Part shown: positions 1 to 64,000 of the stretch, piece by piece
Numbering within the stretch: the stretch's first letter is position 1
How the letters are laid out: the number at the start of each line of letters is the position of its first letter
NCBI GenBank assembly: GCA_023920165.1
Contig: CP089277.1
Coordinates: 3,286,001-3,350,000 of the forward strand
DNA from: Curvularia clavata
Lineage: Eukaryota
Length of the DNA: 64,000 nt
Direction of reading: 5' to 3'
The notes under the pieces: generated by a model
The model's input: the letters and a program-made list of their open reading frames with translations, nothing else
The model's database searches: none
What the model was told of the DNA's origin: nothing
Position numbers and translations under genes: made by a program

Positions 1-1
1 G

Positions 2-1099
2 GGCTCCTTTCTACGCCCAAAGGCTGTCCTCGACGCGCGCACAAAAGCTGCCAACGGAGAAATCACTGCCGATGAGCTTCGCAAGGTCGAGGACGAGCAC
101 ATTGCCGATGTCACAAACAAGCAAATAGAGAATGGACTCCGCTCCATTACTGATGGCGAGTTCCGCCGCGCATACTTCCACCTCGACTTTCTCAAGCACC
201 TCGCTGGTATCGAAGAGAAGGGCCAAGTTGGAAACATCAGGCACAAGGACGGCTTCTCCCCGCCAACACTCGTCGTCACTGGCAAGCTCGGACACCCCGA
301 GGCTATCCAGGTCAAGGACTTTGAGTTCCTTGAGCAGGCCATTAAAAACAATGGAGGCAAGGCCACGACAAAGGTCTGCATTCCTTCGCCAACAATGGTG
401 CACTTCCGTGGTGGCCGCGCCTCTATCGATATTTCCGCCTACCCAGACCTAGACGTCTTCTTCGACGACCTCGCGCGCGTATACCAGGAGGAGCTCGACT
501 CACTGTACAAGGCCGGCTGCCGCTTCGTCCAGCTCGACGACACCAACCTCGCCTACCTTTGCGACCCCGACATGCGCAAGGCCGCCGAGACTGAACGCAA
601 CGAAGACCTCAGCACGCTTCCCAGGAAATACGCCGAGCTCATCAACAAGGCCATTGAGAAGAGGCCCGCAGATATGAAGATTGGTATCCATCTTTGCCGT
701 GGCAACTACCGCTCCAAGTGGTTTGCCTCTGGAGGCTATGAGCCCGTGGCTGAGGTCCTCTTCAAGGAGCTCAACGTCGACGCCTACTTCCTTGAGTACG
801 ACGACGCCCGCTCTGGAGACTTCAGCCCGCTCCGCCACCTCCCTGAGCACAAGGTTGTCGTGCTGGGCGTCATGTCGAGCAAGAAGAACACCTTGGATGA
901 CAAGGACGAGATCATCAAGAGGCTGCATGAAGCGGCCAAGATTGCACCAAAGGGACTCGACCAGCTGTGTGTTAGCCACCAGTGCGGCTTCAGTTCTACC
1001 GCCGAGGGCAATGAATTGACAGAGGAGGAGCAGTGGGCCAAGGTCAGGCTCAACGTGGAGATTGCAAAGGCTGTCTGGGGCGAGGATATTAGCAAATAA
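2..1099 (+). CDS. Cobalamin-independent methionine synthase catalytic-core-like protein (UROD/MetE-like, YxjH type); 5' end lies outside the window
   Basis: Frame is open from base 2 (GSFLRPKAVLDAR...TDGEFRR) into the 395..1099 ORF. Zn-ligand motifs HLCRGN, LEYD and SHQCGF are present. No intron in the visible part. Confidence 0.88.
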   Translation, partial: GSFLRPKAVLDARTKAANGEITADELRKVEDEHIADVTNKQIENGLRSITDGEFRRAYFHLDFLKHLAGIEEKGQVGNIRHKDGFSPPTLVVTGKLGHPEAIQVKDFEFLEQAIKNNGGKATTKVCIPSPTMVHFRGGRASIDISAYPDLDVFFDDLARVYQEELDSLYKAGCRFVQLDDTNLAYLCDPDMRKAAETERNEDLSTLPRKYAELINKAIEKRPADMKIGIHLCRGNYRSKWFASGGYEPVAEVLFKELNVDAYFLEYDDARSGDFSPLRHLPEHKVVVLGVMSSKKNTLDDKDEIIKRLHEAAKIAPKGLDQLCVSHQCGFSSTAEGNELTEEEQWAKVRLNVEIAKAVWGEDISK

Positions 1100-4000
1100 A
1101 TATTTCCAAAGCATTGCTTGAAGCCTCGGCTTCATCGGCTGTCCCGTCCGGCATTATAAAAAGCTTGGCAGGTGTCAGGATCAAGGCGTTGTTGTCATTA
1201 CATTTGTTTTTCTCGGCATATCCACCCATTCTATATGGTGGAGAAAGCAAAGGGTGGGTGTTCCCCATACACGGTTTAGGATGGGAAAGAACATGTGCGA
1301 GTGGAGTTTGGCGCGATGACGGTCATGACCATCACGATCAACTGGTCTGGCCCCTTTTTACCCTTCCAGTTCTCTTCAACGAGTATTGGTGTCTGTGAGG
1401 GATCTACGAAGAGAAGAGAGAAGGAGAAGAAGGACATTAGAAAAAGTAAAAGAGGTTCAACCCCTCTCTTTTTCCCGGTACCTACATAAGTACCTTCCTA
1501 GCTTGTAGATTTTAACAAAAACAAGCATAAGAAGAAAATCAAAAATTACATAACTTTTTGCAAGTTCGCCACGTGCGGTTTTGTGCTTCTTTTTCCTCTC
1601 GTTCGCTCTGCGTGTCGTTTTTGGGGGAGACTATAGACGAGGCCAGAACAGCGACATGATGGAGTGTGTGAGTAAACGTTAAAACGTGTTCTCGGTTTGG
1701 TGGTCATGAGACCGGCATGTGGCGAAAGGTAAGATATACTTAGGTACGCGCTAGGTAGAGGTGAGCGATGGGTGAGCGATAGTTTCGACATGGGAAATTT
1801 GCCCCAGGGAGCGGAGGTTGTTGCAGTGCTTAGTTGATACTTCTGCTCTTTTTATAGGTAGTTACACCAGAAAATGGGAAATGAAAGGTTCGCGAGTATA
1901 TGGGTTGGGTGTGGGAAAGGAAGGGGTTCTGGGTATTACAGCTTATATAGATATACGCTAGATGTAAAGTATGGCCAGAAGGAATAAGGATGGGATGTAT
2001 ATTCTTGTATTGTGTATAGTCTATTTCAAATATCACCGCTCCTGGGTGGGATAAAAACCATATAAATCTGCAGATGATGCGTCGAGGGCCACTATTTGCT
2101 CGCCTGCAAGGTTTCTCTGTCTGATGTGTTGGTTGGCTCCCTCTGTTGGTGTTGATTTTCTAGTCTAGATTAAGGTCGAGCGGACCTTTGGGGCGTCGTG
2201 TCACCAAAACACCAGAACAGGGTTGTAGATGCAGAATGTAATGTCGGGAGTGTGGTGGATTTAAAGGTCGTGAAATACCAAAGGCAGAATTGAATAATTA
2301 GTTACACCCTTTAACAAGTACAATATATAAAATAAATAATTGTATTAGCAAAGGACGCAAGTAAGCATCGCATAGTGAGCAGTCACTTAGATTTGCTCTT
2401 CTTATCTATGTGAAGGATTTTGACTCTACAGTGAGCAAAATTCCCAAACTGGTCCGTTTCGATCAGTGGGAGGGCAAGAAAAGGACGATACGAAGAAGAG
2501 GGGGAAGGAAAGAAACCGAGCTTTCCGGCACGGCAAAAAGATGGACAACCTTTCGGGAGTATCTTTCGGGCCGATGCGGTCGGCTAACCTGTAGCGTCTT
2601 CGATAGTTACTCCTAAAGAAGCGAGATACCCAGATTATGTTGACTAGCACAGAATCGTGTAAGGGTTGTTCAAGGTGCGTGAATTTCTATGACAAACGGC
2701 TTGAAGGTGGCGTGAATATCGCCATTAGAAGCGAATCTTCACTTACTAACGCAAGCAGCATTCGTATTCCTCCTTCAAGCGACTGGGAAATGCGGGTGCG
2801 GCAGAGTCTCACAGTTCATAGGTTGTGTTTCTGGCCTTGCTCGCTTACAAGGCGTCGTAGTTTGTAGCACTAGGGCTGAACTTGGACCTGTATTTGACTG
2901 TACACCGATCATATTGTCATCCCGTCCTTACATCGGTGTACAACTAATAGTCCACTGGCCTGTGGTTCCTTAGTGTACTCTTAGTATGTTGCAACGTGAC
3001 CCATCTAGAACAGTAAATCTGTGATTTCCACGGCCAATTATTGTTCATTTTAAACTGCAGCAGTGTCTGTCTGCTACGCATATACTGGTGCTTATGGCTT
3101 CCTTGGCCGTAGCCCAAGCGATATCACGAATACAGTCTTAGCAAGTCCCTTGAAAAACAAAGACAAACATATTCGGGTCGGCCCTTCCGGCTCCAATACT
3201 GATCTTGAATGCGGAATTTCGGAAAAGACATAGGCAATAGCAGTTGAAGGGTGAGAGATGAGTGTAATATCGGCACTTCAAAAGAAGTAATGGCTTCTAC
3301 ACAATCGAGCTGAACAAGCCATGACGGCTGACACCTTCCCAAAGCAGATTAGAACCGGCTAATATGCACAACACCGTGCTTCCGCAGGGTCCCTGACATG
3401 CCGTCGGCTGTGTATTCCGCTGCGTTCTCATACATATCAACTTCAGATCATACTCTTAACTCAGGGAACTTCACCTTGTACCGAAACAGGACATGGTCAA
3501 AAGAAGTGGTGGTTGGGATGGACAAATAACGCCATACAACTCGCCAATACGGTGTGCGACGATCCAGGGGTGAACTCCGGTTCGACAACAGCATTTTGCT
3601 TTTTAGTCCTTGTTTAGCTTAACTGCGGCCTCGTACATATACATGTCGGACCGCCCTAGCGCGTAGGATTTTGTTTTGTTTGTATATTACATAGGCGTAA
3701 AGTAGCTGTGGCGAATGTGCTCATGGGACAGGAATCACAGCTCACTTCTATGCCAAAGGCGTTTTGGTTGTCCCTTTCCGTGCAGACCTTAGTGAGCTGC
3801 TAATTTGACCGGTGCCCCCTTGTGTTTACCGGCGAACGAGGTCTTATTGTGGTTCATGTGGAAAGGAGAGAGACGTCTAGAAGCCCCACGGCAGATGCAG
3901 CGAAATGCTTTTAAAATGGAGTTTAAGATTGCGATGTGCCCAGCTTGTTGTTGCACTCTTCCCTATGTAGACACGTATGACTAACTGTAATTGGTATCGA

Positions 4001-5358
4001 CGATCACTCAAGACGCTGACTCGCAGCGAAGATGGACGACTCAGCCTCGTCCGAATGGTCGGTGAACTGGCCTGGCTCTCCTGATTTGTCCATGCAGATC
4101 GCCAAGCCGCGAGCTAGACACGCAGCCACGATCTTTGGTGTCACTTTACCAACACCACTGACTTGGCGCTCCACATCTGCTTTTGGTCTGCTACTGCACA
4201 AAGGCTGTCATCTACATCCCTGGGCCTGCCGAAGTGCACCTGCTTGATGCTTTCGTCTTCGAGCAACAGCAAGGCGTCTCCGTGCTGGGGTTCCCTACGG
4301 AAAAAGCAACATCGAAAGCTCTTGGCCAGCGTTATGTTCAGCTCAATAGCTTCAGCCATGGGGTTCGGCCGCAGCCAGGGATCGACGTTCCGTCCCGTCC
4401 CGTAGCCATGGTCATAGCCACCTACAGCTTTAGGGCATGCCACATGACGTGTAGCACCATTCATCCTCCAGATTCAGCTAGAATGATACAGCGCGTCTTC
4501 ACGCTGTGATCCGTATCTGACCATAGTTTGTCCATTCTCAGCACCAGGGCAAGTTGACAGTGTGAGCGATTGGCACGATGTCCATGTTGCATCGCTGATC
4601 CGGGCGCCAACCGAGCATCGGCCTACATCGGGGATTGGCTAAGGGCCCGGGAAACTGCACGCCGAAGGGGTGAGAGGGCTAGGGTTTAGTGATCTTCCTG
4701 TCTATGCTCCAAGATCCACACCCAAAATTTCCTCACCGATCAGTCGTGTGGGGCTGCATCTCGAAGGGCTTTCAGTCCAACTCCTGTGCACTGGTGGCTT
4801 TAATCGTTGTGAGAGCTAGAATGAATGTGGAATTGATTTCTTCAAAAAACACGTTGCCTCGAAAGAAACAGCTGTCAGGATAGCCTAGCACAGTGCGAGC
4901 TTTGTTTTGCTGCATTATCACAAGATGAGATATCTTGATTTAAGTCCGATGACATCAGAACCATTACAGAAATCTCCTCTTGGCGGATACAAGCCTGGCA
5001 CCAATGCACCGAGCCGGAATAACAAACTCTAATATAAGTATTGTGAAGTGGCTGAAGGCGCTATGCGCAACTCCACTCTGCCATCTATACCAATACCACT
5101 ACTTCGCCAATGAGCGCCTTTGATTGGCGTCTCAACAGATGCACGGGCAGATCGACACGCCTAGTAGTCTTTGTCCTAGGAGATGGCAGTATGAATGTTG
5201 CCCAAGTCACCGTACAGATCTCCCTACCGCAATCTATAAAAGGCTTACGACTCTTGACAGAATCAACACACCATCCAGCTCCATCTTCACTCTTCACTAC
5301 CAGCTCTTCACTACTCTCTTCAATCTCAGAACCGAAAGCTTCTTTTACCACCGCAAAA

Positions 5359-6036
5359 ATGGTTGCCATCCGAAACCTATTCACTGCCGCTCTGGCCCTC
5401 GCTACTCCCATCGCTGCAGCTCTCACACCTGCTCAGGTGGCCGACAACATCAAGACGCTCACTTCAAAGAGCGCTGCCCTCCAAGCACCCGCTCAGAGCA
5501 TCACCATCATCAATGGTCCTCTCATCGTTATTGGCCAGGGCCCATTCCCTCAGATCATCGCAGGCTTCACCGATATCGTCAGCACTGCTACTGTGGCCAT
5601 TTCTCAGATGGAAGGTTCTTCTCCTGTCCCCGCAGGTGCTGATGCTGATCTCATCTTCGAGGCATTCCGTGAAGTGAGTATAACCTAGATTTGTGTCCTA
5701 AACACGCATACTAACCAAGTCCACAGTTTGTCCGCGTTCACCAGGTTCTCCTGAACATCCTCATTGGCAAAGCTGGTCTCTTCACCACTGTTCCCTTCAT
5801 CGGCCAGCCTGTCGCCGCTGTCCTCCGTCAGGTTGAGGCCGTTGTTGATGTAAGTAGAATACCCATCTCGGCTCAGAATCATCTACCTATTCGTATGCAT
5901 ACTAATGTTTGTCCTTCAGACCATCGCTTTCGGTCTCATCGACTCAGTCGAGTCCCGTGCTGCTGACCTCCAGAGCCAGGCTAACACTCTTGGCGCCACC
6001 CTTGATATCTGCATCAACTCTTACGAGGGTATTTGA
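5359..6036 (+). CDS. Small secreted protein resembling the UVI-1 (near-UV-inducible) family; 3 exons
   Basis: Signal peptide MVAIRNLFTAALALATPIAA. Introns 5674-5726 and 5850-5919 are GT..AG with CTAAC/CTAAT branch sites. The spliced product reads ...IFEAFRE-FVRVHQVLLNILIGKAGLF...AVVD-TIAFGLID...YEGI*. Family recalled from the GQGPFPQIIAGFTDIV and VHQxLLNILIGK motifs. Confidence 0.8.
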
Positions 6037-6670
6037 ACCTAAGCTCTTTCGAATAGTTTCGCCATGTTTCCACCACAGTCTAAAAGCAAAATGTGGAAAG
6101 CTTCAAAACGACGGTTCTGGAGGAAATTTAATGATGGAATGTGATGGCTCGAGACCTCTGTAATAGGTTGAGAGTGAAAAGGAATGGTTTCTTCAGCACA
6201 AGCCTTTCTGTTAAATAATTTCTTTGCTGCTTCTCTTGTCTATACACAGTCACTCTGTTTGCTTTAATCATGAATATATGCTTACTTCCTACGAGTCTTG
6301 TGCCATTGCTATATTGTCTTCAGTAATCGATACGAGTTAGCAGAACATGGAACCCTCTTTTAGCCAACCACAACATTCACATGAGCAGAATTACTAAGCG
6401 AGTAACTGCTTTCCACCCAACGCTTACTCCTTTTGTGTACCCATCCTGGCCTTTTCGTATCCTATTCCGCACCTAAACGCTATTCCCTGGACTGTAACTG
6501 CTTCTATTGACGCTGACAGCTAAGCGAAAGAAAGCCTACAACCTATGCACATTCTAAAACAGATAGTAAGTTGTCTACCAACATATGTGGTACTCTGCTC
6601 TAATCCAAGCAGCAAGGCTTTTCGTTCAGGAAAGCAACAGCAACAAATTTCTCATTTCTACAACAAACGT

Positions 6671-7709
6671 CTACACTACCAACTTGGCGTACTCATCACA
6701 AACCTCTATCAACTTCTTCTTCGTCCCAGGCTCATTAACACTATGCCCCGCATCGTCAATAAAATGCAGCTTACTCTCCGACCACTGCTTATGCAACTCC
6801 CAAGCCGTGATGGGAGGACAAACAACATCATACCTTCCCTGCACAATCGTTGTCGGAATGTGCCTTATTTTATCAATGTTCTCCTTCTTCAGTAATTGCC
6901 CCTCCTCCAACCACGCCTTTCCCGTAAAATAATGAATCTCAAGACGCGCATGAGCGACTAGATACGCCGGCTCCTTGAGCTTCTCCAACGCATTGGGATC
7001 GGGATATAGCGTGCTTATCGATCCTTCCCACGTGTTCCAGGCCGTGGCCGCGGGATGCGAGATAGCCGGGTCCTCGGACATAAGGCGTCTGTGGTAGTTG
7101 GCAATGTGGTCTGAGCGCTCTTCTTCAGGGAGAAAGTTTATAAAATCGTCCCAGCGATCTGGAAAGAGCATTGATGCGCCGCCTTGACAGTTTGTCCATT
7201 TGAGCTCCAGCTCGCGTACGGCGAAGATGCCGCGGAGGACGAGGCTGCCGACACTTGAGGGATGTGTCTGGGCGTAGGCCAGTGCCAGGGTGGAACCCCA
7301 GGATCCTCCAAAGACCATGTGCCATTTGGCGATCTGGAGGTGCTTGCGGAGGGCTTCAATGTCCGATACGAGATGCCAGGTTGTATTGTTGGTAGTATTA
7401 GCGTTAGGACGTGATTGGCCGCATCCTCTTTGGTCAAGTAGTATCACGTGATATTCTGAAGGGTCGAAAAAGACAGTGTTGCCTTTGGAACAATTGCCAC
7501 CCGGTCCACCATGCAGGTAAATGACTGTATAGAGTCAGCATATGGATCAGAAGAACATTTTAGAGAGCTTGTTTCTTGTACCTACCTGGTTTGCCATTCT
7601 TCTTGCCATACTGTTGGTAGTAGATCTCGTGGATTTCGTCGACGCGCAACCAGCCAACATTCCACGCATCTTCGTGTTGGTAGCTACGTATCTCGGATGA
7701 CTGTGCCAT
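6671..7709 (-). CDS. Proline iminopeptidase (alpha/beta hydrolase, S33); 2 exons
   Basis: Exon 1 MAQSSEIR...YGKKNGKP, intron 7525-7585, then VIYLHGGPGG, DQRGCG, GGSWG (nucleophile), GRYD and DAGH. Confidence 0.93.
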
Positions 7710-7973
7710 AGTGAATGATAGAGAGATGAAGATGAGATTCTTAATGCTACAATGCCGTGAGTAAATATACAGACAATTGATGCGAAGAGTCAGACCTAGG
7801 TGCAACTAATTACCCCGCTTGTGGCATAGTGGCCCCCACCGTGTGAAGAGCACCTTCCAAGATAGGTTACATTACGAAAGGCGAATACCAAAGAACTTCG
7901 GTTGTTGTATTACTTTACAAAAAGTTTTTGATCCTCCATCTAAAACTTTAACCGTGTTTAGGCAGACATTAAC

Positions 7974-9700
7974 CTAAAACTTGAACCCACCGCTCCTGGT
8001 ACTGAAGAGACCTTGAGGGTCGACGCTCTTCTGCAATGCCTTGAACTTTTCGTAATCACTGTAGCTTTGCAGAACAGGTTGATCATACATGGCGTCGTTC
8101 AGGAACAATGGCAGGTATGTGTCCTTGGGTATACCAGCTTCCTCCATCCACTGTGGCACGACTTCATCCAGCCAACTCGTCAATGTCCTCGCAATGTTAA
8201 AGGCCTTTTCGTCTTCTGACGGCAAGTTCCAAGCACCCTGAAAGATGAGAACAATGCGATCGGGGTCAGAAGCAGTGAGACCCATGGCATTACCGCCTTT
8301 GGACTCTGATTTCTTGCCAATCACCGAAGGAAGTGGCTGGAAATCAACACTAAACTGAATGCCGCTGACAACAGGCAGCGTGTTCAGAAATATGGCAGTG
8401 ACTTCAGCAAGCTTGTCACTAATCTCTTTGTACATCTGAGGACGAGAGGCAATGTAAGGAATGGTCTTGGTCTGTTAAATGGTTAGACTGTTGCTGAAAA
8501 CAAAAAGGTAGTTCACTTACGCGGAAGAAGGAACGAGCGTTCAAGGCACGGACCGGTTCGCCATTGGCTCTGAGCTGTATGCAGTTAGCAAACGAACATT
8601 ATCGTTGCACCGATGGTTTGAATTACCAGTTCAGAGTACTTTTGCCTCTTTGGCAGGCATGTCAAGTTAACGATGTCGAGAAATTTGGCAAAAGGACCCG
8701 ATGTAGGCGGCGAGGGGCCGTCGTAGAAGTAATACATGATTCTTAGCCTCGTGCCAACGCCGAGTACCAGGTCGGTAAAGATGATGGCAGCCTTGGGATC
8801 CTCGGCACCATGACCAGCAAAGTCATGCAATGCTGCATAGAGCTCATCTTCTTTGGTTACGTCGTATGTACAGGAACCGCCCCATACGTCGTCCATGTGA
8901 TGAACCTTGGCCTTGAATTGCGTAACGATGCCAAATTGGCCGCTACTCCCACGCATAGCTCGGGCGAGATCTGGGTGCGTTGCGGCATTAACGTTTACAA
9001 TGGAGCCATTGGCCATGACTGTCTCCCATTCAATGATGTTCTGTTACTTGTCAATAGTGTGCCTGAGTCACGTTGTTCGGCGACTGACGTCCGCGGCGAG
9101 GCCTTCTTGGGCACTAAGAAAAGAGAGACCTCCCCCTAACAGCAGTCCACCAACACCAACAAGGCCTGCATTGAGTCAGCCAATATTGTACAAATATGCA
9201 CGTACAGACATACCAAGCCTCCCACCAGCAATAGCCACTCCGCTCTTTTCAAGGTCACCTATAACGTCATTCCACTCCCCACCTGGACGAACATAGGCAA
9301 CATCTTCTTGTGCATCGTAGCTTGCCCCTACCAGGTCAGTCATGGTGATGAGAACACCATCCTGAATAGTCGTATGGTCTTTGTTGGGGTCATGGCCACC
9401 ACTACGAGTAGCGAAGCGGACAGTGGGGTACTTGTTCAAAAGTTTGACAACGATAGCAACATCCTGAGCAGAGTTTGACTGAACGATGCATGCCGGATTG
9501 ACACCACGAAGGTTAGTAGCCCAGTACTGTTGCGTCTCGTAGGCGTATTCTGCCGCTAGCAGTCCAGGAGTTAGGACTTTACCAGGCAAGGCATTGTTTG
9601 CTTCGTTGCATAATTTCGTGGTTGCATCCGAGGGGACACCATAAGCGACGTGAACGCCTAGCAGCAGGGCACCCAGCGCAAAGGATGAGAAACTGGCCAT
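7974..9700 (-). CDS. Secreted FAD-binding oxidoreductase (VAO/berberine-bridge-enzyme-like); multi-exon
   Basis: Signal peptide MASFSSFALGALLLG, RSGGH flavinylation motif, GVGGLLLGGG, RGSSGQFGIVT, and C-terminal FLNDA...KSVDPQGLF...GGFKF. Several short introns (e.g. 9166-9213) join the ORF-track pieces. Confidence 0.88.
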
Positions 9701-10637
9701 TGCAAATGACTTGGAGAAAAGGACCGAAAATGAGAAAGCAGTCTTGCGATTCTTGTGGGAAGGCTGAGGGAAACTCCCAACATACACCGGGGCATTATAT
9801 AATGTCAAGATCGACCTCGAATTTTAGATTGAGGAATGACTATCATCACCCTGGTCTGTCATAAAAAAGGAACTTGACCTCAACGGGACAAAGCAATTCC
9901 ATGGCTTGGGTACACGACATGAATGGGGGTTCTAGAGAGCGAAACCGTTAGTACCAATTGAGTGCTCAGAGTCGGTTTTAAGGAAGGATCTGCGTCGAAA
10001 TGGCGCCGAATACGAATCAGGCAGTGGACGATGCTGGATGCATGCTGCCATGAGGTCCGCATCGTGTGCTGAATGGGGTATTTAGCCTAGCTGCAGCAGC
10101 ACGCGAGTCCGTCGTGTAAGTGGATATGACGTGGAGGCTGACCTGAAGCATGCATGGCAATGAACATGACCTCGTCGCTGTAGTCAAGAGAGAGGAGGGC
10201 GATGGTCATGGCACCACGAGACGCTGGCTATTGACCTGAAATTTCTGGCACGAGAAGAAAACATGGCCATGTAGGGGTCAGCTCGCGGATGGCATGATGG
10301 GACAGATCGGCTCTGGGCATGATGGTGAGCAGAAGTGCCGAGCGGCTCGTCTATATTATGCACTTTGGGAAGTGGCTGAAAATAAGTATCGTGAGATGAT
10401 GACATGGCTGTGGAGAAGGGCTGCTTGGTACTTTAAGCTGACATGGGATACGAAGCCGTATGCATACGGACGGATCCCCGGGTCTCGGTTTCGGAGGAGG
10501 GGCGGCCCTAGCGTGGCTCGGTTGCTCCCTCCTGCCTAGCCCTGGAACCCAGTAGCCAGGGTAAACAAACATTGGCCAAAGCAACCAAGCCTCACCAACG
10601 TCGCGCTCACGCCCGACGCCGACAACCGATCATCGCC

Positions 10638-12656
10638 ATGGAGTCTCATAGCCTCAAGACTGCATCGACGTACATCAACAACCTGCTGCTGTCACGGGGG
10701 TTATTGCGCAATGGAAAGCCGATTGAGTTTGCCCACCCGTCCAGGGGAGAGGGCGGGAAGGAAGCCACCATGGCCCAGATTATTAACCTGATCCACGACT
10801 TGATATTGAAGCGCGATGTATGTTTGTCCCCAGGTCTTGTGAGGCGGCTTTCCTAACCCATATGTAGCGCGACCAAGAGTATCGCGAGTCGGTTGCAGAT
10901 ACATTGCGAACCTTACGTTCAGATGCGACGCGCCAGACGGCCGCCCTCGAGAAGCAATCCGCGCGCAATGACGACCTGACGCGGCAGCTCTCCCTCGCTC
11001 AAGCCTCAGAACAGTCGGCGCGCAAAGCTCTACATGCAGCCGAAGCGTCTGCGCGAAAATTGCGTGCCGAGATGCAACGACTCAAAACGACTGTGGACCA
11101 GATACGCACAACTTGTACCAACGACGTTCGAAAGCGCGACAGGGAAATCGTGAGGCTAAAGAGCCACTTGACAAGCCAGCAACGGGGCAACAAAACAGGC
11201 CTGGTCGGCGCAAGCATCACTATCAACCCAGGTACTACGGGTTTGGGCGGGACTACAAGCAGCGTGCGCGAGGATGTGCCCGACGTGGATGACCCGGAAT
11301 ACAGCTTGAAGCAGGAGACGACTGAATTTTTGACACAATTGAGTCAAAGCTTGAGCCAAGAGAATGACAATCTTATCGGACTTGTACGGAGCACACTTCT
11401 GACACTGAAAGAGCTCCAAGGCATGTCAGAACAAAACGCAAGAGACAATTCAGAAGAAGTGAGCGACAATGAAGACGAGGAGGATACACGACAACGTATG
11501 CTGCACACACTACCCACCAACTATGAATCCTTGGCAGATGATATGGACACGGTACTGGATAATCTGAAGAGTCTACTCACAAACCCCAATTTTGTCTCAG
11601 TGGAGGAGGTCGAGTTGCGCGAAGAGGAAATTCACAGGTTGCGCGCAGGCTGGGAAAAGATGGAGGCCCGGCTACGCGAATCCTTTATGCTCATGGATTC
11701 TTGGAGAAAGCGCATGACGAATGGTGATACCATCGACCTCGAGGAGCTTAGAATGGGCCTTGGGATTGGCCAAGGGCTAGACGCAGCCGACGGAGAAGGC
11801 TTCTCGAGCATTGAAGAAGAACAAGAAGAGGATGAAACCGCCAGTTCAGTCTTTGATGAAAGGGTGGATGACCCAGATTGCCAGCAAGAACATGAAGATG
11901 ATCAACGACAAACCGAGCATCTTCCTTCCCCAGAAGCAGACGACACTACTCCAAAGAAGAACAATGTCGACATGTTCAAGATCAAGCTGCATCCTAGCCT
12001 ACCAGCGCTACGAGAGTCCAATGGCAACAAGGCATTCGGTCGATCGCCCCGAAAAGTCGCCTTTTCGCCGTCCATACCTAACACGCCCTCTCAAGTAGAA
12101 GACGAGAATGCAGACGAGTCTGGGATTGACCTGGTCGGTGCGGAGAAGCCAATTCGTCCCAGCTCCACGGTCAAACCGCCTCATTCTGAAGAGCGAGTAT
12201 CAAGACGAAACACTCGAGATGAACGCACCCCCCGAAAGGTACGTGATGACCAGCTTGCCAGTCATATTATGAACATTGCCAGCCAAAGTCTGGTTTCCTT
12301 GTGCAACCCTTTTTGTTCTACAAGCCACGTGCAGTATTTCCATCATCAGACCACCTTTCTAACCTCGTAAGCAGGCTAGAAAACGCCTATCGAGTCCACG
12401 GGCGCACCCCGACGAACCGTCGCCGAAGCTAACGGTTCAAGAAAAACTACGTGACGCCTCGGAAGCAGCCGCTGCAGCCGAAGTTGAGAGGGTTGCCAGC
12501 CCCACCATGAAGAAAGATGATAGCGCCAGAGCATCCAAGGAGGACGCTGGCAAGCGCGCACCTAGGTCGCCCACCAGAACTAGGATTGCTGGTCGACCAC
12601 GAAGAAGAAAGAGCACTCTAACGGCGGAGGAGTTGGCCAATCTTTTAGGCTGTTGA
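10638..12656 (+). CDS. Afadin/alpha-actinin-binding (ADIP) family coiled-coil protein, TinA/Msd1-like spindle-pole-body protein; 3 exons
   Basis: N-terminus MESHSLKTASTYINNLLLSRGLLRNG followed by a long coiled coil. Introns 10818-10867 and 12239-12374. C-terminus RRRKSTLTAEELANLLGC*. Confidence 0.78.
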
Positions 12657-14499
12657 ATTATATGAATGCGTGTTGTGTGGAATGTCCATATTCCTTTTAT
12701 TACGGTTGAGTAGACGACAAGAGGCGGCTGCCAATGCTATTCCATAACCGAAGTGACCCAAAGTCACGATACGAATATCGCCTAGCATGTTGAGAGACTA
12801 GTGAGCGAAGTGGCTGTTATGCGTGACTCTTTTTCTTCCTCATTGGCGCATTATCAGTGACGGTGCATCCGAGGGGTTCACGCACCGAGCGCGGGCGCGT
12901 ATGTAGGCCTGGGGCCACACCAACCGCTCTTCAGTCCAATATCGCTGTATTTGCGGGCCTGAAAAACGCTGACGGATGTGGGCCGGAGAGCAAAGTCCAC
13001 ACGCAAATATCAGGGAGACATGGTTAATGACACGGGACCTACGAAAGAGCTTACTAGGAAGCAGTCCAAAGGGTGATGTGACAGCTGCCCATCCATCTTT
13101 GCAAATCATTGGCAGTGCCTAGATTGCAAGTCGTGCAAATGATGCGCTCTTCGCATGGCCTTGCTAGTACTAGAATTCGAGGCCTCCGCTGCCCAACCAG
13201 GTCGGCCATGTCCCCTGGTACCTTTTTTTCCCAGGTACCCATTGCCGAAGCTTACGAGGCAGCATGCGCACGCACGATCACTGCACATTATGACGATATG
13301 TCGGTTCTGATGTCTTCGGGTCGGACGTTGCGGCCGCAGTGCGAGTGTGACCAAGAAAGTGACTCGCTGTGCAGCTGAGTGAAGTTGGCAATGCGATGCT
13401 GTGGTTGGACGGTGTTGCAAGCCACTGGAGATTATTAGCCGCCCAAGATCCCCTTTGGGGATATTTGGTGTTGACCGGTATGTTGCTCAAGCAAGGCGAT
13501 TGGGCACGCAGAAGGTTATGAGCCGACAATGTCTGTAAATAGGACTGCATGCGGCAACAAGGAAAAATGCAGGTTGATCAATGCAGCAACCTGGAGAGCA
13601 AATTTCTCTGCATCTGTCGCCCGCCCAGTTCGCCCTTCAATCATGCAGTGTGAAAGAAACTTATCTGCAGCTCGCACATTCCGACATCACATGGCAGGCC
13701 GGCTCTCGCACCTGATTGGTTGTGTGTTTTCACCCAGCGTCCGTGCGTTGCGTGACGACCCACACATGTATTCCCCGCTCAGGCTGGCGAATCAAAGCAC
13801 ACAACCATAACGCCCGGCTACACAGGTCCAGTCACCAACCACTCTCGCAACACCGTCAAGCGCTCGCCGTACATTCAATAGACTGCTCTCCACACCCGCT
13901 ACCAGCCTGCACCCTGCCTAGATGGCGTCGCTACGCTGCGCAGGCAATCAATCGCTACCGGGAGCAGCGATGCCTGGTCCCTAGTCGGCGTAGTGCAATG
14001 TCGGTTTGCCAGCCCCTCGTCAACGCCCAATCGCACCCCAGTAACTGTGTATTGCGGTTTCTATACATAAGTAGGCTTGTGGCCACTCCATCTCGACTTT
14101 TTTTTCTTCAGCAAGTGTGTCAAGTTCAGAGTTGTTGTGTTCGTTTTTTGTCTATTCTTTTCTACCCCTCCCCCTTCTTCTCTCCTACTCTCCTCAGGCC
14201 TGGTGCCATCTAATCACTACACTACCGACGACCTTATTCCCCCCCTTCGCATTTTTACAATAATTCGATTCTTTGTGGCCGGTCCACTCCAACGTAATAC
14301 GCAGCTCTACTTGCTCGAAACGAACAACCAAATTCATACCGACAACGCAAACTCGCACCCCTCGGCGAGACTCTCGACATACACACAGCCTCATCAGCAA
14401 TCTTGACGTCTATCCATTAGTTTGGTACTGGACGAATTGAAAGAAACGATTACATCATAATACAAGTCTTTTGCACAGAAAGAAAGTGAAAACATCACA

Positions 14500-15344
14500 A
14501 TGGCCGCTATCCAGCTCAACTTTACTCTCCGTACTTCCTCCAACTGCAAGACAGTCCACCTTCTCGGTTCCTGGGATGGTTATCAAGGTCAACTTCCGCT
14601 TTCCAAGGACCCCAAGAAGTCTGGTGGCTGGGTCGGATGCTTCAAGTTCCAAGGGCAGACTTTGAAGCAGGGACAGCGCTACTGGTACTACGTATGTTGA
14701 CCCCCTTGGTAAACTTAGTCCTTACTTGCAAGCTAACATGTTCTCAGTACATCATCGACGGCTACCACGTCTCGCACGACCCCGCCAAGGACCACACGAC
14801 TGAACCCACCACTGGCCGCAAGCTCAACATCATCGATATTCCCGCCGCCAAGTCGAGCTCGAAATCATCCTCATCCAGTGCCGACCGAAAGTCCCGCCGC
14901 GTCTCGACCGCTTCCATCCCAAAGGGCCGTGGTCTCAGCCCAGAGCGCATCGTTGCCCCCAAGCCCCAACGACCCAACGAGACCCGCCAAGTCATCAACA
15001 CGCAGTACGACAAGACTACCTTGGAGGAGCTAAACCGCCGCTTTGCCACCCAAAAACTCGAAGAATCATCCGACGACTCTGAATACAGCTCCGATGAAGA
15101 CTCAGACGTCCCATCGCTCACCAGCCGCTCGACAAACAGCTCTAGCCCGTCCAGTATCAGCTCTGGCAGCTCATGCTGCACGTGCGAACGCTACGGTATC
15201 ACCCGCGCTGGTGACCGCGTCAAGCTTGACTGCGGTGGTGCGCGCTGCGGATACTCTGATGATTCTTCAGACTGCTCCTCCGAAGACGAGTACGTGTACG
15301 AGGAGAAGACCACCCGCCGCCAGGGTGTTGTCATCCGCTCTTAA
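14500..15344 (+). CDS. esdC: EsdC-like protein (AMPK-beta/CBM48-like glycogen-binding domain; early sexual development); 2 exons
   Basis: MAAIQLNFTLRTSSNCKTVHLLGSWDGY...RYWYY-YIIDGYHVSHDP with intron 14692-14747. Ser-rich tail containing CTCERYGITRAGDRVKLDCGGARCG. Confidence 0.82.
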
Positions 15345-17089
15345 GAGCCTTCTCTTCTACCCCTCTCGACTGGACAGCCATTTGTCCTCTGTCTTTTCTG
15401 TCGACACCTTGTGCGATAGACAAAGACCGCCTTGCTTCTTTCATGTGAATATTATGACAACGAATTTGTCCTTTCTTTCTTTTCTTCCTATTTTACAGCC
15501 GTCGCTAGCCTCGCACATTTTAAGGCTCCGGCTTTCCACTCACTTATTCTAATTGGACTTGCCTTTTTATGACGACATGCCTTATGCTTTTCATTGCTGC
15601 TGGTTTTCCAACTTGGAGACTTTGCGGATGGGAGGAAACATGAACAAGCGAACACCCTCTCATCGTTCACGCTCTCTCTTGTGCGCTTACGAACTTTAAC
15701 ACCGGGCGGACAAGCTTATCTTGTCTGCCAACGGAGGAAACATATCACATGTGTTTGCTAAATGTGCCAATTGCACGCCCCATGTAGATTTACACCTTTG
15801 CTAGAATCCCAATCAACGACAATCCGCATGGGCCTTGTGCTCGGAAAACATCATATCTTTCTTTGCTCCTCGTCCTACATGTGATAGTGTGAGATTTTTG
15901 AAGCTCTGACGACATACTGCATCTCCCTTGCTAGACCGAGGTAAAACCCATCCCACTCCCTCGCTCGTATCGGAAGCACATGACCACGCTGCAATGCAAT
16001 GTCATCCTACGACATAGCACTCGGCCTGTTCCCCCTTGCGCCACAAATACGAAAAGAATAGAGAGCATGTTATCGTTTTCTGTTGGTTGAGCCTTGTTTC
16101 ACTGTAAGACATGAGGTATTCGAGAAGCAGGTTATTTTTGGGAGCGGTTACAATTGGTGTTTGAAAGAGAAAAAGGTATGAAATTTGTCAAGACACGATG
16201 AGGTGTGATGATGAGCGAGACTCATAAGGGGGCGGAGTCAGGAATAAATAGCAATCTTTGAATAGATCTCCTCAAGGAGAGGTAACAAGAGATGCGAGGT
16301 CAGCGAGTATTTTTCTTTGTCTTTACTTTCATACCATGCTTGCTATTTCGTGTGGGCATGTAGCTTGATTTGCTAGTAGTAAAGTAGCCGTCGTGAGAGA
16401 AGACTATTGGTGCATCAATTGATAAAACTGGGGTTATCTCCGGAGCACTGTCAGCTCGTAATTCTGAATTGAGCCACATGCAGTTTGCTATACCAACACG
16501 ATGTAACGGGATCCTACAAGGCAGAGAAGGTAACAAGGCTGGCGCAGGGGTCCTTGCAACATAGGGCTGCCGGTATACTGGAGACGATTACACGGTGCCG
16601 GACCGTGGACCCGCAACCCGTTGTGCCGTGTCACCCACGGCCTGTTGATTCGAAGTTATCGATCAAGGCCCACAAGGCCGGCTGTGCCACTCGGTACGGA
16701 TCGCCAGGGTAATTTCTCGGGGCGGTTTGTACCATTGCCTGATACGGGAAACACATAGTCTATTTTCCAATGCCATGCTATGCTGAAACGGTGAGGGCAA
16801 AGTACAGATTATTGGAGGCTCGATCCAACTGAAAAAATCATCATCAGTCACTGCCTGGGGCTGAAGTTTCACAGTCAGTCGAACGAAGCCAGGCAGCAGG
16901 ACTAGGGATCATAAAACTCCAGAAATGTAGTCTTTTTGCGAGTTTGAGCAGTGGGGCCAAGAACCCTAGTCGGCAAGGTTACGCAGAGCCACAGTGACGG
17001 GTAGCGTTCGAGGTGTCGCCAGCAGATGAGGACATCCCATCGAGACCCGCCAACCAAATGCCCGGGGTACTGGGTGCCTAGCTCTTCAG

Positions 17090-17686
17090 CTATGACCGTA
17101 GAACCGCCACACAAGCCCTACCGCTAAATATAGGACATGATGTGAAATCTAGAGCTTCCGAAGCAGCAGACGCGTCGTCCTCGAGGACAGAGAACGTGAT
17201 GGTTTTACTCTGCGTCCTGAATGGCTCGGTGGTGCCGGCGTTAAAGTTGCCCGGGATACTGAGCAGCGATAGGAGCAATAGGACGCTGGTTAAGATATCG
17301 CAGAGGCAAATGACATCCTGGTACGCGTATGCGTCCTGGCTAGTTAGTTGTGGCGCAAGAGGTAAGCCCGACTCGCCGAGATCTGGAGATGCCGAAAGTG
17401 GTATCGGTAGGCTTCGGAAAAGGCCGATGGAAGAGTCGACGATGCAGCGGGGCGGGCGAGTCGAGATATGGAGAAGTGAGAGAAATTTGCGTGATTTAGT
17501 AGAAACGTGGAGTTGGGTGTGGCGCTTCTCACACCGACGAAACAGGCCAGTGGTAAGGTCTCGAAGGATGTTTGGTACGGGAAAGAGGCGGTAACGGTAG
17601 TACGCGCACGTGCGCAAAAAGCGGGGCCACTTGGCGCGGATGACGTCTAGCGGACGTCTAAGGCACGCATCCGTCAACGTTCGCAA
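17090..17686 (-). CDS. Possible hypothetical coding exon with no clear ATG
   Basis: 198-codon open frame with a visible bias to C-ending codons. A CTAAC...AAG acceptor-like sequence lies just upstream. No recognisable domain. Confidence 0.25.
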   Translation of the reverse strand: MRTLTDACLRRPLDVIRAKWPRFLRTCAYYRYRLFPVPNILRDLTTGLFRRCEKRHTQLHVSTKSRKFLSLLHISTRPPRCIVDSSIGLFRSLPIPLSASPDLGESGLPLAPQLTSQDAYAYQDVICLCDILTSVLLLLSLLSIPGNFNAGTTEPFRTQSKTITFSVLEDDASAASEALDFTSCPIFSGRACVAVLRS

Positions 17687-18240
17687 TACTTCAGTTCAGT
17701 AACATTTGGTTAGTCTACAGCACCCTCGCACCCTGAGTCATCCAGAAAGCCGAAGCTGGGCACGGAGAGTTTCCATCTGGGAATAGCGCGCTCCCATCCC
17801 ACGCAAGGCAGACTTGCACGTGTAGTAAAAATAGTGTAACAATGTTCAAGGTGGACGCTATGATGCTAGTAACGACAGTGAATGCGTAGAGTGGAGCGGT
17901 TTACCAGCCATGATGCTCTCATTTCAGCCAAAGACTTGCAAAATCATGCTTCTCAACCCCCAACAATGAATAATACAGCTCAACCTGAACGCCAATGTCC
18001 CTCGTATTTCATACATGTAGCCAGCCATGATGATGTCTCTCCTGTAGGTAACTCCGTACTGATGCGTAGATTTCCAAAATATACGAAGAAATACGAGCCC
18101 AACGTGCTGAAATGTATGGCGCTGAGCGACTGACCAGCTCCATGAGACCAAAAAGTATTTGCAGAAACGCGTCCGTAAAAGATGGTGTTATGTGGATTTC
18201 AATGGTGGATCTCAGGCCATCCCGAAATGATACTCTGTCT

Positions 18241-18477
18241 TCATCGTAAAGGACCAAAGGAGTAGGAGTCGGTTCCGTAGCCAGAATCAGGAAGGACGCC
18301 GGCGTGGTGGGCGACTACAGGCCGATGACTGCTATGTATACTGCAGGCATAGCCTACGAGTACTGTCTTTTCTTGAACAATGTGTCCTCGTTGTCCGTGG
18401 GCGGCGCAGGGATCGATGGCGTGCTGATAGTATAGACACCGGCAGACTGAGTAGCGTTCGACAACTTGATAGCACAT
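18241..18477 (-). CDS. 78-aa Cys/His-rich microprotein (MCYQVVERY type)
   Basis: ATG in AAACC-ATG context and a TATA-like CTATATAG near 18639-18646. Pattern C2, C12-x-C14, H19, C24, H32, C45-x-x-H48 resembles small hypothetical proteins recalled from other Pezizomycotina. Confidence 0.7.
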   Translation of the reverse strand: MCYQVVERYSVCRCLYYQHAIDPCAAHGQRGHIVQEKTVLVGYACSIHSSHRPVVAHHAGVLPDSGYGTDSYSFGPLR

Positions 18478-20158
18478 GGTTTAGAGCGTGCGTGGAAAGT
18501 TGAGTTTTTCGTACTCGAAACAAGAAGAGACTTTTTTTGACTTGATGGCTTGAACGCGAAGCAAAGCAATAAAAGAATTTTTGTGCAAGGTGAAACAGAG
18601 TTTGTGATGATTTCTGACTTGACCAGGCGGCCAGTGGCCTATATAGCAGAAGTCAGGGCGACGATGTAGGCTACAGAGAAGAGTGTGGGTCACACTGCGG
18701 ATGCATCGTTGACTTGCTGCATGCTAGGCACGCGGAAACGACGGGTAGGGACAAGTGCGCAGTCAGCCGGAAGTTGCTCTGACGGGGCTTTGAAAGTTAG
18801 TTAGCAGAGCTATTTTGACCGTGGATCTCTCGAGTTAGGAAAAAGGCGTGGGTTGAATGGGGCAGGGGTTTGAAAGGTCGCTTCTTGGGAACTCTTTCAG
18901 CTGCTAGAGAATGTGCGCCTCTGAACGCTATTGGCAAGTGGCTGAGGCCAGGTGATGCTCCATGAATTGCTCAGCATTTCACCAAGATTTGTTCGAGAAG
19001 TGCAGCGAAGCAGACAGATGGACAAGCCCCTACGGAGATAGTGAACATGGGGCGGTGGAAAACCCCTGTTCTGCACAGACCATGCTGCCGACTAGACGTA
19101 GCCGGCAGGGCATACTCGAGCTGGTTCGTACAGTGTCGACACTAGTAGTATCACGATTCGTGCGTGACCTTATATCTGACAGCTTGAAAATCCAGGGTCA
19201 GCCACGTTTTTCGACATAGCGTGCCCGTCATAGGTGCAAACGAGGGCGAGTGACGTAGACTATTCAGTCGGACGTCGTGCGCACGATGAGCGGGTGTCGG
19301 ACTGTTCGGCTGCGACCGTCTTGTCCGGCGGAGTCAACACCGCTTTTAAGCTTCATCGTGCGAGGGCTGCGGTGGGAGACTGAGAAATCAACGTGGGGTG
19401 TCAAAGGTACGAGTTGAAGGTCGTGGGAAAGAACAGGTTTTGCGGACTGCCAAGGACTCCGACGACGGGTCAAAGTGATCGGAAGGTCCTTACGTAGAGC
19501 TGCTGCCCTGTTCCGACCATCGAGGCACGGCAAATAAGAGCTGCTGCTTCGTTGATATCGTGCACTCGAGATCAATCTCCGTCCTCCGCAATCCCGCAAA
19601 AGCCGTTTTTCTTCCACCCCCACGAAGTGCATGGGCCTTCAAAAGGTACTATCTAGAGCCTCAGGCTGACCAGCTGAATATTGTTTGTGGATCTGCGCAT
19701 CGACGTACGCAACGCGGCTATTTCGAGGGCCAAGTGTAGCGGCTCATCTCATTCTTTAGTTTTGGTCTCGATTAGCGCTTTCATTGAGTAAGTTTCTGTA
19801 TTTGTCCCCTGGCGAACGGTATCGCCATATACATGGGTGGGCAGGTACACCGCCGGATCCCATCGCCAACATTTGCAGACCGGTAATCCACCCCCATGTG
19901 GTGGATCGCTCTATCGGGTACTCGGGGATCGCATTAAGGCTGAAATTGCCGCCACCGGTTCACTTCCGCATATGGGGCTTGTGAGCAGCATGCAGCCCTA
20001 TGCACTGTCCCGTCATTTGGAATCACGTGGTGGCGGTATGCATGTCTCACGCAGCACTGCCTACGTCAAAAAATACCCACACCTGTCGGCGACATCCTTG
20101 CGAACGCCAACCTATCTGTTCGCTCCATGTCGCCAAGGCTTGGGGGATTTTGCAGTCA

Positions 20159-20398
20159 TGCTGAGCACAGGATAGATTTACCACTTCCAGACTACGTCCA
20201 GGAATCATAGAACCCTAGCTTATCAATTGCATTTGCATGTGTAACAGAAGTTGCGCAGGATAAGATGCTCTCACTACACTGGTGCTGACCCGAGAGCCGA
20301 GTTATGTTGGTAAAATTTTGATCCGACAACACCATGGCAACAATGTCTGCTGGTCTAAAGTCTTCGATCAGCTTCGGGACAGTGATGAACCCATCCAA
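20159..20398 (-). pseudogene. Possible decayed NACHT/P-loop NTPase fragment
   Basis: Minus strand reads LGFYDSWT*SGSGKSILCSA*, a Walker-A-like motif bounded by stops. Frameshifted W-LSDQNF / QHNSAL / QHQ fragments lie just upstream. Confidence 0.3.
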
Positions 20399-22165
20399 GA
20401 GTAACGAAGAATTTACAGGGCAACAATTAGCAGGTATAAATCAAGTGGCACTGTCAATGTTCATACACTTCCTCGTTTACATGTGGTCGCAAGTTGAAAT
20501 TTGGCAGATTTCCGGTCGGTTGCATCACTATGCGAGTTCCATTCCAAGTCACTGCTAATGCTTGAATATAAGCAGCCGCGTTCTCATATAATCTCTTTCG
20601 ACTCCTGCGAGCAACATTGAATTACACCATCGATACAGCAGATCGTGCCAACATGATTACCAATATGCCAAGGCGCAAGGCGCCACCCAGGCTGACAATG
20701 CAGCAATACCAGTATCGTATCTCCTGGTCGCGGTGAAGCGCCCTATCATAGGTCGACGACATACTCTCAATGCATTGGAAGGATTGCTTTCGAAACAAGA
20801 GTTCGCTTCAAGCTACCCAATTAGCACACTTAGCACGCGATACTTGGCCTCCAGGCTTCTCTCCAGTACGTCAGCTGACTTTGCATGTATGCAATATAAC
20901 GCAAACAGCAGGTTTATCCGTTTTCGATGGAGATGAGCGCATTTGTATCTGGAAGCGAGACGCCTTCCTCGGATGCACCTCTCATGCCGGTACTCGTTTA
21001 CACTCACCGGAATCTTAGCAGGAAGTGGGCTCGCACGACGGTCGTACGACAGTGTTGAATAAAAGCTACCGATGGACATGCACACAAGCTGACAAGGATT
21101 CCAAACCCGCATATAATACACACCGCCATGACTGAATATCAGTGAGGTTAATCGGCTTTGACTGTATCCCAGCAGTGACGAACTGACCTTTTCTCAACTT
21201 TGATCTCGTTCCAGTCAATTATAAACAGAAGACAAGCAACACCTCAAGGCATCAGCCAGCAACCTTTTTTTATGGCAACAATTCTAATTACTTGGTTTTT
21301 CGTAATTTCGATTCCTCTGTTCTACCCCCTGTCCAACATGGCTTTAAGCTCCACCAAGCTTCTTTCTCCACTCAACCCAAACTTTATACTCCACATATAT
21401 CCTTGCTTTAGTTGAATAGCTTTAAAGCCATCCATTTTCTTCCTCATCGCTCTCAAGCCCTTCTTCGTGGGAGTTGCTTACAAAATTCAATTCGTGCTAC
21501 GAGTCACCTCCACCTCTTCCATGCTTCTCTGTCTCTTACTACATTGTTGCCTGAAACCCAAGCTTTCCATCTGCACACTTCTGCACAAACAGAGAGCCAT
21601 CAGCGATGAGACATCGGTCGTTTGTACCTATTCTCTTAGTCTGGTCATTCGGTAAACAAGCAGCAGTACCTACCGGCTGCATTGTTATTCTGCTTGCTGT
21701 CCCAGTGGGAATGTAAGCCTGTGTCGTTTACCTCGGCCATCAAATGCTTGAGAATGGCTAAGTGCCGCATAGAATGGTATCAGAAATCCCTATATTCGAC
21801 ATTAATATACAGCACGCAGCTTTGTTCAACATCAGACAGGAATCGAAGAAAGAAGTTATCCAATGATTGAATGAATAGTTTCTATAACGTATTGGAAGCG
21901 TTTTAGCCAATGGGAAACAAGAAAAAACATGGGGGTATAATCCAAGCCGTGTAGTCATGACACTGGCTCTAACCGACTCTTCGGTCCGTTCTAGACAACG
22001 GCCATCTGGTCCCCAATAAACAAATCATTATTCTACCCAGAACGCCCTCCCGGGTTGGGGACATCATAACTTCGTAGCATATGTATATGTACAGGGGGTA
22101 TGAGTCGTGAAGTAAAAGTAAGAAAGGGAAAAAAATTTGGGCATGTCGAAAAGACCACGATCGTT

Positions 22166-23017
22166 TTACAACATGACACCAGCGACGACAAGCATGGCGA
22201 TGGCATAGTAGCCGGCGTAGTTGCCGACCCTCAGGCTAGCCGCGGCACCATCCTCACCGCCAGGCGCGGTAGTACCATTGGGCAATGTACCGTTGAGGAC
22301 AAGCGTCTTAGTACCATTGACATCGGAAACAGTAACGAGCGTCTTGTTCAGCGCGGCGTAGCTTCCGTTGCCGACAAGGTCGTCCAGGTACTGCTGATCA
22401 TCATTCTCGTCGCAGCCACAGACGCTGTACTCCTGGCACAAGCATACGACGGGAAGGGTCTCGTTGCGACCCTGTGTCTGGCGGGCCCAGAGCCATCGCC
22501 TGTCGTTGTCGTTGTCGGTGTTGTTAACGGCAGACTGGTTGTGGAAGCGGTAGGGGTTGTTGTAGTGGTATGGGTAGGCGCTGTAGAGCCAGAAACCAGG
22601 CATGATGAGGAGAACGGCTGCTGGCGCAAGTAAGAGACCAGGTCTAAGGCCCTTTGGTGTACGCGTGCCAGCAGAGTAGGGTACAGCGGCACCGCCGCCA
22701 TAGTATCGTCCGCCACCGAAAGAGCGCGATGGGCCTGAGCCGGCCCTGGTAGAACCGCCGGAGCTGCTGGTACTGCTGGATCGGCCTCCACCGCTGCCAC
22801 CGCTGCTGCTTCCACTGCTGCTACCACCCGAACTGCTACCACCACGTCCGCCGCCACCCTTGCGACGCTCTAGGGTGTGATCTGGGGAGACCAGTTCCGA
22901 TGCAGGGACTACGCGGCGCTCCTCCAGAAGATTAAGCGCATTGTTAGATTCGGGAATGGAGGCAGCGCTGATTACTTGGCATGCCACAAGGCAGGTAAGA
23001 AACTGAGAGACCTTCAT
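22166..23017 (-). CDS. Gly/Ser-rich secreted protein, probably GPI-anchored or membrane-tethered, conserved in fungi
   Basis: Signal peptide MKVSQFLTCLVACQVISA, then RRKGGGG...GGGRYYGGGAAVPYSAG, a Cys domain CLCQEYSVCGCDEN, NGTLPNGTTAPGG and a hydrophobic C-terminus. Intronless. Confidence 0.85.
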   Translation of the reverse strand: MKVSQFLTCLVACQVISAASIPESNNALNLLEERRVVPASELVSPDHTLERRKGGGGRGGSSSGGSSSGSSSGGSGGGRSSSTSSSGGSTRAGSGPSRSFGGGRYYGGGAAVPYSAGTRTPKGLRPGLLLAPAAVLLIMPGFWLYSAYPYHYNNPYRFHNQSAVNNTDNDNDRRWLWARQTQGRNETLPVVCLCQEYSVCGCDENDDQQYLDDLVGNGSYAALNKTLVTVSDVNGTKTLVLNGTLPNGTTAPGGEDGAAASLRVGNYAGYYAIAMLVVAGVML

Positions 23018-24328
23018 GACGAGGTTGCTGTGTAACTGTGATGCGGGATGATAGTGGATGTGTGATGCGCGCCGTTCAATGTGAGGTCGGGAGATTTGCA
23101 GCACAGGCGCTAGGGATCTCAGACAAGTAAGGGGGTGTAAGGACCAAAGAGAGCTTGACCAATGTTTATATGGGAGCTTGCTTCAGAAGAAGGCGAATAT
23201 GTATGTGTCAGGATCATGAGGCAAGCGTGCTTCTTTAAAGTATGTCGACAATCGCGGCAGACCCTGGTTCGGCACTGCCCTGCGTCATCAAAGGGAAGCT
23301 GGGGCAAGCCAACTCGGCTCCGCGCCACCTGTGCTTGCCCAGCATTTCGTGCCTATTGCTTCCTCTCTAGGCTAATTACAAGCGGTCGCTTTTCCTGAGA
23401 CACCCACTTTGTTGGCCTAAAAGGTTAAAAACGCCATAGTAAGGCCGCAAGGGATGTGGCTTCTGGGCTGGCTTGTGCAAGGCTGATATCAATGAACCAG
23501 GCAGAATTCAAAACAGCACAGTACAATGGCTCTCGCCTCCCCCCACAATGGAAGCCATCATTGACGCAAGTAATACGTGAGTGCCCGGAAGAAATCAATG
23601 CCTAACATGACCTCATGGCGATCCATTGAGAGGCGCCAAGTGAACAAAGCCGAAGCGAAGGGTGGCCAACTGCATCACAAGAGGAGCAACCAACAAACCA
23701 CAGACGCATCCTAAGGCCGCATTTACCGACTGCGCCTCGATGCCAGTCTTTGTACAAATCGCCATGCACGAACATCATCACCACACGACAAGGTCATGGC
23801 GTGTTCTAGAGTGTGCGCACCGTACTGGGCGTATTAAGGCGCAGTTATTCCATCGGTGTGCAATGCGGGAACGCTTGGCAATGTCTGTTTAAGCACTAGG
23901 CAAGCACTGGGACAACGCGAGGTGCCCAACGGTAACCGATGCTGCATCGCTGTTGGCATTGGGTCTCGCAGAACTGCTCTACTCCATCTCTGCTGCTGGC
24001 TGTTGTGTTGGCCGTTTCTCGCAATCATCGCTTTTGTCATGCAACTCCTAGTCGCCTCCGCACTCGAATGGCCTTGGAGCCGTCCGGTCAACGTGTTGCT
24101 TGCTGACAATCGCATTGTATCCAATCCCTTGCCAAACTTCACACGCCCCCTCATCTGAGCATTTCTTCCGTTTTGCTAGTGTGCGACCAGCGCGAGGCTG
24201 TGCCAACTCCAGTCCGTTATGGTAAATAAAATGGTGGCGCAATCAGATCGCACGGTGGGCCTAAGCGATCACCTGCCTTTCAGACACTCGCCCGAGTCGC
24301 AGTATTGTGCATGTGGCTTTGTCTGCCA

Positions 24329-24653
24329 TCACCGCCCTGGCCCTTGCTGTTGTTGCGGTTCCGGTCCTCCGCCATCTGATACCGTCTGATATTTCCTATA
24401 TTCCTGCTCGAGTTGTCGCTGCATCTCAAAGTCGGCCTGTCTTTCGCGCTTGATTCGCTGTTGCTCAAAATCTCGTACTACTCCCATGTGCATGGCCTGA
24501 TAGATCCGTGTTAGAAATTGCCCAATTCACCTAAAGGTCAAGAGGACGAGGACTGACGGCTTTTTCGGCCTTTTGCGACCAATGCACAAATGCGACAACG
24601 CCAACGGCAGCGGCGCAAGTCGTTGCCAACGTGATTTGCGATGCTCGAGACAT
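24329..24653 (-). CDS. PET117: Cytochrome c oxidase assembly factor Pet117; 2 exons
   Basis: MSRASQITLATTCAAAVGVVAFVHWSQKAEKA, intron 24497-24557, then AMHMGVVRDFEQQRIKRERQADFEMQRQLEQEYRKYQTV. Confidence 0.88.
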
Positions 24654-24845
24654 GGTAGACAGCGCGAAGCGGTGGGCGGATTGAGGGCGATCTTCGTAGT
24701 TTATAAAAGTTGCGATGCAAGGGAAATCTAGGGTGGGAGGAGCTTGGGCCGCCCATGTACCGTCTGCCAAGCTTGCCGGCTGCATCATGCCTCTCCGCAA
24801 CTCGACCTTGTGATTACCACCAACTCCATAAAACAAATACTCAAG
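24654..24845. promoter_or_regulatory. Putative compact bidirectional promoter between PET117 and VMA10
   Basis: The two start codons are divergent and 192 bp apart. TTTATAAAA near 24700 and CATAAAA near 24827. Confidence 0.55.
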
Positions 24846-25449
24846 ATGGTGAGCTAGTCGAAGCGCCGTACATTTGAGAGTATACTGACCTTCACAGTCC
24901 GCCCAAAACTCCGCGGGTATCCAGACCCTGCTCGACGTAAGCCAGTACAGCCCACTATCACCTGCGCCGTAGCTCACATGGTACACAGGCCGAGCGTGAA
25001 GCCCAGAAGATTGTCCAGCAAGGTATACAGAGGCTACAAGTATTTTGTAGAGGCAGATGCTAACAGTGAAACAGCAAGAGAATGTAAATCAGACTGCATA
25101 CATCCTACCCAAACACCGCTCTAACCAGCCTAGACCGCACTAAGCGCGTAAAGGACGCCAGAAACGAAGCGCAAAAAGAAATCGACGACTACAGGAACGA
25201 GAAGGAGACCGAGTACCAGAAGTTCGAGAAGGAGGTGTGTAGTCCAGTCATGTCGCATATTGGACATTCGGAAAGCTGACACCAGTGCAGCACAGCTCGG
25301 GCAACCAAAAGGCCGAAGAGGACGCAAAGAAGGATACTGATGCCAAGATCAAGGAGATTGAAGAGATTGGCAACAAGTCTGGTGGAAAGGTCGTCGACCA
25401 GCTGATTGAGGCTGTCATTAGCGCACACCCCGAGCCACCAAAGAAATAA
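24846..25449 (+). CDS. VMA10: V-type ATPase subunit G; 6 exons
   Basis: Spliced product M-SAQNSAGIQTLLD-AEREAQKIVQQ-ARE-YRTKRVKDARNEAQKEIDDYR...EKE-HSSGNQKAEEDA...PEPPKK*. Introns start at 24849, 24937, 25023, 25084 and ~25235. Confidence 0.93.
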
Positions 25450-25966
25450 GCAGGACAAACATGGGCAGTCGTTGGGGCACACAAGGATAGTCAAGAATAC
25501 ACGTTATGGAAACAGTCGAACGCCTTAGACAGCATGGCAAGCAGCGTGTCTTGTCCCCCTTGTAGCCCTCAAGGCTGAAGTACGCTTTTCGGTTTCTATA
25601 CAGCATACGAGGCATTACGAGAATGTCTTGATACCCAAGAGATAATGTGCTTAGGCTCACCGCGATCTTATCTGTAACGTCGTTCATATTCCATCTACGC
25701 ATGCCAGTGAAATACATCCTGAATATATATCTTAGGCCAATGACATATTGTGAACTTAAAACACTACCCATATTTTCGAGGCTACATTACTTTCGAAAGA
25801 GACATATAACACTCCAAAATCCATGATAGGGCTTCCGTCTCGACTCGCTCTGTTCTGTCGTAGACCCTGGTCGACATTGTTCGCTAATAACCCTACGTCA
25901 TCTCTATGTGGAGCGGAACTTCAAACTTCAGCGCGACTCATCATTGCAACTCACCGCGCTGACCCA

Positions 25967-27400
25967 ATGATACGAATATGTTTCCGAACGGCTCTTCGCT
26001 CGCCTGTGCCCAGGCCGACATACAACTTTCCCAAAACAACATCCCTATGCTGCCGCCAGTTCAGTAGTGCGCAATGGCGCAAAGAAGATCCGCGCATGCC
26101 CGGTGCTGGCCGCGAAATCGTAGATGAATTTGCTGTGTTGCGCGAAAAATATGGTATTCTGGACGTCATTTCGCTGTCGTGTACAGTAAAAACTAACATA
26201 TTTAGATGCTCCTGTATGGATCCGACTTTAGTTCATATGACGCTTCCTAACTCTACTAGAAAAACACTATAGTCCTCGCACATGGTCTGCTTGGGTTTGA
26301 TGAATTGCGTCTAGCAGGTCAGTTTATACCAGGTATTCAATACTGGCGTGGTATTACAGATGCGTTGGCAAAAAAGGGTATCGAGGTTATTGTCGCTGCC
26401 GTCCCTCCCAGTGGAAGCATAGAGAACCGATCAGCAAAGTTGGCTGAGAGCATCGCGATGAAAGCCAGAGGAAAACAAGTGAATATCATTGCGTAAGCAA
26501 AACGTGTACCAGGGCACTTTTAGGCACATTACTGACACGCGACAGACACAGCATGGTATGAGGCATGGAACAATCCGAGTGGCACTCAGTAACTAACACC
26601 CGGCTAGGGGTAATGGTATATGTCCTCGCACAGGAAGAACATACTAAGCCACTACAGCGGCCTCGACTCGCGATACATGATCAGCCGTCTTCGGCCAGCG
26701 GACTTTAAGATCCTCTCCTTAACGACCATCGCAACTCCTCATAGAGGCTCTGCATTTGCAGACTACATGTTTGAGACCATCGGCCGTATGTCCCCAAGAA
26801 CTTCTGCGAGTTGCTTGCTGACTTCAACAGCTCGTCGAATCAAGCGTATCTACAAAGTCATGGAGTACTTTGGGCTTGAGACTGGGGCTTTCTCACAGCT
26901 CACGCGGGAGTATATGACAACAAACTTCAATCCCAAGACGCCGGACATACCCGATGTCAAGTATTATTCGTATGGCGCATCCCTGGAGCCAAGTCGGTGG
27001 TCTGTTTTTGCGCCATCGCATGCAATCATCAAGCCCATAGAGGGCGTCAACGACGGTCTAGTTAGGTACGGATGAACCAGCTCCTTTTTCATAGAAGAGT
27101 GGCTGAGTAACTGCAGTGTACAATCAAGTCAATGGGGCGATTATAAAGGGACGTTAATTGGCGTCAGTCATCTAGATCTAATCAACTGGACAAACCGTCT
27201 CAAATGGTTCTTTTGGGAGCTTACTGGCAGCAAGCGCAAGTATGTACAACCTTTCACAAGTGTTGAACTGAAGCTAACAGCGACCTAGTTTCAATGCCAT
27301 TGCATTTTACCTTGATATTTGTGGTACGTAGCTGATAACAAAACTGTTTCAACACTTTTGCTGATAATTGATAGATATGCTAGCGAAAGAAGACTTGTAG
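25967..27400 (+). CDS. Triacylglycerol lipase (Tgl2-like alpha/beta hydrolase) with a probable mitochondrial presequence; 10 exons
   Basis: Motifs IVLAHGLLGFDE, AHSMGGLDSR, TTIATPHRGS, NDGLVSV and VSHLDLINW. Introns 26154-26205, 26214-26259, 26493-26545, 26556-26607, 26610-26657, 26786-26830, 27066-27116, 27240-27288 and 27324-27374. Arg-rich N-terminus. Confidence 0.9.
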
Positions 27401-28100
27401 TTACCCAAGACTACAGCATGTAGATGGTAAAACATCTGCTCCTTGGCACGGATATATCGGAAGTGGGAGAAGTCGATTGTGCCCAACTTGCAGTCTTTGG
27501 ATAGCTTGGAATTTGGTATGCCAACAGAGCGAAATTGCCCCAGCCATCGCAAAATCAGCCGCAAGTAAGCACCTTGATGTGCCGAAAGCTATGAGGGGCG
27601 ATCATACAAGGGGGCTGGTTCGGCCTGAACTTGCGGCTGGAGTTGTGGCTGTGTACTGCAAGTCATCCGGACTAGGGATATGGTGCATTGAAAAATGCGC
27701 GTGTGACATACAACCATGGAGAGTTGAGGAAATAAACCCTTTTCCACTGTCTGGTTGATTGGGGAACGTATGTACATGTGAATAGCTCCCTCCAAGCCTG
27801 GGCTGTTGTGGCAGCATAGCTCACGCCATGACGTCTGCGGGGATGATGCCAAACCCCTCCGCAGGCATCCGTTTTGCGACCTGTGTTACTGGCACTGCTT
27901 GCAAAACCCGACACGCGTAATTCAGGCTTAGCCGCTGCATCAGAAATGTCGCCAATGCACTGACTTAGCGTGCATTCCACCAGTTCTGTTTCTGATCCTG
28001 TCATGTTGTTCCCACACATAAAGGTCGCGAATTTCTAGGAACACCTGTCTGCCCAACTCGACACGTTGTAGCCCGACCTGAGGGAACCTGGCCGCCCGAC

Positions 28101-29649
28101 ATGATTGTCAGCATTGTGCTGGAGCACCCGCATGAGCACTACACTAATCTCGATCTCATACAAGGCAAGGTGTTTTTGCGCGTGCCGAATCCGACGAACA
28201 TCAGCAGCATCGTTGTGAAGCTTGAAGGCGAGAGCAGGACCCGGCTGCTGGCGCCTATACATCCAAATAGACCAGACAAGCAGAGGCCCGTACTGGAAGT
28301 GCACAAGTTTCTCTACAAGACGCAGGTGGTATGGCCGACAAATGTGCGCCCAGAAGATATAAACCCAAAAGCAGCCTTTACTATCAATGCCGGCTCGTTT
28401 GAGTATCCCTATGAGTTCAAGGTACGAGAGCTGCTAAAGACTTAACAGGACTCATGCGCAAAGCTAATCATCAACGTAGCTCCCTTTGAACACACAGTGC
28501 CAGCAAACGAATAACCCCATCTCCAACGTTTCCTTCTCGAATACGATCCCCGAGTTCGCAAAGACCCCGACACGACACATAAAGTCTACGCTCCCGCCAA
28601 CGCTGAGCGGCTTTCCCGGCGAAGCTGAGATACGTTACTATGTCAAGGTGACAGTGAACCGACCCTCGTTATTCAAGGAAAATCCCCGAGCAATCGCAAA
28701 CTTTACATTTCTTCCCATTGAACCGCCTCGACCGGAAAGGCAAGACGGAGAAGCATATGCAAGGCGGCAGCATGAGTTCCTAGAGAATGCTGTGAGCGTA
28801 GCAGCAAGCAAGAAGCCTAGCTTCCTCGACAGGAAGAGTTCATCGGCAAGTATGCGGCCTGCGTCAAGTGGGATGGGTCCGCGTGTAGCCATAGACGCAA
28901 GACTGCCGAATCCTGCCATTCTTACGTGCAATCAAGATATTCCGCTACGGCTGCTTGTCAAAAATGTCAGCGCGCGCAGCAAGAACATATATCTGCAAAT
29001 GCTGCAGGTCGAACTGATTGGGTACACTAGAGTACAAGCCCATGAAGTGTCCCGCACAGAGTCGAACAGTTGGATATTGTGTTCTTTCAGCAACATGGCG
29101 ATACCCATTGGGTCGCCCTCGGACGCCATAGACACCGAAGTTCCAATCAATCCCGAGTACTGGTCTGGCCAGCCGGTACCCAATACAGTATCGCCCACCT
29201 TCACAACTTGCAATCTTTCTCGCTTCTACGAACTTGAGATTCGCGTTGGTCTTGGCTATGGGAGCTACAAGCATGGAGAAGACCAGCTGATTGTCTTGCC
29301 GCTCAGATTACCAGTCAAGGTTTTCTCGGGCATTGCGCCTCCCAAGGCATTACTGGAGGCGGGATTGAATACCAGAGCAGTAGGAAAACCCGCCACACTG
29401 CAAATTCCCCAGTACGGACAAGCTCCGCATACACCAACCTCACCATCCCATGCGGGCTTCAGCAACCCCAACGCGTTTGCCGGCCAGCCAGTGCAACCTC
29501 AAAATACACCGGCCTATGATGACGCACCACCGAGCTACGAAGATGCAATAGGACAGGATCTTCCGCCGATTAATGGCTATCGAGGGTCATACCAACCCCC
29601 TCCTATACCTGAGGGCGCCCCGAGACTTTCGGACGAAAAGAGAAGATGA
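28101..29649 (+). CDS. Alpha-arrestin (arrestin-related trafficking adaptor); 2 exons
   Basis: IVVKLEGESRT, EVHKFLYK, YPYEFK-LP (intron 28422-28479), LPPTL, IRYYVKVTVNRP and a C-terminal PPSY motif. Confidence 0.88.
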
Positions 29650-29673
29650 GAGCGTTGTCACTGAATAGAAGTT

Positions 29674-29688
29674 GGGGGGGGGGGGGGG
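29674..29688 (+). repeat. G15 homopolymer in the arrestin 3' UTR
   Basis: Fifteen consecutive G about 25 nt after the stop codon. Confidence 0.85.
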
Positions 29689-31251
29689 AACGGCCGGCCG
29701 CGGATCGACCGTGCAGCAGTGTGAGGATGGTGGTAATGTGTGAGAAGTTGGTCTGGGCAGCAGTCCCGGGCGGCCGTACGAAAGGCCAGGAAGAAGCCGG
29801 GGCTGCAACAGAAGCCGCCCCCCAAATGGACGCAGAAGCAAAAAGGTGGAGACATGCAGAAGCCGGATTAGAAGACGATGTTTTACTTTTTTTTTGTAAC
29901 CAATGAGTGTACTTGGTAATAGCCTTATGGAAACAAGGGCGGCAGGTGGAGATAAGAATGAAACAGAGTACTGATCTGGAGAGGTGCATGTCAAGACGAG
30001 ACAGACGTTTGATGTCCAATCACGGTATTGTTTCATGCAGTCTTTTGGACACAGGGCTGTCCCCTTTGAATCGAAGTGCTCATGGCGATATGGAAGTGCG
30101 GGGTACGTATGGATGGTGCACGACCGGTGAGCCTACCTGCGGGACACTATATCGCGTGGCGGCAAAAAAGCCATCATGCGGGCGAGGCATTTTACGCGGG
30201 TGTGTTTTGTGTTGTGAAGGTCGCGTTCTGGTCACCGTGACAAAAACAAGAGTCGTCGAGGTCGCCGTACGATGCCTGCTCTTCACTTGTCCGTTGCATT
30301 CCGCGCCCGGTGCTCTAAGTGCTGGCGGCGGTGGGTCATGTGACGTGTGTGAAGACTGAGTCATCGGATGCCAGCGAAGTATGAAAAATATGAGGCTGGC
30401 GACCCACGACAATTGGGATGGTGTTGACATTGTTCAAGCCACATGGGTCGACGCCTTGCTCTGGCTTGCCGGCTAGTAATCGATAATCTCGCATTGGGCT
30501 TCCCGTTGTGTGAAACAGACGCGACATAGTCTTCCCAAAGCGTGTTTATTGTTGTGGCAGTCTGCCGAATCGCGACTCGCCCGAGCAACGTCCAGACGCG
30601 TCGTGCCTGGCTTGCCAACAAGCGTGCAGGCTTGATTCTTTTGGGAGACTGACCGCCAGTCACAAGTGGCCGGTCGCGGCTTCCTAGACAGACCGGCACC
30701 CGTCGTGCAGGGGCTACTGCACGTGCCAGCTGCACCTTCCAGGCCTGGCTGGCATCCCATTGGCTGCACCGCACGGGTTGTTTCACGCCCAGTCTTGGCT
30801 GCAGCCCCGCTTAGCAACTTTGTCGAATCGTCGCGTCCAACACCATATATACACGTCCTTCCACCGCGACATGGTCGTGTTTTTCTACAGCACTGCTCGG
30901 GCTATTCTGAGTTAACAGCCTGCGACTCTGCTGGCCACCTTCGTTGGCGTCTAGGAACACCTTTGACTCACACTTGCAGCTCGCGTGTAGCGTGGATCCG
31001 GCCCCGCTTTTTACAACATGGCCGTAGTAGGTAAATACCTTTGGGAAACCAAAGGGCCCCCTCAATGGTCATTGCCTGTCTCGTTTCCTGAGGATTCAAC
31101 TTTTTTTGCTCTTTTTTTCAAGTGCTGGATGTTTGATACGACTTTGACAATTTATCTGAAATTCACTACGAGATTGATTCCGTGACGAGACTATCAGATT
31201 GAACATACCAAACACTTGTATGCGACAACTATTACTACTCCACCACCCACC

Positions 31252-32936
31252 ATGTACTCGCAGCGACGAACGCCCCCGCCGCTGAAGCGATCGAATTCAG
31301 GAGAAAGCCACAACAGCTATGCCAGCGCTGCGACGACCGTGTCGCGCTCCAGCTCCAAGCTGCTGTTTGGTGAAATCCCCCTTAGCCCCGTGACGACCGC
31401 AGATGGAAGATGTAAGCGGTTCTTGGCCTTGAGAAACAACCAGATACTAACCTTTGCAAAGCAATGCGATCCAATGGATCCATCTGTAACTTGGTGCTCT
31501 CCACAAGCTCAGTGTTTCTGCGCTTCTGGCTGAACGACGCCTGTCGCGACAATGTCCTGGACCGTATAGAGCCCGAGGACCTGGCCAACTTCCGCCTCGT
31601 GTGCCACGACTTTTCTTCAAAGGCTGCGTCGCGACTCTTTGAGAAGATGACGGTGACCTTCAAGACTTCTACCTTTACTAAGCCGGCGCGCATGGAGGCG
31701 CTCTCGAGGATAGGCCGCCATGTCAAGACCTTCACCTTTTACATGCCCCATGGGCCGGAGACTTGTCTGCCACCTATCATTGACCCCTTGACTGGCACGG
31801 AGAAGCAGTTTCTCTACGAGCCTCAAGTCCAGGCACCCCAATGCGGGCCAGCCAAGGACAAGGCGCCCAAGTATGGCAGCTGGGAGATGCAAGACCTGCT
31901 CATCAAGCAGTACCCGCCTCTGTTCCATGCTGCTACCAATGTCCCGGCCTTTTGTGCAGCCTTCTCGGAACTCATCAACCTTACGCATCTCAAGATCTCA
32001 TGCCCGGGATCCACCAGCGCGCAAAGACATCGTCGTGGTGTCGTGGATTACGCCCTCATCTCTCTGCGCATTGCCATTGAGCGTGCGCCACTGTACAGTC
32101 TTTCTGCCCTATCACTTCTTCCCATCCACCCTGGTGGCCTGCTCTACCTCCACCCTATGCACGGGTTTGGAAGCACACCTTCATCTGCAAAGCGATGGCG
32201 ACAAATCCGTCGGCTGTCAATCTGCATGGAGAGCGTACCTTTCGCCTCGCCATCCCCCCGGATACGCACACAATCACTGGAGCACCTTCGCATCCTGCAC
32301 GCTTATCTCGCAACCCTCTCGCGCAGCCTGACCCGCGTCTTCTTTCGCTGGAAAGGCACTCGCGGCCCTTCACCCCTATCCCTTGATCTTGAACCCTGCA
32401 TGCTTCCCACCACCGACCAAAGCACCCAGCACCCTTCCTTGCGCACCCTCCCCCATGGCCCACGGCCTCTGAACTTCCCCCGCCTGCGCGTCATGGAGCT
32501 CGAGAACGCCATCATGGATTCGTCTCAAATCAGCGACTTTATCCTCAAGCACAGGAACACGCTCCGTGAGTTCAACTTTGAGGACGTCAAACTGCGTGAG
32601 GGAGACTGGGACATTGCGCTCGAACCCCTGACTACCATCTCCGGAAGCGACAGCTGGAAGCAGTACAAAGAAGAGGCCATGGATGTGCCGATTATGTTGT
32701 CACCGGTTGAGATTCAGCCTGAGCCAAGGATCATGGGGCCTTTGATGCAGGAGGTGGAGAATGCCATTGATATGGCGAGTGGGCGCGAGAGGAGAGAACA
32801 TGCACTGTCGAGGTGGTTGGGCAGACCCAGACAGAAGAGCATGGCTGCTAACAAAGATAGCTTCTGGGGCGGAAGCAAGCGCCTGCTTCATCTTTCGAGT
32901 TGGAAGCCTGGTGGTGGCGCGGTGATGGCGCACTGA
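31252..32936 (+). CDS. Conserved fungal protein with an F-box-like motif and an LRR-like C-terminal region; 2 exons
   Basis: Intron 31412-31461 joins MYSQRRTPP... to a 490-codon ORF. F-box-like NVLDRIEPEDLANFRLVCHDF. Coding-like codon usage. Confidence 0.75.
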
Positions 32937-33756
32937 TGATGTGGCTAGTGGTATTTTCCTTTCCTTTCCTGCCTTTCCCTTCTTGTGTCATGGTCCTATC
33001 TCTCCTATCTTATTACGCTCGATACCCTCTCTCTGGGATGGCTAAAAGGCGTTTGATGTTTGTTCTTTTCCTTCTTGGGTCTGAGGACCTGTCCGGTCTT
33101 TTCATCGTTTCCTTTGTCACTTTCCCTTTGTTGTCTTTCTGTTACGCAATACATGTCTCGATGATGACGGCCTTGACGACGACTCACGCTTACATGCATG
33201 TGCTTACGATTGAATGGTTACGTAGAAGTTTAGACATCATGACCTTTATACGATACGATCTCTTAGATTCTCTAAAATCTTCACAAGACGCATGTGCTCA
33301 TCATATTCGTGGTCCTCGAAAAGTCAGCAGTTAACGCTACACCGAATCTGCCCATGAACACCAGCATGCGCACTCGTCACGCAAATAACGGCAAGTGATG
33401 CGAGCATATTCTTACTATGCACAAAAATGGTTTAGTGCACCCTGGTTCGCGTCCACGTGCACCGCTCCAAAGCAGGAATGCCTCGGTATGCAGGGGTCAC
33501 CCCCCGGGTTTCTTGGCTGATGTCTGCGTCTGTCTGGCGTTCACATGCTTTTGGATCTTTTCCCCGGATTCAAGGGCGGCCGGGATAAATCGCATCGTCA
33601 CTCCTTCCCCAGACACAGTTATATATTCACTGTTTTGCCCCGTGTTCTTTCTGCGCTTGTCCACACACACTCTCTTTCCCCACACACCCACTAAAGTTCA
33701 TCCACCGTAATCACAACTGTAGCCTGGTGCTTCCACGACACCACAAAGCCATCATC

Positions 33757-34215
33757 ATGTCTCTCAAGAACGGTACAAAAGCCCACGTGTCCCAGCCTTC
33801 CCACCCTCCCCACTAACAAGTATGCCCTTCAACAGACGCCTTCCCCTCCTCCGCCGCCTTCGACGCCATCGCTCAGGCTCTCACTTCGGACGCCGCGCGC
33901 AAAGACGCTATCAAAACCGGTGGCGCCATCTTCTCCTTCAACCTCAAAAACAAAGCCGGCCAGACAGAGCAATGGTATCTTGACCTCAAGGAAACCGGTA
34001 CCGTGGGCAAGGGCGAGGCGCCAGAGGGCAAGAAGGCTGATGTCACGCTCACGCTGCCTGATGAAGACTTTGGCAAGTTGGTCGTTGGAAAGGCGAATGC
34101 GCAGAGGATGTTCATGGGAGGAAAGCTCAAGGTCAAGGGCAACGTTATGAAGGCGACCAAGTTGGAAGCGGTGTTGAAGAAGGCGAATGTTGGCGAGGCG
34201 AAGGCGAAATTGTAG
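33757..34215 (+). CDS. Peroxisomal sterol carrier protein 2 (SCP2/Pox18-like lipid-binding protein); 2 exons
   Basis: MSLKN-DAFPSSAAFDAI (intron 33773-33835), WYLDLK, FMGGKLKVKGNVMKA and a C-terminal PTS1 -AKL. Confidence 0.92.
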
Positions 34216-34592
34216 GGAGATTCTGTGTGTAAGATGAATGGTGATAAATGTATTTGTTTCCTTGTTTTGCATGAGGTAGTTTCAGTCAGAGGGTTGGTCG
34301 ATTCTATTTAACGCAGCCTTTAGCCAAGAATTTGGCTACATTTCATTTGGTGGTTTGTTCTTTTGGTGACGCTAGAGGATCGGTGGGTTTAAACTCAGCA
34401 CCTGAAGAATTTAGCTACATTTCACTTTGTGATTTGACTTCCGTTGTGCATCTAGTGAACACAGCGCAATGCCAAGCCCTCCACGTGACGGCGCGCCTCT
34501 ACGCGTTACAGCCTGGCGCATGTAGGATCGCTTCTCCACCTATCATCCGAATCATCGCTTTACGGCTCACCCCCGTCTCCTCTGTATTCCTA

Positions 34593-36866
34593 ATGAAGAA
34601 TGATCTCCACAAGACCTTTGGCGAGATATTCCACGACGACCTTGACGCATTTCGCAATCAATTGCTCCAGATCCAACAATACCAGGATGATCGAAAGGAG
34701 TCGGAAGAGTGGGTAGCCAACCTACGCTTTCTTGACATTTCAAAAGTTCCAGATCTTCAGGATGAAATTCTGAGGCAGGGCCGCCGTTTTGGGGCGCAAC
34801 AGAGCATAGATTCGTCACACCAACGAATAGCGCCAATTCGCCAGATCCCTATTACAAAATGCGAAGAAGACGACGGCGACGACTATATCGCCGTATCTTG
34901 GAAATGGCCTCAGACCCGCCCGATTTCTGACGCTGGGAGCACAGAGCCACCCATTTTCCGCTACTATATCAAAAGGCCAGATAAAAAATCCCACAAGAGT
35001 GGGTTTCCGGATCATTACATGGACCGAGTTGTTCGATACGCACAAAGTGTCGGTATCACCAGACTGTGGGTCGATATAGAGTGCATATACCAAAGGAAAG
35101 AGGACGAGGAAACATCTCCGAGAGACAAAGAGCTCGGAGTTCAGATTATGGACGTCGTGTATGGCGACAGCGCGCGCTCGGTCGGGTTGCTCACGGTTGA
35201 AATCCAGGACCAACGTGAAATTGATATGCTCTCAGATTTGCTTTCAAGGTCGCTCTTCGTTGACCCCAAGGACGAGGATTTTCCTGAACTGCAGCCCGGA
35301 GTCGATATCGCCGCAGTCCAAATGCTTATTCTCCATATCCTGAGCGATTCCCGCTGGTCGCGCGGCTGGATATTTCAGGAAGATCACCTCGCCTCTCAAA
35401 AGATGGTGCTTCTCATCCCACACAGCGCAGAGCTTCAAAAGAGTGGTCGATACAACTTCAAGAAACTACCGGGGGAACTCGTGATACAGCTCATGGATTT
35501 TCGTCAGACTGTGACTATGTTTTGTCTGGCTTGGGCCAAGGGCAAGATGCGATGGCCCTGCACCGAGATCTTGGCAAAAGTAAAGCAGTACAATATTTGT
35601 AACAAGATTATCAAAACGAAGCCGTCAACATCACAACATCAGCATCAGTGGAATTTTGGGAGTAGTAATTCCAGTTTCGATAGTGCAGTCGCCGAACTCA
35701 ACTCACAACCCAGCTCCTCTAAAGACTACTCGTACCCGACCACAACCGTAGGTGTACTCGAGGACATTGCTAGTCGGAGCCTAGAGAACGAGTCGGATAG
35801 GATCGCGATTGTTTCCAACGCATTGAAGTGCAAAAAGCGGCTCAATACCCGAGACGGCTCCCCCTTGCTTAAGCCGGACACTTACAGCCTTTCTGCAGCT
35901 CTTCTCACCGTCATTTTGCTGAACGGGGAAATATTAAAGGATAAGCATCTGCCTCCTTTCCATCGTATTCTTCCCTCTGAAGCAAGCATCATGAACCATA
36001 CGCTTCAATCATATCTGAACACTACTCAATCTATTTTTACGGCTCCGGGTTGTCTGCGACGCCAAAGCTTTATTGATTGCTGTCGCTTCATATCGCCAAC
36101 TATCATCCCCCGCGGAATCGAGACGAGAGGATTCCTTTTTAATGTGGTGTCCAAAGAACAGCTAGTAAAAGAGGGGTTTCAATCTGGACTGCTACGTCTC
36201 TCTGGTGCAGACAGAGAGGCCATATCAAGTACTGCCCCAAAGCGCAGGCCATGGAAGCGTAAGCTTGATAGCCATGCTTGCCAAGTACTCGGCATCCTCA
36301 TTGACAAGTTGGAAACAAAATGGCCAAACAGTAAGCTCACTAGTCACATGCGAAAACACATACTGCTGGACGAAAGCCCGCCATCCTCAAAAAAAGCGCT
36401 TCCATCCACACCGTATGTTTTGGATAACATGCATGCGCTCTATCGAGCGCTCATGGATGGCCATGAGCTTTATATTGCACGTCTAGCATCAGCACATCAA
36501 AACACAGAGCCGGTCGCTCTCTTCATTGAATCTGAGCCAGATGTCTGGACAGCTCATTGTGAAAGGAACGATTTTCTTGACACGACGGGATCGATCAAGA
36601 TATTTGCAAGCTGGGATAAGGGCCGAAATATTTACTACGATAAGGAGCGGTTAGTGAGTTTGCAGGTGAAGATATTCAACGAGGCTGGGAACACAAAAGA
36701 ATGGGATCCCCAGACTGGCTTCATGAGTCACGTTGGCTGGGTCAACGGTGTTTGGGTTGCTGATGGTGAGAAGATGAACACGTACGTTTTCGCGCTCCCG
36801 GGTATCACCCAAATAGAACCAAAGAACAATGGAAGGAAGAAAAGGAAGTGGTCCGGTGACGAGTAG
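34593..36866 (+). CDS. Heterokaryon-incompatibility (HET) domain protein
   Basis: HET motifs YIAVSWKW, LWVDIECIYQ, ELGVQIMDVVYG and RWSRGWIFQE. Intronless; the first in-frame ATG is at 34593. Confidence 0.85.
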   Translation: MKNDLHKTFGEIFHDDLDAFRNQLLQIQQYQDDRKESEEWVANLRFLDISKVPDLQDEILRQGRRFGAQQSIDSSHQRIAPIRQIPITKCEEDDGDDYIAVSWKWPQTRPISDAGSTEPPIFRYYIKRPDKKSHKSGFPDHYMDRVVRYAQSVGITRLWVDIECIYQRKEDEETSPRDKELGVQIMDVVYGDSARSVGLLTVEIQDQREIDMLSDLLSRSLFVDPKDEDFPELQPGVDIAAVQMLILHILSDSRWSRGWIFQEDHLASQKMVLLIPHSAELQKSGRYNFKKLPGELVIQLMDFRQTVTMFCLAWAKGKMRWPCTEILAKVKQYNICNKIIKTKPSTSQHQHQWNFGSSNSSFDSAVAELNSQPSSSKDYSYPTTTVGVLEDIASRSLENESDRIAIVSNALKCKKRLNTRDGSPLLKPDTYSLSAALLTVILLNGEILKDKHLPPFHRILPSEASIMNHTLQSYLNTTQSIFTAPGCLRRQSFIDCCRFISPTIIPRGIETRGFLFNVVSKEQLVKEGFQSGLLRLSGADREAISSTAPKRRPWKRKLDSHACQVLGILIDKLETKWPNSKLTSHMRKHILLDESPPSSKKALPSTPYVLDNMHALYRALMDGHELYIARLASAHQNTEPVALFIESEPDVWTAHCERNDFLDTTGSIKIFASWDKGRNIYYDKERLVSLQVKIFNEAGNTKEWDPQTGFMSHVGWVNGVWVADGEKMNTYVFALPGITQIEPKNNGRKKRKWSGDE

Positions 36867-36925
36867 ATGAAGGCAAGAGTACTCTCATGACTGATCCTAC
36901 TTTCTGCGAGTACCTTTCGAAATTA

Positions 36926-38081
36926 TCAAACGACGCCTTGGATCAAATTCTTGATCCCGTCACCTCTTGATGTCTTTTCCCACGCTTCCGTTGCCTGTTC
37001 GAATGGAGTCACCGAACTAATCAAGGGCTTAACATCAATAAGCCCCTTGTCCAGCAACCCTATCGCCAACTCATAGTCTCCAGGCCCATACCGGAAACAT
37101 CCCCTGACCATGAGCTCTTTCTGCGACATTGCGACAATCGGAAACTCGATTTTTGGTTTCCCCAATCCAGTCTGGACATACTTTCCACCAGGCCGCAAAA
37201 CATGAATGCCCGTCTCAATGCTCGACGTAGCGCCCGAGGCCTCTATTACGGTGTCCACGCGGCCGCCAGTCGTGTCTGTCCCAGCCTCCGCAAGCCCAAA
37301 TGTTTCCAGCAGCCTCGCGGCATTCTCCTCAGCACTACTCTCCATCTCTGCTCTGAACGTCTCGCAGCCCAAATACCCCTTCGCAAACTCAAGTTTCTTC
37401 TCCAAAATATCCACAATGATGACTCGAAGCGCACCGAATTGCCTCGCCACCGCCGCACACATCAACCCTATCGTCCCACTACCCATGATCACAACCGTCT
37501 CTCCCGGCCGCACATCTGCCATCTTAGCCGCATGGACGCCGACTGCCAGCGGCTCTACCAGCACCGCTTCATCCAGGCCCATGGCTTCGGGGATCTTGTA
37601 CACAAAGTCCTCTGCAAGAACGTAGTACTTTGCCAACGTGCCCTGGGTATCTGGCGGACCCGGTGCAGCAGCAAACCGCATTCCGCGGCAGAGATTATAC
37701 GAACCAGACTTACAAGCTTGACACAGTCGGCATGGGGTCCCTGGCTCAATAGCAACACGGTCTCCAGCACGTACCCGCGTGACGCTTGCACCGACGGCGT
37801 GAATGGTGCCTGAGGCTTCGTGGCCCATGATGATGCCTGTGGCGGGATTGACCATTTTGCCGATGCCGCCATGGTGCCAGAAATGTACCTTGAGTGAGGA
37901 TGGCTTAGTCTACTGGTTTGCATGGGAATATGGGCATTGGGGGAAGACCAACATCGCTGCCGCAGACGCCGACGTAGTTGATGCGGATTATGACGTCGTG
38001 GGGATTGGATAACTCAGGTATAGGCCGCTCTTCTATCTTTGCGTTGTGAGGTCCGTAGAGGACTATTGAGGGGTTTTGCAT
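36926..38081 (-). CDS. Zn-dependent polyol dehydrogenase (xylitol/sorbitol dehydrogenase family); 2 exons
   Basis: GVCGSD-VHFW (intron 37889-37952), GHEASG, CRLCQACKSGSYNLC, GSGTIG and GCFRYG. Confidence 0.92.
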
Positions 38082-38277
38082 TTTGAGGTACAGAGGGTGG
38101 TAAAGGCTGGTGTTAATTGTAATGGTGGTGAATAATATTTTCTTTAAATTCGAGGTATTATTTATGCCTTTTGTGATCCAGATATGAAAAAAAATGCGTC
38201 ATCTTATGTATAGCCTGCTTACGAAACGTCTCGCTGAGATCAAGTCTCTCGTGTAGGGTATCGTTTCGATGCGGGGA

Positions 38278-38326
38278 TGTAAGCTTGGACATATACTTTC
38301 CGCGCACATAGGGTTCCCGCGCACCC
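38278..38326 (+). repeat. Left terminal inverted repeat of the transposon (partner at 40024-40072)
   Basis: TGTAAGCTTGGACATATACTTTCCGCGCACATAGGGTTCCCGCGCACCC matches the reverse complement of the right end except for one T/C. It contains an internal direct repeat CCGCGCAC. Confidence 0.95.
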
Positions 38327-38376
38327 ACACAAAGCAGCTATACTGGACAGAGTCGCGATTTTCTCAACAACAACAA

Positions 38377-39966
38377 TTATATTTGCCACTCATTACACAT
38401 AGAGCTAAGAGTAAGCGCTGCCGCTTCTGCTGCTGCTTTTTCAGCTTCTTTTTCAGTTGAAATAGTTGCCCGTTGTGCCTGTAGAGCTGCTGCTCGGTCA
38501 ATAGCAGCCTTAATACTTTCAACGTTACTAAAGCGTTCATTTGGGTTAACTTGAACTCGTTTTCTTACGCGAGTAATCTTGTAGCTATCTAGTTGATATC
38601 TAAGCTGTTGATTTTGAGCTTCAAGTTGGGCAGCTCTAGTATTTGCCTCCGCAATAGCCTTACCTGCTTTGCCAAGCACGAGCCGAGTGCTTCGCGAGAG
38701 AGATTCTGACAGTAGTAGCTGCTGTTGGGTCTTATGTAGAGCCTGTGAGCTCCGAGGGGTATTGAAGACTTGTTCTGGTAGTCCTTGGGCCTGACAGGCG
38801 GCTGGCGGAGTAACTGGTCGGCCAGTTATTTGAGACGAGAGCAGCACAATGTCTGGGTTGTATGGACAGAGCCCAGCAGCCCTCCAGCCAGCTCTAACAA
38901 CACGCTCTGATAGTCCTTCTGCTCTAGCTTTATTGTATGATACAACAAAGCGCTCTTTCTTTACTGGCGCTGCGTCAAGCGCTGAGAGAGCTTGAATCTG
39001 ATTACGATAGCGAGACTTAAGTACAGAGAAGGGAGCTAGGTCTAGCGGCTGCAGCAAGTGAGAGGCATGCGCAGGAAGATATAGTAGCTGGATCCTATTC
39101 ACCTTACAGAGCCACATGAAGTCGATAGGCGTGTGGGAGCCATGGCCGTCAAGAAGGAGTAGTCGATATCCACCACTTGTAGGCGTAGTATTTGGTATGA
39201 AAATCCGCTGTAGCCACTCAGATCCAATTAAATTCGACGTCCACCCATTCTCTGACGTAGTGTATAGCCAGTTTGGTGTACTAGTAGCTGGAAACCACGT
39301 AGTCTGAAGATGCTTGCCCTTGAAGATAACTAGGCACTGGAGCTTGGCGCCTGTGGCGGAGACGGTCTCAATAATTGACACCCACTCGCGATCCTCTGGA
39401 GACTTGACGTAAGCTTTCTTCTTTGAAGAGCTTGCAAGTACTCTAGCGTTCGTACATACCCCTAGCACGACTCCAGTCTCGTCCATATTCCATATATCTT
39501 CATACTGTATGCCTAGCTCTATACGCGTACGCTCAAATAGCTCAAGAAAGGCTTTAACAGTCTCATAGTTGGCACCAGTAGTACGCGCGCTCTCGATCTT
39601 TCGGCCAACTATTGATGCGACGCGTGGGTTACGTGCAATAAAATAGGGTACCCAAAGCTGTCCAAGTGGCTTGTAGTCACTATTCATATGCAGAATTCGA
39701 GTGGCCATTTCTCGTACGCGTAGATGGGACGGGGGTTGTGCGCGTGAGTCCTCATCAAGTATCCAATCTACTAGAAAGGTCTCTTGTTCTGGCGTTAATC
39801 GCTGCTGTTGTTGATGAGCTGTTGCGTGTGGTTGTTGACCTTGCTGCCGACCGCGTATTGTAGATTCAGAGATGCCGTACCACTTAGCAGCCTTACGCCG
39901 GCTTGTAAAAACACCTGAATTGAGATCTGCGATAGCATTTTGTATAGCAAGCTCTTTGGGATCCAT
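38377..39966 (-). CDS. Fot1/pogo DDE transposase, 529 aa, uninterrupted
   Basis: N-terminal HTH (SRRKAAKWYGISESTIRGR), a CENP-B-like HTH, and catalytic motifs WNMDETG, LLLDGHGSH and HLLQPLD. Confidence 0.95.
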   Translation of the reverse strand: MDPKELAIQNAIADLNSGVFTSRRKAAKWYGISESTIRGRQQGQQPHATAHQQQQRLTPEQETFLVDWILDEDSRAQPPSHLRVREMATRILHMNSDYKPLGQLWVPYFIARNPRVASIVGRKIESARTTGANYETVKAFLELFERTRIELGIQYEDIWNMDETGVVLGVCTNARVLASSSKKKAYVKSPEDREWVSIIETVSATGAKLQCLVIFKGKHLQTTWFPATSTPNWLYTTSENGWTSNLIGSEWLQRIFIPNTTPTSGGYRLLLLDGHGSHTPIDFMWLCKVNRIQLLYLPAHASHLLQPLDLAPFSVLKSRYRNQIQALSALDAAPVKKERFVVSYNKARAEGLSERVVRAGWRAAGLCPYNPDIVLLSSQITGRPVTPPAACQAQGLPEQVFNTPRSSQALHKTQQQLLLSESLSRSTRLVLGKAGKAIAEANTRAAQLEAQNQQLRYQLDSYKITRVRKRVQVNPNERFSNVESIKAAIDRAAALQAQRATISTEKEAEKAAAEAAALTLSSMCNEWQI

Positions 39967-40873
39967 TTTAGTCTCGTGGTGTTGATATCACAAGCGTTGC
40001 AAGTGAAGCAACGCGTTGTGGTGGGGTGCGCGGGAACCCTATGTGCGCGGAAAGTATATGTCCGAGCTTACAGTAGACGCGTGTAGCTTCCCCGCACTAG
40101 GTAGACGTCAACAAATCCATCTCCACATATGGCCCAATCATGCAATATATGTAGTTATACAGTTTCGGTAATTCTTATGCATGTAGCGTGCTCCATTCGC
40201 CGTTGCTACTTGAAAACATGTCAGAAATAACGGGAAAGGGGGCCCGCTTCCATGCCCAGCGCCCAAGCTTCTCTGTCTTGACAAACAAGCTGGTTTTGGA
40301 CGGAAGCCCAAATGTTGAAGACCCGCCTGATTGGCTGGATGAAGGGCATGTTTGTTGATGTTCAATGTAAGGACGTGTCGTTTTTGCTTATGTTTGTATG
40401 TATGGAGTACAGCCTTTCGATTGGCGACGCAAAGAAGTATCATCTCGGGAGTGATGGATCACATCAAGTATCGTGAAAGAACTTTGAAGGAACCTGCTAT
40501 CAGTAACGAACTAAGTACCTGAGTCTGGGCAATCCTTTTTAACATTCAAGACCTTACACCATCAGCACCTAGGTATAGTACTGAGAACCCAGGTAGCTCT
40601 GCGCATTTTAGCAATCTGTATTAAAGTCATGTAACGACGTTACTCTGCCTCCTTACATGAAAACTTTAGGGCGTGATTGTCGACTACAAGCAAGCTGTTG
40701 CTGGCCGTATCTGTCACTTTCCTGTTTACTAAAGATATGTATATATACCCCAATCTTCCCACAGAGCTTCTTATGCCCCGCCTGTTTACCAAGATCGCTA
40801 AAGACATACTTCCAAACCCGAAGCAGACTGAACAACATTGTACTTGCTCTCTCCATCCACTTAGACCACCATC

Positions 40874-41632
40874 ATGAGTGAAACAGCCCTCAAATGCTCC
40901 GCATGTGGCAAGACAGCCACCGACAAAGGTGTTGTTACGCTGAATCGATGCTCGAGATGCAAGAAAACCATATATTGTAACCGAGACTGCCAGAAAGCCG
41001 ATTGGAAAACGCACAAGAAGATTTGTGCCCAGCAAGCGAATGCCGGCACCGCCAAGTCCAATTCGACCAGTAGCAACAGTCACTTCGCACCTGCTCTCAA
41101 CGACCTTGAGCAGCACGTACCTAATCCCTTCACACGCCTCGATCAAGGAAAGTACCTACATGACCATCCGAAGTTAGATGTTTTCAAACTGCTCATCGAC
41201 TCCTTCCGTTTGCTCCAGGAGGATGACCTGCAGTTCGACCTCAAAGTTACCCTCGAAAGCGTCTGCACTGGTGCTGCATCGAGCATTGAGCCTTTCAAGA
41301 AGTATCTCACCTTAGCAGCGACTCGACCTGGCCTGCTACCTCCGTGGTGGACACCCGAAACGCAGCGCGAGTGTGAGGAGTTTGGCGAGAGCGGGGCTTG
41401 GAATAGCCTGCACAAGATAGTTACAAAGGCAGAAGTGATTGCGCATTATGGCGGTAGCCTGGTTCCCGTGCAGCTAAGGATGTTGGCAGATGCGATTGTT
41501 GGTATGGGAACCATGGGCCGGGATGGTACTGCGATGCGCAAGATGATGTGTGAGGTAGAGTCTGGCGGACCCGAAGAGGGAATTTGCACGGTGGTATTGA
41601 GTATGAATCTAGGATTTGATGGAAGGCACTGA
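40874..41632 (+). CDS. MYND-type zinc-finger protein
   Basis: CSACGK...RCSRCKKTIYCNRDCQKADWKTHKKIC, followed by the conserved fungal PFTRL...LLIDSFRL...LLPPWW region. Confidence 0.88.
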   Translation: MSETALKCSACGKTATDKGVVTLNRCSRCKKTIYCNRDCQKADWKTHKKICAQQANAGTAKSNSTSSNSHFAPALNDLEQHVPNPFTRLDQGKYLHDHPKLDVFKLLIDSFRLLQEDDLQFDLKVTLESVCTGAASSIEPFKKYLTLAATRPGLLPPWWTPETQRECEEFGESGAWNSLHKIVTKAEVIAHYGGSLVPVQLRMLADAIVGMGTMGRDGTAMRKMMCEVESGGPEEGICTVVLSMNLGFDGRH

Positions 41633-42288
41633 GTGGGGAGGCGCTGTGTTGATGCTGATCATTCGTTGCGGTAACAATGAGCTATTCGGACTTGTCATTC
41701 GCCATAGCTTGCAAACCAATACGAGCAGAAAGATCGACGTATTTTTTTTGTCGAGTCCCTGTAAGGTTAGCTTATTGGTAAATGGAATGTACTCTAGGTT
41801 GTCAGAGTCAAAATCACGAAGCAGTGAACTTCAATATTCGAATCATGTCAATCCCAACTCCATTAACACCTAAATTACGCTACACTATTACGGCCGTCTT
41901 ACCATATATACTGACGGTGTTTTGCAACCGAAATTAAGATAGAAAGAAGCAAGGAAGCAAAGAAAGAAAGACACATCCTGCAACTTGTCCTCAACTATCC
42001 GAAATTAAATATATCAGGAGATTAAGTGGGTATCAATATATACATCCAAATATCAATGCCACTTGGCCAGTTCCACCACTCGAAGTGTAAAAAAGGGACA
42101 GAGGAAGAGAGAAAAATGGCCAAGCCAAACTATAAAACGACGTCCCGAAAAGGCAAATGGCTGACAAACGAAAGAGCGTAATGACGTTAATGAGTGTATG
42201 CAAACGCAAAACATACAAGAGAACAAGAGAATGAGCAGACCACAGAAGGATGCAAATGCAAGATAAATGGATCGGCCACATGCAGTCT

Positions 42289-45200
42289 TCAAAGGTTATC
42301 CAACATGTTGCTCACCTTGAGCCAGTCACTAAACTCGCTATCAGCCCTATCCTCCTCAGTGTTGAAGCTGCTCCGATTCAACTTCTCATTGACCAGATCC
42401 AAGTCCAAGATCTCGCTTTTACCCTTGCTCATGCGCTGGCTGAGACTGCTATCTACGCGGGGCGCTGACAGCCGGTTCTGGATTGCGGCGGATGAAACAG
42501 GTACTCTTGGGCGCTGAGGGGCGGCGGGTGAGGCGGAAAAGTCTTTCTTGAAGAAGTCAGGGCTTTGGAGGATGTTGGGGGTACTTGGGGATGGCGGGTT
42601 GGAGGATAGGTTGGTAAGGTTGGTAGTGGAGCCGCGGCGGAAGGGAGCGTTGATGCGCATGCTGAGGAGAGTGGAGTGTTTTGGCTTTGAGGCGGGGTCA
42701 GAATCACCGGAGAAAATGGCGGACTTATTTTTGGTGAAGAAGAAGGACGACTTGCGGAAAAGCGATATGGATCGGTGCTTGCGGAGTGTTGGCGATGTTG
42801 GCTCGACCGTTACGGCGGGCTCTACTTTATCCTTGGATAGAGCTTGGATTCCAATTTGGGGCTGAGGCTTAACTTGGACCTCTTTCGCAATGATCGGAAG
42901 GTCCTGCACCTTGTCCTGAGCCTCCTTTTCTTCTTTCAATAGCTTCTCCTTCTCTTCTTGCTCCTTTTGTAGTTGCATCTTGATCCGTTCTTGCTCCCTC
43001 GTGGCTTCGCGTGCCGCTTTCTCGTTTGCTTGTATCGGTACCACATTTCTCTCACTACTGTCTTTCCTCACTTCAGCGTCAAACGTGCTCGTTTCGGTCT
43101 GAGCCTTCTTCATTTCGACTTCTCTGACTCGTTTTGTTGTTGCTTCGCTGCCCCTAAGCATCCCTTCAATCTCCCTCTTCTCCTTTTCCTCCAGACCGTC
43201 GCGTAAACAACCCAGAGGTGTAAGGTCTTTTGTATTCTTCACATCTACCTTCGCACCGGCACGTACCAGAGAAGCAATGACCTTCTCACTACCCCCCATC
43301 GCGGCCACATGCAAGGGAGTATTCTTTTCGGAGTCAGCCACGTCCAACTCTGCACCTCGGCCGATCAAGACGTCGATCATCTCCCAATCTCCACTTTCGG
43401 CAGCCAAGTATATTGGTGTTCGTCCGATGTCATCGACACAGTTCATATCGCCTTGCTCGAGTAACAGCTCTTCGATAGCATCGACGCGGCGCGCCTTCAC
43501 TGCACAGTGCAGCGGGAAGCGACCCTTGTAGAAACCAGAAGCAAGGCTAGGCTTCGCCTCTCTTGCGAGGAGCAGTCTGATGACTTCGATGTCGATCCTC
43601 GGGCATTCTTCCAGGAGGAAGGTGAGAGGATGAATGGTAAAGCGGGGTGTTTCTGTGAAGCCCTGTTGTGGACACGGCCAGGAAGAACGTTTTGCATGTC
43701 TGCTGCTGCTCGCATTGGGATCGGCACCGGCATTCAACACCACCTTCAGGACCTGGATAAGGTACTCTGGCGCCAATGGAGGTATCATAGGGATATGCCT
43801 CAGGATAGCCCATAGCAGGGATTTTCCCAGCGTCGAGTTAGGCAGATTGTTGACTTCTAGACCCATGGAAATCATCAGCTCGATATCGCGGACCGGAAAC
43901 AATGTTGTAAATGCCGAAACGTGATCATCTGGAATTCGAGGCTGCTCCCGAAGCAAATTGGTACGACGAACCCATTCGTGTTCGGCGAACGACTTCAGAA
44001 TCTGCTTGTTGGCTTCCTTTGACGACTGCAGCCTATGGGTGCTTGGGATCCATTCTTCAAACTTGAATGTAGCACCATTTTTCAGCAACGCGTCTACGAA
44101 CGTAGCTTTGCCCATAGTTGCAGCGTAGAACAGCGCATCCCGTTTCGTGTGATCTTCATGATTAACGAAGTTCCATCTCGCCTTTGCTCCCGCCCTTTGT
44201 ACCAGGAGTGCCTCGATCACGGGCAAACCTTCTTCCGGAAGTGTCTTGACAGCTAGGATAAGTGGTGTAGCACCGGATCGATCGCGTATACTTCTGCTTA
44301 CACCGCGTTCGCAGAATGATGCAGTAGCAGCAGCCACATCATTCCAAGTTGCCGGGGACTTGGGAGAACTTCGGACAACGTGGTGCAGCGCACTGTAGCC
44401 GTTCACGTCCCATGCGTTGACACTAGGTGTGGTGGTGAATACCGGTACAACAGACCACTGGTGGTGCTTGACGGCAAGAAGAAGTGGCGAGTTCTTGTTC
44501 GTGTCAACCACTGTGGGATCTGCTCGAGCTCGCAATAAGAACCTTGCGGTTTTTTCTAGTCCGTTTATAGCTGCGAGATGAAGAGCCGTGTGTCCTTGCG
44601 CGTTCGTCTTGCGCAAATCGGATACCCTGATCAATGATTCCAGTATCGGTTCGTTTTCCTTCTTGCAATGTGTCGTGGCAAACAACAGGGGAGCCAGTCC
44701 GTTCGCGTTGGGTTGATGGGGATTTGCTTTGTTTTTAAGTAGCAGGTCGAGACAGGACCTGCTGTGGATCGCATAATGAAGCGCTGTGTTGCCTTCGCTG
44801 TCTTGTGTAGTGACCTGGACACCTGCCTCGACTAGCAACTGCGAAACCTTGACATTGCCAAAGGGCTGAGAAACAGCGCGATGAAGTAGCGTCTTCCCAT
44901 CAGGGTACATAACTTTCGCATCCGCGCCCTCTTCCAGCAAAGCCTTGAAAATAACTTCAAACGCGTCCTTCTCTTTCGCCAGTGGGCATTCGAACGCAGC
45001 CTGTAGCACGTTCAGACCCTTCTCGTCACGTACCGAGAGATCAGGATTGCGCTTGAGAATCGCTTCGATGACCGCTACGTCCGCACATGCCAAAGCCACG
45101 AAAATTGGTCGTTGTCCTCGGGCGGTTTGGCGGTCGGGATCGGAGCCCTTCTCCAGGAACATCTCCACCAAAAGCACGTCATTTCTCCTGATGGCTTCCA

Positions 45201-46041
45201 CAAGCACGTTCGATTCAGGATCACAGGCTGCGACGAAGATGTCTGCAATAAGATCGTTGCCAATGGAGAAACGGCCCTGCGTCTTTTGCACATGCTTCAA
45301 GAGCAATTCCTTCTCTTTGACTAGCTCGTTGCGTTTACCGTTGGCTGCGTTGATGATGGCGACGGCTCCATTGATATTATTAGCTTTCAAGGCTGCTTCG
45401 GCTGGTGTTTGGACACTGGAGTTGAGTGCGTTGTAGCTGGCTCCGTGCTTGAGCAAGGTCATAACGACTGCCAACGAGCCCGACTTGGCTGCTGCGTAGT
45501 GAAGAGCTGTTTCGCCCGTTCCTTGCGTCTTGACTTCCAGATTCGGTCCGTATGCTAGGATCAGTTCCATCAGGTCGACTCGCCCATTCTTGACAGCAAT
45601 GTGTAGCGCTGTTTCTCCTCCGTCCTTGGTAGTGGCGTTGATGTTTGCACCGGCGTCGAGAAGAATTTTGGCTATCTCAACGTATCCATTTGCAATAGCA
45701 ATGCACAGCGGTGGTTGTCCAATATCAGTGACATCGTCTGGCGACGCACCCGCTCGAAGAAAGTGTGACAAGGCTGCCTCACGCTGATGATAGACGGAAT
45801 AGAATATAGGAGTCCATTCCTTGGATGGTTTGAAATCCCCAGTCCTCTCTGGTCCATCTCCAGACTTTCCAAATTTACATCTCAAAACCTCGACCGACGT
45901 TTGGAGCGCCGAGCCTTTACGCCTAAGCGTAGACGTGCGAGGACTCTTCTCCAAATCGACATCAATCTGTCGTAACATCGTGGGCTCCGAGTCACTCGAA
46001 TTGGCCGAGGAGAGACAGGTGCTGCGTGAGTTAGTCGACAT
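42289..46041 (-). CDS. Long ankyrin-repeat protein (1250 aa) with a coiled-coil, low-complexity C-terminus
   Basis: Many ankyrin motifs (GETALHIA, GETALHYAA, GKTLLHRA, GNTALHYA, GHTALHLAA, GRTPIYLAA, NTPLHVAA). Intronless ORF. Confidence 0.92.
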   Translation of the reverse strand: MSTNSRSTCLSSANSSDSEPTMLRQIDVDLEKSPRTSTLRRKGSALQTSVEVLRCKFGKSGDGPERTGDFKPSKEWTPIFYSVYHQREAALSHFLRAGASPDDVTDIGQPPLCIAIANGYVEIAKILLDAGANINATTKDGGETALHIAVKNGRVDLMELILAYGPNLEVKTQGTGETALHYAAAKSGSLAVVMTLLKHGASYNALNSSVQTPAEAALKANNINGAVAIINAANGKRNELVKEKELLLKHVQKTQGRFSIGNDLIADIFVAACDPESNVLVEAIRRNDVLLVEMFLEKGSDPDRQTARGQRPIFVALACADVAVIEAILKRNPDLSVRDEKGLNVLQAAFECPLAKEKDAFEVIFKALLEEGADAKVMYPDGKTLLHRAVSQPFGNVKVSQLLVEAGVQVTTQDSEGNTALHYAIHSRSCLDLLLKNKANPHQPNANGLAPLLFATTHCKKENEPILESLIRVSDLRKTNAQGHTALHLAAINGLEKTARFLLRARADPTVVDTNKNSPLLLAVKHHQWSVVPVFTTTPSVNAWDVNGYSALHHVVRSSPKSPATWNDVAAATASFCERGVSRSIRDRSGATPLILAVKTLPEEGLPVIEALLVQRAGAKARWNFVNHEDHTKRDALFYAATMGKATFVDALLKNGATFKFEEWIPSTHRLQSSKEANKQILKSFAEHEWVRRTNLLREQPRIPDDHVSAFTTLFPVRDIELMISMGLEVNNLPNSTLGKSLLWAILRHIPMIPPLAPEYLIQVLKVVLNAGADPNASSSRHAKRSSWPCPQQGFTETPRFTIHPLTFLLEECPRIDIEVIRLLLAREAKPSLASGFYKGRFPLHCAVKARRVDAIEELLLEQGDMNCVDDIGRTPIYLAAESGDWEMIDVLIGRGAELDVADSEKNTPLHVAAMGGSEKVIASLVRAGAKVDVKNTKDLTPLGCLRDGLEEKEKREIEGMLRGSEATTKRVREVEMKKAQTETSTFDAEVRKDSSERNVVPIQANEKAAREATREQERIKMQLQKEQEEKEKLLKEEKEAQDKVQDLPIIAKEVQVKPQPQIGIQALSKDKVEPAVTVEPTSPTLRKHRSISLFRKSSFFFTKNKSAIFSGDSDPASKPKHSTLLSMRINAPFRRGSTTNLTNLSSNPPSPSTPNILQSPDFFKKDFSASPAAPQRPRVPVSSAAIQNRLSAPRVDSSLSQRMSKGKSEILDLDLVNEKLNRSSFNTEEDRADSEFSDWLKVSNMLDNL

Positions 46042-47911
46042 TTTCTTGGATAGACACCAAGGTCTAGTAAACCTGGAGAAGCAGACTGGTCAAAAGGGAA
46101 GGAACAAGCTTACCATATATCCGGTGAGTAGGAGGGGCTGGGAGCACAGAGGGTGAAGAGACTCGCCTCAGCCGCAGCAAAGACAAGTTCAACCACGGGA
46201 GATTGACATGTACATACGTTTCACCGGCGTCTCCTCTCGGGCGCCCGATCGGGAAAGCGGACGAGTGGCGCTACACGAATCAAGAGAATCTTTGCGCCCT
46301 GTTCAGCTTGCTTGCCGCTAGACAGTGCGACCTACTTACCAATCACAACTGACTTTTTGTGGCTCGAAGCTTGTTGTGCTCTAGCCGCTCACCGAAAGCG
46401 GCGGCACTGCAGTGTCTGGCCCAGCTGTCGATAGAATACGACTCGCGCAGCCACGGAGGGCACGTTGACAGCCATTGCCACGATGCACCCCCCCTCCTGC
46501 GTATCTTTTTTGTCAATCTGCCACAGAAGCAACCCCAAAGTCACTGTATACGGCCTACAGGGCCCCCACGCGAGAAGATCTGATGTGTGATACGCTGCGC
46601 AGCCAGCGCTCCTTGCGCCTCGGACGCTATGTACGGGTTGTCAACATTTTCGGCCTTGAGGCGCCTCAGACCGTCCCCCGGCTCTTCCTGAGGCTCATTC
46701 CACGGTAACTATCAATCTGGGGTCTAGATGGGAAAAAGTAACGAAAGAAAACAAATCGGGATGCGCGATACCGCCCCCACCCGCACAACTACTGCACTCT
46801 TTACGGAGCATTCCACACTCAAACATCAAATAACAAGAAAATGCATTTCCACAGCTTGTCGAAAACAATAACTAGAAGGGATAGCCGCCGATCTCTCGAA
46901 CCCGACGCTGTACAGGCTGTGCGATCTTCGCTCAGAGACCCACGTGTTTGTATATTACTTGACATCACTTAGTCCAGGGGGGTTGGGTCATGTTTTTCAG
47001 GGGTTCGCCGTAGAGTGGCGCCAAGCGCAATGGCGCCTCAAGCTACCGTAACTCAAATATCTCCACAAACATTGCGTCTTCGCCTGTCCCGCTTGTTGGT
47101 GCGGGACTGGAAAAGCACTATAGAAGCCGGCAGATCTGTGAGAAGAAACACGGAGCACGAGTGCCAAGAGTGATAAGACAGGTATATGATCCTCTTCTTC
47201 ATCTTTAGTCATTGACGCACCGTCTTTTTCTTTCCACGTCACTTTCTTTACATCAGACCACAAGGAGGAGCGTGCGGGAGGGAATCGCGGGGACAGTTCA
47301 TTGTCGGTGTTTGTTGGGGGTACGCATAGTTCGTCCTTGTCTCTTCCCCCGTTTCGTTCCATGTTTTGTGTATTATGCTGGGTAGATATTGAGTTCAACG
47401 AAAATTTTTGCATAACCACATAGGCGTTGCTGAGTAAACTTACTCATATCCAACTTTGAGTACATCACTGCCTGACAACAAGTGCGGAAGTGCTTCGTCC
47501 CAGGTGGAGGGGGCGGTAGGTAGATCAACCATGATCCCGTGGTCTGGATAAATTAGGCTTTTTCAAGCCTCACGAAAAAAAGAACGAGCAGGTGGAAGCC
47601 CGATTTGGACGGCGTGGCGCAGATGAGAGTACTTTTTTTCGTTTCATGTATTCTAAATCACTAAGGCCAAGCAAAAAACGAGCGTGATGGCAACGCAATC
47701 AGCTTTGCGCACCAAGATAACCATGCCATCTGTTACAGTCTGTTTCCTCCTCTTCCCATCATCCTGATTCCTGTCTGTCAATAACAATTTCGTCTTGCAC
47801 AACACACCATGTATCAGTTACGCGATAGCGCATAGCTTGTTAGGCCGCTAGTCAGAGTTTTTGCACACCCAATACTCTTTCTAGTGAGCACACTAAACGA
47901 CACGCCATCTC

Positions 47912-49426
47912 TTAGAATTTTACACCTAGCCTCCAGCCGACCTGCAGGGCGCGACTCCACACGAAGCAGAGCGAAGCCACAATGTAGCAGACCGCTGTCC
48001 AGATGACCACACCCCAATAATGTCCGCCTGTGGTCTGGATGATTGCTCCTGCAATGGGTATGCCTGTGAGCGTGCTAAAGCTCACAACTGTGTAGCAGGT
48101 AGCGTAGTATCGCCCATAAACGTTAGTATCACACAGCTGGCCCACGCACACCGGTGTCAGGGAGATGTTAGAGCCGGAGGCAAATCCGAAGAGGACGGCG
48201 TAAACAATCGAGAGGCCTTTAATGGCCATGGCTGCAGATGCGGTGGTCGGGGTGAGTAGCGAAGCTGGAAGCCAGAAAACCAGCGACGTGGCAGAGCAGA
48301 CTGCCAAAGCGCCAATCATGCTATTGAACCGGCCCAATCTGTCAGCAAGTAGTCCCGGGACCCAGCGACCGAAGCAGCTGCCTGCATTGAAAATGGCGAG
48401 CAGCTGGTAGGAGAAAGACGGGCTGAATGCACCAGTGCTTACTGCAAAGGTCGTAAGGTAAGTGATTGGAATGAAGAGTGCCCATTCCATCATGAAAATG
48501 CCCACTGTAAGCAGAAAATAGCTCTTGTTGCTAAATATTCTGAAGTCAGGCCATACCGACTGACCAACCTTTGGAGGAAGTCGAGAGCGGATGAGGACAC
48601 AAGCACCAATACAGCAGAAGAGCGTGATGAAGCCAATGATGCGAGTCGCCCATGGGAAACCCACGGCAGGAAATAGCTTTTCTAGTGCCAGTGGGAAGAT
48701 GACACCACCCAGTGATCCTCCAGCAGCAGCCACACCTGTTGCGTTACCCCGCTTTTGGTGAAAAAAATGGCTTACTGCTGCGAATGCAGGAGTAAAGATA
48801 AGCGAGGTGCCGAGACCTCCTAGGACGCCAAACACAAGGAAGAAGTGCCAGTACAGTGTGCAAAGTCCGAGTAGGAAGTTCGATAGACACAGCAAAATGC
48901 TACCAACCAGGACTAGCAGTCGCGGACCGTGGGCGTCAAAGATGGGACCAATCTGAAGTCCACAGAAGAAGGACAGAAACACATACATGCTGAAGATCCA
49001 GGAGATGGTTGACTCGCTGTAGTCTTGCAAGTAGTGCTCGGCGATGTAGGCATGGTAGATTCCTACCGTATTCATCATACCCAAGGAGGCAATGAGTCCT
49101 AGGAATGATCCGAGAACAACGGACCAGGCACCCAGGCCTCCTTCTGGATAAGTTACCTCAGTGTGAGTAGTAGAGGTGATGGATCGAGACTCCTCATCAC
49201 GAGGCCGATGTTCTTTCTCATATCCAGTTGCAGTGCTGTTTTGGCGACTCTCCTTGGACCTGGGTGATGCCAGGGCATCGGCGGTGGGAGTTGGGGCACT
49301 TGGGCATGGTGCAAGCGTGTCCGAAGGCGGGATCGTAAACTCTGCTTGAGGGTAGGTATTGACTCGAGTGAGATTATTCTGCTGGCTTAATGGTCCTGGC
49401 GTGCTGCCTTTGGGTTCGTTGCTCAT
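47912..49426 (-). CDS. MFS transporter, monocarboxylate porter family (Mch5/riboflavin-transporter-like)
   Basis: [30 protein letters not shown] and ~12 hydrophobic segments. Confidence 0.92.
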
Positions 49427-51205
49427 ACGAGGTGCTGAGGTGATACCGGAAAGTGGAAGAATAATGTGATAGTGTTGTGGCTAATACACGCGCAGTTGTA
49501 TTTGAGTGATGGAAGAACAAGTTTGTCAAGGATTCCTGCACAGTCCCCAAGGTACGTCCACTGCTACCCTAGATGCCTCCCAATCGATGACGCGCGCCGT
49601 TGATTGAGGTGCGGTTGTGGTTCTCGAGCCGTTTGGAGTAGAGAAAGAGAGAACCGCAAGAGGTATAAGTACCCCAGGAAATAGTGGAGGGGTAATAACC
49701 ATGACCAAATGATCCACTTGGGGAGTTCGCCTATTTGCCTTGATGCGGTATCGGCCGCTGCCAACGAAGAGTTTTCTACCACCGGCCGGATCATGATTCG
49801 CCCTGGAGACCGAAGTCCAAGACTCGATTGGATATTGGCGGTGAGCTTGGGAACGGGCCGTCATGGCACTCGGAATGACGGCCTTTTCGGAGTAGGTTGC
49901 GGAATTGAGGGTGTTGGGTGGAGAGCTTGCGGTGGTTTGCCGCTCGTATCATGCCGAGGACATTTTCAATAACAACTCGAATGCACCTAGAGTCTCCAGA
50001 AGGGATCACCACATTCACGTGACAATTCGTATTCAGCAGATTTTTTGACACTCTTTCTTCAAAGCGTTCAATGCCGACCAGTTATTCTCTGCATGTCGTA
50101 AGGCGTTCCCGTTAGTTTGCGGGTCCTCGTGTGTACCCCTGCAAACGTCAGAACCATCTCCGGACATGGATAGCAGCACATGAGGAACAGTAACTACCGC
50201 GGAATTCTCGGCAACTCGGAGTGGCGTATTGTGGTCACGGGTCGTGTATGTGCCTCCATGTCTACTCCAATAAGACTGTATAGTAGATTGGAGCTCTTTC
50301 ATGACCAATGCCAAGTCTATACAGTCACAGGCTACTGTACAAGTTGACGTCATGAAGACATTGGTGAGACAGGCATAATGGGATTGCAACGTGGTGTTAA
50401 TGGTCTTTCGAGGGTTTATAATTTGGTAAGACTGTCATGTGTCTGATCTGTATTTGAGCTTCAACATATGAAATGAAGGCGATACCTACCTGAAAGTCTC
50501 GTGGCTGAGCCAGTTTGCGTCCGGTAGCGTCCGGCTGATGACTGTATGGTCCGAAAGGAAGCCGCATGACTTGCTCATGGAAATCCAGAAGTGATTGCAT
50601 ATTGGCAAATTGTATAGGGTGCACCCAGACGTCTTGAAAAGTTGAGCAACGAGGACCCAGACGATTTAAAGACAAGGAGAAAGAAGTATCAGCCTTCTCC
50701 AAAGCCTCTGAGGCCGTCACATACTTCGCTTGAGATTAATGGTAGGTGTTATAATGGTGATTCACATCAACAGGTACTGAAGCGGATGACTCTGATCTTG
50801 CAAGTGCCGTGGTAGTAGTGTGTTCACATCCGACAGTTGTTGTATGGTAACTAGAGCACGTGCAGTAGTCCTTGAAATACATCAATCCAATAGTACCTGT
50901 TTGAGATTAAATCTCCCAAAAACTCTAATAATTTCGGCAAGCAGGCAATGAGGAGCATTGGTATTAGACATTACGTATTTCGACATATCGTGTGTTCCCG
51001 CATTCCCACGTTATTACATTCGGCGTTCTTTTATTTTATGTTTTAGATGCATGTTTGCATTGTAATATACTTGCATTGCACATTCTAACATACTTACTTT
51101 TTACATCCTATGTTCTCACAGCCTCTTGATATCATATCAAACACAAAGAAAACATCGCATTCATCAAGAATCATACTAAACTCCCAGTAGCATTCCGCCT
51201 ACATT

Positions 51206-52291
51206 TTACAACTTCCACTCTGTAGTATCCCCAAGCACCCAATTCACATCCTCCATCCACCCACCAATCCGCCACGCTCCAAGGCCCCTTGGAAAATAAA
51301 TCTTATCCTCCTCTCGCACTTCCCCACTTGGCTCATGAACCTCAACCCAGCACCCTCTGGCTCTCGGACTCGTCGCTGAAATAGCAAATGCACACCATCG
51401 ATCCGTTCCTGGAAGCACCGCAAGTGACTTCTCAGGATCAAGATCGTACTCATCTACCTTTGGTCCCTCAATCGCCGCTTTCGCTGCGGCCTTGTGGCCG
51501 GCTGGTTCGGGAATGGGCGGCTGAGCCAAGGTCAGACTCATCGGGATGTACTTTGTGTTCACAGGGAGGGCCGGAAACCATTGCCAGGGCTTAATGGTAC
51601 ACGCGAAAAACGGCGCTACGCCGTCTCCGTCCTTGGTTCCTGGCGGGAAAACCTGAATAGTGAGGGATTGAGGGGGTGCCTGGCCTTGGGGCGTTGGTGG
51701 CGCAGAAAAGTTGAAGCGCGCCAGGTGTTTGGGTATGTTCCAGTTCAAACGGCCATTGTAGGTTGTTGTGCGCTGGGAAACATAGATACGGGAAATGCGG
51801 AGAGCCTTTTTCGGGATTTTGGGTGTTGTGCCGTCATTGGGGACGGTGAAGTTACCAGGCACAAACATGATCTCGTCGTATGGGCCTGTCTTTTGATTAG
51901 ATATGTGTTGCGGTAGGGTCTTCAGCGACTTCCGGCTCATCGACATCCAGGGACGATAACCGCATCCACAGATTTGTTTCCCTGGCTGCAAAAATGTTTC
52001 CAGTGCAACCATCCCAAACCATGAAGATGCTTAACAGCTTTTGAAGGAATAACACGTACCGACTGGTGTTTCTGAATATCTCACGATGATAACGGCTCCA
52101 AGCCCTCCAGCAAACTTCCCCATTTCTTCATTATCCCACGCCTTTTCCAACTCATCATGGGTTCCCTTTGGCAAATTCTTCACCGACAAGAAAAGCGAGT
52201 AACTCTCTGCCTTGAGACTCTTCCATGGCGCCTTGGACCTAGGCACAGGATGTTGGCTCGGCTCCCCACTAAAAGTGCCGTACTCTGCCAT
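51206..52291 (-). CDS. Acetoacetate-decarboxylase-like fold protein; 2 exons
   Basis: APWK, IVRYSETPVG-PYDEIMFVPG (intron 51886-52059), and RISRIYVS...GRLNWNIPKHLARF. Confidence 0.8.
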
Positions 52292-52972
52292 TTGTGCACA
52301 AAACGCGATCGCAATAAATTTCTGGCGAGTCTGAAGAAAAAGCAGCGAGAAATGCAGAGAACCAAAATCTGGGAACTATATGGGCATTGAACACCCTGTG
52401 TGAGGTTGTTCTACAAGGAAGCTTGTGAAAGGCGGTACAACCGAGGTGTTTATGCCCTTCTCCTCAGACGGCGCGGAGGCAGTCGCAGCTTACCTTGCAT
52501 CGCTTTCAGCTGCGCCAACACTGGGCTAACTGTGTAACCATGGTTCGCGAAAAACCTGCTATTTGCTCAGAGAATAACCGGTCTTAGTGTATATTTTGGT
52601 CAAATATTGGCTGGTAGATGTGCTAGTGGACTAGGATGTAAGCAGCCCAAGGCACGGATGGGTACATGGTCTGTTTTGTAAGTGACGTACCTCAAGGGCG
52701 AGGGTGCTCGCCTATATGGTGCGCGCGCCGATGGGGTACGTTAGCTCTATTATTTAATTCTTTAGACTATTCTAAGATATACTTATCGAGATATAGAACC
52801 CTGTAATTTTTGGATTTTGGTGAGATTTTAGGTGGCCCACTCACCAGTGAGGTACGTTATACAATATACATTCAATTCTCTGGGTCTATGGAGATTTGCT
52901 TACAAAGATCCAAGCCAAAAGTGTATACAGTTTGCGCTGTCTATTCCTCCAAACGTTGCTGTCACATGGCAC

Positions 52973-54403
52973 TTAGACGCTGACGCCATCACTGCCTGTG
53001 CTCTTCTGCCTCATCTGTTCTGATTGGGCAAAATGCGCGTTGACCCTCCTCTTCCTCAATACAAAGAACGCAGCAGCGCTAACAAGCGCAACAACACCCA
53101 GTGTGACCATAGCCCCAATTACACCAGCAACCGCATTCGACATGCCACCACCTTGGTGATTCTCAGTGCTCACAGGACTCTGCCCTTGCTTTGCGTACGC
53201 CTCGCAGAACAAAAGATCGCTACCACACGTTGAGCACCATTGCTCTGGTTTGGTGATCGCTATGTCCTCCATCTTGCCCACAAACTCGCTGTAGGACAAC
53301 GACTCCTCCTTTCCGTTGAACAGCGGGAACGCCCGCGGCTCCTCGCCGGCTGTCGATCCATTCCTGAACAAAAAGCGTACGCGCAGATCTTCCGTGTTGG
53401 ACGGAAACGCGGAGACATTCTGGGCTGTGAAGATCTCAAATGACATGGTCGATGCGTAATCGGGCAGACCGAAGAAATCCGGCGACACAGACGTCAAGTT
53501 AGCGAGGCCGAAGAATCCCTGGAATGTGTCATAGCTGCCAGCAAGAAGAGAAAATTTGAGCTTTCCCTGCGACGAGACGATGGACTTCAATTGGGCGAGA
53601 ATGCCACCTGCGAAGGCTTGGGCGCCGATGGAGCGCGCCTTGTCATTTTGATCATAGGAAAGTCCGAACTCATATGCGTCGGCGAGAGTCCTGAGTTGAG
53701 TGAGTTGCTCAGGGGTGACAGCGTCTTTCATGGAGGTGTTGTGGATTATTCCCACATTGATCAGATCGAAGATGGTGTACGCATTCTCGTAGGTCATGTT
53801 GGATTCTTTCATGTCGTACACGTTCTTTAAATCGTCCCAGAAGCCCTGGTAGAATGACTTCGTCTCTTCCGACTTCTGCTTGATAGCCTCGCTGTTCTTG
53901 TAGTTCTTCATCGAGGTCGTGAGAACAGGGCATTCTTCGTCACCCTTGAGCCAGATGGTATCCGGGCTATCGTCGTTCTCGCTGTGCAGGACGAGATACT
54001 GGTATCCTTCCAATGGCGCCGTGACCTCGTCCCCATTGTTTAAAGACTGCACTGCAAGTCCAGAGTCCAGAGACTGAAGTGGCGGATAGAGTCCTTGCAG
54101 GAATGCCGTCGCAGTATTGAGCAGCACCGCCTGATCGGGCGCCGAAGCAAACAGCTGCGAGTTAACCGCCTTGTTCTCGGAAATACCAAGAATTTGCTTG
54201 CTGGAATTGGCCGAGATGTACAAGTCGCGGTAGTCGGCGCCGACATTGTAGTTTTGCTGGATACCCAGGTTGGTCAGGTTGTATCCCTTGTAGTGCTTTG
54301 AAGTTCGGTCCCCATGGCGTGTGAAAACAGTCACACCGAGGATAGTCTCTGCTTGCACGGTCGCAAGCAGAGCGGGCGCGAAACTTAGGTATCGGAACAA
54401 CAT
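52973..54403 (-). CDS. Histidine acid phosphatase family protein; signal peptide plus C-terminal TM helix
   Basis: MLFRYLSFAPALLATVQA signal peptide, RHGDRT motif, and TM helix AVAGVIGAMVTLGVVALVSAAAFFVL followed by RKRR. Confidence 0.9.
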   Translation of the reverse strand: MLFRYLSFAPALLATVQAETILGVTVFTRHGDRTSKHYKGYNLTNLGIQQNYNVGADYRDLYISANSSKQILGISENKAVNSQLFASAPDQAVLLNTATAFLQGLYPPLQSLDSGLAVQSLNNGDEVTAPLEGYQYLVLHSENDDSPDTIWLKGDEECPVLTTSMKNYKNSEAIKQKSEETKSFYQGFWDDLKNVYDMKESNMTYENAYTIFDLINVGIIHNTSMKDAVTPEQLTQLRTLADAYEFGLSYDQNDKARSIGAQAFAGGILAQLKSIVSSQGKLKFSLLAGSYDTFQGFFGLANLTSVSPDFFGLPDYASTMSFEIFTAQNVSAFPSNTEDLRVRFLFRNGSTAGEEPRAFPLFNGKEESLSYSEFVGKMEDIAITKPEQWCSTCGSDLLFCEAYAKQGQSPVSTENHQGGGMSNAVAGVIGAMVTLGVVALVSAAAFFVLRKRRVNAHFAQSEQMRQKSTGSDGVSV

Positions 54404-54994
54404 CTTGAGGTTCCAAGAAAAGTGGTTTTGTACACACACGCAATTTGAGACCAACGCTGATGCGGCATCCCACCATTCTTATACCGCGCGAGCATCTCCG
54501 CGAATCTTCGCCAGAGATATGTACGGCTCGTAGCTTCCCCTCTTTCATCCTACAGAGTGTTATCAGCCGGTTTGCCTCTCTCTGATTGCAACGTTGGGCC
54601 AAGAAGCCCCTCCGCCAAGAACTTGGCTGTAGAGCATGGTCATGGTGTGAGGCAAAAGGAACAAAATATACTCAGATGGCTATCTCGCAGGCCACCGGAT
54701 TCCACTCTGGTACCGCCAGTGGTGTGCGGTTTACCAATTGGTATATTGCAATACACTTGTGTAAAAAGAAATGGTATGAGATCTGGGGAAATGACCAAAC
54801 CTGAGTATTTTGGGGGTGGGGGAGCGAAAGTGGGGTCGTGAGACGGCGTTTCCAGACAAAAGGTAATAGCTGTATTGGGCAGATGGAGTACGCCACAGAA
54901 GTGACTAATGGCTCGGCGACCTGTTCGATATTTGTTGAATTACTGAATCGTAAAAGTCTACATCGTGTTCTCATAACCCCGTGATCTCTCTCCG

Positions 54995-55752
54995 TTAACA
55001 GCAAGTCTCATTCCTTCTTCCGTTCTTGAAGATAACGCGCTGTCTCTCCTTGGCCAAATTGGTCACGGCTGACCTCAGAGTCTCTCCCAAGGTCTTTGAG
55101 TCGGCCTTCAGAGTACGCAGTGCACTGTCGTACTCCCGATTGAAAAAATTTATGGGAACTCCAACCATTACCTCTCCGTCTTGCGTAGACTCATCTACGA
55201 TGCTGGCGACTGCTGCCTCATTATAGTCGCTCTTCTGTATGACTCGATTCGAGAACCAAAGAAGAGCATAGTGTAATTGATGTTGATGCAGCTTCAAGGA
55301 AGCCTCCCATTCCATTGCGTCGGCATAAGAACTGGCTACATCTGGCGTATGCGCAATAGAACTCTCGCTAGACATTGGGCTGTTGCTGCTGCTGCTGCTG
55401 GAACTTTGCACGGAGGGAGATGAATTGAATCGTACAGCGATTGTAATGAGGGAGGCTGTCAGCATGCCAATCGATATTCACCAGGACTGTATCAGCGTCC
55501 ATTTTAGCACTTTGAGAATTGCCTACTCTTCTGTACAGTTGCGAAGCACCTAACTCCGTCTTATTAGCTCTACTTTCTGCTGTACGGTGTAGCGCCGTTT
55601 TCAGTTTACGATTGTTCCAATCTATTCTATTCCATGTTACGAGCAAGACTGGCTTGTCCTGTCAATTTTGTTCCTGTTTGTTATGGTCCTCGACTTTGAG
55701 TTGCTTCAGCATGGCTACTTGGGGTGCAACCTTCATTCTGGGCGGAGGCATG
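54995..55752 (-). pseudogene. Possible degenerate gene of unknown type
   Basis: Overlapping protein-like minus-strand ORFs (55368-55646 and 54995-55465) lie in different frames, with an in-frame TGA upstream. No recognisable domain. Confidence 0.2.
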
Positions 55753-56188
55753 TTGCAATTGGCCCCAAGCTTCTGCAAACCGCCTTGGGGGTTGGCATGT
55801 CCTGAAATTGAAGATCGATTGAGAGAGAACAGTAGCGATCATAAATTGCATGTATTGCTGGCTGGAAACCTTGCCTTTGGTGTAGGTAGTTCGTGTGTGT
55901 AATAATTTAGTTAACATAATATCGCTAGTTATCTACTAAAATAAGATGATAAAACTATGTATATTTATAAACCGCAAATCTATGTGGTATAGTTATTAGA
56001 TTACTAAATTTAAGAATTGAGCAGCTATATCAGTCTCGCGAGAATGATAGATAACCTTTTTAAAAGTTGACAACTATCGGGCGCGAGGTTCCGTAACTAG
56101 CGATCTCCACGGAGACGCTGATTTGCCTGGTTACTTATCCTAGGATCCACGTACCCGGCGTTCACCGATAAGACAGAATTTATGTATT

Positions 56189-56202
56189 TCGGTCAACTCC
56201 GA
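56189..56202. promoter_or_regulatory. UaY/Ppr1-type Zn2Cys6 binding site (TCGG-N6-CCGA) with nearby GATA (AreA-type) sites
   Basis: TCGGTCAACTCCGA lies ~100 bp upstream of the xanA ATG. GATAAG at 56167-56172 and TTATC at 56135-56139. Confidence 0.7.
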
Positions 56203-56303
56203 TGCAGAATAGTATATAACTTAGCTTTAATATCAGACTGTATAACATGATCGGCAAGATTATCGAGATCTAAATTTTCATATCTGACTCAATACGCAAA
56301 ACA

Positions 56304-57431
56304 ATGGCTTCCAGATCGCAAATTGAGATAAAACCCTTATCGGACGAGAACCCACACCACAGCTTTGGCGCAGTAGCCACAAATGTCGATATCAACCACC
56401 TCTCGGAAGAAGACTGGATAGCTATACGCGATGCTTTGTACCAGAACTCCGTCCTTGTCTTGAAGAATCAATCACAAGCTACGCCAAAGGCACAATACGA
56501 ACTCACACAACGCTTTGACCCCGAGTGTGTTAATTATGGTCACGGAAAGACTATAGACGCGAAACGGAGTATATTGCACCCAGATCTCAAAACCATTCCA
56601 CATCAACCACAAGTCCAGGTCATTGGAAATGGCTATGTGGAAGAGTATGAGGGGTTGAAGAACATTACATTAAAGCATCCACACCACAAGACTTTCCACA
56701 AAAGCTGTATTCCGGAGAAGGAGGACTTAGAGTATACTAGGTTCTACCGTTGGCACATTGATGCCGCCTTATACGAACTTCATCCGCCGCGTGTAACTTC
56801 ACTTATGGCAGTCAAAGTTCCAGGGGGCCGTACACAGACGTTGCGCTACGACGACGGAACTGGAGATACTCTACGCGTTCCTCTTGGTACAACCGCATTT
56901 GTCTCAGGCTATACGATGTACGATCTACTATCAGATGAAGACAAGAACTTTGCGCGCACGACGAGAGTAGAATACGCGCCACATCCGTACATTTGGATGT
57001 CACAAGCAAAGTCTAGGTCAACTGGTCTAGGTCTCGAGTGTGACGGTCTCGAGCTCTCTGATGACGAACTGCCACCCTTCGATAGATCGAAAATTGCTAT
57101 ACTGCCAATGTGTTGGAAGAACCCAGTGACTGGGAGGCTTGCTTTGCAGGTACATCCCTCAGCAGTTCGCAGACTTCACCTTCAAGACGGATCTGTACTT
57201 GACGACCTGAAAAGTGTACGAGACAAGATTTACAAGATGCAGAGACCCGGAATCGCACCAGAACTCGTGTACGCACACGATTGGGCAGAAGGCGATTTGG
57301 TTCTCTTCAACAATCAGGGTGTTCTTCATAGTGTTGTCGGAGCTTTTTCACCAGACGAGACACGCATCTTCAGACAATGCAATCTAGCAAGTAGTGCGCC
57401 ACCTGAAGGGCCGTCACCTGAAGGGCCATAG
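56304..57431 (+). CDS. xanA: Alpha-ketoglutarate-dependent xanthine dioxygenase (TauD/TfdA family)
   Basis: TRFYRWHIDAALY (HxD), LFNNQGVLHSVVGAF, RIFRQCNLA and HPHHKTFHK. Intronless, 375 aa. Confidence 0.9.
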   Translation: MASRSQIEIKPLSDENPHHSFGAVATNVDINHLSEEDWIAIRDALYQNSVLVLKNQSQATPKAQYELTQRFDPECVNYGHGKTIDAKRSILHPDLKTIPHQPQVQVIGNGYVEEYEGLKNITLKHPHHKTFHKSCIPEKEDLEYTRFYRWHIDAALYELHPPRVTSLMAVKVPGGRTQTLRYDDGTGDTLRVPLGTTAFVSGYTMYDLLSDEDKNFARTTRVEYAPHPYIWMSQAKSRSTGLGLECDGLELSDDELPPFDRSKIAILPMCWKNPVTGRLALQVHPSAVRRLHLQDGSVLDDLKSVRDKIYKMQRPGIAPELVYAHDWAEGDLVLFNNQGVLHSVVGAFSPDETRIFRQCNLASSAPPEGPSPEGP

Positions 57432-60387
57432 GTCATTTTGTTGCTTTTAGAGCGGAGTGGGCCGGGATTTTCTCGCACTGGCCACAGGGTTGCCATGAAT
57501 ATCGGCACTGGACGGAATTATGAAGAGATGGCAGGTCATTATCAATGATAGGACAGCATGTAGCCTTAGATAGCGTAGCACTCTTATTAAGCACAGCTAC
57601 CATAAGATCTCTACTCTACCTAACCCAGCGCTCATGAGCATTAACAATCCGATCTTCCTGTTAACCTTGAATATTAAACCAAAGCACCTTTCCTCTGCTC
57701 CAATGATTATAGTTCTATATAAGAAGTCGTTCGGTATATACCTATGTGATAGCTAGTGTAAGTAGTATATGACATACCCCACAAGCTGGTAGAATAAAAT
57801 TAAATAACTGGCTTTAGAATAACATAAACGATATTAGAAAGGCTGTAAACTATTTGATTTTGTTCTTTTTTATGGCTTGTCTGCGCCGAGTGATCCATAA
57901 TATATATATCACAAAAAAGAGCAGCAAGCCGCCCTTGAGCCCACCAGAAATCGAAAAGTCAGAATAAAGGACCCTGTCCAAGACACCAATGTATATACTT
58001 ACCTTTAACAGACAAGTACAGCTAGACCCTGCATGCAGCATTCCCCTTTTCCCTACACCTGGTTCCTCGGAATCACACCCTTGGTCCTCGGAGATCACAG
58101 TAGCGCCTACTACCACTTACCCACCCACGCAGCCAACCATGCCCTTACCATGTGTACTTGCATCTCAGCGCCAAGCCCCCTCTTAACCCTTCTCCAGCCG
58201 TTCCCTCCCTTTTTTTTGCCCACTTCAGCCCAAGCCCAAGGCAGAGTCCCACATAGGATCCCTTAGTAGCCCAACCCTCTAACCGGCCAAGTACGGCGAA
58301 ATACCGCCCCCTTTGGCCCCCACATATACACCACACTATGCGCCAGACTAATTCTCCCACACGCTTGTTAGACAAATGCTCCGGCTGGCTTGGGGTTTGG
58401 CATTAGGGCGGTATGGAGGGAATCAGGAAGTCTGGGCACAAGGGGTGCATGGTGTGGTATAGATGATCACGTGTGTTTGTGTGAGAACGACGGTTCTCGT
58501 TGAGGGCTGATTTTGGTCTGGAAGGGTCTGGTGGTCTGGACGGCTGTGAGCAAGTTTTAAGCCAACTTTAATTCGACTCAACGAATATCTAAACAAACAG
58601 GGTGTTTAGAGGCTAGTTCATCTACATTGCTCCTTTGAAGACGTACGTGCATATGTACATGTTGTAGATGGGAAGCTTGGCACTTCATCGATGCGGACTA
58701 GGATACCTGTGCATGCATCGGAGTAACTTTTAGCCAGCTGACCAAAAAAAAAGGGCTTATCAGATCCTGAGGACAGGTACGCATCTATTGCGCATTTACA
58801 AGCCTAGCTGTCTTTTGCCTCCCTCCCCACGCCATACCAAGACCGCCAGAGCTTGCAGTCCCTCCCGAGTCATAGCACGCGTAGATCTTACAAACGACTT
58901 GCCGGGAATGCAACATCGACCACCGACAAAGACTCTCACGTGCGTTTATCCGACTGGCTAGTCTCTTTCTCTCTCACCATGGACGTGCGCGCTACCTTTT
59001 GCGTACGTGCGCTTGCGTGGGAGCGTGCGTAATATTTTCTGTGGCACCGTCGATGGTGGGGGACGTGCACTTTAGTAGCCGCTTGGGACAGTCAGACAGG
59101 GCAGAGAGTAGCGCTGGGACCCTGAGGGCGTGTGCGTATTGTGCGTATGTGCACGCGCGGACGAAGTGGAGTTGGGTTGCGTGGGTTTGTGCGCAGGTGT
59201 GGACAGGTGTGGACTTGTGGGCGAGAACGAATGTCCCAGGTCCCCAATAATCCCAATTGCCTAGAACAAGTCATTTGGGTAGTTGAGTGGCGTGCGCACG
59301 TGCAACTTTCTCCATATGTGTATGTAAGAAAAAAACAAGGGAATTGTAGAGACAGAGTGGCAGAATCGCTTAGCTCGCTTGCCTCGTCGTTACGAACAAC
59401 GGCCGTAACTAAAAAAGGGTACCTTACTCTGGTCCCGTGGGTAGGAGCATGGAAGAGCCTTGTAAGACGTGTAACCATGCGTGGCATGCCTCATCTCGGC
59501 ACTGGCCCTGATTAGTAGGTCGTTACCAAAAGACAAAACAGCGGTCAAGAGGAGAAACAATAGCTGTGTTCGCGTGATGAATGAGGAATCATGATGCCGA
59601 CAGAAGGAGAAGAGGACACGAGACACGAGACAGAAGATGTAAGACACGTAATGCAAATCAACCCAAAGTAGCAAAGTGTAGAGCGTGGTATTATGGAGAT
59701 CCCGTCTTGTCCACCCTGTCTCCAAAGACGACTGATTGACTGGAGAGCATCGAGTCTATGAACCATTTCTGCATCCAAAAAAGGAAAAGAAGACGTGAAT
59801 AAGCCCGCAATAGAACTGAAAACAACAATAACCAGACAGCGCATAAGCATAGACCTGTTTTGATAACTTTTTGTGACTGCGATTTGAACGCCCGTTTTTA
59901 CAAAGACCCAAAGTCTAGAAAGGATCTCGAGGAAAAAAGAGAGGGCCCAGGGGATATAATTCCGCATAAAACAAACAACAAGGAAAAGGCGTCTCGTGTA
60001 CTCTGCAATATACATCAAGTCGTTATGCCGTGCACTGGGTGCTGGCAAAAGAAGATGGACATTGTGAGAGTAGAAACGTATGCTCATAAGTCGAAACATG
60101 GGTACCGGCCGACAAACAGTTGTATCCAAGCATCAAGGCTGGCTAACTTGGTAGAAGATGAGTGTGGATTCTCCCGATCCGAGGAACTCCAGGAGATGCA
60201 GAGGACGAAGAGGTGAACCAGTCGTGACCTTTTCGTCTTATGGATGAAAGAAAACGGATATAGGCCAAGGCTGCAAATTCTTTGGCGCACATTTTAAACG
60301 TCGGGGTATTATGAGAAGCAAACAACTGGCCAGATGCTTCGAAAAGCGACCCGGACATGGCAAAGTGAAAAAGGCATATATATGTAG

Positions 60388-62258
60388 TTAGAACATGGAA
60401 GGATCAATGCCGCCCATTCCAGCGCCTGCGACATTGGCATTCTGCAGGTTCTGGAGATTGCCAGTGAGGCCAAGCTTCTGCATGGCCAGCTCGGGATTGC
60501 AGTGGGGAGCATGAGAGCGGTGGTATTTGAGACCATTCAAGTTCTTGTACCGCTTGCCACAGACCTCACAGCGATATGGCTTTTCCTTCTCCATTCCGAC
60601 GGTGCCGGGGTATGGGATGGACGTAAGAGGATCGACAATGGAAAAGGTACCGTCGTCGTTCTCCTTGAGCTGCTGGTTCTGATGACCATGCTGCTTGTGG
60701 TACTTGAGGCCGTTTTGGTTCTTGTATGCCTTTTCGCATCCAATGACTGGGCATCTGAATGGCTTGACCTCCTCTGGGAAGGGGAATTGTGGGATGCTTG
60801 CGCCGTTGAGGAGCTGCTGCTCGCGTAACCGCCTGGCCATTTCGCTCTGGTCGTTTCCGCTGAGCTGGTAGTTCTTGAGGGCTGCTTGCAGCTGTGCCTG
60901 GTTGAGGCCACCGCCCTGCTTGCTGAACAGACGCTTGCCTGGCTGGTCAATGGTGCCGTTGTTGTCGAAAGCAGCCATGCCAAAGTTGCCATTGCCGTTG
61001 CCGTTGCCAAAGTTCATGCCCATGGGCATGCCCATATCCATTCCCATCATTGGGTTGAAGCCTCCAAAGTCCATGTCGAGCTCGGCTGGTGTGCCGGGGT
61101 GCGAGGATTCTGGCGAGGTCAGGTTGTGGTTGGCCATGGGCATGGTGCCCATGGTGGGCGTGTTGACCGACGACACGGTGGGGTTGTTCTGGAGGTTGAA
61201 CTGCTGCGAAGCTGAGGGCGTGTTGGGCGTCGATGTGCGCATGCCTTGGTGGTTCTGCATGTTATTTGCCATGTTCACGTTGACATTGAGATTTGACTGC
61301 TGGTTCTGATTCTGGTTAGGGTTGAACTGATTTTGAACTGGGAACTGCTGCATCGACTGCTGCTGTTGCGGTTGCTGTTGCTGCTCGTCGATAGAGCCCA
61401 GGTTGTCAAAATTGATGTCATCCATGTCCATGTCGTCTAGCGAGTCGATGTCTTGCACAGTCGACAGGTTGGAGCGGCTCACAGAGCCTATCCGCGGACG
61501 GTGCGCGCCCATGGAGCCGGATCTTTGCTGGAAGCCATTCTGGGCATTGAAAGCGTGGTCACCCTGGGTCTGGCTGGGCGCAATGGAGCTGGTTGGCGCA
61601 CCCGATGCAGAGGTGAAGCCGTTTGTTGGAGGCTGTTGGGGGCGGGCGGCGGGCGCGTTTGCGTGCGTCTCCTCAAAATGCTGGAGCAAGTCGTGCAGCG
61701 AGGCGAGGGTCAGGCCGCAGCAAGTGAAATCCTTCATAAAAGCAGCCTCCATTTTTGGCAGATATGACGAAGAGTGGAACGAGGGCGAGTTGTTGGCAAA
61801 AGGAGCAGGCGAAGTGCCCATCATGATGCTGGTGAAAGTGTTAGTGGTGTGTGCGTGCGTGCGTGCGTGTGTGTGTGGCGGGCCGAAAGCGGTGGGAACA
61901 CTTACTCGTCGCGGATCCAGGAGCCCACCGAGTGGCCGCCCCAGCTCATGCCGCCTGCAAAGCTGCCCATATTTGTGCTCTCGCGACGCCCACGGTCCTT
62001 CATGGAGATGGGCCTGGCGCCGCTGTTGCCGTAAAAGGACGAGCCGAGCATGCTGATGGAGGGGTGGCGCTCGCTGATGCTGGGACGGCCATGTGTGAAA
62101 TCAAAGTTTGTCGGGTTGAGCAGGCCGGGCGTGGTGGCCAGGTCTGGCTGGGCCTCTGCCTGCTTGAGGGCCGACGTCAGGTTGGACGTCTGGTTGGGGG
62201 GAGAATTGGAACCATAGCGCGGGGGCGTCTGGATGTCGATGGGCGAGGCGGTTGCCAT
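60388..62258 (-). CDS. SFP1: Split C2H2 zinc-finger transcription factor Sfp1; 2 exons. First AUG at 62258; may start upstream at CUG 62537.
   Basis: MSWGGHSVGSWIRD-DIMM (intron 61829-61905), SYLPKMEAAFMKDFTCCG...LHDLLQHFEETH, KPFRCPVIGCEKAYKNQNGLKYH and EKPYRCEVCGKRYKNLNGLKYH. Confidence 0.93.
61846..61877 (+). repeat. Compound (GCGT)n/(GT)n microsatellite inside the SFP1 intron
   Basis: GGTGTGTGCGTGCGTGCGTGCGTGTGTGTGTG. Confidence 0.8.
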
Positions 62259-63230
62259 GTCTGCGAAGCCGGTGTGGACCTGCGTGTCTTGGGGGAACAG
62301 CGAGAAGCTGCAGTCGCCCGCGTCCTCGAACAGCACGTCCGAGTCGGGCTGGCGGCTAGCTGCAAGCTCGTGGGGCTTGCGGTGCCAGAGATTGACGAGG
62401 GAGGCGGCCGAGTCGTTTGTGGCACGACCAAAGTGTGGCGACGAGGGGTGGTCGACCGGGGTGGTGATGGGGGTGCTCGCAGCGGTGGATTCGCGCGGCG
62501 AGTGGGTGAGGGGAGGCGGATGCTCGTAGGAATCCAGCTTCGCGGTGGGCGAAGTCAATGGAAGGTAAGCAGTGGGGGGGGACAGGCGAGGCGTTTGGGC
62601 GCGGTCCCGGATGACTGTGCGGCGTGGGTGGGTGTGGCGTGTTGCAGCAGCGGTGGAGCGTGCGAGGGTGGAGTGTATAGTAGTGTGTAGTGATTTGAGT
62701 GCTGGTGCTGGGCACAGGAGCAGAAGGATGCAATGCAAGCAGCAACAGAGATGCGCCGGCAATGGTTGTGTCTGTGTATAAAAAAAATATATACCGATGG
62801 GCGTGGGAACAGCCGGGGCCTTGGGGGGGCTATATGTTGGCGTGGAAGCGGTGACGAGGTTAGAATGGACAAGCGGCCGACTGCTGGGCGGGCCTGGAGG
62901 ATCCCTGGCGATGGGTGGGTGGGTGCGGCCAATTGCGGGCTGGCGCTACTGTAGCCTGTATGCGTCGCCGGCAGTAAAGGTGCAACTCTGACGAAGAGTG
63001 CATGACGAAATGAGCGGCGACACAGCAGCCCCAGCGGCCAAGCCTCGACAGGGCCTGGTGGACGAGCGACAGGCACCGCGCCCGTTGCGGATGAAGCGAT
63101 GCTGTGGCGCGGAGTGGCAGCGAGCAGGGCATGCCGTGTGGGAGAGGAGGGTATGGCGGCACCGCCGGCCGAGGCACAATTGTCGTCGACACTACCACGA
63201 TCCATTGAACGAGCACATGCACGGCCACAC

Positions 63231-63318
63231 GGCTGGTTGGATGGTTGCTTGGGTGGTTGACTGGCCGGCTGGCTGGGCGGCTGCTTGGTTGGCTGGCTGG
63301 CGGGCTGGCGGGCGGGCT
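63231..63318 (+). repeat. Degenerate (GGCT/GGTT/GGCG)n tetranucleotide tract upstream of SFP1
   Basis: GGCTGGTTGGATGGTT...GGCTGGCTGGCGGGCTGGCGGGCGGGCT. Confidence 0.65.
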
Positions 63319-64000
63319 CTTGGGACGCGCCCCAGCTAGAGCCGGAGCTGCTCAGCGCTGCGGTTTGCCATTGCCCTCAGCAGGCCATCCTTGCCTCTGC
63401 GCTCGTCTCGATTTTCTAGAAGGCCTGTATGGCAACTCCCGTCGAGTCGCTGTCAAGTGTCGGTGTCGGTGCGTGGGTGTCTCGCTCGCTCGGTGCTTCG
63501 GGCCCTCGATGCCTCTCCTCCACGTGGCGCAGAGCCATATCCGAGGAAATTCCGCCCGCGCCATGCTGGCTCTGGCTGCTACCGTCGTACTCGACAATAG
63601 GACGGGCAAAGAATAGGTACTGACTGGTACCTCGCACAAGGCTGCCCTGCGAACCGCCGCTGACGCTGACGCTGACGGCCTCTGCATGTGCTGTCGGACT
63701 AGGCCGCAAACCGCCAGCCGCCCTGGCCGCGTCCAAGAGAGGGGTAGTCCAAGTAGACAGCGCTTCACGCTGCGAGCAAGACGTTTCAACACGAGTGGCA
63801 TAGTAGGAGCGAGCCATGAGCCAGTCTCGCGGCCAGGTCGGCGCGTTGCATCTGCCCGGCCTCGTCTCGGCTGTTTGCCCCTCTTGGGTCTGCTCTTACA
63901 CAACCACGACGACTAACACCAACACGGCCCTTTCACGTGAGACGCCGCCGCCACTCTGCTGAGCCTACCACTGCTTACTACCTACCACTACCACGGCTGC

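Follow-up and report, generated by a model that had tools for sequence, protein, structure and literature searches.

A conserved CUG codon very probably starts a longer form of Sfp1 in a Pleosporales fungus

Fungal proteins can acquire alternative N-termini through near-cognate start codons. Ivanov et al. (2017, mBio; PMC5487733) describe N-terminal extensions of CPC1, the product of cpc-1, that begin at near-cognate codons in Neurospora crassa and further Pezizomycotina. Wallace et al. (2020, NAR; PMC7049704) set 'DualNCC' against 'DualAUG' alternative N-termini in fungi, and report that weak AUGs and near-cognate codons have been swapped several times in this kingdom. The use of non-AUG starts in fungi is discussed in both papers. 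The main text of PMC5487733 makes no mention of Sfp1, and its supplements could list further genes. In the literature on Sfp1 and on non-AUG extensions in Pezizomycotina, we found no report of a non-AUG start of Sfp1.

Sfp1 is a central growth regulator. In Saccharomyces cerevisiae, this split-zinc-finger protein regulates the genes for ribosomal proteins and ribosome biogenesis, and is itself controlled by TORC1/PKA. To our knowledge, no non-AUG start is known for the yeast protein. Here, we show that the SFP1 orthologue of a Pleosporales fungus, Curvularia clavata, very probably has a longer form, with 93 extra N-terminal residues read from a conserved CUG. The gene lies in a 64,000-nt stretch of contig CP089277.1 (the window), and all positions given are those of the window. 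Its features are as follows.

60388-62537, minus strand: SFP1 orthologue gene of the Pleosporales fungus (Curvularia clavata CP089277.1 window).
62535..62537, minus strand: CTG (CUG), proposed start of the long isoform, in frame and 93 codons (279 nt) 5' of the ATG.
62538..62546, minus strand: start context ACC GCG AAG with A at -3, at the 5' edge of cross-species conservation.
62259..62534, minus strand: N-terminal extension, codons 2-93, Ser/Thr-Pro-rich and predicted to be disordered.
62256..62258, minus strand: first AUG, proposed start of the short isoform, in strong context (GAC ATG G).
61906..62255, minus strand: remainder of exon 1, from translation, with the exon end set by the RNA joint.
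61829..61905, minus strand: intron of 77 nt, GT..AG, with an RNA joint in all four runs.
60388..61828, minus strand: exon 2, encoding the C-terminal C2H2 zinc fingers and ending in the stop codon (60388-60390), from translation and the ORF list.
62547..62842, minus strand: minimum 5' leader beyond the CUG context, ATG-free and without protein conservation, from RNA contigs.
62843..63002, minus strand: rest of the ATG-free run, included in at least a minor or longer form of the mRNA, from ATG positions and contigs X1 and X5.
62774..62794, minus strand: T/A-rich, TATA-like tract read from the sequence, inside contigs X1 and X5.

The gene belongs to the Sfp1 family. Homology extends over the whole length of the protein, C-terminal C2H2 fingers included. 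Several of the 76 homologues are named 'transcription factor SFP1' or 'Transcriptional regulator of ribosomal biogenesis proteins', these names being the source databases' own labels. The orthologues of the window gene share C-terminal C2H2 fingers with yeast Sfp1, and the source names match SFP1. Pfam scores for these fingers fall below the cut-offs (zf-C2H2, 22.7 vs 25.2 bits; zf-C2H2_aberr, 21.8 vs 27 bits). It is speculation that Sfp1 in this fungus responds to TORC1.

SFP1 resembles cpc-1 as PMC5487733 presents it in its main text. Both encode a transcription factor of filamentous ascomycetes with a conserved in-frame extension 5' of the annotated AUG. Both have a conserved near-cognate codon with A at -3 and G at +4, and one of those in cpc-1 is a CUG. 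Purifying selection acts in the main frame of both, and database annotations of both disagree on the start. However, cpc-1 has two AUG upstream ORFs and several conserved near-cognates, whereas SFP1 has 745 nt without an upstream AUG and one universally conserved CUG. The cpc-1 case is also backed by in vitro translation, reporters, and ribosome profiling, while the SFP1 case is known here from sequence and RNA contigs.

The layout of SFP1 also matches the dual starts treated in PMC7049704, in which a weak AUG or a near-cognate acts as a leaky first start, ahead of an in-frame AUG in strong context. The exchange between AUG and near-cognate starts has its counterpart in SFP1, between Eurotiomycetes (AUG) and Dothideomycetes and Lecanoromycetes (CUG). 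The cases presented in that paper are, however, mostly aminoacyl-tRNA synthetases whose extension is a mitochondrial targeting signal. In contrast, the SFP1 extension is disordered and Ser/Thr-Pro-rich, and belongs to a nuclear regulator, with no known targeting signal.

The SFP1 leader lies in the longest ATG-free run on either strand of the window. On the minus strand, Sfp1 has its first ATG at 62258-62256, and 5' of it no other ATG occurs in any frame until 63003. The resulting run of 745 nt would be expected to hold 5.7 ATGs under a first-order Markov model estimated from the stretch itself; the runners-up are 528 nt (minus strand) and 502 nt (plus strand). The first-pass annotation had reported no minus-strand ATG in any frame between 62259 and 63000, and this is correct. 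It had also traced the open Sfp1 frame up to at least 62762; the frame in fact reaches further, being open from stop to stop between 62945 and the intron, with no in-frame ATG before the upstream stop. The in-frame CTG it had proposed at 62537 is present in the context claimed (ACC GCG AAG CTG G; A at -3, G at +4), and the peptide it quoted matches the conceptual translation of the Sfp1 frame. Around the same CTG, eight related loci and the window (n = 9) lack ATGs over 723-1005 nt, spans for which 4.1-8.5 ATGs would be expected. The recurrence of such long spans around one codon indicates that the ATG desert is not due to chance.

The SFP1 mRNA is colinear across the CUG. We used contigs from four RNA runs (four studies), whose RNA status is taken from the splice joint, the run records saying only 'RNA?'. 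From exon 1, contigs of all four runs continue without a break through 62537, to 62774, 62802, 62842 (X1), and 63114 (X5), respectively. Transcripts in all four runs begin upstream of 62537. The sole joint in any run is that of the 77-nt intron at 61829-61905; no second joint, such as an upstream exon joined near 62538, was seen in the contigs of the four runs. An upstream AUG exon spliced to the AAG|CTG is therefore rejected. These statements concern contigs, which cannot show 5' ends and from which rare splice forms drop out, and window regions without contig cover (upstream of 63114-63645) are uninformative.

The RNA contigs also bear on the leader itself. A TATA-like tract had been noted near 62785-62793. 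The tract exists, at 62794-62774, but is at most a candidate TATA box, because it lies within at least some transcripts: the contigs of two runs pass it, to 62842 and 63114. In X1, a separate low-depth contig covers 62827-63127 (depth 6.9 vs 138.8). As the X5 contig reaches 63114, some transcripts may include ATG 63003 and, with it, an upstream ORF of 47 codons. Between the window and the RNA runs, indels that are not multiples of three (1 nt and 2 nt) occur only in the upstream leader, at 62573/62574 and 62623. This confinement of frame-breaking indels to sequence 5' of the extension is as expected if that sequence is non-coding.

The CUG and its context are conserved among relatives. Every one of the 15 related metagenome loci that cover the site carries the CTG, as do all 12 distinct sequences, which without exception show A at -3 and G at +4. 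No other in-frame near-cognate of the window's transcribed leader combines a purine at -3 with G at +4. Conservation ends sharply about 9 nt 5' of the CTG; in an alignment of 11 sequences, all conservation is lost upstream of the 9-mer at 62538-62546. An in-frame stop lies 51-297 nt 5' of the CTG, with no in-frame ATG between, in 13 of 14 loci, and the 14th has only 136 nt of upstream sequence. The shortest of these distances (51-54 nt) are found in loci L004 and L008. The latter is a relative's spliced, cDNA-like contig with the same layout, in which 54 nt separate the CTG from the in-frame stop upstream.

The invariance of the codon would on its own be modest evidence, since CTG is the commonest Leu codon of these sequences (43%), one further invariant Leu column is CTC in 12 of 12, and the 12 sequences are related. 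Among 52 invariant residue columns with four- or six-fold degeneracy, seven keep a single codon in all 12 sequences. Two neighboring codons were considered as starts. A GTG at -6 is found in most relatives, but GCG in the window and GCG, GTT, or TCC in several relatives rule it out as a universal start; it may act as a start or second start in species that carry it. The AAG at -3 is AAA in L009, L010, L013, and L014, and has a poor context in the window.

The extension evolves as coding sequence. Across 12 sequences it is 93-100 codons long, and all length changes are in frame. Variable sites fall 49/36/71 at codon positions 1, 2, and 3 (88 ungapped codons), a third-position bias. The median dN/dS is 0.40 (66 pairs) vs 0.24 in exon 1 proper, indicating weaker constraint in the extension. 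Conserved motifs include ETPPPL, RESTAASTP, and LLFEDAGDCSFPLFP. Orthologues thus keep the frame, the CTG, its -3 and +4 positions, and coding-type conservation, rather than gathering stops or disruptive indels. No Pfam family matches the extension. AlphaFold2 predicts it as low-confidence coil (mean pLDDT 59.8), with no secondary-structure element of the listed length. A hairpin 3' of the CUG that might aid its recognition is unsupported, as the consensus RNA fold has 0 covarying (compensatory) pairs. Folded singly, the sequence scores z = -1.2 and is equalled or bettered by 24 of 200 shuffles.

The same domain begins with AUG in another fungal class. We found it in 112 classified database proteins, of which 35 have a Met start and 77 do not. 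The 35 begin the domain with Met at the K position of 'KLD', which is one codon before the CTG position. All named proteins of this kind are from Eurotiomycetes, except one labelled Elasticomyces (taxonomy was spot-checked for six of the named species). The residue after their Met is unconstrained (F 12, L 9, P 8, R 4, I 1, Q 1). The 77 Dothideomycete- or Lecanoromycete-type proteins without Met keep L, although the invariance of this L and of the D/A/E column in the protein counts is partly built into the search pattern, and the independent test comes from 13 leftover proteins and the DNA loci. The residue after the start position is constrained only where that residue itself would be the start codon. 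The codon 5' of the CTG position is ATG in Eurotiomycetes, and AAG or AAA where CUG would serve. This is a clean natural experiment, in which one domain is AUG-started in one class and, on our reading, CUG-started in two others.

A profile of the extension matches only 36 clusters at 50% identity among 1.84 billion representatives. All named full-length matches listed by two word-indexed searches are from Dothideomycetes, Eurotiomycetes, or Lecanoromycetes. No Sordariomycetes or Leotiomycetes were seen among the named matches listed, these being the best matches of word-limited searches. In 73 Dothideomycete- or Lecanoromycete-type proteins, 86-122 residues separate the CTG position from the internal Met.

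The interval between the CUG and the main AUG is free of ATGs. In all 12 sequences, the extension holds no ATG in any frame, where codon shuffles expect 9.4 out-of-frame ATGs in total. An equal stretch 3' of the main AUG holds 60 in the same sequences (26 out of frame and 34 Met codons). Likewise, 72 of 73 proteins without a Met start, and all 35 with one, have a Met-free extension. The main AUG itself is flanked by a purine at -3 and G at +4 in every one of the 12. The lack of ATGs in the extension (0 vs 60 downstream) points to leaky scanning and two isoforms. This part of the first-pass proposal therefore gains indirect support. The proposal of a CUG-initiated, 93-residue extension in an AUG-free leader is supported by the colinear RNA, the conserved CTG and its context, and the coding-type conservation.

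The best explanation overall is a long Sfp1 started at the CUG together with a short form started at the AUG by leaky scanning, to which we assign a probability of roughly 0.8. Under this model, the long SFP1 mRNA leader would offer no AUG, and scanning ribosomes would first reach CUG 62537, whose context is optimal (A at -3, G at +4). Some of them would initiate there, yielding long Sfp1 with its 93-residue, disordered, Ser/Thr-Pro-rich extension. The remaining ribosomes would cross 279 nt without an AUG in any frame, and start at the strong-context AUG 62258 to give short Sfp1. In Eurotiomycetes, the domain would be AUG-initiated from the ATG immediately preceding the CTG position; in Dothideomycetes and Lecanoromycetes, with AAG or AAA at that codon, the CUG would serve as the start instead. 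The parts of this model differ in strength. The extension is very likely translated, initiation probably occurs at CUG 62537, and the production of both isoforms is fairly likely.

Three other accounts of the locus can be weighed against this evidence. It is very improbable that only AUG 62258 is used, with the upstream sequence an untranslated leader conserved as an RNA or DNA element, or as a relic, in decay since the domain lost its AUG. Many database models (573-604 aa) do start at this AUG, and a plain long 5' UTR selected against upstream ORFs could also be AUG-free. A relic would, however, gather stops and frameshifts, yet none of the 12 sequences has its frame broken over these 93-100 codons, and 73 Dothideomycete- or Lecanoromycete-type proteins cover the whole interval between the CTG position and the internal Met (86-122 residues). 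The third-position bias and the dN/dS of 0.40 also speak for coding, as does the AUG-started counterpart of the domain in Eurotiomycetes, while no conserved RNA structure was found (0 covarying pairs, z = -1.2). If the extension is translated, its start could still be another upstream near-cognate, or an AUG from a rare alternative transcript or splice form. The window frame is open to 62945 and includes in-frame upstream near-cognates, such as TTG 62558, ACG 62594, and ATC 62612; most relatives have the GTG at -6, and rare splice forms would have dropped from the contigs. We nevertheless consider such a start quite improbable: every upstream in-frame near-cognate in the transcribed leader has a poor context and none is conserved, the in-frame stops 51-54 nt upstream in L004 and L008 leave little room, both the 1-nt and the 2-nt indel between the RNA runs and the window lie upstream of 62573 and fit non-coding sequence, and none of the four runs has a second joint.

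The remaining account accepts the CUG start and holds that only the long form matters, AUG 62258 being an internal methionine with no functional short isoform. The conservation of the extension across three classes is in its favor, and in Eurotiomycetes the extension has an AUG start, at which most ribosomes would normally initiate. Initiation at CUG is generally leaky. Moreover, all 12 sequences place the next AUG in a strong context, and the interval before it lacks ATGs in all frames, and Met, against 60 ATGs in the control stretch. Such an interval is hard to explain unless ribosomes must reach AUG 62258, and we regard the existence of a long form alone as unlikely.

The two-isoform model could have regulatory consequences. 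It is conceivable, though rather doubtful, that the choice between CUG and AUG on SFP1 mRNA is a regulated switch that tracks start-codon stringency (through eIF1/eIF5 balance, eIF2 availability, and nutrient signalling), and that the long form carries a phospho-regulated, disordered module that changes Sfp1 activity, stability, or location. This module would comprise the Ser/Thr-Pro sites and an acidic-hydrophobic motif, LLFEDxGDCSFPLFP. It is speculation that the isoform ratio follows start-codon stringency and so feeds back on ribosome biogenesis. If the switch exists, the translation apparatus would tune its own master regulator of ribosome production. Eurotiomycetes could then use the same logic via a leaky AUG, since their extension is Met-free in 35 of 35 proteins. 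SFP1 is a good system in which to study both the exchange of near-cognate and AUG starts and the response of isoform ratios to initiation stringency.

A CUG start would change what is taken to be the Sfp1 protein. If a large part of Sfp1 is CUG-started, current models for Dothideomycetes and lichen-forming fungi are incomplete or wrong, and Sfp1 studied, deleted, or tagged from these models would be an incomplete or wrong protein. The extension is missed or garbled in the gene annotations of related fungi. In the databases, orthologue models take many different, spurious ATGs further upstream as their start; others begin at a predicted splice site or use the internal AUG. The listed models range from 382 to 921 aa, with full-length ones from about 570 aa, and the short models of 573-604 aa begin at the AUG equivalent to 62258.

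Comparative and RNA evidence converge on a probable non-AUG start for the SFP1 gene of this window. Both kinds of evidence support well the CUG-initiated extension of 93 amino acids proposed by the first-pass annotation. The features concerned are as follows.

62258 (first ATG) to 61906, minus strand: SFP1 exon 1, from sequence and RNA contigs
61829-61905, minus strand: SFP1 intron, 77 nt, from the RNA joint
Ending with the stop codon at 60388-60390, minus strand: SFP1 exon 2, from sequence
62537, minus strand: CTG, candidate CUG start, in frame and 93 codons 5' of the ATG at 62258, context ACC GCG AAG CTG G
62794-62774, minus strand: T/A-rich tract, from sequence

The two-exon product returned 76 matches in a database protein search, with the sources' own names including "transcription factor SFP1", "C2H2 transcription factor" and "Transcriptional regulator of ribosomal biogenesis proteins". 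The top match was a Stemphylium lycopersici model (88% identity, 210-residue query), followed by Alternaria (84%), which places the source among the Pleosporales (Dothideomycetes). The intron contains a CA/CG-rich simple repeat, cacacacacgcacgcacgcacgcacacacc, and 61840-61886 was skipped as a repeat in the contig alignment.

The SFP1 leader is free of ATG. The first-pass annotation had described a leader lacking ATG, an open Sfp1 frame, an in-frame CTG in strong context and a TATA-like tract, and each of these is present. The next ATG 5' of 62258 in any frame of the minus strand lies at 63003, and the open Sfp1 frame begins at 62945, after a stop at 62948. No other ATG-free run on either strand is as long as this one of 745 nt (the next are 528 and 502 nt), in which 5.7 ATGs are expected under a first-order Markov model derived from the stretch itself.

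Transcripts extend across the CTG. Contigs assembled from four runs (X1, X5, X8 and X11; four studies, three coded organisms, presumed to be RNA) were aligned to 60000-64000 of the window. In every run one joint leaves out 61829-61905 precisely, bounded by GT..AG on the minus strand, which shows that the contigs derive from spliced RNA. From exon 1 they stay colinear with the window across the CTG, to 62842 in X1 (depth 139), 63114 in X5 (depth 193) and 62802 in X8; the X11 contig aligns as two pieces, 62217-62581 and 62619-62774. Thus, a transcript start downstream of 62537 is rejected in all four runs, the contigs reaching 62774-63114 without themselves placing the 5' end. Depth in X1 falls about 20-fold 5' of 62842, so the longer form reaching 63114 may be minor. 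The ATG at 63003 opens a 47-codon ORF that ends at 62860, out of the Sfp1 frame; it would act as an upstream ORF solely on the longer transcript form represented by the X5 contig (to 63114).

Other ways of starting the protein were weighed against the CUG. Splicing of an upstream AUG exon to a site near 62538 is rejected: the contigs of all four runs are colinear there, and no second splice joint was found over 60000-64000 in any of them. Within the well-supported transcript, the in-frame near-cognate codons between 62948 and the CTG all have poor context, including AAG 62540, TTG 62558, CTG 62585, ACG 62594 and ATC 62612. Two others, AGG 62906 and ATT 62933, do combine a purine at -3 with G at +4, and both lie 5' of the end of the X1 contig. 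A GTG two codons upstream of the CTG is found in most related loci; this codon is GCG, GTT or TCC in the rest and GCG in the window, and GTG is therefore excluded as a start common to all. No supported RNA structure was found when we looked 3' of the CUG.

The CTG and its context are conserved among related loci. Scanning metagenome contigs with the extension alignment recovered 17 loci, of which 15 include the start region. Each of the 15 has CTG as the Leu codon, with AAG or AAA on its 5' side and GAT on its 3' side, and all 12 distinct sequences (the window and 11 loci) share A at -3 and G at +4. In 13 of 14 loci the frame is closed by a stop 51-297 nt 5' of the CTG, and no in-frame ATG intervenes; the 14th has just 136 nt upstream. 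Among these loci, L008 has its stop 54 nt 5' of the CTG; its ORF is uninterrupted for 591 residues from the main ATG, and this ORF marks L008 as a spliced, cDNA-type contig. As a codon-bias control, 43% of the Leu codons in the same sequences are CTG. Two of the six invariant Leu columns keep a single codon in 12/12 sequences, namely the candidate start CTG and one CTC, as do 7 of 52 invariant columns of four- or six-fold degenerate residues. Conservation of the CTG as a single codon thus appears unusual rather than unique among these related sequences.

Coding constraint begins near the CTG. The sequences cannot be aligned 5' of the 9-mer ACC-GYG-AAG, save for one short leader motif. This motif, GCACAGTCATCYG, lies at 62607-62620 (minus strand) in the window and about 80-130 nt 5' of the CTG in six loci (L001, L003, L004, L005, L007 and L009), and in several relatives it is followed by a second block, GAGTCGCCATCCCAC. 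Possible roles are a transcription-start or initiator region and an element of the leader itself. Downstream of the CTG, the extension spans 93-100 codons and stays in frame with the AUG in all sequences, with median dN 0.30, dS 0.64 and dN/dS 0.40 (Nei-Gojobori, 66 pairs), in line with purifying selection. Among 88 codon columns without gaps, position 1 varies in 49, position 2 in 36 and position 3 in 71. Over the 114 codons that follow the AUG, median dN/dS is 0.24 (46 usable pairs). The extension shows protein-type evolution, with looser constraint than in the core. Relative to the window, X1 and X5 lack 1 nt at 62574, within eight consecutive C (62574-62581, minus strand), and gain 2 nt at 62623, and X8 has nine extra letters at 62573, in the same C tract. 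All frame-breaking indels between window and runs fall 5' of the CTG, and none within the 279 nt below it.

The probable start codon differs between fungal classes. A protein search with the cross-class extension alignment gave 156 matches, of which 120 were listed, and we classified 125 stored proteins with the PPPL landmark.

Proteins grouped by N-terminal pattern
Without Met at the site: 77 proteins; x-K-L-[D/A/E], upstream sequence fully divergent; named members Dothideomycetes and Lecanoromycetes
With Met at the K position: 35 proteins; Met is the model's first residue in 27; named members Onygenales, Eurotiales, Chaetothyriales and one labelled Elasticomyces
Leftover: 13 proteins outside both patterns

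Taxonomy was checked for six named species; the remaining class and order assignments are presumed. Before L, the 77 Met-less proteins have K (72), T (3), G (1) or S (1), and prokaryote-style gene calls start with MKLDS in seven cases and VKLDS in four. In the 35 Met-bearing proteins, Met is followed by F in 12, L in 9, P in 8, R in 4, and I and Q in one each. Because the residue after Met varies in the 35 and L is kept in the 77, Leu appears to be fixed without an AUG and free to vary with one, although L and D/A/E are partly set by the search pattern for the 77. Two sets serve as checks independent of the pattern, the DNA loci and the leftover 13, and neither has another residue at the L position. 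Four of the leftovers have misplaced landmarks with VKLD, one starts LDS, one has N-L-G, two start downstream, and in five models the splice enters 3' of the site. The Eurotiomycete Met aligns with the Pleosporales Lys (MAFFT), ATG and AAG being one base apart. One protein, P0075 (cluster Elasticomyces elasticus), is a Dothideomycete (Mycosphaerellales) by label and has an AUG-started N-terminus as in Chaetothyriales; it may come from a mislabelled or contaminated assembly, or be a real exception.

The SFP1 pattern resembles described fungal systems. The closest case is cpc-1 of Neurospora and other Pezizomycotina, whose N-terminal extension is initiated at conserved near-cognates that have A at -3 and G at +4, with experimental support (PMC5487733); the SFP1 reading is comparative and RNA-based. 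The main text of that paper does not mention Sfp1, and our search for literature on a non-AUG or near-cognate start of Sfp1 found nothing. Dual starts, with several exchanges between weak AUGs and near-cognates, are described in fungi by Wallace et al. (PMC7049704), and this is the pattern seen between classes at SFP1.

Leaky scanning likely yields two Sfp1 isoforms. The main, if indirect, argument for a long and a short form is the absence of ATG and Met from the extension. No ATG in any frame lies between the CTG and the main AUG in 12/12 sequences, against 9.4 out-of-frame ATGs expected in total from codon shuffles; the equal-length stretch 3' of the AUG has 26 out-of-frame ATGs and 34 Met codons. 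The extension is also Met-free in 72 of 73 proteins without a Met start and in 35/35 with one. Around the CTG, the nine sequences with both bounds are free of ATG for 723-1005 nt, where 4.1-8.5 ATGs are expected. Such a pattern would arise if selection kept the path of the scanning ribosome clear from cap to CUG and then to the AUG, the counts being non-independent among related sequences. In 12/12 sequences the main AUG is preceded by a purine at -3 and followed by G at +4. Feedback of the isoforms on ribosome biogenesis is a speculative idea.

The extension is most likely a disordered region. AlphaFold2, given an 11-sequence alignment, modeled it with mean pLDDT 59.8 and pTM 0.12 and without any helix or strand of listed length, and the extension matched no Pfam family. 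Short motifs are conserved: ETPPPL, RESTA-x-TP-x-x-TP, W-H-R-K-P and the acidic-hydrophobic LLFED-x-GDCSFPLFP. We might guess that the Ser/Thr-Pro sites are phospho-regulated, or that the extension serves as an activation or interaction motif. A profile search matched just 36 clusters among 1.84 billion representatives; the module is therefore narrowly distributed.

Orthologue N-termini are systematically misannotated because the start AUG is missing. Public models P0003-P0038 diverge up to the KLDS block and agree after it: unrelated ATG exons are joined on upstream in some (e.g., 813, 921 and 893 aa), P0007 splices into mid-extension, and others (573-604 aa) begin at the internal AUG. In practice, public SFP1 models of Dothideomycetes and Lecanoromycetes are unreliable at their N-termini. 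A relative's NCBI model, P0020 (463 aa), is read in another frame just 5' of the extension, sharing "PPRSWIPT" with an out-of-frame ORF of the window (62177-62554), and its residues 262-356 match the extension profile in frame; it looks like a further annotation artefact at the SFP1 locus.
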